Shown here piece after piece: positions 1 through 46,839 of a stretch of DNA of 46,839 nt (its first letter is position 1; the number at the start of each line of letters is the position of its first letter). Origin of the DNA: Candidatus Xenobia bacterium (GTDB lineage: Bacteria; Vulcanimicrobiota; Xenobia; Xenobiales; QWHO01); contig BTUM01000064.1 in assembly GCA_045863235.1 (NCBI GenBank), forward strand, positions 1-46,839, given 5' to 3'. The notes beneath the pieces were generated by a model. It did not search any database and was not told the origin of the DNA. It was given only the letters and a program-made list of their open reading frames with translations. The position numbers were made by a program, and so were the translations under genes.

Positions 1-1291
1 TCTCGGCCTTCTCTTCGGCCTTCTCGGGCTCGGTCGCTACCGGCTCCGCTTTCTCCGCCTTCTCGGGCTCGGTCGGCACCGGCTCAACCTTCTCCTCGGC
101 CTGAACGCGCTCAGCCTTCTCCTGGGCCCTTTCGACCTCCGCGGCTTTCTCTTCGGCCTTCTCGGGCTTGGCAGCCACCGGCTCGGCCTTCTTCTCGGCC
201 TTCTCGGGCTCCACGGCCACCGGCTCGGCCTTCGACCCGACATCGGGCTTGCCATCGGTCTCGGGCTTCTTCGCGACCGGTGACTTCCCCGCCTCGGGCG
301 CAATCAGCTCGGGTCGCGGCGCGGGAGGCCCGCCCGCCTTCACCGGCGCCTTGGCGGGCTCCGCTGTCTTGGCAGGCTCGGCCTTGGCAGCCGTCTTGGC
401 AGCGTCGGAAGCCGCCACGGTCTGCACCACCTTACGCACGATGGTGCCGTCGGGACGCTTGACGACCAGCACCTTCTTGACCACGCCGCCCTTGACCGGA
501 GTCGCAGCTTCACCCTCCGGTTTCTTGGCCACCGCCGTCTTGGCCGAACCGGACTTGGCGGCCGCGGTCGACCTGGCTGCAGCCGCGGGCACCTTGGCCG
601 GCTCGAGCGCCCGGGCTGTCACCGTCGGGCAGAGGGCGCACTCGGAAACCCGAATGGCGGGCCCAAGATCCAACCTGTAACTGCCCGCCTCCAGCACCAC
701 CTGGGCATGTCCCTCGGCGGTGACGCCCTCTTCGGTGATGCGCAGGTCCTTGAAGAAAGGTTGAGCCGCGGTGAGCCATTCCTTCAAGATTGGCAGATAG
801 CGCTTGACCTCGGCCGCGAAGGCATCGCGCGAGGCCGGTTTGAGCTCGGCGAACTCGGACAGAAAGACATAGCCCCGAAAAGGGGCCCCGGCCATGCGCA
901 AGAGCCGCGAGTGACGACGGGGCGAAGGCTTGCTGGTGGTATCGCCCACGAAAAAAACCGAGCGCAAGTTGCCGATGGCCGGGTTGGAGCGGGAAGTCTC
1001 CAGGGCCGTCAGCGCCTGGCAGAGCAGGTTCTCCACGTCGGTGAGACTGGCGTCGCTCTTCCAGAGAGCCTTCGTCTTGGCGTCCAGAGAGCCGGTCTCA
1101 GACGCTGCCGCGGCCGAGGTGCCCGCGAAGAACTCCAACAGGTAGATCAGGTTCTCGCGCAACGCCAGGAAAGCCGTGCGGGGGGCGTCCAGGTCGAGTG
1201 ACTCGGACAGCTTGCTCAGCAGGTGCTGTACGTGCGCCGGAGCCCCTGGTGGGCTCTTCGGTGCGACCTGACCTTTCAGGCTCTCTGCCAA
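1..1291 (-). CDS. Hypothetical protein, 3' end outside window; globular N-terminus followed by a long Ala/Glu/Lys/Pro-rich low-complexity region
   Basis: Read manually (absent from the ORF track, no stop inside the window). TTG at 1291 gives MAESLKGQVAPKSPPGAPAHVQHLLSKLSESLDL..., and the same frame near position 1 reads AEKAEPVATEPEKAEEKAE. Confidence 0.75.
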   Translation of the reverse strand, partial: MAESLKGQVAPKSPPGAPAHVQHLLSKLSESLDLDAPRTAFLALRENLIYLLEFFAGTSAAAASETGSLDAKTKALWKSDASLTDVENLLCQALTALETSRSNPAIGNLRSVFFVGDTTSKPSPRRHSRLLRMAGAPFRGYVFLSEFAELKPASRDAFAAEVKRYLPILKEWLTAAQPFFKDLRITEEGVTAEGHAQVVLEAGSYRLDLGPAIRVSECALCPTVTARALEPAKVPAAAARSTAAAKSGSAKTAVAKKPEGEAATPVKGGVVKKVLVVKRPDGTIVRKVVQTVAASDAAKTAAKAEPAKTAEPAKAPVKAGGPPAPRPELIAPEAGKSPVAKKPETDGKPDVGSKAEPVAVEPEKAEKKAEPVAAKPEKAEEKAAEVERAQEKAERVQAEEKVEPVPTEPEKAEKAEPVATEPEKAEEKAE

Positions 1292-1319
1292 GTTACCGTT
1301 CCCAGCTCAGAAGCGCGGC

Positions 1320-2540
1320 TCACATTTCGCTGACGAACTGGACCATCGGCATGAAGCAAGCCAGGGTGATAAAACCCACGATGCAGCCCATGATCGCCAA
1401 CATGAGCGGCTCGATGGCAGAAGCCATGGTGTCCATCATCATCTCGGCTTCGTCTTCGTAGAGTTTGGCCACGCGCGACATCATGTCGGCGACCTTACCG
1501 GACTCCTCGCCCACTTTGATCATCTGGATGGCGGCTCGACCAAAGGTCTCGTGTTTCTCCAGGCTGGCCGCCAGGCTCATCCCGTCCATCAAGGAGTAAC
1601 GCGCGCGCTTGAGCTTTTGTCGAATGGACGTGTTGCCGGCGACTCGCTCGCAGGACTCGAGCGATTCGGCGATCGAGATGCCGGCGTCCATCATGGTCGC
1701 CATCGTGTAGAGAACGCGGGCATGCGTGCTGATGCGGATCACCGAGCCAATCAGCGGAATCTTCAAGATGTTCTCGTCGAACCAGATCTTGAAGGGCGAC
1801 TGATCCCCCATCGAATTGAGCACGAACCGGAAACCGACCGAGCCGGCCAGGATCGAGAGGATCAGCGTCCCCATGACCCAGGGGTTCTGAGCCGTGTCGA
1901 CGAGCCAGATCAGCAACTTGGTGACCGCTGGCAGGGTGACGCCCGCGGTTTCGAAGATGGGTCGCATCATCGGCACGACGTAGAAGACGAACAGGCAGAT
2001 GATGGCCAGACAGCAGATAGCCAGCACGCTGGGATAGGCAAAGGTGGATTGCACCCGCTTGCGGATGCGAACCGACTTTTCCAGCAGGGTAGAAAGCTTG
2101 CCCAGAGCCACCTCGAGTCGACCCGAGGTTTCGCCGGCCTTGACCAGGGCGACGTAAATCTCCCCAAAGATCTTCGGGTGCTCGGAAAGGGCTCGCGAGA
2201 GGGGCTTGCCGCCTTCGATGGCAATGGAAACGCGGGCCAGAATCGTATTCAGCGGCTTACAGTCGCCTTTGCCGAGAAATCGCACGGCGCGATGAATGGA
2301 GATGCCCGAGCCAATCATGGTCGCGAGCTGGCGGGTGTAGATCGAAAGTGAGTCAAGCGGCACACGAACCGACTCGCGGCCGATCTTCTCGAGAATGGAC
2401 GTATCTTGCTCGGAAATCTCGAGAACGGACTTGTAGATCTTCCGCAAACGAGTCTGAGCCATCTGGAGGCCATCGGCATGCACGCTGCCTTCGACCACTT
2501 TGTCATTCATATCTAGAGCTTTGAACCGGAAGGTAGCCAA
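1320..2540 (-). CDS. Type II secretion system F family / PilC-like inner-membrane platform protein
   Basis: Two T2SSF repeats (TRQLATMIGSGI...KAGETSGRL; MATMMDAGI...KVGEESGKV), YP motif before TM1, C-terminal IEP...MPM. Confidence 0.93.
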   Translation of the reverse strand: MATFRFKALDMNDKVVEGSVHADGLQMAQTRLRKIYKSVLEISEQDTSILEKIGRESVRVPLDSLSIYTRQLATMIGSGISIHRAVRFLGKGDCKPLNTILARVSIAIEGGKPLSRALSEHPKIFGEIYVALVKAGETSGRLEVALGKLSTLLEKSVRIRKRVQSTFAYPSVLAICCLAIICLFVFYVVPMMRPIFETAGVTLPAVTKLLIWLVDTAQNPWVMGTLILSILAGSVGFRFVLNSMGDQSPFKIWFDENILKIPLIGSVIRISTHARVLYTMATMMDAGISIAESLESCERVAGNTSIRQKLKRARYSLMDGMSLAASLEKHETFGRAAIQMIKVGEESGKVADMMSRVAKLYEDEAEMMMDTMASAIEPLMLAIMGCIVGFITLACFMPMVQFVSEM

Positions 2541-2579
2541 CCGTCACTCTCCTACCACAAGTTCCCACCCGGCGGAACA

Positions 2580-3935
2580 ATGGAGGTTATTACTTCTGAG
2601 CCAGCCGTCTTACTCCTCTATGAATGCGTTCCGGCAGGGTTCCTGCGTCGGCGCCCAAAGACTGGCCCCGTGGTCGAGGTGGTGATGACGGCTGCCCACG
2701 CCGGATACGACAGCGAGCAGGTTCCCCTCGGCGGGGGGGCAGCCATCTGCGAGCGCTTGTGCCGAAGCTGGTCGGGTCGGCCGGTGACTCTGCTGGGAAG
2801 CGGACCCCAGGCCCCACCGGGAGTAAACTACCGCCAGTTCGACCTGCTGGCCGGACGACACCCGGCCACCCTCAAGGAGCTGGCTTATGCTCGCTTCTGC
2901 CGCCGGTTCGAGCGAGCTTGCACCGAAGCCATCCTGGCCCACCCCGGGCCGGCGGTCGTACTCAGCCACGACGTCTCCGAGGGGCCCGACTTCGCCCGGC
3001 TGGCCGGGGCCGGCATTCCCTCGACCTGCATCCTGCACGTGGACGTGGTGGAATTCTTCTGCCGGATGTACCTGCGCGGCTGGGTGCGACCCGAGTGGGC
3101 CACCGCCCTCCACCGCCGGACCCGTCGCTGGCCTATCTGGCCCGACGTGCTCCGACTGGTGCTCGACAAGCAAGCGGACGCGGCGTTCCACAGCCATCTG
3201 GTGGCTCCCTCCCCGGGAATGCGTGGCCCTCTCGAGCGCTGCTACTTCTCTCCCCGGGTGGCGGTCATCCCCTGGGGCTCCCAGCCTCCTCCTTCCCCGT
3301 CCGAGCTCGAGCCCGTCCGGGCCCAACTTCGCCAGGAATGGAGCCTGGGGACCTCTCCTCTGCTGGTCACCCTCTCCCGCATCTCCCCCGAGAAAGGTCA
3401 GGACATCCTGCTGCAGGCCCTGCTCCAGGCGGAGGAGCGGGGCCAGATCCCCGGACCCCTGACGCTGGCGATCATCGGCTCGGCCGCTTACATGGGAGGG
3501 AAAGCGTTCTTTGCCAGGCTGCGGGGCCTGGCCAGCCGGCTGAATCGGGTGCGCGTGATTTTCCCTGGCCACCTGGGGGGGCTGAACAAGCACGCAGCCC
3601 TGAGCCTGGCGGACCTGATGGTGGTCGCTTCCCGCCACGAAAGCTACGGGCTGACGACCATGGAGGCCATGGCCGTCGGGCTACCCGTGGTGGCCCTGGA
3701 GAGCCACGGGACGCGAGCCACGCTGGCCCACGGCGGAGGAGTGCTGGTGGACTCGCCCGAGCAGCTCTGGCCCAGCATTCAAGCCCTGCTGGGAGCCCCT
3801 GCTCGACGTCAGGAGTTGTCCCGCCAGGCCCTCGAACTTGCCACCCGGGAAACCTTCGAGCAGGCTTCCGAGCGACTCTACGAGCTGCTCCAGCTCAGTG
3901 CACGCCAGCCGGAGAGACCCGGTCGAGCTCGCTGA
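2580..3935 (+). CDS. Glycosyltransferase family 4 (GT-B); true start may be ~2667-2685
   Basis: SRISPEKGQD and ESYGLTTMEAMAVGLPVV (EX7E) motifs; 3' end overlaps the convergent pfk gene by 41 bp. Confidence 0.88.
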   Translation: MEVITSEPAVLLLYECVPAGFLRRRPKTGPVVEVVMTAAHAGYDSEQVPLGGGAAICERLCRSWSGRPVTLLGSGPQAPPGVNYRQFDLLAGRHPATLKELAYARFCRRFERACTEAILAHPGPAVVLSHDVSEGPDFARLAGAGIPSTCILHVDVVEFFCRMYLRGWVRPEWATALHRRTRRWPIWPDVLRLVLDKQADAAFHSHLVAPSPGMRGPLERCYFSPRVAVIPWGSQPPPSPSELEPVRAQLRQEWSLGTSPLLVTLSRISPEKGQDILLQALLQAEERGQIPGPLTLAIIGSAAYMGGKAFFARLRGLASRLNRVRVIFPGHLGGLNKHAALSLADLMVVASRHESYGLTTMEAMAVGLPVVALESHGTRATLAHGGGVLVDSPEQLWPSIQALLGAPARRQELSRQALELATRETFEQASERLYELLQLSARQPERPGRAR

Positions 3936-5199
3936 GCACGTGCTCGAACTCCGAGCGGAAGCGCTCGGGAGAAATCTTGGCCGTGCTCGCCAGCAGGGCC
4001 AGCTTGTCCGGATCCTCAAAGTCGGCCCGGTTGAGGCGGATCATGTACTCGCGGGCGATCTTGAAGCTGAGCGAGCTCACATCCACCTTGCGAACGCGAA
4101 CCCGATTGGTCTCGGGGTCGAGCAACTCCTCGAAGGTCATAGGCACGATGCGATCACCCTGGATGGTGATCATGGCGTTGCTGCCGCCGCTCTCGAGGAA
4201 GTCCACGGCCCCGTAACCCAGGTTGCGCGTGTAGTCGATGTCGTAGGCGCAAGGCTCCACGGAGCGCAGTTCGTAACCCAGCTCCTGGTCCACGATGGTC
4301 AGCTTGATGCCGAACTCCTCCAGCCGGCGGCGCACCGCGTACTTCACGATGTCCGAGAAGTTGAGCTCGGCCAGGCGCAGGTGCCCGTGCTCGTCGCGCT
4401 CGAGGTCCTGGTTGAAGGGAATGATCTTCTTGATCTCCTCGGGGGGCACGAACTCCATGAACCCCTCGGCCACGATGGCCACCCCGTGAGGCCGGCCCAG
4501 GGCCAGACGCTTGATGATCGAGCCGGCGATGGTGTCCACGATGACGGGCACCGAGATGCGGTTGCCCAGCTCAAATTCCTCGGGAATCAAAGTGATCGTG
4601 GCTGAAGCGGACTTGCCGATGCCCAGCGCCAGGTGGCCGGTCTTGCGGCCCATGGCCACCACGATGAACCAGCGTCCGGTGCTGCGAGCGTCGGTATACA
4701 GCGTTCCCACGATGGCCGCTCCTTCCGAGCGGGCCGACTCGAAGCCGAACGTAGGGATGCCGGCAGGCAGAGGCAGGTCGTTGTCGATGGTCTTGGGGAC
4801 GTGGGCAAAGTGGAGCTCATGCCCGAGGTACTTGCGCGAATACTCCGAGATCCGGGTGGCCGAGAACAGCGTGTCGTCCCCGCCGATGGTTACCAGGTGG
4901 GTGATCTCCAGGTTGCGCAGGGTCTCGACGGTGGTGCGAAGCTTGTCCTCATCGCGAGTGGGATTGGCCCGGCTGGTGTGCAGGATGCTGCCTCCCAGGC
5001 GGTGGATGCGGCTGATCTTGGGCAGGGTGAGGAACTCGATCTTGGTGTCGCCGTTCATGAGATGACGAAAGCCGTCATAGAAGCCGATGACCGAGTGACC
5101 CCGCTTGATCACTTCGATGGTGACCGAGCTGATCACCGAGTTGATGCCGGGAGCAGGGCCGCCGCCGACCAGGATCCCGTAATTGCGTCGAGTCCGCAT
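3895..5199 (-). CDS. pfp: PfkA-family phosphofructokinase, PPi-dependent type
   Basis: GGGPAPGIN, GGSILHTSR, GGDD and PKTIDND (Asp/Lys signature of PPi specificity), MGR, ELGYELR. Confidence 0.9.
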   Translation of the reverse strand: MRTRRNYGILVGGGPAPGINSVISSVTIEVIKRGHSVIGFYDGFRHLMNGDTKIEFLTLPKISRIHRLGGSILHTSRANPTRDEDKLRTTVETLRNLEITHLVTIGGDDTLFSATRISEYSRKYLGHELHFAHVPKTIDNDLPLPAGIPTFGFESARSEGAAIVGTLYTDARSTGRWFIVVAMGRKTGHLALGIGKSASATITLIPEEFELGNRISVPVIVDTIAGSIIKRLALGRPHGVAIVAEGFMEFVPPEEIKKIIPFNQDLERDEHGHLRLAELNFSDIVKYAVRRRLEEFGIKLTIVDQELGYELRSVEPCAYDIDYTRNLGYGAVDFLESGGSNAMITIQGDRIVPMTFEELLDPETNRVRVRKVDVSSLSFKIAREYMIRLNRADFEDPDKLALLASTAKISPERFRSEFEHVLSELDRVSPAGVH

Positions 5200-5314
5200 G
5201 AAGAATGCCTTCCTGGGTTCTAAGAACGAAGAGCATTCTGTTCTCGCCGCGGGCAGCCCTGCTTGCCCTCGATTTCGGCAGGGCCCGGACGCTGCGCGTC
5301 AAAGGCGCCGCCCC

Positions 5315-6085
5315 ATGCAGACAATCGAGTTGAGCCGGCTCGGGCCCGTGGCCCGGGTGGAGATGAACCGCCCCGAGAATCACAACGCCTTCAACCTGGT
5401 CTTGATCGAGGAGCTCTCCCGACTCTTCGCACAACTCTCCCAGGACCCGGAGGTGCGGGTCATCGTCCTGGCCGGCAAGGGCAAGCATTTCTCGGCCGGG
5501 GCGGACGTGGAATGGATGAAGGCCCAGGCCCACGCCACCTGGGACGAGAATCGCACCACCGGAAGAGCCATGGCTGCTCTGTTCGAGTCCATCGACCGCT
5601 GTCCCAAGCCGGTGGTGGCTCGCGTCCAGGGCGCCGCCCTGGGAGGTGGCAGCGGGCTGGTTTGCGCGGTGGACCTGGCGGTGGCCTCGCCCGACGCCCG
5701 CTTCGGCTTTACCGAAGTGCGGCTGGGCATCATCCCGGCCGTCATCAGCCCGTTCGTCATCCGCAAGCTGGGCATCTCCCAGGCTCGAGCCCGCTTCCTC
5801 ACCGGAGAGCGCTTCGGAGCCGAGGAGGCCCTGCGCATCGGGATGTTGCACGCCGTGTCCGAAGACCTGGACGGCGAGTTGGACAAAGTTGTCCAGAGCC
5901 TGCTGGCCAGCGCCCCGGGCGCCCAGGCCCGCACCAAGGAGCTGGTGCGCCACGTCGCCAACCTGGCTCCCGACCAGCAGGCCGAGTACACCGCCGAGCA
6001 AACCGCCGCCGCCCGGGCCGCCGAGGAAGGTCGCGAGGGGCTGGCAGCTTTTCTGGAAAAGCGCAAGCCGAGCTGGCAGAGTTAG
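5315..6085 (+). CDS. Enoyl-CoA hydratase/isomerase, methylglutaconyl-CoA hydratase-like
   Basis: NRPENHNAFN, FSAGAD, ALGGGSGL, FGFTEVRLGIIPA, EGLAAFLEKRKPSW; start taken at ATG of MQTIEL. Confidence 0.92.
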   Translation: MQTIELSRLGPVARVEMNRPENHNAFNLVLIEELSRLFAQLSQDPEVRVIVLAGKGKHFSAGADVEWMKAQAHATWDENRTTGRAMAALFESIDRCPKPVVARVQGAALGGGSGLVCAVDLAVASPDARFGFTEVRLGIIPAVISPFVIRKLGISQARARFLTGERFGAEEALRIGMLHAVSEDLDGELDKVVQSLLASAPGAQARTKELVRHVANLAPDQQAEYTAEQTAAARAAEEGREGLAAFLEKRKPSWQS

Positions 6086-6091
6086 AGTGGA

Positions 6092-6121
6092 GTGCTGAAG
6101 GTCTTGCAGGACCCTCAGCAC
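6092..6121. terminator. Stem-loop between convergent genes
   Basis: GTGCTGAAGGTC...GACCCTCAGCAC imperfect inverted repeat 6 nt after the hydratase stop; a second hairpin TTGTGGTG...CACCACAA lies at ~6168-6200. Confidence 0.5.
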
Positions 6122-6209
6122 GGAGCGCTCAACACACGAGCAGAGTGCTGAAGCCCAACACAGTATCTTGTGGTGGCGGAGTTCTGCTTCGACACCACAA
6201 CCGGTTTTG

Positions 6210-7784
6210 CTAGAGCGGAATGTTCCCGTGCTTTCGGTCGGGCCGGGTGGTGCGCTTGCCCGACAGCGTGTCCAGCGCCTCGATCAGGCGCCAGCGGGTG
6301 TTCTTTGGCATGATGACGTCGTCCACGTAACCGCGTGAGGCGGCCACGTAGGGCGAGGCGAAGCGCTCGGCATACTCTTCGGTCAGCTCCTGGCGGCGCG
6401 ATTCCACGTCTTCGGCCTTCTCCAGCTCTTGCCGGAAGATGATGTTGATGGCTCCCGCCGGCCCCATCACGGCGATCTCGGCCGTGGGCCAGGCCAGGTT
6501 CACATCCGCCCGGATGTGCTTGGAGCACATCACGTCGTAAGCCCCGCCGTAAGCCTTGCGCAGGATCACCGTCAACTTGGGCACGGTGGCTTCGCAGAAA
6601 GCGTAGAGCAGCTTGGCCCCGTGCTTGATGATCCCCCCATACTCTTGCTGGGTGCCCGGAAGAAAGCCGGGAACGTCAACCAGCGTGATCAGCGGAATAT
6701 TGAAGGCATCGCAGAAACGCACAAAACGGGCGCCCTTGAGCGATGCGTTGATGTCCAGCACCCCGGCCAGCACCTGAGGGTTGTTGGCTACCACTCCCAC
6801 CGAGCGGCCGTCGAGCCGGGCGAAGCCCACCACGATGTTCTGGGCAAAGTCGCGGTGGACTTCCAGGAACTGGCCGTGATCGGCGATCTGGTAGACAACC
6901 TCCCGCACGTCGTAGGGCTTGTTGGGGTTGACGGGCACGATGTTCTCGAGCTCCTCGCAGCTTCGGCGCGGATCGTCGGTGGGCGTGAGTCGAGGGGGCT
7001 CGGCCCGGTTGTGAGCCGGCAGGTAGCTCATCAGGTCGCGCAGGAGGGCCATGCAGTCGGCCTCGCTGGCCACCGTGAAGTGGGCCACTCCCGAGGTGGC
7101 GGCGTGGGTGTGGGCTCCTCCCAGTTCCTCGAAGGTCACCTCCTCGTTGGTGACCGTCTTGATCACGTCCGGCCCGGTGATGAACATGTGGGCCGTCTCC
7201 TCCACCATCACGATGAAGTCGGTGATGGCCGGCGAGTAGACCGCGCCCCCGGCGCAGGGGCCGAGCACTGCGGAAATCTGAGGCACCACCCCGGAGGCCA
7301 GGGTGTTGCGATAAAAGATCTCGGCATAGCCACCCAGCGAGACCACGCCCTCCTGGATGCGGGCCCCGCCCGAGTCGTTCAGGCCGATGACCGGAGCCCC
7401 GTTCTGCACAGCCAGATCCATCACCTTGCAGATCTTGTGGGCGTGCATCTCGCCGAGACTGCCGCCGAACACGGTGAAGTCCTGGGCAAAGCAGTAGACC
7501 AGCCGGCCCTCGATGCGCCCGTAGCCTGTGACCACGCCGTCCCCGGGAAACTTCTTGTCGGCCATGTCGAAATCATGGCAGTTGTGGGTGACGAACATAT
7601 CCAGCTCGCGGAAGGTGCCCGGGTCGAGCAGGGCCTCCATCCGCTCGCGGGCGGTGCGCTTCCCCTTGGCGTGCTGGGCGGCCACCTTCTTGGGGCCGCC
7701 CCCGGCCAGCGCCTGTGCGCGGCTCTGAGCCAGGCGGTCGACCTTCTCTTTCATCGTGGGAACGCGGGGCGCGATCTTGGGCAT
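6210..7784 (-). CDS. pccB: Acyl-CoA carboxylase beta (carboxyl transferase) subunit, PccB-like
   Basis: [59 protein letters not shown]-terminal KHGNIPL. Confidence 0.93.
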
Positions 7785-7794
7785 GAAACCTCCG

Positions 7795-8439
7795 TCAGAA
7801 CCTGTGGGCCAGGTGCAAAATCTCGGTCAGACCAGGGGCGGGGCTGAGCTCGATAGCCGACTCCGAGGTCGCGTGAACCGGCAGGGAACCGTTCAGAAAG
7901 GCTTTGACCGGCTCGAGCTCGGGGAACATCTCCCGGTTGAGGAAAGGCGTGCGATAGTGCATGGGCAGCGCCCACCGCGGCTTGAGCTCACCCACCAGCT
8001 GCCGGGCCCAACCCGAGCAAAGGGTATAGCCTCCCCCGCCGCAGGGCAGCATGAGCACATCCAACGGGCCGATCTCCTGTTTCTCCTCGGCCGTGAGCAA
8101 ACGCCCCAGGTCGCTGAGGTGGCACAGGCGCAGGCCGTCCATCTCCCAGCAGAAGGCGCGCACCTTGCCGTAAAGGGCCCCACCCTCGCGGTCGTGGTCG
8201 AGCAATAGCGAGCGGAAACTGAAACCTTCGACCTGGCGCGGAAAACGCACCACCTGGGTGGGCCCCACGACGGCCGCCAGGTGATTGTGATCGAAGTGAT
8301 CATGGGTGATCACCGTGACCTCGGCCGGCCGTTGGGGCAGCTTGTAGCCGACCTCGGGGCCGTAGGGATCGATCAGGACGCGCTTCCCCCGCCGGTCGGT
8401 GAACGCAAAGCAGGCGTGAGCGTAGTATTCCAGCCGCAT
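7795..8439 (-). CDS. MBL-fold metallo-hydrolase
   Basis: HACF, LIDP, THDHFDH, HLSDLG, PMHY motifs. Confidence 0.9.
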
Positions 8440-8478
8440 AGGGCAGGGACGTTTTCCGCCGGCGGCCCGAAACCCTGG

Positions 8479-8718
8479 CTACTTGAAGAAGTCGGCGTTG
8501 ATCTCGAGGTAGTTCTTCCAGTTCTCGGGCAGGTCTTCCTCAGGATAGATGGCTTCCACCGGGCAAACCGCCACGCAGGCCCCGCAGTCGATGCACTCGT
8601 CGGGATGGATGTAGTACATATCCGCGCTCTCGTTGGTGTGGATGCAGTCGACCGGACAGACCTCCACACAGGATGCGTCTTTCACTCCCTTGCAGGGCTC
8701 GGCGATGATGTGGGTCAT
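8479..8718 (-). CDS. Dicluster ferredoxin (FdxA/7Fe-like)
   Basis: C-x7-CVEVCPVDC and CIDCGACVAVCP; GAGGAG SD upstream. Confidence 0.95.
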   Translation of the reverse strand: MTHIIAEPCKGVKDASCVEVCPVDCIHTNESADMYYIHPDECIDCGACVAVCPVEAIYPEEDLPENWKNYLEINADFFK

Positions 8719-8862
8719 TTGAACTTACTCCTCGTTAGCTTGGGCTGAGCTATCGTCCCGCGGGGGACGGTAGACAATCTGTAGAACGGCGCGGCCGCGG
8801 TTCTTTGCGAAGTCTAGCAAACCCTGCGCGGGAGAGCAGTGACTTGATACCGGATTCATTTC

Positions 8863-9744
8863 TCAGACCTTGCCCAGCGCCTCGGGGTCGAGCAGGGTCA
8901 GGGTCTGTCCGCTGCGCTCGAGCATTCCGTCTTTGGCCAGGCGGATGAGAGCGCGGCTCACGCTCTCGCGGGCACCGCCCAGCAGCGAGGCCAGCTCGGC
9001 GGTGGACATGCCCAGCTCGAGCACGATACCCCGGGGGCCGTCCTGGCCCCGCTCGCGGGCCCAGTCGAGCAGGGTGCGGGCCAGGCGCTGATCGAGGTTG
9101 AGGAAAGCCAGCTCCTCCACACGGTCTTCCAGCCCCTGGATACGCTGGCTGAAAGCCGCCAGAAAGCTGAGGGCCAGCTCCGAGTGCTGGCGCGTCAGCT
9201 GGCGCACCCGAGTCAATGGCAGCACCATCACGGTCGAGCTCTCCAGACAGGTGGCGTAGGAGCCATGCCGCTCGTCCGGGTTGAAGAGCACCGTCTCGCC
9301 CAGAGTCTGAAAGGGGGTGGCCACGGCCAGCACCTGCTCTCGCCCGTCGTGGGCCACGCGCGAGATGCGCACTTTACCTTTCACCAGGATGAGCAGGCCC
9401 TGAGTACGGTCGCCCGGCCCGAACAGGCGCTGTCCGCTGAGCAGGCCCAGAAAGCGGGCGCAGCGGGCCAGCTCGTCGATCACGGCCTCGCTCATCTGGC
9501 GAAAGGCCGGCACGCGCCGCAGGTAGGCGCGCATGCGGGCCCGGCTGCGCCGCTCCTCGAGCGGCTCCTCCTGAACCACCGGCTCACCCAGCTCGCGCTG
9601 GATGCGGACCAGGTCTTCCTCGGCAAAAGTGCGCCAACCCCGGAAGTCGCGCCCGACATGGCTGATACGACCCTCGCGAAACCAGCGCAGCAACGTGCTG
9701 CGGCTGATCCCGAGCCGGGTGGCTGCCTGGCTGGCGGAGAGCAT
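8863..9744 (-). CDS. Crp/Fnr-family regulator with an additional N-terminal MerR/excisionase-type HTH
   Basis: N-term MLSASQAATRLGISRSTLLRWFREGRI...RDFRGWRTF; cNMP-like domain (ILVKGKVRI...GREQVL...LGE); Crp HTH ELASLLGGARESVSRAL. The track's extension to 10107 is repeat-array read-through. Confidence 0.88.
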   Translation of the reverse strand: MLSASQAATRLGISRSTLLRWFREGRISHVGRDFRGWRTFAEEDLVRIQRELGEPVVQEEPLEERRSRARMRAYLRRVPAFRQMSEAVIDELARCARFLGLLSGQRLFGPGDRTQGLLILVKGKVRISRVAHDGREQVLAVATPFQTLGETVLFNPDERHGSYATCLESSTVMVLPLTRVRQLTRQHSELALSFLAAFSQRIQGLEDRVEELAFLNLDQRLARTLLDWARERGQDGPRGIVLELGMSTAELASLLGGARESVSRALIRLAKDGMLERSGQTLTLLDPEALGKV

Positions 9745-9750
9745 GGTTTG

Positions 9751-9779
9751 AGTATAGGCAAATATATCCATACGGTCAA
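9751..9779 (-). promoter_or_regulatory. Sigma70-type promoter for a probably leaderless transcript
   Basis: TTGACC(9779-9774)-17 nt-TATACT(9756-9751), then 6 nt to the ATG at 9744, no SD. Confidence 0.75.
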
Positions 9780-9782
9780 TGT

Positions 9783-10140
9783 GTGTGCACGGAGTTGCCG
9801 GCACATGTGCCTGCATGTCCACGCACATCTCGGGGGTGGAGCCGGTGTGCACGGAGTTGCCGGCGCATGTGCCTGCATGTCCACGCACATCTTGGAGGTG
9901 GAGCCGGTGTGCACGGAGTTGCCGGCACATGTGCCTGCATGTCCGCGCACATTTCTGAGGGGCGAGCCGGTGTGCACGAAGTATGTGCCTAGCGTGTCCG
10001 CGCACATCTCTGGCGGAGCCGGTGTGCACGGAGTTGCCGGCGCATGTGCCTGCACGTCCACGCACATCTCGGGGGCGGAGCCGGTGTGCACGGAGTTGCC
10101 GGCGCATGTGCCTGCATGTCCGCGCACATCTCGGGGGCGG
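9783..10140. repeat. Tandem array of 6 copies of a ~62-bp double-hairpin repeat (array 1)
   Basis: Consensus GAGCCGGTGTGCACGGAGTTGCCGGCGCATGTGCCTGCATGTCCGCGCACATCTCGGGGGCG; units start at ~9783 (truncated), 9839, 9901, 9964 (internally deleted), 10016, 10078. Confidence 0.97.
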
Positions 10141-10143
10141 AAC

Positions 10144-11016
10144 TTACCCGACTGCCTTGTAGCCGGCCGCCCTACCGAGCTTGCTCCAGAAGCGGTCGAG
10201 GAAGTCGGGAGCGAGCAGGTCGTCCTCGGTCAGCTTGACCCGGGGAATCCTGATGGCCTTCTGACGCTTGTCGTCAAGCTTTGAGCAGTGATAAGGGCCG
10301 TCCACCTCGACGTTGAGCCAGACCAGGCGGTCGCTCAGGCGGACGCAGGCCAGAAAGTCCATCCGATAAGGGCCGGCGCTTGTCAGGACACGGACCTGGG
10401 GGAACAGGGCCACCAGAAACGGACCCTCGAGCACCAGGGCGGGCCAGAGCCGGTCGCCGACCACCTCGCCCGAGGGGTCCTCGAGGACAGGAAGGCTTCG
10501 CCAGCCGACTCGGGCCAGGCTCACGTAGCTGATGAGGGCCAGTTCCAGGAGCCTGAGCCAGGAGAGCATCTCCATCCCCGACCCGCAGCAGGCATAGCGC
10601 AAGAGGTCGGTGAGCGCTTTGCGTCCGAGCCGTTCGAGCGCAAGGGTCAAATACCGATTGTAGTGCTCAGGATAGACCTTGCGCGCAGCCCGCAGGCGTA
10701 CCCAGTTGTCGCGCTCGCGGTCTAGCCTGTAGCGGCCAGGTCGGGGGGAGAACCGCCTCCAGAGCGAGGTCATCAGCCACTCCGCCCAGCCTGCTTCAGC
10801 CGCCTGCAGGCACGAGCCACCTCGCAGCTCGAGCGGCGAGATTCCCAGAGCGCCAGCCAGGCGGACCACCTGAACGTCGCGCGGCGGGCGCGTGTTTCGC
10901 TCGAAGTGACTGATCTGGGCGCGGCTGACCCGGGCCCGCAGGGCCAGCTCCTTCTGGGTCCAGCCGCGCCTTCTGCGCTCTTGTCGCGGTCGAATGTGAA
11001 AAGGCATTCTGTCCAT
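10144..11016 (-). CDS. XRE-family HTH fused to a C-terminal DUF559/Vsr-like PD-(D/E)xK endonuclease-like domain
   Basis: RRRRGWTQKELALRARVSRAQISHFERNTRPP (HTH_3 pattern); PQVRV...YRMDFL...VEVDGPYH...DDKRQ (Q..Y..DF..E.DG..H..D..R pattern). Start may be 11007, 11016 or 11049. Confidence 0.75.
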   Translation of the reverse strand: MDRMPFHIRPRQERRRRGWTQKELALRARVSRAQISHFERNTRPPRDVQVVRLAGALGISPLELRGGSCLQAAEAGWAEWLMTSLWRRFSPRPGRYRLDRERDNWVRLRAARKVYPEHYNRYLTLALERLGRKALTDLLRYACCGSGMEMLSWLRLLELALISYVSLARVGWRSLPVLEDPSGEVVGDRLWPALVLEGPFLVALFPQVRVLTSAGPYRMDFLACVRLSDRLVWLNVEVDGPYHCSKLDDKRQKAIRIPRVKLTEDDLLAPDFLDRFWSKLGRAAGYKAVG

Positions 11017-11061
11017 GGCTTCATGATGCCAGCCAGGTATGAACCGCATGTCACCGTTCGG

Positions 11062-11088
11062 TTGCCAGGAGATTGCCCCGAGGTTGCC
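11062..11088. promoter_or_regulatory. Three TTGCC direct repeats at 11-bp spacing between divergent genes
   Basis: TTGCC at 11062, 11073 and 11084. Confidence 0.4.
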
Positions 11089-11099
11089 AAGTTTTGAAC

Positions 11100-12110
11100 G
11101 TGATCGAGATCGAGGGCGACCTGGAGGAGGGTGGGGGCCAGATCCTGCGGACTTCCCTGGCCCTCAGCGCCCACACGGGCAAGCCGTTCCGCATCCGGCG
11201 CATTCGGGCCCGGCGAAGCCCGCCCGGGCTGAAGGCCCAGCATCTGGCCGGGGTGCGGCTGGTGGAGCAGCTCACCCGGGCGGATGTGGAAGGGGCCCGT
11301 CCGGGCTCGACCGCGTTGACTTTCATCCCCACCCGCCAGGCGACGGGATCGCACCGCATCGACGTGGGCACGGCCGGTTCGGTGACGCTGCTGGCCCAGG
11401 CGGCCCTGCTGCCCTCGCTGACCTCGCTCCAGCCGGTCGAGCTCGAGCTCATCGGAGGCACCGACGTGGCCTGGGCGCCCCCGGTGGACTATCTCGCCCG
11501 GGTTCTCCTCCCCTACTACCGCCGCCTGGGTGAGGTGGAGCTGACCCTGGAGCGGCGCGGTTTCCATCCCAAGGGCGGGGGTCGCCTGCGCCTGAAAATC
11601 CAGGGCCAACCTTCCGAGCTGCCCCCGCTCTTGCTTGCAAGGCCCCCGAGCCTGAGCTGGCACGGCAGCTCGGTGGCCAGCCACGACCTGGCTCAACGCC
11701 GGGTGGCCGAGCGCCAGGCCGAGGCGGCCCGCGAGCTGTTGCCGGGCCTGGAGGTGGAATCTTCCTACGACCGCACCGGCTCGACCGGCTCGGTGCTGAC
11801 CCTGTGGGCCGCGGCAGAGAGCGCTCCCTGGCCTCTGCGGGTGGGAGCCGACCAGCTCGGGCGCAAAGGCCTGAGCGCCGAGGAGGTGGGCCGCAAGACC
11901 GCCAGCCTGCTCAAGCAGCGCCTGAGCCGGCCCCAGCCGGTGGAAGAGCACCTGGCCGACAACCTGATCCCCTTCCTGGGGCTCTTCGGCGGGCGCATCG
12001 CATGCCAGCAGGTAACTCCCCACACCAGGGGCAACGCCTACGTCGTGGAGCAGTTCTTGCCGGTTCGCTTCGAGATCTCTGAGCACGAGGTGGCATGCGC
12101 ACCTTCCTGA
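11100..12110 (+). CDS. rtcA: RNA 3'-terminal phosphate cyclase
   Basis: EGGGQILRTSLALS, IRARRSPPGLKAQHL, TAGSVTL, GGTDV..APP.DY, RGFHPKGGG, HLADNL, catalytic-region His in TPHTRGN. Confidence 0.93.
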   Translation: MIEIEGDLEEGGGQILRTSLALSAHTGKPFRIRRIRARRSPPGLKAQHLAGVRLVEQLTRADVEGARPGSTALTFIPTRQATGSHRIDVGTAGSVTLLAQAALLPSLTSLQPVELELIGGTDVAWAPPVDYLARVLLPYYRRLGEVELTLERRGFHPKGGGRLRLKIQGQPSELPPLLLARPPSLSWHGSSVASHDLAQRRVAERQAEAARELLPGLEVESSYDRTGSTGSVLTLWAAAESAPWPLRVGADQLGRKGLSAEEVGRKTASLLKQRLSRPQPVEEHLADNLIPFLGLFGGRIACQQVTPHTRGNAYVVEQFLPVRFEISEHEVACAPS

Positions 12111-12802
12111 CCGCCCGCTGGGTGAATCTGGCCCTGTTTCAATTCCCGGTGCCGGCCGAGGTGCTGGCCCCCCACTTGCCCGCAGGGCTCGAGCTGGATA
12201 CGGCCGATCCGAGCCAGGGCTGGATCAGCCTGGTGGCGTTCGACTTTGACTCCATCCGGCTGCTCGGCGTGGCTATCCCCTTCCACACCCGCTTCCCCGA
12301 GATCAACCTGCGCTTCTACGTGCGCCGGGGCGAGCAGCGCGGGGTCGTGTTCGTCAAAGAGCTGGTGCCCCGCCCGGCGGTGGCCTTCGTGGCTCGCTGG
12401 GTTTACAACGAGCCCTACTACACCGCGCCCATGCGCAGCCGGGTAACCCGCCAGGGGGATCGCGTGCAGTTCTCGCACCGCCTGCGCTATGGCGGCAGAA
12501 AGCACTCCATCCAGGCCACCGGGGCCAACACCCTGTTCACGCCCGGGCCAGACTCTCTGGAGCACCACTTCAAGGAGCACAGCTGGGGCTTTGGCAAGGC
12601 CAGCGACGGCCAGACCCTGGTTTACCGGGTGGATCACCCGATCTGGCGGGTCTACCCGGTGCTGGGCCACCAGCTCGATCTCGACTGGGGACTGCTCTAC
12701 GGAAGCGAGTGGAGCTTCCTCAACGGCCGCGAGCCTGACTCGGTGGTGATGGCCGAGGGCTCGGCCATCGCGGTGTATCCTTGCGGGAGACTGGACGAAT
12801 GA
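12095..12802 (+). CDS. DUF2071 (YqjF-like) protein
   Basis: FLTARW.NL, ISLVAFDF, FPEINLRFYV, RGVVF, Y.VDHP.W. Confidence 0.85.
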   Translation: MRTFLTARWVNLALFQFPVPAEVLAPHLPAGLELDTADPSQGWISLVAFDFDSIRLLGVAIPFHTRFPEINLRFYVRRGEQRGVVFVKELVPRPAVAFVARWVYNEPYYTAPMRSRVTRQGDRVQFSHRLRYGGRKHSIQATGANTLFTPGPDSLEHHFKEHSWGFGKASDGQTLVYRVDHPIWRVYPVLGHQLDLDWGLLYGSEWSFLNGREPDSVVMAEGSAIAVYPCGRLDE

Positions 12803-13227
12803 TCAGCGCTCTGCCCACCGTCAATGCCTCCCTCAACGGACTGGCCGCTCTGCTCTTGCTGGCGGGCTTTGTGGCCATCCGCTCGGGAAACCGGGAGCTG
12901 CACCGCAAGCTGATGCTGGCCGCCTTTGGATGCTCGGTTCTCTTCCTGGTGTGCTACCTGGTCTACCATTCCCAGGTGGGCAGCAAGCGTTTCCCGGGTA
13001 CGGGCAGCATCCGCACGTTCTACCTGGCCCTGCTGGCCAGCCACACGGTGCTGGCCGCCGTGGTGCCCTTCGGGGCCATCCTGGCCCTGCGGCGGGGCCT
13101 GCAGGGAAAATTTGAGCAACACCGCCGGCTGACCCGGTGGGTGTGGCCGGTGTGGATGTATGTCTCGGTGACCGGGGTGGTCATCTACTGGATGCTCTAC
13201 CGGATGAGCTGGGGCACAAGCACGTAA
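12799..13227 (+). CDS. DUF420 membrane protein (CtaM/YozB-like, oxidase-assembly associated)
   Basis: LPTVNASLN, HRKLM, FLVCYLVYH, H..LA, WMYVSVTGVVIY; ATGA overlap with the upstream gene. Confidence 0.88.
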   Translation: MISALPTVNASLNGLAALLLLAGFVAIRSGNRELHRKLMLAAFGCSVLFLVCYLVYHSQVGSKRFPGTGSIRTFYLALLASHTVLAAVVPFGAILALRRGLQGKFEQHRRLTRWVWPVWMYVSVTGVVIYWMLYRMSWGTST

Positions 13228-13242
13228 CGCTCAACACATGAC

Positions 13243-13271
13243 GAAGCCGCGCCCGGGAAGGGCGCGGCTTC
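13243..13271. terminator. Perfect 12-bp hairpin between convergent genes
   Basis: GAAGCCGCGCCC-GGGAA-GGGCGCGGCTTC. Confidence 0.75.
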
Positions 13272-13281
13272 ACAGGAGAGC

Positions 13282-13593
13282 TTAACTCTCGAACCTGGGG
13301 TTGACGGCGCCCACGTAGGCGCCCAGCGCGGTGCAGATGGGCACGGCCAGGATGGCCACGGGGGCCAGGGCGCCCATGGTCAGGATGGACAGGCCAACGC
13401 CCACTGCCGTCGAGGCCAGGAAGCCCACTTTGGCACCGGTCCAGGCGCTCTGCAGGCGGCTGGGCTCTTCTTCCTGAGTCTGGGTGAAGGTCTCACCCTG
13501 GGCCGGGGCCGGAGACTCGGCCTGGTTGCCGGAGGCGCGCTGCACTCCGTTGAAGTTGGCTCCCCCGAAACTCTGGGTCACGTTCACGTTCAT
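13282..13593 (-). CDS. Small protein with a polar N-terminus and a Gly/Ala-rich two-helix hydrophobic C-terminus
   Basis: GAGGAGG SD upstream; TGAKVGFLASTAVGVGLSILTMGALAPVAILAVPICTALGAYVG. Confidence 0.8.
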   Translation of the reverse strand: MNVNVTQSFGGANFNGVQRASGNQAESPAPAQGETFTQTQEEEPSRLQSAWTGAKVGFLASTAVGVGLSILTMGALAPVAILAVPICTALGAYVGAVNPRFES

Positions 13594-13780
13594 AAGCTGG
13601 TCAAGCCTCCTCGATTTCTGGTCGAAGTCAGGCTATCAGCGCGCCCTGACAGATTCCTGAAAAGGACGGCCAGACTCAAGACGGCCACAAGACGAGCGGC
13701 AGGGTAGGCCAGGAAAACCCGCATCCAATGGCCCGCCCAGGAGCCCGCTCCGTCCAGGGATTGGTAGAGCTCGAACGGGC

Positions 13781-13861
13781 TCACCGCTCGCACCCCAGCA
13801 TCTCGAGCAGGGCTCTCCTGAGCCGGCGGGCCAGAACGCGAGCTTTGCGGTAGTAAAGCAT
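13781..13861 (-). CDS. Putative 26-aa small ORF MLYYRKARVLARRLRRALLEMLGCER
   Basis: AGGAGG (13872-13867) 5 nt before the ATG; below the ORF-track length cutoff. Confidence 0.45.
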   Translation of the reverse strand: MLYYRKARVLARRLRRALLEMLGCER

Positions 13862-13961
13862 GCAAACCTCCTGGAACATTATTCACTCTGGCCATTCTGA
13901 CCGGCAAAGCTTGGGAAAGTTCCAGGGTTTGTAAAGGAAAATCAGGGAGACAGGGAGCGAC

Positions 13962-14525
13962 CTACTTGAGCATCTCCTTGACCTTGGCCCCCACCTCGTC
14001 CACCTTCCAGTCGGCTCCCGGCAGGATGGAGTAGACCTTGCCATTGGGGTCGATCAGAGCGGTGCGCAGGTTGTGGTCGATGACGCCCTTGGTGTCGTCC
14101 CAGTAGAGCACCCCGAAGCAGCTGGCCACTTTGTTGATGTCGGTGGGCTTGCCGGTCAAGAAGGTGTAGGTGGACGGGTCGCCCTTCATGCGCGCGGCAT
14201 AGGCCTTGAGCACCTGAGGGGTGTCCTTCTTGGGATCGATGGACACGGCCAGAATCGCGAAGCGCCCCTTGGCGTTGCCCAGGCCCTCGGCCAGCACACC
14301 CAGCTGGCTGAGCTTGTTGGCGATCATCGGGCATTTGTCAGGATAGGGGCAGGTGGTGTAGAGGAAGGTGAGCAACACGGCCTTCCCCCGAAAGCTCTTG
14401 AGGCTGGTGGGCTTGCCGTGCTGATTGGTCAGGGTGAAGTCGGGCACCGTCTGGCCCACCCCGAGGGGGCTCTGGGCATAGGCGACGGTCAAAAGGAGCG
14501 TCAGAAGAAGAAGGCGCTTCAGCAT
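13962..14525 (-). CDS. SCO1/SenC family copper chaperone with signal peptide
   Basis: PDFTLTNQHG, FLYTTCPYPDKCP, SIDPKKDTP, FLTG, DHNLRTALIDPNG; start at MLKRLLLL. Confidence 0.9.
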   Translation of the reverse strand: MLKRLLLLTLLLTVAYAQSPLGVGQTVPDFTLTNQHGKPTSLKSFRGKAVLLTFLYTTCPYPDKCPMIANKLSQLGVLAEGLGNAKGRFAILAVSIDPKKDTPQVLKAYAARMKGDPSTYTFLTGKPTDINKVASCFGVLYWDDTKGVIDHNLRTALIDPNGKVYSILPGADWKVDEVGAKVKEMLK

Positions 14526-14560
14526 CGAGGCAGATTGACGCACGGCGGGTGGGATTCCTG

Positions 14561-15358
14561 CTACTTCCATCGCGGCCCGGCCTCCTTGCGATACCAGGCC
14601 CAGAAGGCCTGGGCGAAGATGCTGAAGGCCACCAGCCCGCCCACGACCTTCATCAGGATCCCGCCTAGCTGCTGGTCCTCCAGCGGGGTCAGGTTGACGA
14701 TGCGGATGGCGTTGGCGTAAGTCGGGTAGTGCACCGAGCCGACGAAGGTGAGGTAGAAGAAGACCGGCGTCTGGGCGATCATCGAGGCCACCGCGTAGAG
14801 CATCTGCTGGCCGTAGTGAATGCGGGGGATCTCCGGCAGGGGGCTCAGGATGGGCCACCAGAAGAGCAGGGAGGTGCCTATGATCAGGGCATGCTCGAGA
14901 AAGTGCACCGAGCGGTCGCGCAGGGTCAGCTCGTAGAGGGCCGGGATGTGCCAGATAAGGAAGACCAGCGTGAACAGGGCCAGCGCCACCACCGGACGGG
15001 TGAAGGTGCGCATGGCCCAGCGCACGGGGGCAAACTCGAGGAACGGGCGCAGCAACCAGGGGGGGAGGCCCCGCATGAAAAGAGGCGGGAAGGTCCACAT
15101 CAAGAGGTTGTGCTGCACCATGTGCAGGCTGAACAGGTAGCGCTCGGCGATGGCGTCGAGGGGGCTGCCCACGGCCAGGTAGAGCACCGCCAGGCTGGCC
15201 ACAAACCAGCCCGCCTGGCGGGACGGGAAAGGCTCGCCGGGCGCCACCTGGTTGCGCAGAGGTCCAACCGCCAGGAAGTAGAGCACGGCCAGGAAGACCA
15301 GGCCCTGCCCCACCTCGGGGCTGGGGGTCCAATCGCTCAGAAGATCGCTCAGGCTCAT
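14561..15358 (-). CDS. ctaG: Cytochrome c oxidase assembly protein, caa3-type CtaG
   Basis: SPLD, LFSLHMVQH, WHIP.LY, HFLEH, DQQLGGILMK. Confidence 0.92.
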   Translation of the reverse strand: MSLSDLLSDWTPSPEVGQGLVFLAVLYFLAVGPLRNQVAPGEPFPSRQAGWFVASLAVLYLAVGSPLDAIAERYLFSLHMVQHNLLMWTFPPLFMRGLPPWLLRPFLEFAPVRWAMRTFTRPVVALALFTLVFLIWHIPALYELTLRDRSVHFLEHALIIGTSLLFWWPILSPLPEIPRIHYGQQMLYAVASMIAQTPVFFYLTFVGSVHYPTYANAIRIVNLTPLEDQQLGGILMKVVGGLVAFSIFAQAFWAWYRKEAGPRWK

Positions 15359-15768
15359 CGGGTCATCAACCAGTCCACCAGCTCATCCAGCTCGGCCTCG
15401 GACAGCTTCCCCTCATAGGCCGGCATGGCTTTCAGCGAGTCGGGCGCCCGCCAGGTGTCGGGACGCAAAATCTTGCGGCGCAGGTAGTCAGGGCCGGCTA
15501 CGCCGCTCAGACGGGTCGAGGCGCGCTGGCCGATGCCATCCAGGCTCAATCCGAGGGTGGCCTGAGAAACGCCGGTCAGGGCGTGGCAATGGTCGCACTG
15601 CTGGGCTCGGAACACCGTCAACCCCGGCGGGTCCACCGGGCCAGGCTCGGGCCGGGGGGCCGAGAGCAGGCGGAAAAGGAGCAGCGGCAGCGCCAGCGCT
15701 GTCGCCAGGCCCAGCAAGAGCCAGGCGGCACGGCGCCGGTCAGTGGGGGCTGGCGGCGGGGGAGCCAC
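15355..15768 (-). CDS. Membrane-anchored class I cytochrome c
   Basis: N-terminal TM, CDHCH, distal Met in AMP. Confidence 0.85.
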   Translation of the reverse strand: MAPPPPAPTDRRRAAWLLLGLATALALPLLLFRLLSAPRPEPGPVDPPGLTVFRAQQCDHCHALTGVSQATLGLSLDGIGQRASTRLSGVAGPDYLRRKILRPDTWRAPDSLKAMPAYEGKLSEAELDELVDWLMTR

Positions 15769-16480
15769 CCGGAGAAGGGGCGGCCTCAGGAGAGCCTGCC
15801 GGCGAGGGAGCCGCCTTGCCTGCGTCCTTCTGGGCCATCAGGAAGGTGACCAGGGCCTTGCGATCGGCGTCCCCGAAACCGAAGTTGGTCATGGAGTTGG
15901 GGTAGCCGTCCACGATGTAAGCGGCCGGGTCCTTGATGGACATGTCGATGTACTGCTCGGCGTTCTGGCCGGGAACGCGCTTCGCGCCCGTTTCCCAGAT
16001 CCCATCCAGCTTGGGACCGATGACGCCCACGGCCGACTTGACTGTGGACAGCTCATGGCAGGTCACGCAGTTGGTCTCGAAGAGCTTCAGGCCCTTCTCG
16101 CCATCAGCGCTCAGCTTTGGCCCGGTGTAGTTCTGAGCCTGAGCCGGACCGCCCGTGGCGGCCTGGTCCTGGCCCACCGGGATGTGTGGAGGGATCACCG
16201 ACAACAGTCCGGCCATCGTTCCGCCGGCCAGCACCATGCCCGAGACGAACAAGAACGTGCAGAGCGGCTGGTCGTAGTAAAGGTGCATGAAGAAGGCCAC
16301 CACCAGCGCGTACTTGGCCACCGCCAGGATCACCAGCACCGCCACGCCCAACGCGCTGTTCTCATTGTGGGCGATCAGATAGGGCACGATGATCTCGGCG
16401 ACCGTGATCAGACTGAGCGTGACGATGATCTGGGCATACAGCTTGAGGGAGGCGTGCCCTTTGTCTTTTTTTCCAGCCAT
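15740..16480 (-). CDS. Cytochrome c oxidase subunit IV fused to a cytochrome c domain
   Basis: Three TMs with K..LVVAFFMHL (subunit IV pattern), then CVTCH...GPKLDG...PNSM. Confidence 0.85.
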   Translation of the reverse strand: MAGKKDKGHASLKLYAQIIVTLSLITVAEIIVPYLIAHNENSALGVAVLVILAVAKYALVVAFFMHLYYDQPLCTFLFVSGMVLAGGTMAGLLSVIPPHIPVGQDQAATGGPAQAQNYTGPKLSADGEKGLKLFETNCVTCHELSTVKSAVGVIGPKLDGIWETGAKRVPGQNAEQYIDMSIKDPAAYIVDGYPNSMTNFGFGDADRKALVTFLMAQKDAGKAAPSPAGSPEAAPSPGGSPAASPH

Positions 16481-16495
16481 GTCTGTCTGCCTTCC

Positions 16496-17134
16496 TCAGT
16501 GGATGATGGTGGGGTTGCCACCAGGGGTGATGATGTATTCGAGCAGGTAGACGCCACCAAAAATCACAATCCAGACGATGTCGACGAAGTGCCAGTAAAG
16601 ACCGGCGATCTCGACATCGAGCTGGCGCTTTTGCGACATGCCGCCTTTGAAGCTGAGAATGCACAGGGCCATCAGCCAGAGCACCCCGATGGCCACGTGG
16701 CATCCGTGAGTGCCGGTCAGGACGTAGAAGGTCGAGCCAAACAAGTTGGTGGTCAAGCCCAGCCCGCCGTGCTTGTAGAAGTGCGAGAACTCGTAAATCT
16801 GGAAGCCCAGGAAGATGCTTCCGAAGAAGGCCGTTCCCGCCGTCCAGAGCCGGAACTTGCCCATGTCGCCCCGCTGGATGGCCGCCAGGGCCAGCACCAT
16901 CAGGTAGCTCGAGGCCAGCAGCACGAAGGAGCTGGTCGAGGTCAGGGGGATGTCGAAGATGTCCTCCGGCTGGGGCGTCCCCGCCGGGCTGCGACCGCGA
17001 TAGATGAAGTAGGTCGAGATCAGGCATCCGAAAAACATGCAATCGGAGGCCAGGAAGGCCCACATCAGCACCTTCCGGTGAGGAAGGCCGGTGCAGCCCA
17101 TTTCGTGGGGATTGTCTAAGACCACTTGGCTCAT
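16496..17134 (-). CDS. ctaE: Cytochrome c oxidase subunit III (short form)
   Basis: WAFLASDCMFF, LTGTHGCHV, LYWHFVDIVW. Confidence 0.95.
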   Translation of the reverse strand: MSQVVLDNPHEMGCTGLPHRKVLMWAFLASDCMFFGCLISTYFIYRGRSPAGTPQPEDIFDIPLTSTSSFVLLASSYLMVLALAAIQRGDMGKFRLWTAGTAFFGSIFLGFQIYEFSHFYKHGGLGLTTNLFGSTFYVLTGTHGCHVAIGVLWLMALCILSFKGGMSQKRQLDVEIAGLYWHFVDIVWIVIFGGVYLLEYIITPGGNPTIIH

Positions 17135-19062
17135 CAGTGCTCGTCCTCGAAGTGGATGTGGTAGCCGCCGATCGGCTCGAGCGACCAGCAGAAGATTGCG
17201 ACCACCGCGCCGACCAGCCCCACGATGGCCCAGGGCATCGGTTGGAAGATCATCGCGGTGGCGGCAAAGGCGAACCCTGCGGCCGCCAACATGGGGAACC
17301 AGGAGCCGCCCGGCATGTGAATGCCGTGCTCGTCATGGCCGTGATGCTCATCGTGCGAGTCATGATGCTCGCCGGGCTTCTCCTCGCCCTCGTGGTGGTG
17401 CAGCAATTCGGGATGTTTGGTGACCCACCAGTCGTCCACGTCCTTGACGTGCGGGATGTCCTTGAAGTTGTAGACCGGGGGCGGCGAGGGGAGGCTCCAC
17501 TCCAGAGTGCGGGCGTCCCACGGGTCGTCCGAGGCCTGCTCGCCGTAGATCAGGGACTTGACCATGTCGATATAGACCAGCCCGATGGAAGCCGCCATCA
17601 GGAAGGCCCCGATGGTGCAGACCAGGTTGAGCTCGTTCCAGCCCATTCCGTCAGCGTAGCTGTAGATGCGGCGGGGCATCCCGTTGAGACCCAGCCAGTG
17701 CATCGGGAAGAAGGTGAGGTTGAAGCCCACGAACAGGCCCCAGAAGGCGAGCCTGCCGATGAGCTCGCTCATCATCTTCCCGGTGATCTTGGGGAACCAG
17801 TAGTAGATGCCGCCGAGCAGCCCCATGATGGCCCCGCCGATCAGCACGTAGTGGAAGTGGGCCACGATGAAGTAGGTGTCCTGCTGCTGCGCGTCATGGG
17901 AGGGGTTGGCGTGCATCAGGCCCGAGAACCCGCCGATCATGAACATGGTGATGAACCCGAGCGCAAACAGCATGGGGACCTTGAGGCGGATCTGCCCACC
18001 CCACAGGGTCAGCACCCAGTTGAAGATCTTCACGCCGGTGGGCACCGCGATGGCCATCGTGGTGACCGCGAAGGCCGCGTTGGCGATGTTGCCCATGCCG
18101 GTGGTGAACATGTGGTGGGCCCACACCGTAAAGCCCATGAAGCCGATGGCCATTCCCGAGGCCACCACCAGCGGATAGCCGAACAGGGGTCGGCGCGAGA
18201 ACACGGGCAAGATTTCGCTGACGACCCCCATCGCCGGCAAGATCAGGATGTAGACCTCGGGGTGGCCGAAGATCCAGAACAGGTGCTGCCAGACGATGGG
18301 AAGACCGCCTTTGGCCACCGCAAAGAAGTTGGTGCCGGCGTAGCGATCAAAGATCAACTCCACCAGCGCGATGGTGATGGCCGGGAAGGCCATGAAGAGG
18401 AGGAAGCTGGTGACCAGGGTCATCCATGTAAAGACGGGCAGACGCCACATCGACATCCCCGGGGCCCGCATGTTGATGATGGTGGCGGCGAAGTTCAGGG
18501 CCCCGGCCACCGAGCTGATGCCCAGCACCGACAGGCCCACCACCCAGAAGTCGATTCCCAGACCAGGGTTGTAGGCATTCAAAGTGTTGGGCGCATAGCC
18601 GAACCAGCCGCCGTTGGGCGTCTGGCCGTTGACCCAGCCCACGTTGATCAAGATGGAGCCGAACAGGAACACCCAGTAGCTGAAGGCGTTCAAACGGGGG
18701 AAGGCGACGTCGCGAGCCCCGATCTGAAGAGGCACGATGTAGTTGAAGAACGCCACCGACATCGGCATCACGAACAAGAAGATCATCGTGGTGCCGTGCA
18801 TGGTGAAAAGCTGGTTATAAAGCTCGGCCGAATAGAGCCTTTGATCCGGGAAGGCCAGCTGGGTGCGGATGGCCAGGGCCTCGATACCCCCCCAGATAAA
18901 CCAGAACAGAGCCGTGACGCCATACAGAACACCGATCCGCTTGTGATCGATGGTGGTGATCCAGCTCAGGATACCGTACTGCTCGGTGGGACGGCGCAGA
19001 ATGCCTTCGTACATCCCCTTCTCGGGAACCGGCTCGATGATCATCTTGGGCGTGCTCGACAT
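17134..19062 (-). CDS. ctaD: Cytochrome c oxidase subunit I, A1 type
   Basis: DHKRIG, TMHGTTM, WIFGHPEVY, WAHHMF, AHFHY, MPRR; His-rich linker and two extra C-terminal TMs. Confidence 0.98.
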   Translation of the reverse strand: MSSTPKMIIEPVPEKGMYEGILRRPTEQYGILSWITTIDHKRIGVLYGVTALFWFIWGGIEALAIRTQLAFPDQRLYSAELYNQLFTMHGTTMIFLFVMPMSVAFFNYIVPLQIGARDVAFPRLNAFSYWVFLFGSILINVGWVNGQTPNGGWFGYAPNTLNAYNPGLGIDFWVVGLSVLGISSVAGALNFAATIINMRAPGMSMWRLPVFTWMTLVTSFLLFMAFPAITIALVELIFDRYAGTNFFAVAKGGLPIVWQHLFWIFGHPEVYILILPAMGVVSEILPVFSRRPLFGYPLVVASGMAIGFMGFTVWAHHMFTTGMGNIANAAFAVTTMAIAVPTGVKIFNWVLTLWGGQIRLKVPMLFALGFITMFMIGGFSGLMHANPSHDAQQQDTYFIVAHFHYVLIGGAIMGLLGGIYYWFPKITGKMMSELIGRLAFWGLFVGFNLTFFPMHWLGLNGMPRRIYSYADGMGWNELNLVCTIGAFLMAASIGLVYIDMVKSLIYGEQASDDPWDARTLEWSLPSPPPVYNFKDIPHVKDVDDWWVTKHPELLHHHEGEEKPGEHHDSHDEHHGHDEHGIHMPGGSWFPMLAAAGFAFAATAMIFQPMPWAIVGLVGAVVAIFCWSLEPIGGYHIHFEDEH

Positions 19063-19064
19063 GA

Positions 19065-20159
19065 TTACTCCAGGCTCCGCAGGTAGGCCACCAGGGCGTC
19101 GATATCACCCTGGTTGAGCGCGATGTTGAGGTTGTCCCAGCCGGGCCACGGGCGTCGCCAGGACGGCTGAGGAGAGGGGTGCAAGAAGGCGGCCTGCATC
19201 ATATTGCCAGGCTTGATCTCGCCCGGGTGATCGAGCCAGGCAGCCAGGTTCTCGGGCGTGTTCTCGAGCTCACCGGCGGCGATGGTGGTGCGGCTGGCCA
19301 GGTGGGTGAGATCGGGGGCGAGATTTCCGCCCGGGGCGGGGCGAATCTGGTGACAGCCCACGCACTGCTTGGTCTTGAACAGCTGCTTACCCCGCAGGGC
19401 CAGCGGGTCGGTCACCTCGCGGGCGCCCGACTTCTGGTGCTCGACCCAGCTCTTGAACTCGTCACTGGGCAGGGAGTGGACCCGGAACTTCATGAAGGCG
19501 TGCGACTCGCCGCAGAACTCGACGCACTGGCCATAATACATGCCGTCTTTGGTAGACCGCAGCCAGAGCCAGTTCTTCTGGTTGGGCATCAGGTCGACCT
19601 TGCCGGCCAGGCGCGGGACCCAGAACGAGTGAATGACGTCGTTGGTCTTGAGGTTGAACTTCACCGCCCGACCGGTGGGGATGGCCAGCTCGTTGGCGGT
19701 CACCACTCCCAGGGCGGGATACTCGAACTTCCACCACCACTGGTAACCCGTTACATTGATCTCGAGCACTTCCGAGGCCGGGTCCTGGAGCGTTCCCTGG
19801 TAGAACTGCCCCTGCAGAGCAGGCACCAGGATGACGATGACCAGGACGATCGAGACGAGGATCAGGCCCACCTCGAGCTTGGTGCTCCCGTGCCCCTGAT
19901 CGGGTAGCGGAGTATCGGGAGTGACCTCGCCGACGTGCCGGTAACGCACCACGCAGTAGACGATCAGGCTGCCCACCAGCACGAAGATCAGCAGGCTGAC
20001 ATAGAAGGACACCATGAAGGTCCAGTACTGGAACTCGGCCACCGGGCCGTCCGCATCGACGATACTCTGGGGGCCGCGCAGGCCGCAGCCCGACAACATC
20101 AGCCCCAGCGCCGCCATCCAGGCGGCGGTCACGATCCGCTGCGTCAAGGTTCTCTTCAT
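19065..20159 (-). CDS. ctaC: Cytochrome c oxidase subunit II with C-terminal cytochrome c (caa3 type), lipoprotein
   Basis: Lipobox LSGC, QWWW, DVIHSFWVP, CVEFCGESHAFM (CuA), CVGCH. Confidence 0.97.
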   Translation of the reverse strand: MKRTLTQRIVTAAWMAALGLMLSGCGLRGPQSIVDADGPVAEFQYWTFMVSFYVSLLIFVLVGSLIVYCVVRYRHVGEVTPDTPLPDQGHGSTKLEVGLILVSIVLVIVILVPALQGQFYQGTLQDPASEVLEINVTGYQWWWKFEYPALGVVTANELAIPTGRAVKFNLKTNDVIHSFWVPRLAGKVDLMPNQKNWLWLRSTKDGMYYGQCVEFCGESHAFMKFRVHSLPSDEFKSWVEHQKSGAREVTDPLALRGKQLFKTKQCVGCHQIRPAPGGNLAPDLTHLASRTTIAAGELENTPENLAAWLDHPGEIKPGNMMQAAFLHPSPQPSWRRPWPGWDNLNIALNQGDIDALVAYLRSLE

Positions 20160-20220
20160 AGGTTCCTCAGAAGTCCGATTTTCGCGTTCCAGGTTTTGTG
20201 CTCGCTTGAATCAGTCCTGC

Positions 20221-22014
20221 TCAGGTTCGATTCCAGAGCAAGATGATGTAGAGCAAAGGGAGGTAAGCCACCGACGCCAGCACCAGCTGGCGCGCCCTGC
20301 GGGTGGTTCGCTCGCGGGCCATGCGAAGGCCGTAGAACAAAAATCCCATTCCCAGCAGGAAAGAGAGCAAAAAGTAGGTCAGCCCGGCCATGCCGGCCAG
20401 CGTGGGAGCCATGCTCACGGGCACCAGCAACAGGGTGTAGACCAGGATCTGGGCGCTGGCCAGCGCCCCCTCCGGATCGACCACCGTGATCATCGGCAGG
20501 CCGGCCCGGGCATAATCCTCGCGACATAGCCAGGCGATGCCCATGAAATGGGGCAGTTGCCAGAGGAATAAGATCAGGAACAGCAACCACCCCCCGAGGG
20601 TGATCGTCCCTTCGGCCGCAGCCCAGCCCACCAGCACCGGCAGCGCCCCCGGCACCGCCCCCACCAGGGTGCAGAGTGAAGTCGTGCGTTTGAGCGGTGT
20701 ATACACCAGCACGTAAGTGATGACCGCCAGAGCCGCCAGCAAGCCCGAGAGCGGCTGAACGGCCAGGCCCAGGTAGAGGCAGCCCCCGGCCGCCAGAATT
20801 CCCCCAAAAATCTCAGCTGCCACCGGATTCACCCGCCCGGCGGGCAGCGGCCGGTTCTGGGTGCGGCGCATGCGAGCGTCCACGTCCACTTCCAGCACAT
20901 GGTTCAGGGTGGCCGCCCCGGCACCCATCACGTAAGTGCCCACCAGCAAGTGGGTCAGGACGGCCCAGCTTGGCTCGCTGGTGGCCATCCAGTAGGAGCA
21001 GCCGGCGGTAAAGGCGGCCATGGTGACCAGCCGAGGCTTGGTCAGCTCCATCCAGTCGCGGGTCGACCCGCGGGGCTCGCCGGCGGCGCGGGGCGAGGCC
21101 TCGAAGGTGGCCAGGCGGACGGCCCAGACCGCCAGCGAGAACACCGTGGCCAGGACCAGGGCACCGTTCATCACGTGCAGACAGGTGGGCAGAAAGCCTC
21201 GGAAGCTCCACAGGGTGGCTACGCCCAGCACGACCTGCAGGCTCAGCAGGCCCACCAGGGCCAGGGCCAGCCTGCGCAGCCGGCCATCCTGCTGGTAACG
21301 AAGAATCTCATAGATCAGGTAGCCGCAGGCCAGCGAAACCAGCAGCGCGCCCACGCGGTGGGCGAAGTGGACCGCGTCGGCAGGGGTGGCCATGATGGGG
21401 ATGATGCGCCCGCCGGTCAGCGGGAAATCGACGAACTTGAGGCCGGCACCCATGTGGCGCATCACGGCCCCCAGCAACAGCTGGCCCACCACCGAGGCCA
21501 GGGCCAGAAAAGCCGCTGTACGCAATCGCCCGGCCCGCTCGAGGGGGCCGGGCCGATTCCAGCCGGGTGAGGTGACCAGCACCAGGGCAACCACGGTACA
21601 CAGGAAGAACTGGGCCAGGCAGCCGTGGGCCACCGAGACGGCGGTGGGAAGCTTCAGCAGCACCGTCAGCCCGCCCAGCAGGCCCTGGACGATCACCAGC
21701 AACAGGGCCAGCCAGGCCAGTCGGCGTACCAGGGTGGGGGTGCGCGCCAGGCTGGTCCAGCAGGCCAGCACCAGGGTCAGGAAGCCCACCAGGCTGGCTA
21801 CCAGGCGGTGCCCGTGCTCATAGAGCACGCCTCCCACCATGGCCGGGAAGAAGCCACCGAAGGAGAGGGGCCAGTCGGGCACGGCCAGCCCCGAGCCCGT
21901 GGTGGTCACGGTGGCGCCGATGAAGATCAGCCCAGCAGTAGCCAGCGCAAGTCCGCGAGTGAAGGCGGACAGCGCGGGCGAAACAGCGTTCGGCCGACTG
22001 GACTGATCTGTCAT
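20221..22014 (-). CDS. Fused heme A synthase (CtaA/COX15) and heme O synthase (CtaB/CyoE)
   Basis: N-half: PDWP, EHGHR, VAHG, HFAHR, LHV. C-half: LTKP, N...E.D.DARMRRT.NRPLP.G, YTPLKR, GAVPGA.P, WQLPHF, EDYARAG.PM. Confidence 0.93.
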   Translation of the reverse strand: MTDQSSRPNAVSPALSAFTRGLALATAGLIFIGATVTTTGSGLAVPDWPLSFGGFFPAMVGGVLYEHGHRLVASLVGFLTLVLACWTSLARTPTLVRRLAWLALLLVIVQGLLGGLTVLLKLPTAVSVAHGCLAQFFLCTVVALVLVTSPGWNRPGPLERAGRLRTAAFLALASVVGQLLLGAVMRHMGAGLKFVDFPLTGGRIIPIMATPADAVHFAHRVGALLVSLACGYLIYEILRYQQDGRLRRLALALVGLLSLQVVLGVATLWSFRGFLPTCLHVMNGALVLATVFSLAVWAVRLATFEASPRAAGEPRGSTRDWMELTKPRLVTMAAFTAGCSYWMATSEPSWAVLTHLLVGTYVMGAGAATLNHVLEVDVDARMRRTQNRPLPAGRVNPVAAEIFGGILAAGGCLYLGLAVQPLSGLLAALAVITYVLVYTPLKRTTSLCTLVGAVPGALPVLVGWAAAEGTITLGGWLLFLILFLWQLPHFMGIAWLCREDYARAGLPMITVVDPEGALASAQILVYTLLLVPVSMAPTLAGMAGLTYFLLSFLLGMGFLFYGLRMARERTTRRARQLVLASVAYLPLLYIILLWNRT

Positions 22015-22045
22015 GAAGGAAAAACCGCTGGAGCGGCTGCTTTAC

Positions 22046-22074
22046 ATTGTGAAAGATTTCACGGGCCCGGTCAA
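22046..22074 (-). promoter_or_regulatory. Oxidase operon promoter overlapped by a Rex/CRP-like palindrome
   Basis: TTGACC(22074-22069)-17 nt-CACAAT(22051-22046); TTGTGAA-AGAT-TTCACGG at 22047-22064. Confidence 0.65.
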
Positions 22075-22183
22075 TCAGGGAAAGCCCTGACGGCAAACCG
22101 GCTTCGAATCTTGCACTGGAGCCATTCCCAGGCCATTCGGGCTTCGCGGGAGCCCTTCGCCCCCCCTCCACCATGGCGAACTG

Positions 22184-22924
22184 TTAACCTGACGGCAAGA
22201 ATCCCATCTGGCGGCGGATCTCGTAGAGCATGACCGTGCCCGCCATGGCCACGTTGAGCGACTCCAGTCCGGCCGCCATGGGGAGGGTCACCGGCTGGCC
22301 CCGCAGCTCTTGCAGGCCGTGGGCCTCATTGCCGAGCACCAACAGGCTTCGGGTCGGGAAGCGCGTCTCGAAGACCGATTGGCCCCCGCGCACCACGGCG
22401 CTGAAGACGGCGTGCTCGGGCAGAGGCTCGAGCACGCGCGTCAGAGGCACGCTGAAGAGAGCCCCGGCCGAGGCGCGCACGGCTTTAGGACCGTAGGGGT
22501 CGGCGCCCTCCTCCCCCACCACCACCGTGCAGGGCGCCACCGCCGCGGCGGCCCGCACCAGGGTGCCCAGGTTACCGGGATCAGCGATGCGGTCGAGCAA
22601 CAGCACCAGGTCGTGCCAAGCCACCGGAGCGCTCGGCATTCTGGCCACAGCCAGCACGCCCTGACAGGTGCTGGTGGCAGCGGCTCTGTCGAGCAGCTCC
22701 TCCTCGACCAGGTACACCTCAGCGCCCCGCGCCTGCCAGCGGGACCCCAGCTCCTCGTGACGGGGACTGACCAGCACCGTTTCCAGCGGGAAGCCGGCCC
22801 GCTCGGCCGCGCTCAGGCAGCGCAGGCCCTCGACCAGAAAGCGGCCGGTGGCCCGGCGCTCGCGGGCCTGCTCCAGCCGGGCCACCTCCTTGAGGAGTGG
22901 GTTATGCCGCCCGATCGTCTTCAA
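22184..22924 (-). CDS. TrmH/SpoU family RNA methyltransferase
   Basis: FLVEG, DPGNLGTLVR, KAVRASAG, LGNEAHG, ESLNVAMAG..MLYE. Confidence 0.93.
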   Translation of the reverse strand: MKTIGRHNPLLKEVARLEQARERRATGRFLVEGLRCLSAAERAGFPLETVLVSPRHEELGSRWQARGAEVYLVEEELLDRAAATSTCQGVLAVARMPSAPVAWHDLVLLLDRIADPGNLGTLVRAAAAVAPCTVVVGEEGADPYGPKAVRASAGALFSVPLTRVLEPLPEHAVFSAVVRGGQSVFETRFPTRSLLVLGNEAHGLQELRGQPVTLPMAAGLESLNVAMAGTVMLYEIRRQMGFLPSG

Positions 22925-22964
22925 GCGCGGGCGTTGAACGCCTCAGGTATGAGCGCGGCGCGGT

Positions 22965-24863
22965 TCAAGCGATTGCCGACAGTCCGGCGCGTTCTGCTTG
23001 TGAGCCGGTCAACGCGTGCTGCAGGGCCAGGCAGAGGTAACGCTCGCGCAGCTCCAGCACCAGACGGTCGGCCACCAGCTCGGCCAGCACCACGCGCACC
23101 TCCCCCTCCTCGGCCCCGGTCAGCTCCACCAGGCGGGCCAGGTTGAGGGGCTTGTTCATCGTCTCGCGCACCACGCTCGCTTTGAGGCCCTGGCAGCGGT
23201 AGGTCACCTCGGGCAGGCGGCGGCCGTCGCGCAAGAGCAGCGTGTCGCCCTGATCCTCCAACCACAGATAGGGGCGCTCAGCCCGCATCCAGGCCTGCTG
23301 CCAGGCTCGAATCACCTCCACGGTGCGCCGGTAGAGCGCCTGCATCTCGCCCGGGACCTCGCGGTCGAGCTGATACTCGTAAGCGATCCTCTCGATGTCC
23401 AGCCCATCGGGGTAGATGTCCCGGTAGAACTCGTCGGCGCGCCAGTTGCGAAAACCGTAGCGCTCCTTCTCGTGGTAGTAAGGCGAGAAGCGCACGAAGG
23501 AGAGCTCGATGGCAAAGGGCGGGTCCAGGTGGGGGATCAGCTCGAGGTGGTGCAGCTGCCGGGTCAAATCCTCAGCCGTAGCGTCGGGAAAGCCCAGGAT
23601 GATGTTGTGGCTGACCCGCACGCCCCGCTCGGCGCAGCCCTTCATGAACATCAGGTTGTGGAAAGTCGTTGTGCCTTTGCTCATCTTCTCGAGCAGGGCA
23701 TCGTCCATGCTCTCGATACCCGGCTGGATGAGCTGCACGCCTGCCCCGGCCAGGATGTCGAGGTGCTTGTCGGTGAGAGCCGTGCGCACCTCCACGAAGG
23801 GGATGCGCAGGCGCGGATGGATGCGGCGCAGCTCGGGAAAGATCTCCTGGATCATGGGTGCGGTCACCAGGTCGTCCACCACGTAGAAGGCGGGCGTGGT
23901 GCCTGCGGGCGGAGTGGCGCGGTCGGGTCCGGGGGTGAAGTAGCGCTCGACCTGGGCCTTCACCTCGGCCAGCACGCGTTCTTTGGAACGTCGGCGAAAC
24001 GTACCGTGGAACGTGAAGGCGCAGAACTTGCAGGTCAACTTGTCGCCCCAGGCGCAGCCGCGCCCCATCTCGATCGGCAGCACCCGCTCCATCAGGCCGC
24101 GGGTGCCCGAATCGAGCCCCTTCAGGGTTTCGAAGTACTCGTCGTAGTCGGGATAGAACTCGTCGTCCAGTTCGTGCTTGACGGGGCAAAGCGCCGAGCG
24201 GCGCACCTCGCCCCGGTAACGGTAGTGCACTCCCGGCAGGTCGGCTGGCTCGGCTCGGTCGAGCAGGCGCTCGACCAGGGGCACCAGCACCGGTTCCCCC
24301 TCCCCCACCACCCCGGCATCCAGGAACTCGAACACGCGCAGCAGCTCGGAGGCGCTCTCATCGTGAATCTGCGAGCCCGCCCCTCCGAACACGATGGGTT
24401 TGTCGGGATGGCGCTCCTTCAGGCGCCGGGCCAACGCCAGCGAGGCGTTGATCTGGGGGTAGGTCATGGTGAAGGCGAACAGGTCGAAATCCGAGTAGTC
24501 GCGGGCCATCAGGTCGTCGAGCAACTCGGGTATTAGCTCGCGCTTGACGGCCAGGAGCGAGGGGAAGGGGAAGCCGACCGTCTGGCAGTAGCCCTCGAGC
24601 CGCATGCTGGCCTGCCAGTCTCCGGCCACGCCTGGCTTGAAGGGCCGCTCGGAGAAAAGCCATTCGTAGACCATGCTGGGCACCTGGGCGGTGTATTGCA
24701 CGTGGAAGCCGCGCTTTCGCATGCGGGCGTAGAGCTCGATGTTGGGATAAAGGCAGGTGGCCTCGAGGCCACTCTTTGCCAGCACGCTCTTGAGCAGGCC
24801 CGTCTGGATGGAGGGCCGGGTGGCGGGCGCGAACGGCATGTTGAACAGGGCGACGCGCGGCAT
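22965..24863 (-). CDS. B12-dependent radical SAM C-methyltransferase, RiPP-maturation type
   Basis: N-term NMPFA...PSIQ.GLLK; cobalamin-binding-like region (..IVFGG, GEGE); RGCAWGDKLTCKFC (CX7CX2C); QPGIES; N.ILGFP; RFSPY. Confidence 0.88.
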   Translation of the reverse strand: MPRVALFNMPFAPATRPSIQTGLLKSVLAKSGLEATCLYPNIELYARMRKRGFHVQYTAQVPSMVYEWLFSERPFKPGVAGDWQASMRLEGYCQTVGFPFPSLLAVKRELIPELLDDLMARDYSDFDLFAFTMTYPQINASLALARRLKERHPDKPIVFGGAGSQIHDESASELLRVFEFLDAGVVGEGEPVLVPLVERLLDRAEPADLPGVHYRYRGEVRRSALCPVKHELDDEFYPDYDEYFETLKGLDSGTRGLMERVLPIEMGRGCAWGDKLTCKFCAFTFHGTFRRRSKERVLAEVKAQVERYFTPGPDRATPPAGTTPAFYVVDDLVTAPMIQEIFPELRRIHPRLRIPFVEVRTALTDKHLDILAGAGVQLIQPGIESMDDALLEKMSKGTTTFHNLMFMKGCAERGVRVSHNIILGFPDATAEDLTRQLHHLELIPHLDPPFAIELSFVRFSPYYHEKERYGFRNWRADEFYRDIYPDGLDIERIAYEYQLDREVPGEMQALYRRTVEVIRAWQQAWMRAERPYLWLEDQGDTLLLRDGRRLPEVTYRCQGLKASVVRETMNKPLNLARLVELTGAEEGEVRVVLAELVADRLVLELRERYLCLALQHALTGSQAERAGLSAIA

Positions 24864-24955
24864 GACCGTTCGATTCGGGGCCCGGGCGGGGGCGGCCTCC
24901 TGCCCTCGCGCCTGCGAAGTGTGCAGGGGCACGCCGGGTCGAACGCGCGAGCTGG

Positions 24956-25148
24956 CCGAAATGTGCGCGGACATGCAGGCACATGCGCCGGTAACTCCAT
25001 GCACACCGGCTCAGCCCCCCCGAAATGTGCGCGGACATGCAGGCACATGCGCCGGCAACTCCAGGCACACCGGCTCACCCCCCCGAAATGTGCGCGGACA
25101 TGCAGGCACATGCGCCGGCAACTCCACGCACACCGGCTCAGCCCCCCG
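24956..25148. repeat. Tandem array of 3 copies of the same ~63-bp repeat, inverted relative to array 1 (array 2)
   Basis: ATGTGCGCGGACATGCAGGCACATGCGCCGG(C/T)AACTCCA..CACACCGGCTCA at 24961, 25025 and 25088; reverse complement of the array 1 unit. Confidence 0.97.
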
Positions 25149-25213
25149 AGAGCTGCGGCGGTCTTCCTGGCGGAGAACAGGGAACTCTCGCCGCGTGGCC
25201 AATACCGCCCCCC

Positions 25214-26896
25214 ATGAGCGAGAGCCCCGCCCAGCGGGAGACGCCGTCCCCGGTCTTCGACGAGCTGCTTCGGCTCGTGCGGGGGGCCCAGGGCGGCAAG
25301 GTTCCCCGGCCCCAGCTGCAACAGTTCGTTGAGCAGCTTACTCCCCGCTTCGTGCAAGCCCGGGAGGCTACCCGCCAGCAGATCGTCGGCCAGGGGGCCG
25401 AGCACGTCGAGCGGTTCGCCGAGCCCATCGCCCGCATCGAGGAGGCCTTCCAGGAGGTGGAGTCGGCCCTGCAGGCGGTCTTAAAGTTCGCCCGCAGCGG
25501 CGATGAGCAGGATGGCCTGGTGGCGGTGCGCTGGGTGATCCGGGCAGCCTGGAACCAGGCCACGGCCATGGACGCCTACCAGCAGGCCGAGCTGGCTGCC
25601 GGCCCCAGCCGCATGCCGCTGGTCAACCTGATGGTCAAGATGAAGGAAGGCTTCCTGGCTGGAACGACCAGCCGCACGGAATTCGAAGACGCGGTTCGGG
25701 GCGCCATGAACATGTGCCAGGAAGCTCAGCAAGAGATGCGCGCCAAAGGCGAGCTGAGCGATGCCGAGGATGCCATGGTGGGCGCTTACGAGCGCCTCAA
25801 GAAGATGCTGGGCGAGCTGCTGGGCGCCATCGGGCAGGGGGGCGAGCGACTGGAAGCGGCCCTGACCGATGTGACCGACGCTTCCGAGACGGTGCGCGCC
25901 GCCATGGAAGAGCTGAACACCCGCATCTTCACGGCCGGGCCGACGAAGATGCCCCACGCCAACCTGGTGCTGAACATCATGGCGGCCCACCAGGCCGGCC
26001 AGGTGCCCGATCAAGTGCTACTCAACGCCCTGGAAGTTTTCCGCAGGGGCATGGAGCACGAGTCGGGCGAGGTGGAGCGGATGCTCAGCCTGCCCACCCG
26101 GTCGAGCGCCATCCAGGAGCAGGCCCAGAAGACCCGGCAAGCCTACGACCTGCACTGGCCTGCCATCGACCTGGCCGAAAGCTACGCCGCTGGCCAGGCC
26201 GAGCAGTACGAACCTGGTCGCCAGGCCCTGATCCAGGCCTCCGAAGCGCTGGCCGCCTGCAAGGAGGCTTTCGAGCAGATCGGCGAGCTTGAGGGGAAGG
26301 TGCTGTGCGTCAAGTGCGGCGCCGCCAACGCTCCGGGTGATCGAGCCTGCTCGAAGTGCGGGGCGCGCATGGTCCAGACAGAGCTGGGCACCTCGACCAT
26401 GTCCCTGCAGGAGGGGGGGGAGGCCCAGGGCGGCGAGCTGGTCATGACCGAGAACCTGCTGCGGGTGTTCCAGGCGGTCAACGAGGTGGCCGAGCAGACG
26501 CTCGAGCTGGAGGAGTTCGGGGAGGTGCTCGACTGGATGGCGGAGCTGGTCCAACAGCACCTGCTCGGCGTCCCCCAGGCTCCCGCCTTCAGCCGCGAGG
26601 GAATGAACGAGGAGCAGTCGCAGGTGGTGGGCGAGTTGGAAGAAGAGCTGGCCCGCCAGCGAGAGGAGGTTGTGGGGGGAGCCGAGGAGCTGATGGCCGG
26701 CTTGAACCGGCTCAGCTGCTACCTCGACGAGCAGGACAAGGAGCACCTGACCTCGGGGGTGCGGATGGTGCGCGATGGCGCCGTCCGCGTGCAGCGCGCC
26801 CAGCGGGCCATCGACGAGGTGGCTGCCAACGTGGAGAGCGCCCGGCGGGGCGACGGCCCGACGGAGGAGGAGCAAGAGGACGAACAGGTCGCCTGA
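25214..26896 (+). CDS. Hypothetical helical protein with internal repeats and a zinc ribbon
   Basis: Start MSESPAQ (the track's upstream extension is repeat-derived); CVKC-x10-CSKC; repeated AGP(S/T)(R/K)MP..NL. Confidence 0.8.
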   Translation: MSESPAQRETPSPVFDELLRLVRGAQGGKVPRPQLQQFVEQLTPRFVQAREATRQQIVGQGAEHVERFAEPIARIEEAFQEVESALQAVLKFARSGDEQDGLVAVRWVIRAAWNQATAMDAYQQAELAAGPSRMPLVNLMVKMKEGFLAGTTSRTEFEDAVRGAMNMCQEAQQEMRAKGELSDAEDAMVGAYERLKKMLGELLGAIGQGGERLEAALTDVTDASETVRAAMEELNTRIFTAGPTKMPHANLVLNIMAAHQAGQVPDQVLLNALEVFRRGMEHESGEVERMLSLPTRSSAIQEQAQKTRQAYDLHWPAIDLAESYAAGQAEQYEPGRQALIQASEALAACKEAFEQIGELEGKVLCVKCGAANAPGDRACSKCGARMVQTELGTSTMSLQEGGEAQGGELVMTENLLRVFQAVNEVAEQTLELEEFGEVLDWMAELVQQHLLGVPQAPAFSREGMNEEQSQVVGELEEELARQREEVVGGAEELMAGLNRLSCYLDEQDKEHLTSGVRMVRDGAVRVQRAQRAIDEVAANVESARRGDGPTEEEQEDEQVA

Positions 26897-26897
26897 C

Positions 26898-27476
26898 TTG
26901 TCCGGCTGGGCCCGGCGCATCCTGGAGGGCTACCAGCAGGGGCTCTTCCCCATGGCCGCCCGCGAGGACGGCCGCCTGCGCTTCTACCACGCCAATCCGC
27001 GTGGCATCCTGCCGCTGGAAGCTGTGCACGTGCCCCGCCGGCTGGCCCGGCGCCTGCGCCGGAACCCCTTTACCATGCGCATCGACAGCGACTTCGCGGG
27101 AGTGGTGCAGGGCTGCTCCGAGCGCGCCGAGACGTGGATCTCCCCCGATCTGGTGCAGATCTACACCTTCCTGCACGAGAAGGGCTTCGCCCACTCGGTG
27201 GAGGCCTGGCTGGAGGAGCGGCTGGTGGGTGGGCTCTACGGCGTGGCGATCGGCGGGGCGTTCTTCGGAGAGTCCATGTTCGCCCGGGTGGACGACGCCT
27301 CCAAGGCCTGCCTTCTGCACCTGGTGCACCACCTCAACGAGCGCCGCTATCGGCTGCTCGACTGCCAGATGGTCACCGAGCACACCAAGAGATTTGGGGC
27401 CATCTGGATCCCCGAGTCGGAGTATCTCGACCGGCTGGAAAAGGCCCTGCGCCTCAAGCGGCGCTTCTGGCCGTGA
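26898..27476 (+). CDS. aat: Leucyl/phenylalanyl-tRNA--protein transferase
   Basis: Y.QGLFPMA, PRGIL, TWI, AHSVEAW, LVGGLYGV.IG..FFGESMF, DASK, LDCQ..T.H; start estimated. Confidence 0.93.
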   Translation: MSGWARRILEGYQQGLFPMAAREDGRLRFYHANPRGILPLEAVHVPRRLARRLRRNPFTMRIDSDFAGVVQGCSERAETWISPDLVQIYTFLHEKGFAHSVEAWLEERLVGGLYGVAIGGAFFGESMFARVDDASKACLLHLVHHLNERRYRLLDCQMVTEHTKRFGAIWIPESEYLDRLEKALRLKRRFWP

Positions 27477-27885
27477 GGGCCATTCGCAGGAGGTTTCGCA
27501 GAAGCTTCTGGCTCTCGTTGGTGTAGAGCAACACGAACTGGCCCGCGAATCCACCCACTCCCGCCATGAAATAGAGCACGCCTCCCCGGTAGGGCGACAG
27601 GCAACTCATCACCGCCGCCCCCGAGGCGCACAGGTAGGCCACGAACCAGCTGTAGTAAGGGGCGTACTCCGGATTGCGAGCCGAGTCCGGCAGGATGACA
27701 GCCACGAACAGGGCCAGGATATCGCGAGCCGCGGCCCCGACGCTGGCGCCGACGATGCGCATCCAGCTGCCCCGGGTCAGGTAGGCGCCAAGCGCGGCAA
27801 GCAGGCCCGGAATCAGGAGAAAGAGCCAGATCAGCAGAGTGTTGGTCAGGACCACAGGACAAGCATAGCGGGCGATCTCGGACAT
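27454..27885 (-). CDS. Hypothetical multi-pass membrane protein
   Basis: About four hydrophobic segments; follows adk on the same strand. Confidence 0.65.
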   Translation of the reverse strand: MSEIARYACPVVLTNTLLIWLFLLIPGLLAALGAYLTRGSWMRIVGASVGAAARDILALFVAVILPDSARNPEYAPYYSWFVAYLCASGAAVMSCLSPYRGGVLYFMAGVGGFAGQFVLLYTNESQKLLRNLLRMALTARSAA

Positions 27886-27893
27886 CTGCGAGC

Positions 27894-28691
27894 TTAGCGA
27901 GGGCGCAGATCTTGAGGGGTATCGATCACCTGCTGCAGGCGCTGGTTGACCTCTTCGACCGTGCCGACGCCGTCCACCCCGAAGTACTCGCCCTCGGAGC
28001 GGAAGTACTCGATGACCGGTCGGGTCTCGCTATGGTAGACCTCGAGCCGGTGGCTGATCACGTCGGGGGTGTCGTCGGCGCGGCCCCGCTTGGCCAGGCG
28101 GTCGTGGGTCTCGGAATCAGGGATCTCCAGGCCCACCACGATGAACTCGTCGAATCCGAGCTCGCGGCGCAGAGCCCGGAACATGGGAACCTGCTCGAAC
28201 TGGCGGGGGAAGCCGTCGAGGATGAAGCCTTTCCTGCAGTCCTCCTGGCTCATGCGCTCGAGGAGCATCTCGTACATCAGGTCGGATCCGACCATGTTGC
28301 CGTCCTTGATGATCGAATCGATGTGCTGGCCGCGCTCGCTGCCGCTGGCCACTTCGGCTCGCAGCAGCTCGCCGGTGGAGATGTGGGGAACTCCGTAACG
28401 CTCGGCCAGCATGGCGCCCTGAGTGCCTTTGCCGCTACCGGGAGGGCCCATGATGAGGATCTGAACCGGAACAGTCGTGGGGCCCGGGGCCATGGCCCCC
28501 ACCGTGGCCGCCTCCGCCAGGCCCTGCTGGGGGAAGAGCTGAACCGGGGCGCCCGCCCGCGAGCTGCTGCGGGCCGCGGCCAGGAACTGGTCCTCCGGCA
28601 GCAGCGGCTCGCCCTCTTCCTTACGGGGGCAGACCGCTCCCCAGGGGCTCGAGCCGGCGCTCGTCGGGCGCACGTTCAGGATGGTATTCAT
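27894..28691 (-). CDS. adk: Adenylate kinase (short-LID type) with a ~75-aa N-terminal extension
   Basis: GPPGSGKGTQ, HISTGELLR, GFILDGFPR, KRGRADD. Confidence 0.9.
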   Translation of the reverse strand: MNTILNVRPTSAGSSPWGAVCPRKEEGEPLLPEDQFLAAARSSSRAGAPVQLFPQQGLAEAATVGAMAPGPTTVPVQILIMGPPGSGKGTQGAMLAERYGVPHISTGELLRAEVASGSERGQHIDSIIKDGNMVGSDLMYEMLLERMSQEDCRKGFILDGFPRQFEQVPMFRALRRELGFDEFIVVGLEIPDSETHDRLAKRGRADDTPDVISHRLEVYHSETRPVIEYFRSEGEYFGVDGVGTVEEVNQRLQQVIDTPQDLRPR

Positions 28692-28763
28692 TACGGCAAG
28701 AGTATAGTTGGTGGAGTGGTTGCCGGGCGTGAACTGGCTGTTGCCGACATGTGTACAGCCCGA

Positions 28764-29833
28764 TCAGGCCCGGGTCAGCTTGCGGGCCGCCTCGGCCCAG
28801 CCCGTTTCGGCGGCGAAAGCGGTCTCGCCGTAGGCAGAGCCTTCCCGGGCAGCCGCCTCGGGGTCGAGCTCGATCTGCAGCCCGTGGGCCCCGGGATGTG
28901 TGGGGCCGTGCTGCTCGGCCAGCACAGCCTGCTCCAGAGTGCGCTGAACCTGCTGGCAGGCCTGCCGCAACCGGTCGTCCTGACCGGCGCGCTGCTCGAT
29001 CTGCCGGGTCAGGTCGTAAACGTCCTTGTATTGCCAGAAGGTCTGGGTCGCGCCGGCGGCCCCGCTCAGGTCGCAGGAAGTGGCCAGCACCGCCTGGCCA
29101 AGCTCTTTGACGGCCAGGCTGACCGCTCCGACCCGGCTCAAGTCGATGGCGGCCGAGGTGGGGATCTCCTCCCTGGGCCCCTGCGAGGCCAGCGCCACCA
29201 CGCGGCGGGCCAGCTCGGCCGGAGAATGGTCCATGTCTTGCAGAAGACGGTCATAGGGCAGGCCCAGGTAGCCCATCTCCTCCTCGGAGCCGATCATGAT
29301 GCCGGCCTCGTCGCGCAGCTGGTGGGCAACCTCCAGGCTGCCCATGTAGCAACAGTCGAAACTCAAGAGGTCCAGTTTGCGCCCGGTGGCCTCGCGGGCC
29401 AGCTGCAGCCCTTGTGGAGGTCGGGCAGGCTCATCCAGTCCTCGTGCCCGTCGTCCTGGCAGGCTCCCTTCCAGGCCTCGCCGTGGTCGGAAACCACCAA
29501 CCAGTAATTCTCGGCCGGGTAGTTCTTCATCCCCCACTGAATGAAGTCGGCCAGGGCCTCGGGGCGGGACATGCTGATCTCGCCCAGATCCATCTTGACC
29601 GGGGAGCGCAGGCCGGGCTGGTCGTCCGGGGCCAGCTCCAGCCGCTGCACGGTGCGGGGGCCGGCCGGATCAGGGTTGAGCCGGTGGTCGAGCTGGGCCA
29701 CCATCTGAAAGGTGTCCGAGCAACCCACCTTTTCCGCTTCGTCCAGATCGCCCACCTGATAGGCATACAGATCATTGTCGGAAGCCGACCAGACCATGAC
29801 CGTCCACTTCTTGAGGGGAGCTATCGCCTGCAT
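28764..29833 (-). pseudogene. Clostripain-family (C11) cysteine peptidase split by a 1-nt frameshift near 29410
   Basis: Upstream frame: WTVMVW..SDNDL, YPAENY.LVVSDHG (catalytic His). Downstream frame: LDLLSFDCCYMGSLEV (catalytic Cys), SEE. Confidence 0.8.
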
Positions 29834-29916
29834 GCAGGCCGAGTGTAGCCGTATCCCGGGTTCAGTGGATGACCCGGGTGTGAACTTTCATCCTCCGAGC
29901 GCGATCAAGCTGTGCC

Positions 29917-31875
29917 CTACTGGCGAGGAACGTGGGTCCCGCCGGTGTCGCTGTTCCAGCGCCAGACCGGTTGCCCGTCGGCTCCGTTGACGGTGATGTT
30001 CTCCAGCCGGTTGACGTCGATGCGGGTGCCGCCGTTGCCCTGACGATAGAGCACCTGACCGTCGCTGCCGTAGATGGCAAAGTTCTGGCTGCCGCCGTTG
30101 ATGGTAGCGCTGTCATTGCCCCAGCCGCCGCCGCCGTCGATGTTGACGCGATCGCGCCCACCGGTGACGTTGTAGGTGAAGTTGTCCGAGCGCCAGCCGC
30201 CTTCCATCTTCACCGTGTCGGCCCGGTCGCCGCCCTGCGCGGTCTGGTTGTTTCGGGCGAACCAGCCCCCATCCTGGGTGATGTTGTTGCGCCGATTCTG
30301 GTTCCCGATGGCGGTCTGGTTGTTCTCGCCTGTCCAGGAGCCGCTCTGGGTGACGTTCTGAGCACCCTGCGAAACCTGGTGGTTGGTGCCGCTGCCGGAG
30401 ACGTCCTGGCGCACGGTGGTGCCGCCGTTGACCACCTGGACGTTGTCGCCCCCACCGCCCTGCTGGTCCACGGTGGTGCCCCGCCTGGCGTTGACTACCT
30501 GCGTGTCGTCGCCGCTGCCGGCCTGCTGGGTGACGGTGCTGTTGCGGCCCACGGTGGCCTGCTGCGTGTTATCGCCGTGCCCGGCATCCTGGTTGACGGT
30601 GCTGCCGCGACCGGCAGTGACCCTCTGGTCATCGTGACCCCAGGTGGCTTGCTGATTGACGGTGCTGCCCCGGCCCACCTCGGCCGACTGGCGGTTGTCC
30701 CCGTTGCCCGCGTCCTGGTTCACGCGGCTGTGGCGGCCTGCCTCCACCCGCTGCTGGTCGTCGCCATAGCGAGCATCCTGGTTGACCGTGCTGCCCCGGC
30801 CCACACCGGCATACTGGTCGTTGTTCCCAGCGCCGGCATCTTGATTGACGGTGACGTTCCGGCCGGCGTCCACGCGCTGCGAATCGTCCCCCCAGCGGGC
30901 CGTCTGGGTGATGTTGTCGCCCCGGCCGCCATCCACGGTCTGGCGATTGTCCCCGAAGCCGGCGTGCTGGGTGATGGTATCCGGACCGCGTCCGCCTCGT
31001 GCATACTGAGAATCGTTGCCAAAGCCGCCATACTGCTCGATGGTGTCGCGGCCGCGGCCGCCGTAAGCATACTGGCGGTCGTCGCCAAACGAGCCGCGCT
31101 GGGTGATATGGTCATCCCCGCCCCGACCGTGAGCCACCTGCTGGTCGTTGTCCCAGGTGCCGTGCTGGCGGATGCGCTCGCTCCACCAGTTCCCATGATG
31201 GCGCTCGCGGTGTTCCACCGGTCCCTGCTCGAAGGGCCGCTGGCGGGGCTCAGGATGGTGATGCCCGTGGTCATGAGGGTGACCATGGTGATGCCCGTGA
31301 TCGCAGTGATGCGGGCGGTCCGGCTGGGGCATCGGATTGGGATACTGCGGGTAGCACTGATGAGGAGGGCTGCCGAACTGGTCCTGCCAGGGCCGCACGT
31401 GCTGGTGGTGGCAGCAGCACTGCGGCTGCTGGGGGAAATGCTGGGGGGGGAGCCCGTTGCCCGGGAAGGCGCCGGGATACAGCGGATAACCGGCCGGGAA
31501 ACCCATCTGCATCCCCATGTTGCCGTTCGCCGGACCGTAGCCGCCCATCATCTGTTGCATGAACTGCTCTTGCTGGGCCCGCTGCTGGTCCATCATGTTG
31601 TGCTGGCCCACCGCGCCGCCCACCGTGCTGCCGAGCATGAAGCCGATCAGGGCCCCGATGGGGCCGCCGCCGAGCACGAAGCCGGCGATTCCGCCCAGGA
31701 CCCCGCCCGCCAGGCCACCTGTCACCGGGTTTCCGAAGGCTGCTTTGGCGCCCTGGCCAATCTCTTTGGAGAAGAAGCCAGCACCAGCTCCCACAGCCGC
31801 CCCGACCGGGCCGCCGACCACGAAGCCGATGGCTCCCCCGACCACGGCTTTTCCAATGCGCTCAAAGAAACCCAT
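29917..31875 (-). CDS. Glycine-zipper protein with a His/Gln/Pro-rich linker and 21-22-aa beta-solenoid (RTX/curlin-like) repeats
   Basis: GGAIGFVVGGPVGAAVGAGAG; HDHGHHH; GGRGxDTIxQ repeats, then STVNQDAGxGDNxQ repeats; GGAGG SD. Confidence 0.85.
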   Translation of the reverse strand: MGFFERIGKAVVGGAIGFVVGGPVGAAVGAGAGFFSKEIGQGAKAAFGNPVTGGLAGGVLGGIAGFVLGGGPIGALIGFMLGSTVGGAVGQHNMMDQQRAQQEQFMQQMMGGYGPANGNMGMQMGFPAGYPLYPGAFPGNGLPPQHFPQQPQCCCHHQHVRPWQDQFGSPPHQCYPQYPNPMPQPDRPHHCDHGHHHGHPHDHGHHHPEPRQRPFEQGPVEHRERHHGNWWSERIRQHGTWDNDQQVAHGRGGDDHITQRGSFGDDRQYAYGGRGRDTIEQYGGFGNDSQYARGGRGPDTITQHAGFGDNRQTVDGGRGDNITQTARWGDDSQRVDAGRNVTVNQDAGAGNNDQYAGVGRGSTVNQDARYGDDQQRVEAGRHSRVNQDAGNGDNRQSAEVGRGSTVNQQATWGHDDQRVTAGRGSTVNQDAGHGDNTQQATVGRNSTVTQQAGSGDDTQVVNARRGTTVDQQGGGGDNVQVVNGGTTVRQDVSGSGTNHQVSQGAQNVTQSGSWTGENNQTAIGNQNRRNNITQDGGWFARNNQTAQGGDRADTVKMEGGWRSDNFTYNVTGGRDRVNIDGGGGWGNDSATINGGSQNFAIYGSDGQVLYRQGNGGTRIDVNRLENITVNGADGQPVWRWNSDTGGTHVPRQ

Positions 31876-31968
31876 GACAAAACCTCCACAGGCGAGTTCC
31901 CTTGGAACATCACGAGCCTGCCCGGAATTGTCTAGAGGTCCAGCCGCAAAACCCCCCTGTGGTGTCTG

Positions 31969-32014
31969 GCAGGGTGATGCAAAGTCCTCGAAGAGGGCTT
32001 TTGCATCAGCCTGC
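31969..32014 (-). terminator. Long hairpin directly after the tsaD stop
   Basis: GCAGG.TGATGCAAAG.CCTC-GAA-GAGG.CTTTTGCATCA.CCTGC. Confidence 0.6.
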
Positions 32015-33051
32015 TAGGGTGAGCGCCGAAAGTCGAGCGGCAGGCTGGCCTGGGCTTCCAACTCCAGAGTCGAGCGCCAGCCCAGCCGGGCCGCCTCCCA
32101 GCCCGCCCGGGCAATCATGGCCGCGTTGTCGGTGCAGAGCGAAGGCGCTGGCACCACCAGCCGCAGCCCATACTCGCCGGCCTGGCGGGCCAGGTCGGCG
32201 CGCAACTCGCTGTTGCAGGCTACTCCCCCCGCCACGGCGATGGTGGGCACGCCTTTGTCGCGAGCGGCCCGCAGCAGCTTGGTGGCCAGCACGTCCACCA
32301 CGGCCGCCTGAAAGCTGGCGCAGACATCCTCGACCGACACCTCGGGATGGGCCTTGCGCTCCACCAATACGGCCGTCTTCAGGCCAGAGAATGAGAACTC
32401 ATAGCCCCGATCGCGCATGGGGCGTGGAAAATCGAGCGCGTCGCGCCGCCCCGAGCGGCTCAGGCGGTCCACCAGCGGGCCTCCGGGATAACCCAGCCCG
32501 AGCAGCTTGGCCACCTTGTCGAAAGCCTCGCCGGCGGCGTCATCGCGCGTTCCGCCCAGCACCTCCAGGCCCTCCCAGGAAGGCAGGTGCACCAGCAGGG
32601 TGTGCCCCCCCGAGACCAGCAGGCACACCAGCGGGGGCTCGAGCTCGGGCTCCTGGAGAAAAACCGAGGCCAGATGGCCTTCCAGGTGGTTGACTCCGAT
32701 CAGGGGACGGTCCAGGACCAGCGCCAGCGTCTTGGCGAAGGCAACCCCCAGCAGCACGGCGCCGATCAGACCGGGTCCACAGGTCACTGCCACGGCCTCC
32801 AGCTCGCGCGGGGAGACGCCGGCCTGGCTCAAGCATTCTTCGTACAGAGGGTTGAGCACCTCCAGGTGCTTGCGGCAGGCCAGCTCGGGCACCACCCCGC
32901 CGTACTTCTTGTGCAGCTCGGCCTGTGAGGAGACCAGACTGGCTCGAATCTTGACCCCATCCTCCAGCACGGCCAGCGAGGTCTCGTCGCAGGAGCTCTC
33001 CACTCCCAGGATCAGTCGTGGAGAGTAGGGAGCAAGCCGCTGGTGGGTCAC
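32014..33051 (-). CDS. tsaD: tRNA N6-threonylcarbamoyltransferase
   Basis: GVESSCDET, GGVVPE.A.R.H, GPGL, NHLEGH, VSGGHT, DDAAGEAFDK, FSFSGLKT, GGVACN, TDNAAMI. Confidence 0.97.
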   Translation of the reverse strand: MTHQRLAPYSPRLILGVESSCDETSLAVLEDGVKIRASLVSSQAELHKKYGGVVPELACRKHLEVLNPLYEECLSQAGVSPRELEAVAVTCGPGLIGAVLLGVAFAKTLALVLDRPLIGVNHLEGHLASVFLQEPELEPPLVCLLVSGGHTLLVHLPSWEGLEVLGGTRDDAAGEAFDKVAKLLGLGYPGGPLVDRLSRSGRRDALDFPRPMRDRGYEFSFSGLKTAVLVERKAHPEVSVEDVCASFQAAVVDVLATKLLRAARDKGVPTIAVAGGVACNSELRADLARQAGEYGLRLVVPAPSLCTDNAAMIARAGWEAARLGWRSTLELEAQASLPLDFRRSP

Positions 33052-33539
33052 GAAAGCGCGCTGGCGATCTGATCGAGGCGGGCGTCGAAGCTGCGCGACT
33101 GCAGGTTACCGGCCCACATGATCACGGCGTCGTGGCCGCTCTCGTAGTAGCCCTTGCGCAGCCCGATGCGGGCGAAACCGAAGCGGCGATACATCTTGAG
33201 GGCCACCTCGTTGTCCACCCGCACCTCCAGGGTGGCCCAACGCGCTCCCAGCGCCTGACAGCTTCGCAGCAGGTGGTAGAGCAAGCGTTTGCCCAACCCG
33301 CCGCCGCGCCGCGCGGGATCGACCGCGATGGAGGTGATGTGGGCCTCGTCGAGCACCAGCCAGACCCCGGCGTAGCCCAGCACCTCATCCCCCTGGCGGG
33401 CCACCAGATAGTGCGCCGAGCGATTGGTCTTGAGCTCGTTGAGAAAGGCCTCGTCGGGCCAGGTGGTGGCGAACGAGCTCCCCTCGATGCGGCGCACGCT
33501 GGCCACGTCGCCCTCGCGCATGGGCTCGACCACGATCAC
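33048..33539 (-). CDS. rimI: Ribosomal protein S18 alanine N-acetyltransferase (GNAT)
   Basis: EAHITSIAV.P..R..GLG, TLEVRVDN..A..MY..FGF...G.RKGYY. Confidence 0.9.
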   Translation of the reverse strand: MIVVEPMREGDVASVRRIEGSSFATTWPDEAFLNELKTNRSAHYLVARQGDEVLGYAGVWLVLDEAHITSIAVDPARRGGGLGKRLLYHLLRSCQALGARWATLEVRVDNEVALKMYRRFGFARIGLRKGYYESGHDAVIMWAGNLQSRSFDARLDQIASALS

Positions 33540-33546
33540 GGCAGGC

Positions 33547-33837
33547 TCAGATCTCAACGCGCGTCCAGGAGCTGATGGCCACGGGGGCGGCCACGATCTG
33601 GGGGGCCTGGGCAAAGAGAGCCTTGATGTGGGGCGTCTCCAGATGGGCCGCCAGAGCCTGGGGACTGGCCCAGCGCTCGATCATGAGGAAGCGGGTGGGA
33701 TTGTCGGGGGAGCGGTACAGATGGTATTCCAGGCAACCCTCCTCCTCCCGGGTGGGGCCGACCACGGCGGCCATGGCGGCCACCAGCTCATCCTCCTTGC
33801 CCGGCTGTACCTCGATGTTGGCGGTTACGTGGATCAT
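33547..33837 (-). CDS. ABM-domain (putative quinol monooxygenase) protein
   Basis: V.PGKEDE, TREEEGCLEY.L, F.MIERW.S..AL.AHL.TPH. Confidence 0.88.
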   Translation of the reverse strand: MIHVTANIEVQPGKEDELVAAMAAVVGPTREEEGCLEYHLYRSPDNPTRFLMIERWASPQALAAHLETPHIKALFAQAPQIVAAPVAISSWTRVEI

Positions 33838-34487
33838 GGGCTTCCTCCCGAATGAATCTGCACCTCGGCGGCCCGCACGTAGGCCGGCTCGAGCTGGCTC
33901 CAGCTCACTTCCGTCCCATCGCGTGCCAGCAGAGCCACCTGGCCGGCCCGCACCCACCAGAAAGGGCGGGCCGCGGCCCGCGCCCGGGAGGGAAGCTGGC
34001 CGTAGCGCTCGAGGGCGTTTCCCGTCACCAGGCATTCCCCCTGCTGGGCCAGCCAATCGGGCCAATCCCGGGCCGAGAGAAGCGCATTGGGAGTCAGCCG
34101 CTCCCCGGCTCGAAAGGCGGCCGCCACCACTTCGCCTTTCCGCACGTCGCTGGCGGCCACCACCACCTCCTGCGTCACACAGCCGGCAGCCAGAGCCTGC
34201 AGGGCATCCACCCCCACGATGGGCTTCTCCAACGCCTGAGCAAGCGTTCGCGCGATCAGGACGCCCAGGCGCACTCCTGTAAACGAGCCGGGGCCCAGGG
34301 TGACAGCCAGCCGGTCGCACTGACTCAGCTCCACCCCGGCCAGCCGGGCCACCTCTCCCAGGGAGGGCGTCAGGCTGCGCAACTGGGTGCGCGGATGCCG
34401 GCAAACCAGCTCGGCCAGCACCTCGGAGCCGCGCGCCAGGGCCACCGACCAGCTCTCGCCCGTGCAGTCCAGGGCCGCGATCAGCAC
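33834..34487 (-). CDS. tsaB: t6A biosynthesis protein TsaB
   Basis: ALDCT, GPGSFTGVRLG, D.RKGEV, LEPAYVR. Confidence 0.92.
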   Translation of the reverse strand: MLIAALDCTGESWSVALARGSEVLAELVCRHPRTQLRSLTPSLGEVARLAGVELSQCDRLAVTLGPGSFTGVRLGVLIARTLAQALEKPIVGVDALQALAAGCVTQEVVVAASDVRKGEVVAAAFRAGERLTPNALLSARDWPDWLAQQGECLVTGNALERYGQLPSRARAAARPFWWVRAGQVALLARDGTEVSWSQLEPAYVRAAEVQIHSGGSP

Positions 34488-34930
34488 AGCGCCGCCAACA
34501 AGCGTTCGGGCTCGGGGCCCATCGCGCTCAGGGCCACCCTTCGCCCTTCCTCCAGCAGAGAAAAGCGCAGCTCCAGCCGTTCGGGCGGCAGAGCTTGCAG
34601 CACCCGCTCCGACCACTCCAGCAGCACCACCCCGTCGTCACATTCCTCGATGCCCAGCTCCAAGAGATCGCGCGCCGAGTCCAGGCGGTAGGCGTCGAAA
34701 TGGTAGACCGGCAGGCGCCCCTGATAGATGTGCTGGAGAACGAAAGTAGGGCTGGTGATGCTCTGGCTCACTCCCAACCCGCGGCCAATCCCGCGGGCGA
34801 AGGTGGTCTTGCCCGCCCCGAGATCGCCATAGCAAGCCAGCATCACGGGCTGGTCGATGAGACGGCCCAGGCGCTCCCCCAGGGCCTCGGTGTCCTCAAC
34901 GGTCAGGCAATCAATCGTCTTTGCTGCCAA
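34481..34930 (-). CDS. tsaE: t6A biosynthesis ATPase TsaE
   Basis: GDLGAGKTTF, SPTF, HFDAYRL, LEW; start estimated at TTG 34930. Confidence 0.93.
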   Translation of the reverse strand: MAAKTIDCLTVEDTEALGERLGRLIDQPVMLACYGDLGAGKTTFARGIGRGLGVSQSITSPTFVLQHIYQGRLPVYHFDAYRLDSARDLLELGIEECDDGVVLLEWSERVLQALPPERLELRFSLLEEGRRVALSAMGPEPERLLAALC

Positions 34931-35636
34931 AAAATGCCACGGCCAGACCGATGGCCAGACCGGCTCCCACAGCCAGGGCAGCCCCCGTGGTGGTGTCGGT
35001 CTTGCGAGTGTGCTCGAGCTCGGGCTCTCGGTATTCGCCAACCTTCTCCTGCTTGATGTCGGGCCGGTGGTGATGGTAATAACCGCCGATCCGCCAGGAG
35101 GTCTTTCGCTCGTAGCGGCCGTCAGCCTGCTTGACGTAGCGCTCGCGCGGCTCGGGAATGGGCACGGTGTACTCGGTGCTTCCCTCCATGCGGGGATGGT
35201 TGATGGGGCGGTCGTGCCAGACTTCCTCCACCTGGTCGTTCTCGGCGCTGCGAAAACCGAGCACTCCGCCGGTGACCGCTCCGGCCACCGCCCCCAGAAC
35301 CGTGCCCACCGGTCCGCAGAAGCTGCCGGCAGCGGCTCCGGCCGTCAATCCCCCCAGAATGGCGTAGCCTACCGAGCGTTTCTTGGGGTCGTAGGGCTTC
35401 TCGCTCAGGGTCTCGGTGACGGTCTCGAGCCGCGGGGCCCCTTGCTCATCGTAGACGGGCACGTCGCGATAGACCTCCACCGGGCCGCCCTCATTGGTGT
35501 CGTGCTTCTTGACGCTGCCCAGGCCATGTTGGGGCAGCAGGCCCCGCCCCTCGACGTAGTCGCGGGGGACGCTGCCAAGCCGCTGGCGAGTGGTAACGGG
35601 GCGATCATAGGTGCGCGTGACGGTGGTTCTGTTCAT
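34911..35636 (-). CDS. Hypothetical membrane protein with a glycine-zipper segment
   Basis: GGLTAGAAAGSFCGPVGTVLGAVAGAVTGGVLG plus a C-terminal TM; TAGACT 7 nt before the ATG. Confidence 0.75.
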   Translation of the reverse strand: MNRTTVTRTYDRPVTTRQRLGSVPRDYVEGRGLLPQHGLGSVKKHDTNEGGPVEVYRDVPVYDEQGAPRLETVTETLSEKPYDPKKRSVGYAILGGLTAGAAAGSFCGPVGTVLGAVAGAVTGGVLGFRSAENDQVEEVWHDRPINHPRMEGSTEYTVPIPEPRERYVKQADGRYERKTSWRIGGYYHHHRPDIKQEKVGEYREPELEHTRKTDTTTGAALAVGAGLAIGLAVAFFGSKDD

Positions 35637-35709
35637 GCCAGCCAGTCTACCGGGATCCGAGCGGGTTGTTGTGGAACGCATGTTACGAATCGGGCAGAGG
35701 AGGCGAGGC

Positions 35710-36108
35710 GTGGACGAGCTATCCGGAAAAGCCAAGGACACCCTGATGAAAGGGTGGGGGTTCCTCAAGAATCGCGCCAAGGAGACGATGGACGTCACCA
35801 AGACGGCCGGTCAACTGCGCGAGCAGCAAAAGCGATATAGCGAGCTGATCAGCGATCTGGGTCACCGGGTTTACGCCATGGTCCAGAGCGACAAGATCGA
35901 CATGGAAAGCCTGCGCGAGCGTTGCGCCGAGATCGAGGCGCTGGAGAAGGAAATCGAGCAACTGCAGACCGATCTCGGCGAGAAGAAGGCGGAATTCAAG
36001 GAGCACCTGGGGGATGCCGTACCCAAGCGGCGCACCTGTCCCCGCTGCAACGCCCCCCTGGGCCTGCTCGACCAGGAGTGCCCTCGTTGTGCTCCGGCGC
36101 CGGAATAA
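35710..36108 (+). CDS. Coiled-coil protein with a C-terminal zinc ribbon
   Basis: GAGGAGG before GTG; CPRC-x10-CPRC. Confidence 0.8.
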   Translation: MDELSGKAKDTLMKGWGFLKNRAKETMDVTKTAGQLREQQKRYSELISDLGHRVYAMVQSDKIDMESLRERCAEIEALEKEIEQLQTDLGEKKAEFKEHLGDAVPKRRTCPRCNAPLGLLDQECPRCAPAPE

Positions 36109-36130
36109 AGCGCAGGAAGAGCCCATTCGC

Positions 36131-36922
36131 TTGGAAGTCAAGCTCAAGCCCTCCGACCTGGTGGTGGTGCTGGTCACCCCGCAGGGAGACGCCAACGTCG
36201 GGGCCGTGGCCCGCAGCATGTCATGCTTTGGGGTGCGCGAGCTCGTGCTGGTGAGCCCTCGCCGGCCGCCCGGCGAGGAAACCTACAACTGGGCGGTGCA
36301 CGGCAAGAAGGTGCTGGACCGCTGCCGCACCGTGGCCACGCTGGGCGAGGCTCTCACCGACGTCAACCTGTCGCTGGGCCTCACCCGCCGCAGCGGCAAG
36401 CGGCGCCACCGCCTGTCCAGCTCGCGGGCGGCGGCCGAGCGCATCCTGCCGCGCTACCTCCCGGCCCGGGTGGCCCTGGTCTTCGGCAACGAGGAGAGCG
36501 GCCTGTCGCGGGCGGACCTTGATCTGTGCCACCGGCGAGTGCAGATTCCCACCCATCCCGAGCACGGCTCGCTCAACCTGGCCCACGCCGTGACGGTGAT
36601 GCTCTACGAGCTGTTGGGACGGGGCCGGCCCACCGCCTCCTTCAAGGCTGCCCGGCCCGCCAGCCCTTCCGCCCGGGCCGGCATGCTGGCCGAGATACGG
36701 GCGGGACTTTCGGCCACCGGCTACCCGGCCCACGGGGACCCGCTGGAGGAGGAGATGGGCAAGCTCTCGGACATCCTCAACCGGGCCGCTCTGGAAGACT
36801 GGGAAGTCAACTTCTTGCTGGGGATCGTCCACCACCTGAAGAGCCGGGCGGTGAATTTATCTCAAATTCGGCAGGTGGGGACCGAACAGGAAGCGAATTC
36901 CGGTCAACTGAGCGAGGCCTGA
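36131..36922 (+). CDS. trmJ: TrmJ/LasT-family SPOUT RNA methyltransferase
   Basis: VVLV.P....NVGAVARSM..FG, ALVFGNEESGL, IPT......SLNLAHAV. Confidence 0.88.
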   Translation: MEVKLKPSDLVVVLVTPQGDANVGAVARSMSCFGVRELVLVSPRRPPGEETYNWAVHGKKVLDRCRTVATLGEALTDVNLSLGLTRRSGKRRHRLSSSRAAAERILPRYLPARVALVFGNEESGLSRADLDLCHRRVQIPTHPEHGSLNLAHAVTVMLYELLGRGRPTASFKAARPASPSARAGMLAEIRAGLSATGYPAHGDPLEEEMGKLSDILNRAALEDWEVNFLLGIVHHLKSRAVNLSQIRQVGTEQEANSGQLSEA

Positions 36923-37035
36923 CGCAAGCCCTCTCGCCAGAAACATCCTCCCCCGGGTCGGGGAGCTTGTCGGCAGGCCGCGAAGGAGCATAAAGAGACC
37001 GGCCTGGCCGGTTTTTTCCAGTACGAGGCCCGTCT

Positions 37036-40000
37036 TTGGCCAAGAACTTGAGAGGAAATCCACCGGGCGACGACCTGATCGAGACTCGCCCGCGCCGGTC
37101 GTCGCGGGGTTCCGCTGCGGCCTCCTCTCCTGCTGCCCTGACAGCCGAAGAGCTTCAGCAAGCTCTGCGCGACTCCGAACGCCGCTACCGGAAGCTGGAG
37201 AAGCAGCTGGCCGAATCGCAAGAGCAAGCTCAGGGCCACGAGGCGACCGCTGAGAAACTCAAGAAAGCCCTGGTGGCCGCCCGACAAGAGCTCAAGCGCA
37301 CCGAGGAGACCGCCCAAAAATACTCCGAACGGGTCGAGAAACTGCAAGAGCGGCGCAAAGGCGCCAACATCGAGCTCGAGCAGACCCGTGGTGAGCTCGA
37401 GCAATCCCAGGCCCGCCTGGCCAAGGTAGAGGCCGCCTTCCAGCGGAGCGCCGAGCAACTCGAGGAGTTCCAATCGCAGATCGACGGCCTCTGCGATCAG
37501 CTCGACGAAGCTTACAACGAGCTGAGCCTGCTCCAGGAGCAGATGGCCGAGAAGGAGGGCCAGGCCACCGGCGAGCTGCAGAGCCGCCTGGCGGAGCTCG
37601 AGAGCCAGCTCAGCTCGCGCGAGGCCCGCCTGGGCGAGCTGCAGGAGAGCCTGAGTCAGCGCGAGACCAGCATCCACCAGCTGGAAGAGGAGGTGGCGCG
37701 CGTTCAGGCCCTGCTGCGCGAGAGCCAGCTCGACAGGGAATCCCAGGAAGAGAAACTGGCACTCCTCGAGCAGCGCCTGGAGGCCAAAGAGCGCCAGGCA
37801 GAAGCGCTGGAAACGAGCCGCTTCGAGCTGGAAGTCGCCCTGATCAACCTCCAGGGTGAGCTGAACGAAGGCCAGATCGACGCTCGACGGCGGCTGGCCC
37901 AGCTGGAGGCCCAGACGGGCAGTCGCATCCAGGCCCTGGAGGTGCTGGCCCGCGAGCGCGAGGAGCGCATCCAGGTTCTGGAGCGCTCCATGATGGAGGC
38001 CAGCCTGGTCATGGAGCAGGCCGAGCGGCTCATCGGCGGCCTGGAGACCGTGCGCGACCGCTCCCAGGAGAGGGTGCAGGGCCTGGAGCAGTGCCTGGTG
38101 GAGGCCACTACCGTGATGACCTCCGCCAGCCTGCGTCTGGACGGTTTGGGGACTTATCTCAACGAGGCCAGCCTGGTGATGAGCGCCTCGGATCGCGCCC
38201 TGGCCAACCTGGGGGGCCAGATCAGCGGTCTGGAGCTGGTGCTGGCCGAAGCCCAGGAGGAGGCCGCCCAGCGAGCCATCGAGCTGGACGCCCTGGAGCA
38301 GAACCTGGCCTCGCGCCATCAAGACATCCATCGTCTGGACCAGCGGGTGGCCGAGTTGCTGGGTGCCATCGATCAACGCGACGAGAGCCTGGCGGTGGTC
38401 AACGAGAACCTGTTGCGCACCTCCGAGCAGGCCAGCGACCTCAAAGCCCGGCTGGAGGCCAGCGCCAACGTCAACGTCGAGCTGAGCGGGCGCCTCTCGA
38501 TCCGCGACAGCCGCATCCGGGTGCTCAACGAGGCCAACGACACCCTGCAACTCGAGCTCTACGAGTCGCGCATGCTGATCGCCGAGCTGGAGCAGCAGCT
38601 CGAGGAGGCACGGGCCGAGCTGGCTGGCTCCAAGCAACAGATCGGCGAGTTGGAGGCCCTGCTGGCCGAGCGCGAAGACGAGATCGGCCAGCTGCAGCAC
38701 GCCCTGGACGAGGCCGGAGCCGAGTCGGTGGCCCTGGCCGAGCGGGTGGCCGAGCTCTCGGCCCTGCACGAGGCCGAGCAGGCTCGGGCTGCAGGCCTTC
38801 AGCAGGAGCTGACCAGCACCACCCGCCAGCGCGAAAACGCCCGCGAGGAGGCCTCCGAGCTGGAATCGGCCCTGCACGAAATGCAGGATACGCTGGAGGC
38901 GACGCGCCACGACCTGGAGAGCGAACGCGCTCAGCTGGCCCAGGCCAGCTCCGAGGTGACGCGACTGGAATCGCGGCTGAGCGCTCGCGAGCAAGAGCTC
39001 CAGGCCACCACCGACCAGCTGGGGCACTTCTACAAGCTCAACGCCGAGCAAGAGAAGAAGCTCGCCACCCGCGAAGGCCGCATCAAACTGCTCGAGCAAA
39101 AGCTGCAGAAGGTCGTGGCCGAGCTGCTCAAGAGCCGCCAGAAGGTGACCGGGCTCGAGCAAGAGGTCAAGGGCCGGGCCCAGCGCATTTTCCAGGTCGA
39201 GTCCGAGCTCAAGGCTCAAAACGAGAAGGTGGTCCGGCTCGAAAGCGAGCTGGCCCGGCTGGAAGAGCTCGAGAACGAGATCACCCGGCTGCACCAGAGC
39301 CACGACGAGCTGGAGGGCTCGCTCAACCGCTCGCGCGAGCAGGCCGAAGACCTGTCCGATCAGTTGGAGATCGCCCGCCAGCAAGTGGTGGAGCTGGACG
39401 AGCAGCTTTCCTCGGCCCAGGCCGACGCGGATGCCACCCGCCAGCGGCTCGAGCAAGCCCAGAGCGAGCTGGAGGGGTCCATGGCCCGGGCCCAGCAGCT
39501 CGACCAGGATCTCGGCCGGGCCCGCCAGGAGCTCGAGCAGGCGCGCGAGCGCGAGACGGTCACCCAGATGCAGGTCCAGAGCCTGGAGGAGGGCATCCTC
39601 GAGCTGGAGTCGGCCCTGCACGACCTCAATGCCGAGTCCGAGAAGGACAAGGAGAGCATCCAGGCGCTGGAGATCGAGCTGGCCGAGCGTCGAGCCGAGC
39701 GCGAGCGCCTGGCCGCCGAGCTCGAGCAGGAGCAGGAGCGCCGGGGGGTGTCCGACAGCCAGGTGACCGCCCTGGAAGAGACCGTGGGCGAGCTGGAGAC
39801 AACGCTCTACGATCAGCGCTCCGAGCTTTCCGAGGCTCGCGGCCAGCTCGAGCAGAGCCGCGCCCGGGTCGAGTCGCTCGAGCAACAGCTCGTCGCGCTG
39901 GAAGGCTCCACGGCCGAGCAGGTGGCCCAGTTCTACAAGCTGACGGGCGAGCAAGAAAGAAAGATCGAAGAGCGCGATCTCAAGTTGCGGGCCCTGGCCC

Positions 40001-43000
40001 AGAAGCTGGTGCAGACCAGCAACGCCCTCAAGAAGTCGCAAACCGAAGGCGAGACGCGCGCCCGCCAGCTGACCCAGCTGGCCCAGGCCCTGGACGCTCG
40101 CAACAAGTCGTTGCACGAGACAGAAGAGCAGCTCACCGAACTGGACAACCTGCTCAACGAGCGCCAGGAGCACCTGGAGGTGCTGGAAAGCCAGCTGGCC
40201 GAGTCGCAGAGCGAGCAGGAGGGGCTCCGCGAGCGGGCTCATCAGCTGGAGGAGCAGCTCGGCGAGCAGAAGGGCTTGATGGAACTCTTCCAGACCGAGC
40301 TCGACGAGCAGCGGGGCAAGCTCGATGCCCAGGCGACCGAGCTCGAGCAACGCGCTTACCAGCTCGAAGAGGAGACCACGCGCCGCGAGCTGATCGAGGC
40401 CGAGCTGGAGGAGACGCAGGCCGCCCGAGCCGAGCTGGAGAGCCGCCTGGCCGGTCTGGAGCAAGAGCTTAGCCGCGAGCGCGCTCAACTCGCGCAGCTG
40501 AGCGAGCAAATGGAAACCGAGCGCGAGCGCCGCTCGCTCTCTGAAGAGCAGGTCTCCGAGCTGGAAGTGGCCCTGGGCGACTTTGAGCAGGACCTGAGCA
40601 AGGAGCGCCTGGAGCACAACCGGGCCGCGGCCCGGGTCGCCGAGCTGGAGGCTCAGCTGGCCAGCACCCAACAGCAGCTGGCCGATTTCTATCGCCATCA
40701 GCAAGAGCAAGAGAAGAAGCTGGAGGTGCGCGACAGCCAGATCAAGGCGCTGGCGGCCCGGGCCCAGCAGACCGAGGAACGGCTGGTGGCCAGCGAGACC
40801 CGCCTCAAAGAGGTGGAAGGGGCTCTGATTGAGCGCTCCCAGTACACCAGCGCCCTGGAAGTCGACCTCAAGAAGATCAAAGTGGCCCTGGTGCAGCGTG
40901 CCCGCGGTCTGGAGGAGGCCGAGGGCCAGCTGGCCGAGATGGACCAGCTGCTCAACGAGCGCCAGGAGCAGCTCGATCACCTCAGCGGGGCCCTGGAGGA
41001 GGCGCGCACCCTGCACCAGCAGCTCGAGACCGAGCTGGAGGCCCGCATCGCCGATCTCCAGAGCAAGCTCGAATCCGAGCGCGAGCGCCGCGAGCTGGCC
41101 GACGAAACGGTGCAGGCCCTGGAGGTCTCCCTCAACGACCTGGAGAGCGATCTGGGCCAGGAGCGCCGGGGACATCGAGCCGTCAGCGAGCAGCTCTCCG
41201 AGCTGCAGGGCAGGTTCCAGGCCCTGGAAGAAGAGCTCGCTCAGTTCAAACGCCAGAACAGCGAGCAAGAGAAGCTCCTGGGCGTGCGGGATAACCGTAT
41301 CCACGCCCTGGAGAACAAGACCCGCGAGCTGGCGGAGAAACTGGTCTCCAGCAACGCCCGGGTCAAGGACCTGGACAACGGAGTCAACCAGCGCGAGCGC
41401 CAGATCGAGACCCTGGACGCCGATCTGAAGAAGATCAAGATCGCGCTGGTACAGAAGGCCCGGGGACTGGATGAGGCGGAGACACAGATCCGCGAGCTGA
41501 ATGCCCAGCTCAACGAACGCCAGGAGATGCTCGAGGCCCTGGAGATCTCTCTGGGCGAGTCGCAAAGCCAGCAACGCAGGCTGTCGGAGCGGCGCGACGA
41601 GCTGAGCCAGACGGTCGAGCGACTCGAGCACGAGCTGGAGACCCAGCGCGAGCACCGCCAGATGGCCGAGGAGCAGGTCGAGGCCCTGGAGGGCTCGCTG
41701 GCCGAGCTGGAGGACATGCTGTCCGACGAGCGGCGCAAGCTGACTGAGCGCAGCGAGGCGCTCAGTGCCTCCGAGCAGACTCTGGCCCGGGCGCTCGAGC
41801 GCGAGAGCGAGCTGAACCAGCGCGTCGAAGGCGTCCAGCAGCAACTGGCCGAGTTCTACAAGCTGACTCAGGACCAGGAAGGCAAGCTGGCCGACCGGGA
41901 CGCGCGGGTGGCCGCCCTGGAGCAGAGAGGGGCTCAGCTGGCCGAGGCGCTGGGAGCCGTGCAGGCCAAGAGCAAAGAGCTGGCCAGCCTGGTGGTGCAG
42001 AAAGACAGCGAGCTCAAGCGCGTCAAGATCGGCCTGGTCACCAAGGCTCGCGGGCTGGACCAGGCCGAACAGCGTCTCAAGGCGCTGGAAGAGGATCTGC
42101 GCCAGCGCGAGGAGCGGTTGGGAGCGCTGGCCGAGGACTTGCGGGCCTCGGCCCGGGCCCACGGTGAGTTGAGTGAGCGCAGCCGCGAGCTGGAGGCCGA
42201 GCTGGAGGCTCGCTCCGAGCAGTTGAGCCGGGTCACTGGAGATCTGGCCTCCGAGCGCGAGCAGCGCCAGGTGGCCGAGGAAACCGTGACCGCCCTGGAA
42301 GTCGCCCTGTCCGAGCTGGAAGGCGAGCTCTCGGGCGAGCGCAAACGGCTGGCCGCGCGCGAGGTCGAGCTCAAAGAAAGCGCTTCCCAGCGCGAAGCCG
42401 AATTGAACGCTCGGCTCGGAGCGCTGGCCGAGGAGCTGGAGCAAACCCGCAGCGAGCTGGGCGAGCAGGTTGCCTCCCGCGACCTGCGCATCAAGAGCCT
42501 CGAGCAGAAGACCATGCAGGTGGTCGAGAAGCTCAAACAGACCGCGGCCCGGGCCAGCGAGCTGGAAAGCGAGCTGAAGACCCGCAACGAGGCGGCCGAG
42601 CAGCTCGAGGAGGCCCTCAAGGCCCTGCGCGGCGTGCTGGAGGACCGCCAACAGCAGCTTGCCCGCATGCACAAGGAGCTGGAGGCCAGCCGGGCCCAGA
42701 ACCTGAGCCAGCAGCGTCAGCGCGAAGAGCTGGAGAGCTCGCTGCAACTCCAGACCTCGGAGCTGGCCGGCGAGCGCGAGCAGCGCCAGGTGGCCGAAGA
42801 TCAGGTCACCGCCCTGGAAGCGGCCCTGGCCGAGCTGGAGGGGGAGCTGGCTGGCGAGCGCAAGCGATTTGCCAGCGAGAGCAGCCAGTCTTCCCAGCGC
42901 GAATCCGAGCTGGCCGAGCAGGTGGAGGAGCTGGCCAACGAGCTGCAACGGGTCGAGGAGGCTCGTCGCGGCGAGAAGCGCGAGCGGGTCGAGCTGGAAA

Positions 43001-45972
43001 CCCTGCTGGCCTCGCGCGAGAGCCGCATCAAGAGCCTGGAGCAGAAGACCCTGCAGGTTCTAGACAAGCTCAAGCATAGCTCAACCCGCGTGAACGAGCT
43101 GGAGGGCCGGGTCAAGGTGGCCGAGCGACTGGAGGTCGAGCTGACCGAGTTGCGCGCCGAGCTGTCCCAGAAGTCCGCCGAGCTGAGCAAGACGCGCGAG
43201 CAGCTGGCCGAGCTGGAAGCCAACCTGGCCCGCCAGGAGGCCCTCAGCCGGACCGCAGCCGAGGAGTTGCGCGAGAAGCTCACCGAGAGCGGTCAGGAGC
43301 TGGAGACCCGCTCAGCCCTGTTGCGCGAGCTGACCGCCGAGCTGGCGGCCGAGCGCGAGCACCGCCAGCTGGCCGACGAGCAGGTACTGGCCCTGGAGCA
43401 GGCCATGGCCGAGCTGGAAACCGACCTGGCCGCCGCCCGGCACGGCTCGGCCGAGCAGGCCGAGGTGGAGAGCGGCCTGCGCTCGCAGATCAGGCAATTG
43501 ACGGCCTCCCTGGACCACCTGGAAAAGGAGCGTCAGGCCGGCGAGCTCGAGCGCGAGCAGCTCAAAGAGGTTGTGAGCGCCCGCGAGACGCGCATCAAGA
43601 GCCTGGAGCAGAAGACGCTGCAGGCCCTGGAGAAGCTCAAACAGACCAATGCCCTGGTGCGCGACCAGGAATCCCGGCTCAAGGCCGCAACCAGGCAGGA
43701 CGAGGCTCGCCAGGCCACCTTGCAGAAGCTGGAGGTGGAGCTGGAGGAGCTGCGCCAGGAGCTCTCGCGGCGCGGCCACGAGCTCGAGCAGAGCCAGGAG
43801 CGTCTGCGCCAGACCGAGAGCTCTCTCGAGAGCACCAGGGCCGAGTCGGAGCAGCTGCGCAGCGAGCTCACCAGCGAGCTGCAGAATCGGTCGGGAGAGC
43901 TGAAAGACCGGGCCCAGCAACTGCTCGGGCTGCAAACCGACCTGCGTCAGGAGCGCGAGCAGCGGCAACTGGCCGAAGAGCAGGTGCTGGCGCTGGAGCA
44001 CGCCCTGGCCGACACCGAGACCCAGCTGCGCCGAGCCCAGGGCATCAACCGCGAGCACGAGACGCGCCAGCAAGATGCGCTGGGCGACTTTGACCGACAG
44101 CGCCGCCAGTTCGAAGGCCGCCTGCATGACCTGGCCCAGGAGCGAGAGGAGCTCCAGTCCCGCCTGACCGAGCTGGAGGGCGAGCGAGCCGGGCTGGCCG
44201 CGCAGCTTCGCCAGGGCCAGAGCGAGCGAGACGAGCTCCAGACGCGCCTGGCCAATCTGGAGACCCAGGTGAAGGCCACTTCGGACCAGTTGGGCGAGTT
44301 TTACAAGCTGACCCAGGAGCAAGAGAAGCAGCTGGCCGAGCGCGACCTGCGCATCAAGGCGCTGGAACTTCGCGGCAGCGAGGTGGAGACACTCAAAAAG
44401 CAGAGCAATCAGCTGAAGGCGCGCCTGGTGCAGGCTTTGCGCGAGCTGAAAGAGACCCGGGCCGAGAGCGACAAGCTGCAGAGCGAGCTGAGCGAAACGC
44501 GCCGACTCAGCGCTGAGCAGCGAGCGCAGCGTCAAAAGCTTGAAACGACAGGAACCGAGCAGCTGGCCCAGCTGGAGCAGGAACGCGACCGCTCGCTGGC
44601 CCGGGTGCAGGAGCTGGAAGTGGAGGTCGCCCACCAGACCCGTCGGGCCGCCGAGCTCAGCACCGAGCTGAGCCGGCGCAACGCCCAGGCGGCCGAGCTG
44701 AGCGAAGAGCTGCAGGAGCGGGTCGGTCTGCAGGCTGAGCTCGAGCAGGCCCGCGAGACGATCAAGCTGATGAAGAGCGAGCAGCGCGACCTGCTCGAGG
44801 CCCGGTCCGAGTATGAACGAGAGCAGGTCGAGCTAGAGCGACGCGCTCACGAGCTGGCCGACCAGCTGGCCGACCGCGAACGTCAGCTCGAGCGCCTGGA
44901 GCTCGACCTGAAGAGACTTGGCCAGGCGGAGGACCGGGAAACGCTCGCCCTGGGCCGGGTGCTGAAGCTCGAGAAAGCACTCGAGCAGCTCAACCGGAAC
45001 CTGGCCTCGAGCAACCTGCGGGTGCGTGAGCTGGACGGCGCGTTGACCCAGCGCCAGCAAGAGAAGCTCGGGCTGGAAGAGCGACTGAGCGAGCGCCAGC
45101 GAGAGGTCAACGACCTGGCCAACCGGCTCAGCCAGGCCAGTGAAGCCCGGCTGCTCCTGGAGGCCGAGCTCGAAGAGCTGCGCCACCACTCATCGAGCGC
45201 GCGGGAAGAGCAGGCCAGGGTTTCCTTGCTCGAACGTCAGCTGAGCGACCGCGATCTCCGTCTGGCCGACCTCGAAAAGCAGCTGCGCGAGCGTTCCAGT
45301 GAGCTGGGCGAGCTTCAGGCCGAGATCTTGACCCTGCGCTCGCAGTCGGCCGGAGCCCGCAACAAACAGCAACAGGTGGAATCGGCTCTGGGTGAGCGAG
45401 TGGACGAGCTGCAACGCCAGGTCAGCCGTCTGCGCAACCAGCTCGAGGAGAACGAGCGCGAGTCGCGCGACCGGCTGGAGAAGCTGCACACCGCCCAGAA
45501 GCGCCTGAACGAGTTGGAGCAGCGCCAGGAGGAAGCCACCCGTCTGGAGTCCAGCGTGGGGGCCATGCAGACCAAGCTGCGTACGGCCGCCCAGGCCCTG
45601 ACCCAGGTCAAGCAGGAGCTGCAGAGCAAGGATCAGCAGCTCGATGACTCGGAAAGGGCCCGCCGCGAGATGGAGCAGACTCTGAAGCGCCGCAGCCAGG
45701 ACGTGGAAGAGCTCGAGAAGCAGGTCCTGGAGTTGACCGAACGTGCTTTTCAAGTCTCGGAGCAAGAAAGTGACGCCGCCCGGGCGCGCGAGAAGTTAGC
45801 CGCCCTGGAAGGCGAGCTGGCCGCCAGCCGCGAGCGCGAGGAGCGGCTGAAGGAGCAAGTGGAAGCCAGCCGAAGCACCGACATGGTACCGCGTCAGGAG
45901 CTGGAGAATCGCGACCGGCAGATCCGGGTTCTGGCAGCCAAGCTGCGCGAGACCATGAAGCGCAACAAGTAA
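37036..45972 (+). CDS. Giant (2978 aa) repetitive coiled-coil protein
   Basis: E/L/Q/R/A-dominated heptads, host-like codon usage, recurring long repeat modules; no Walker motifs, TM or signal peptide seen. Confidence 0.92.
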   Translation: MAKNLRGNPPGDDLIETRPRRSSRGSAAASSPAALTAEELQQALRDSERRYRKLEKQLAESQEQAQGHEATAEKLKKALVAARQELKRTEETAQKYSERVEKLQERRKGANIELEQTRGELEQSQARLAKVEAAFQRSAEQLEEFQSQIDGLCDQLDEAYNELSLLQEQMAEKEGQATGELQSRLAELESQLSSREARLGELQESLSQRETSIHQLEEEVARVQALLRESQLDRESQEEKLALLEQRLEAKERQAEALETSRFELEVALINLQGELNEGQIDARRRLAQLEAQTGSRIQALEVLAREREERIQVLERSMMEASLVMEQAERLIGGLETVRDRSQERVQGLEQCLVEATTVMTSASLRLDGLGTYLNEASLVMSASDRALANLGGQISGLELVLAEAQEEAAQRAIELDALEQNLASRHQDIHRLDQRVAELLGAIDQRDESLAVVNENLLRTSEQASDLKARLEASANVNVELSGRLSIRDSRIRVLNEANDTLQLELYESRMLIAELEQQLEEARAELAGSKQQIGELEALLAEREDEIGQLQHALDEAGAESVALAERVAELSALHEAEQARAAGLQQELTSTTRQRENAREEASELESALHEMQDTLEATRHDLESERAQLAQASSEVTRLESRLSAREQELQATTDQLGHFYKLNAEQEKKLATREGRIKLLEQKLQKVVAELLKSRQKVTGLEQEVKGRAQRIFQVESELKAQNEKVVRLESELARLEELENEITRLHQSHDELEGSLNRSREQAEDLSDQLEIARQQVVELDEQLSSAQADADATRQRLEQAQSELEGSMARAQQLDQDLGRARQELEQARERETVTQMQVQSLEEGILELESALHDLNAESEKDKESIQALEIELAERRAERERLAAELEQEQERRGVSDSQVTALEETVGELETTLYDQRSELSEARGQLEQSRARVESLEQQLVALEGSTAEQVAQFYKLTGEQERKIEERDLKLRALAQKLVQTSNALKKSQTEGETRARQLTQLAQALDARNKSLHETEEQLTELDNLLNERQEHLEVLESQLAESQSEQEGLRERAHQLEEQLGEQKGLMELFQTELDEQRGKLDAQATELEQRAYQLEEETTRRELIEAELEETQAARAELESRLAGLEQELSRERAQLAQLSEQMETERERRSLSEEQVSELEVALGDFEQDLSKERLEHNRAAARVAELEAQLASTQQQLADFYRHQQEQEKKLEVRDSQIKALAARAQQTEERLVASETRLKEVEGALIERSQYTSALEVDLKKIKVALVQRARGLEEAEGQLAEMDQLLNERQEQLDHLSGALEEARTLHQQLETELEARIADLQSKLESERERRELADETVQALEVSLNDLESDLGQERRGHRAVSEQLSELQGRFQALEEELAQFKRQNSEQEKLLGVRDNRIHALENKTRELAEKLVSSNARVKDLDNGVNQRERQIETLDADLKKIKIALVQKARGLDEAETQIRELNAQLNERQEMLEALEISLGESQSQQRRLSERRDELSQTVERLEHELETQREHRQMAEEQVEALEGSLAELEDMLSDERRKLTERSEALSASEQTLARALERESELNQRVEGVQQQLAEFYKLTQDQEGKLADRDARVAALEQRGAQLAEALGAVQAKSKELASLVVQKDSELKRVKIGLVTKARGLDQAEQRLKALEEDLRQREERLGALAEDLRASARAHGELSERSRELEAELEARSEQLSRVTGDLASEREQRQVAEETVTALEVALSELEGELSGERKRLAAREVELKESASQREAELNARLGALAEELEQTRSELGEQVASRDLRIKSLEQKTMQVVEKLKQTAARASELESELKTRNEAAEQLEEALKALRGVLEDRQQQLARMHKELEASRAQNLSQQRQREELESSLQLQTSELAGEREQRQVAEDQVTALEAALAELEGELAGERKRFASESSQSSQRESELAEQVEELANELQRVEEARRGEKRERVELETLLASRESRIKSLEQKTLQVLDKLKHSSTRVNELEGRVKVAERLEVELTELRAELSQKSAELSKTREQLAELEANLARQEALSRTAAEELREKLTESGQELETRSALLRELTAELAAEREHRQLADEQVLALEQAMAELETDLAAARHGSAEQAEVESGLRSQIRQLTASLDHLEKERQAGELEREQLKEVVSARETRIKSLEQKTLQALEKLKQTNALVRDQESRLKAATRQDEARQATLQKLEVELEELRQELSRRGHELEQSQERLRQTESSLESTRAESEQLRSELTSELQNRSGELKDRAQQLLGLQTDLRQEREQRQLAEEQVLALEHALADTETQLRRAQGINREHETRQQDALGDFDRQRRQFEGRLHDLAQEREELQSRLTELEGERAGLAAQLRQGQSERDELQTRLANLETQVKATSDQLGEFYKLTQEQEKQLAERDLRIKALELRGSEVETLKKQSNQLKARLVQALRELKETRAESDKLQSELSETRRLSAEQRAQRQKLETTGTEQLAQLEQERDRSLARVQELEVEVAHQTRRAAELSTELSRRNAQAAELSEELQERVGLQAELEQARETIKLMKSEQRDLLEARSEYEREQVELERRAHELADQLADRERQLERLELDLKRLGQAEDRETLALGRVLKLEKALEQLNRNLASSNLRVRELDGALTQRQQEKLGLEERLSERQREVNDLANRLSQASEARLLLEAELEELRHHSSSAREEQARVSLLERQLSDRDLRLADLEKQLRERSSELGELQAEILTLRSQSAGARNKQQQVESALGERVDELQRQVSRLRNQLEENERESRDRLEKLHTAQKRLNELEQRQEEATRLESSVGAMQTKLRTAAQALTQVKQELQSKDQQLDDSERARREMEQTLKRRSQDVEELEKQVLELTERAFQVSEQESDAARAREKLAALEGELAASREREERLKEQVEASRSTDMVPRQELENRDRQIRVLAAKLRETMKRNK

Positions 45973-45985
45973 GCCGGAGGGGCAG

Positions 45986-46750
45986 ATGGGCTACGCTCCC
46001 GAATTGCTGGAAGCTGTCCGCAAGATTCTCAACGAGACCCGCCAGGACCGCCTGTGCCGCGAGTACCTGGCCAGCCACCCCAGTCCCTCCGGGTTGGGTC
46101 CGTTTCTGGGCTCGATCGAGCCGGCTTTCCTGTTTCTGGGCCTCAACCCGGCCGGCTATGACGTGGCCGAGTACCCGTCGGGTGCGGAGGACTACCTCGA
46201 CTTTGCCACCCGCTACTTCAAGCAGAAAAACACCGACAAAGCCAGCTTTGCGGCCTATCTGCCCTATGCCTCCATCAACACGGCCGACTACGAGACCTTC
46301 GGCGAGGTCGCCATGGCCGCTCACGTGGTGCCCATCCCGACCAAGCGCGCCAATGAGATCCCGCCCCGCCTGCTGACCCCCTGCTGGGCGCGCACGATGA
46401 AGCTGGTGGCGGCGGTTCGCCCCAAGCTGGTGCTGGTGCACGGTGCGGCGGTGTGGAAGTTTTTGGCCGGCGTGGAAGAGTCAGGCGGACCCCAGCTCAC
46501 CCACCTGCCCGAGAGCCATAAGGTGGCCCTGAACACGCTGATCGAGACCGTGGAAGCGGACAAGCTTCCGTTCCAGAGCGGCTTTGCCGGCGCCCCGGAC
46601 GACTTCAAGCCGTGGCTGGTGGCGCTCCCTCACCTCGGGGGCGCGGGCGGCCCCAAGGCCCAGCGCGAGAAGCTCGACCGGGCCGTGCGCGAGGCACGCC
46701 GACTGATGCACGGCGTCAAGGCCGGGGTGCGCATCCGCAAGCCGGTCTGA
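45986..46750 (+). CDS. Hypothetical protein, uracil-DNA glycosylase-like superfamily candidate
   Basis: FLFLGLNPAG, VRPKLVLVHG, LPHLG motifs; GGAGG SD. Confidence 0.6.
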   Translation: MGYAPELLEAVRKILNETRQDRLCREYLASHPSPSGLGPFLGSIEPAFLFLGLNPAGYDVAEYPSGAEDYLDFATRYFKQKNTDKASFAAYLPYASINTADYETFGEVAMAAHVVPIPTKRANEIPPRLLTPCWARTMKLVAAVRPKLVLVHGAAVWKFLAGVEESGGPQLTHLPESHKVALNTLIETVEADKLPFQSGFAGAPDDFKPWLVALPHLGGAGGPKAQREKLDRAVREARRLMHGVKAGVRIRKPV

Positions 46751-46839
46751 ACCCCTCTCGCAAGCCGGTCCTGTCTTGCGTCACGGCACGGGCACTCCAT
46801 TGAAGAGCACGGAGCCCGGGGGCGAGTTGAGCTTGATCA

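Follow-up and report, generated by a model that had tools for sequence, protein, structure and literature searches.

The window is the whole stretch of DNA analysed, 46,839 nt of contig BTUM01000064.1, and all positions are counted in it; its genome carries the label G000 and the relatives compared with it are G001 to G004. Between a Crp-family gene and rtcA, both intact and both assigned by Pfam, we found a cassette consisting of a gene and a repeat array (Table 1). The gene encodes a 290-aa protein with an XRE helix-turn-helix (HTH), a linker, a helical middle part and a predicted Vsr/DUF559-like nuclease domain. Its longest open reading frame spans 10144-11049 (minus), but the real start is likely the leaderless ATG at 11016, as judged from a promoter of fixed length that is common to the homologues.

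Table 1. Features of the cassette and of the second array in the window
Feature	Position	Strand	Remark
Family-conserved putative promoter region, 83 nt	11017..11099	minus
HTH-nuclease gene, 290-aa protein	10144..11016	minus	start from shared promoter spacing
XRE-family HTH, residues 11-64	10825..10986	minus	PF01381, E 2e-12
Predicted Vsr-like nuclease domain, ~residues 145-285	10162..10584	minus	conservation, Atlas lead, model and fold search
Cognate array	9783..10141	minus	62-nt head-to-tail units
Full 46-nt cores of the cognate array	9783-9828, 9845-9890, 9907-9952, 10022-10067, 10084-10129	minus
Orphan array, same family	24956..25147	plus	cores 24961-25006, 25025-25070, 25088-25133
Sigma-70-type promoter of the Crp-family gene	9751..9779	minus	host-owned, at the cassette edge; kept in cassette-free relatives

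The array (period 62, 5.9 copies) begins at the third base past the stop codon of the gene (TAA at 10144), and no terminator-like site was found between the two. Whole units recur at 83% match. Five have full cores, and a sixth, internally deleted, sits among the full ones. At its other end the array stops 3 nt short of the −35 of the Crp-family gene promoter. A second array of the same family (period 63, 3.0 copies) lies about 15 kb off without the gene, in opposite orientation and between two divergent gene starts; it is 87-94% complementary to the cassette array. Besides these two, the family has up to seven further loci in the genome. An earlier note on this DNA had described the array directly 3' of the gene, the gene-less second copy and the lodging of the cassette between unrelated crp-like and rtcA genes, and on all three points we agree.

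As that note had also stated, no cas, transposase or integrase family was found among the 40 window ORFs (12 + 28) searched against Pfam; nor was a DNA methyltransferase family. The window has no Rfam match, and no Rfam intron lies at the cassette. A contig of the independent public run X1 (10107-11866) carries the array end, the gene and rtcA in one piece. In run X1, one contig of a near-identical strain has a 1-nt deletion in the nuclease gene at window position 10692, and in the C88 paralogue of our genome the C-terminus is altered relative to the G001 orthologue. Such genes are often broken. Elsewhere in the window, a clostripain-family peptidase gene is split over two overlapping frames (28764-29833, minus), and an ORF of 2978 aa (37036-45972, plus), which contains repeats some 570 nt long, has no Pfam match at E 1e-5.

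The protein and its repeat

The structure model of the protein has a pLDDT of 92 over its whole length and 96 over residues 100-290. When the whole model was searched with Foldseek, the matches were to the HTH only (P22 c2, SinR and C proteins), and the nuclease part gave none at E 0.001. An exhaustive structural aligner run with the nuclease domain against 48161 chains placed the FASTKD4 RAP module (Z 7.4) among its top matches, every Z being below 8. NGO0050 (3hrl; Z 6.8, rmsd 2.5, 89 aligned), Bax1 (Z 6.5), I-Bth0305I (3r3p; Z 6.4, rmsd 2.9, 88 aligned) and Vsr (1cw0; Z 6.0, rmsd 3.5, 97 aligned) all stood within the top 8 of the 48161 chains, at Z 5.7-6.8. We take the FASTKD4 RAP module and NGO0050 to belong to the Vsr/DUF559 group.

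The residues marked in the nuclease domain are E149, Q207, D220, E237, D239, H243 and D248. In the alignment of 55 homologues D220 never varies, and R14, E39, E149, Q207, E237, G240, H243 and D248 are kept in at least 90%. A search of 1.84 billion representatives returned 582 matches at E 1e-30, which include multi-HTH proteins. Among the best 150 of the 582 matches, 123 have a length of 230-320 aa, and 115 of these 123 keep the putative catalytic residues D220, E237, D/N239, H243 and D248 together. We infer that these residues map one by one onto the EDxHD active site.

Profile searches gave little. The Pfam DUF559 profile (PF04480) reached 3 of the 55 members at E up to 0.1 (best E 0.018), below its curated cut-off, and had no match over the genome. 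NCBIfam, PADLOC and PHROGs yielded no family for the nuclease part (PADLOC matched 1 of 55 homologues at E 0.003, nothing of note), and a sequence search of solved structures with this part gave one irrelevant match at E 0.89. Atlas pointed to DUF559/MTES_1575 clusters at 0.90-0.92 with 138-164 shared features, which we treat as a lead only. Taken jointly, the fold, the residues and the Atlas lead point to a likely Vsr-like nuclease, which backs the nuclease fold that the earlier note had read from a motif.

Stand-alone copies of the nuclease domain of about 100 aa, with neither the conserved histidine nor the HTH, were also seen (L115, G000:C28:17145-17516; L103, G000:C15:32994-33344; L018, L022, L024, L025 and L036), some in genomes that have no full-length member. 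They are possibly domesticated or inhibitory.

The core of the window family is a 46-nt in-register pseudo-palindrome with 17 of 22 positions paired. Its plan is arm-12 nt-arm, twice per unit, with arms TGTGC/GCACA and the centre CATG, a centre found in five of the six families examined in this genome. In the other families the arms pair and the spacer halves hardly do so. The palindrome score exceeded that of shuffles in 18 of 38 units. Recurrent G:T positions were noted at pairs 3, 16 and 23; no compensatory changes were seen within the palindrome, where fixed mismatches persist. The earlier note had called the array one of hairpins, which is borne out in part only: one unit reached z −3.2 as RNA on the gene strand, five other folds gave −0.1 to −2.0, and the DNA folding z was only −0.03 to −2.2. 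The arms, inverted 5-6-mers in sites of 21-23 bp, resemble XRE operators, and an XRE HTH normally binds duplex DNA. Relative to transcription, orphans run 7 in the same and 12 in the opposite direction (p 0.36), with 7 loci between divergent starts. Because there is no compensatory pairing and no strand bias, and arrays occur on either side of the gene, the evidence favours duplex DNA sites over a functional RNA.

Arms and spacers also differ in how well they are kept. In the 25 units of the window family here, arm positions deviate from consensus by 3% and spacers by 12%, and in 16 units from G001, which has lost the gene by deletion, both deviate by 14%, in a contrast that covers one family and one genome pair with non-independent units.

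Nine gene-repeat pairs and their history

The genome (8.36 Mb, 166 contigs, 97.6% complete) holds nine paralogues of the nuclease, 20-60% identical. It also holds nine repeat families with 9, 6, 11, 8, 7, 12, 3, 2 and 19 loci (77 in total, in which loci at contig ends may count twice, C68 and C87 being one locus, and the C16 and C123 families are thin). There is zero overlap between families; as these were defined with gene flanks as queries, the cognate match holds by construction, whereas dispersal and non-overlap do not. Because of this origin, the product of the per-family adjacency shares was not used as a probability. Against calls of 7134 genes (89% coding), none of the 77 loci lies inside a called gene and two overlap a gene end. 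The window family occurs within 110 nt of 12 of the 7134 called genes, which is too rare for its place beside the nuclease gene to be put down to abundance, an objection that the earlier note had foreseen. No match to the Y1 transposase profile (PF01797) was found in the genome, the control being positive in 6 of 14.

A further extragenic palindromic family of 11 arrays (for example G000:C3:103843-104199) has no detectable cognate gene and is barely matched in four sister genomes. A tenth nuclease gene may be unassembled, many copies of this family being at contig ends. At G000:C39:383-3237 there are also period-72 arrays (7.5 + 31.5 copies) of CRISPR-like look, unrelated to the nuclease-repeat pairs.

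Among 151 genomes sampled from the phylum, 22 contain the nuclease family, all in the same class. A single genome can have as many as 18 matches, and no member was found in the small genomes of 2-3 Mb among those listed in this sample. A pattern scan of named genomes gave one weak match in the HTH region and was uninformative on range. We looked for arrays of period 40-130 and score 140 at most 250 nt from the gene at full-length loci, a subset of the matches. An array was adjacent at 36 of 65 and then 13 of 36 loci, that is at 49 of 101 homologue loci, which include orthologues and are non-independent. The controls were 1.2% for random windows, 25/966 for same-sized genes and 136/7134 for all genes, or 1.2-2.6%. 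By this strict rule 52 of the 101 loci are without an array; 12 of them lie near a contig end, and several have shorter or single units on inspection. The doubt raised in the earlier note, that homologues might lack adjacent repeats, is thus answered by nearly half of them. One clear exception is L070, an intact and constrained orthologue (dN/dS 0.14) with no evident repeat alongside.

In the homologues the array is downstream of the gene, upstream of its promoter or on both sides, and its sequence differs from gene to gene. Arrays stand downstream as often as upstream, and 12 loci are in convergent gaps. When 32 foreign arrays were compared with this genome, 4 matched a named family, and their proteins are 70-93% identical to that family's paralogue. 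The other 28, with proteins at most 52% identical, matched no named family, and two of them matched unnamed loci. Judged by these comparisons, repeat identity follows protein identity. The HTH as specificity domain was tried and rejected: Mantel tests over 35 protein-repeat pairs gave r of at most 0.085 and nothing significant without the closest 5%. In 8 orthologue or near-orthologue pairs dN/dS was 0.08-0.33, next to 0.20 for rtcA and 0.07 for crp, values that indicate purifying selection on the nuclease genes.

The crp-rtcA gap of the relatives records part of the history of the cassette. G004, the most distant congener, has neither cassette nor promoter boxes. G001 retains part of one repeat, a 5' gene piece and the promoter, and G002 the promoter boxes alone. 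A clean empty site in G001 or G002 was considered and rejected, since both carry deletion remnants, and the site is empty in G004 only. On the simplest account the cassette was gained once and deleted twice, though G004, the sole outgroup, may also have lost it cleanly. In the G004 gap a short run of 7-nt repeats is found in place of the cassette (L073, G004:C7:43652-43743).

The C54 gene occupies one site in all four of G000-G003, and the C70 and C88 genes are common to G000 and G001. In G002 (65% complete) the window and C88 cassettes are absent at their sites and neither repeat has a match; the C54 gene is retained there, with three C54 repeat matches. In G001 the window repeat persists without its gene (14 matches), at sites partly shared with G000 and partly not. 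The C54 gene is intact in G001, where two sites in common with G000 have the C54 repeats shortened and more degenerate as well. At the window's orphan site, one degenerate unit is left in G001, remnants in G003 and nothing in G002. More widely, orphan arrays at orthologous sites vary in unit number or are missing. A target-site duplication was sought and rejected: 2 of 39 internal loci scored at least 10, against 3.8% of mismatched flanks, and none at least 11. Two sites that seemed duplicated by eye revealed no pattern across loci.

From these comparisons, the cassette is inherited vertically and often lost by deletion. The earlier note had pictured an autonomous unit. Recent movement is not borne out, because the paralogues are diverged, the sites are the same in sister genomes, losses are by deletion and no target duplication was found.

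The putative promoter upstream of the gene has GTTCA/GGCAA-type boxes with a period of about 11 nt (11099, 11088, 11077, 11066, 11054 and 11044). A −10-like hexamer occupies 11028-11023, and the ATG follows after 6 nt. On the opposite side the promoter region abuts the start codon of rtcA at 11100. Of 55 upstream regions taken from other genomes, the 32 that have the distal box served to train a matrix. Genome-wide it gave 37 matches, with all nine paralogues among them. Other targets were comEC, a RecQ-like helicase, flagellar rod/hook genes, a macro-domain gene, and weak HicB-like and SpoVG-like genes; example matches in G000 are C12:109998, C1:346281, C61:44753, C26:58915, C27:79369 and C27:69548. 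This layout suggests a host regulator with 11-bp periodic boxes, and the 37 matches are possibly its regulon. In the part of PMC12907096 drawn on here, the direct repeat of Caulobacter LexA has the same 11-nt period, which is a resemblance only. A top-scoring promoter copy (G000:C13:98981-99136) runs directly into a 51-codon ORF unrelated to the HTH, perhaps a remnant, perhaps a small peptide under regulation. Five RNA-labelled runs (contigs only) gave patchy low cover that may come from DNA.

Interpretation of the pairs

The pairing of genes and repeats is well supported; the mechanism we infer. With modest confidence, we favour the reading that the cassette is one of nine nuclease-repeat pairs in which the nuclease attaches to its own repeat in duplex form and cuts it on occasion, with repair maintaining and spreading the repeat. 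Each protein would recognise its own family as double-stranded DNA and nick or cut it now and then. Once mended from other copies, the breaks would leave the recognised arms uniform and on rare occasions seed new extragenic sites. A dimer or a pair of dimers might do this, the HTH domains reading the four 5-nt arms and the nuclease domains meeting the central palindrome, a geometry that would resemble the I-Bth0305I dimer. Expression would be rare, through the host-regulated promoter common to comEC and the RecQ-like gene. Local tandem growth could occur by slippage or unequal recombination and may proceed without the enzyme, because in G001 arrays with altered arms are themselves triplicated. 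How a hydrolytic nuclease, as predicted here, would join strands is not evident, which counts against a role in spread.

Several other explanations have to be weighed. The arrays may be operators or decoys whose arms are bound by the HTH, so that they hold the enzyme or control promoters while the nuclease acts elsewhere, in the damage response, on incoming DNA or in defence. The operator-like arms, the array end next to the crp −35, the promoter pattern common to comEC and the RecQ-like gene, and strong purifying selection on the nuclease genes would all fit. However, arrays are downstream as often as upstream and also in convergent gaps, their copy number and presence vary between sister genomes, and PADLOC offers no family of note. 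Nor does this explanation provide a reason why each paralogue needs its own dispersed family, and we consider it unlikely. A protein that recognises an extruded or single-stranded hairpin and nicks G:T mismatches like Vsr, in a REP-like processing, is distinctly improbable. The imperfect in-register palindromes, above shuffles in about half of the units, the recurrent G:T pairs and the Vsr-like predicted fold are in its favour, but compensatory changes are absent, the spacer halves of other families hardly pair, DNA folding is weak and an XRE HTH is ordinarily a duplex binder.

The earlier note had also proposed a protein-RNA toxin-antitoxin or defence module, in which transcribed repeats would bind and neutralise the nuclease in a type III-like manner. 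That the array abuts the stop codon with no terminator-like site between, and that the best RNA fold is on the gene strand, would agree with it. We nevertheless give this proposal hardly any credence, since many homologues have the array upstream of the promoter, orphans have no strand bias and include loci between divergent starts, the repeat lacks covariation and an Rfam family, and intact genes without an array exist. It is also very improbable that the genes and repeats have no functional link, with another factor moving the repeats and dispensable genes marking the tolerated insertion sites. The 11-array family without a detectable cognate gene and the survival of the window repeat beyond its gene in G001 speak for this. 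Yet each paralogue has a different family with none common to two, repeat identity tracks protein identity, the genes are under purifying selection and the genome is without a RAYT.

A wider view, on balance doubtful, is that of a second and unrelated route to REP-like repeats. Vsr-like endonucleases guided by an HTH would form a large family, with perhaps a dozen or more of them in one genome. Each would propagate its own repeat through programmed breaks and their repair, and would be activated along with competence or damage genes, with a target of about 46 bp readable beside each gene. To our knowledge, the origin and spread of short extragenic repeats in bacteria have been explained only for families with a tyrosine transposase. 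In the present genome, which is without a Y1 transposase, each of the nine families has one partner from an unrelated class of enzymes. Nine proteins and nine repeats from one genome make the pairing directly testable. The pairs may be a source of endonucleases that have long sites and a modular DNA-binding domain and, if the wider view is true, offer a natural nuclease library with its target of about 46 bp legible from the DNA beside each gene.

Comparison with known systems

In type III toxin-antitoxin systems the tandem array acts as a structured RNA, and its place, upstream of the toxin, is fixed. The present system is like them in that a tandem array adjoins a nuclease gene. It differs in that the position is not fixed, dispersed orphans are unbiased in strand, covariation is missing and the predicted fold is that of a DNase. 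Unlike in CRISPR-Cas, whole 62-nt units repeat, there are no unique spacers, and cas genes are absent among the window ORFs.

In predicted fold and likely active-site set, the nuclease domain is like Vsr, NGO0050, Caulobacter VsrA (PMC12907096) and the MTES_1575 REase (PMC3710099), as far as the parts of these sources used here describe them. Vsr mismatch repair is characterised by a C5-methyltransferase gene nearby and by nicking at G:T. In comparison with Vsr/DUF559 nucleases, the present protein has an additional HTH and middle domain, and no methyltransferase gene accompanies the cassette in the window. The parts of PMC12907096, PMC3710099 and PMC9879509 used here cover the domains and mention no cognate repeat. 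The EDxHD homing endonuclease I-Bth0305I, according to the part of PMC3239194 used, is a homodimer that covers about 60 bp around a pseudo-palindrome, a footprint close to the unit length here, and it likewise joins an N-terminal DNA-binding part to a Vsr-like catalytic domain. EDxHD homing endonucleases as a group are borne by an intron, an intein or a split gene. In contrast to the group I intron-borne I-Bth0305I, which has NUMOD repeats and cuts the intron-less allele, the present gene is free-standing, with its own promoter, an XRE HTH and candidate sites in its own genome.

The closest parallel is with REPIN-RAYT (REPtron) and TIRtron systems. In the parts of two sources used here (bioRxiv 10.1101/2021.07.10.451892, PMC3733652), these consist of a gene passed on vertically and of short palindromic repeats, which stand at its flanks and also form extragenic families; a genome can hold several gene-repeat pairs, and the repeats are reported to decay after gene loss. 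The analogy with RAYTs and REPs drawn in the earlier note proved apt: here too, in nine pairs, cognate palindromic repeats flank a gene and are also scattered between genes elsewhere, and the gene is inherited vertically at a fixed site (C54 in G000-G003, C70 and C88 with G001, window remnants in G001 and G002). The enzyme class differs. A RAYT is an HUH/Y1 tyrosine transposase, with single-stranded hairpins as the substrate of its cleavage and strand transfer, whereas the present protein combines an XRE HTH with a predicted Vsr-like nuclease in a genome with no PF01797 match. The repeats differ as well: the 62-nt pseudo-palindromes have four arms and follow one another head to tail, and a family has 2-19 loci, not hundreds. 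The literature covered (mostly open-access full texts) contains no description of an HTH-Vsr/DUF559 gene with cognate repeats, and the nuclease-repeat system is real and apparently undescribed. Its newness lies in the list of parts, which no described system in that literature joins, and its logic parallels that of REPIN-RAYT.
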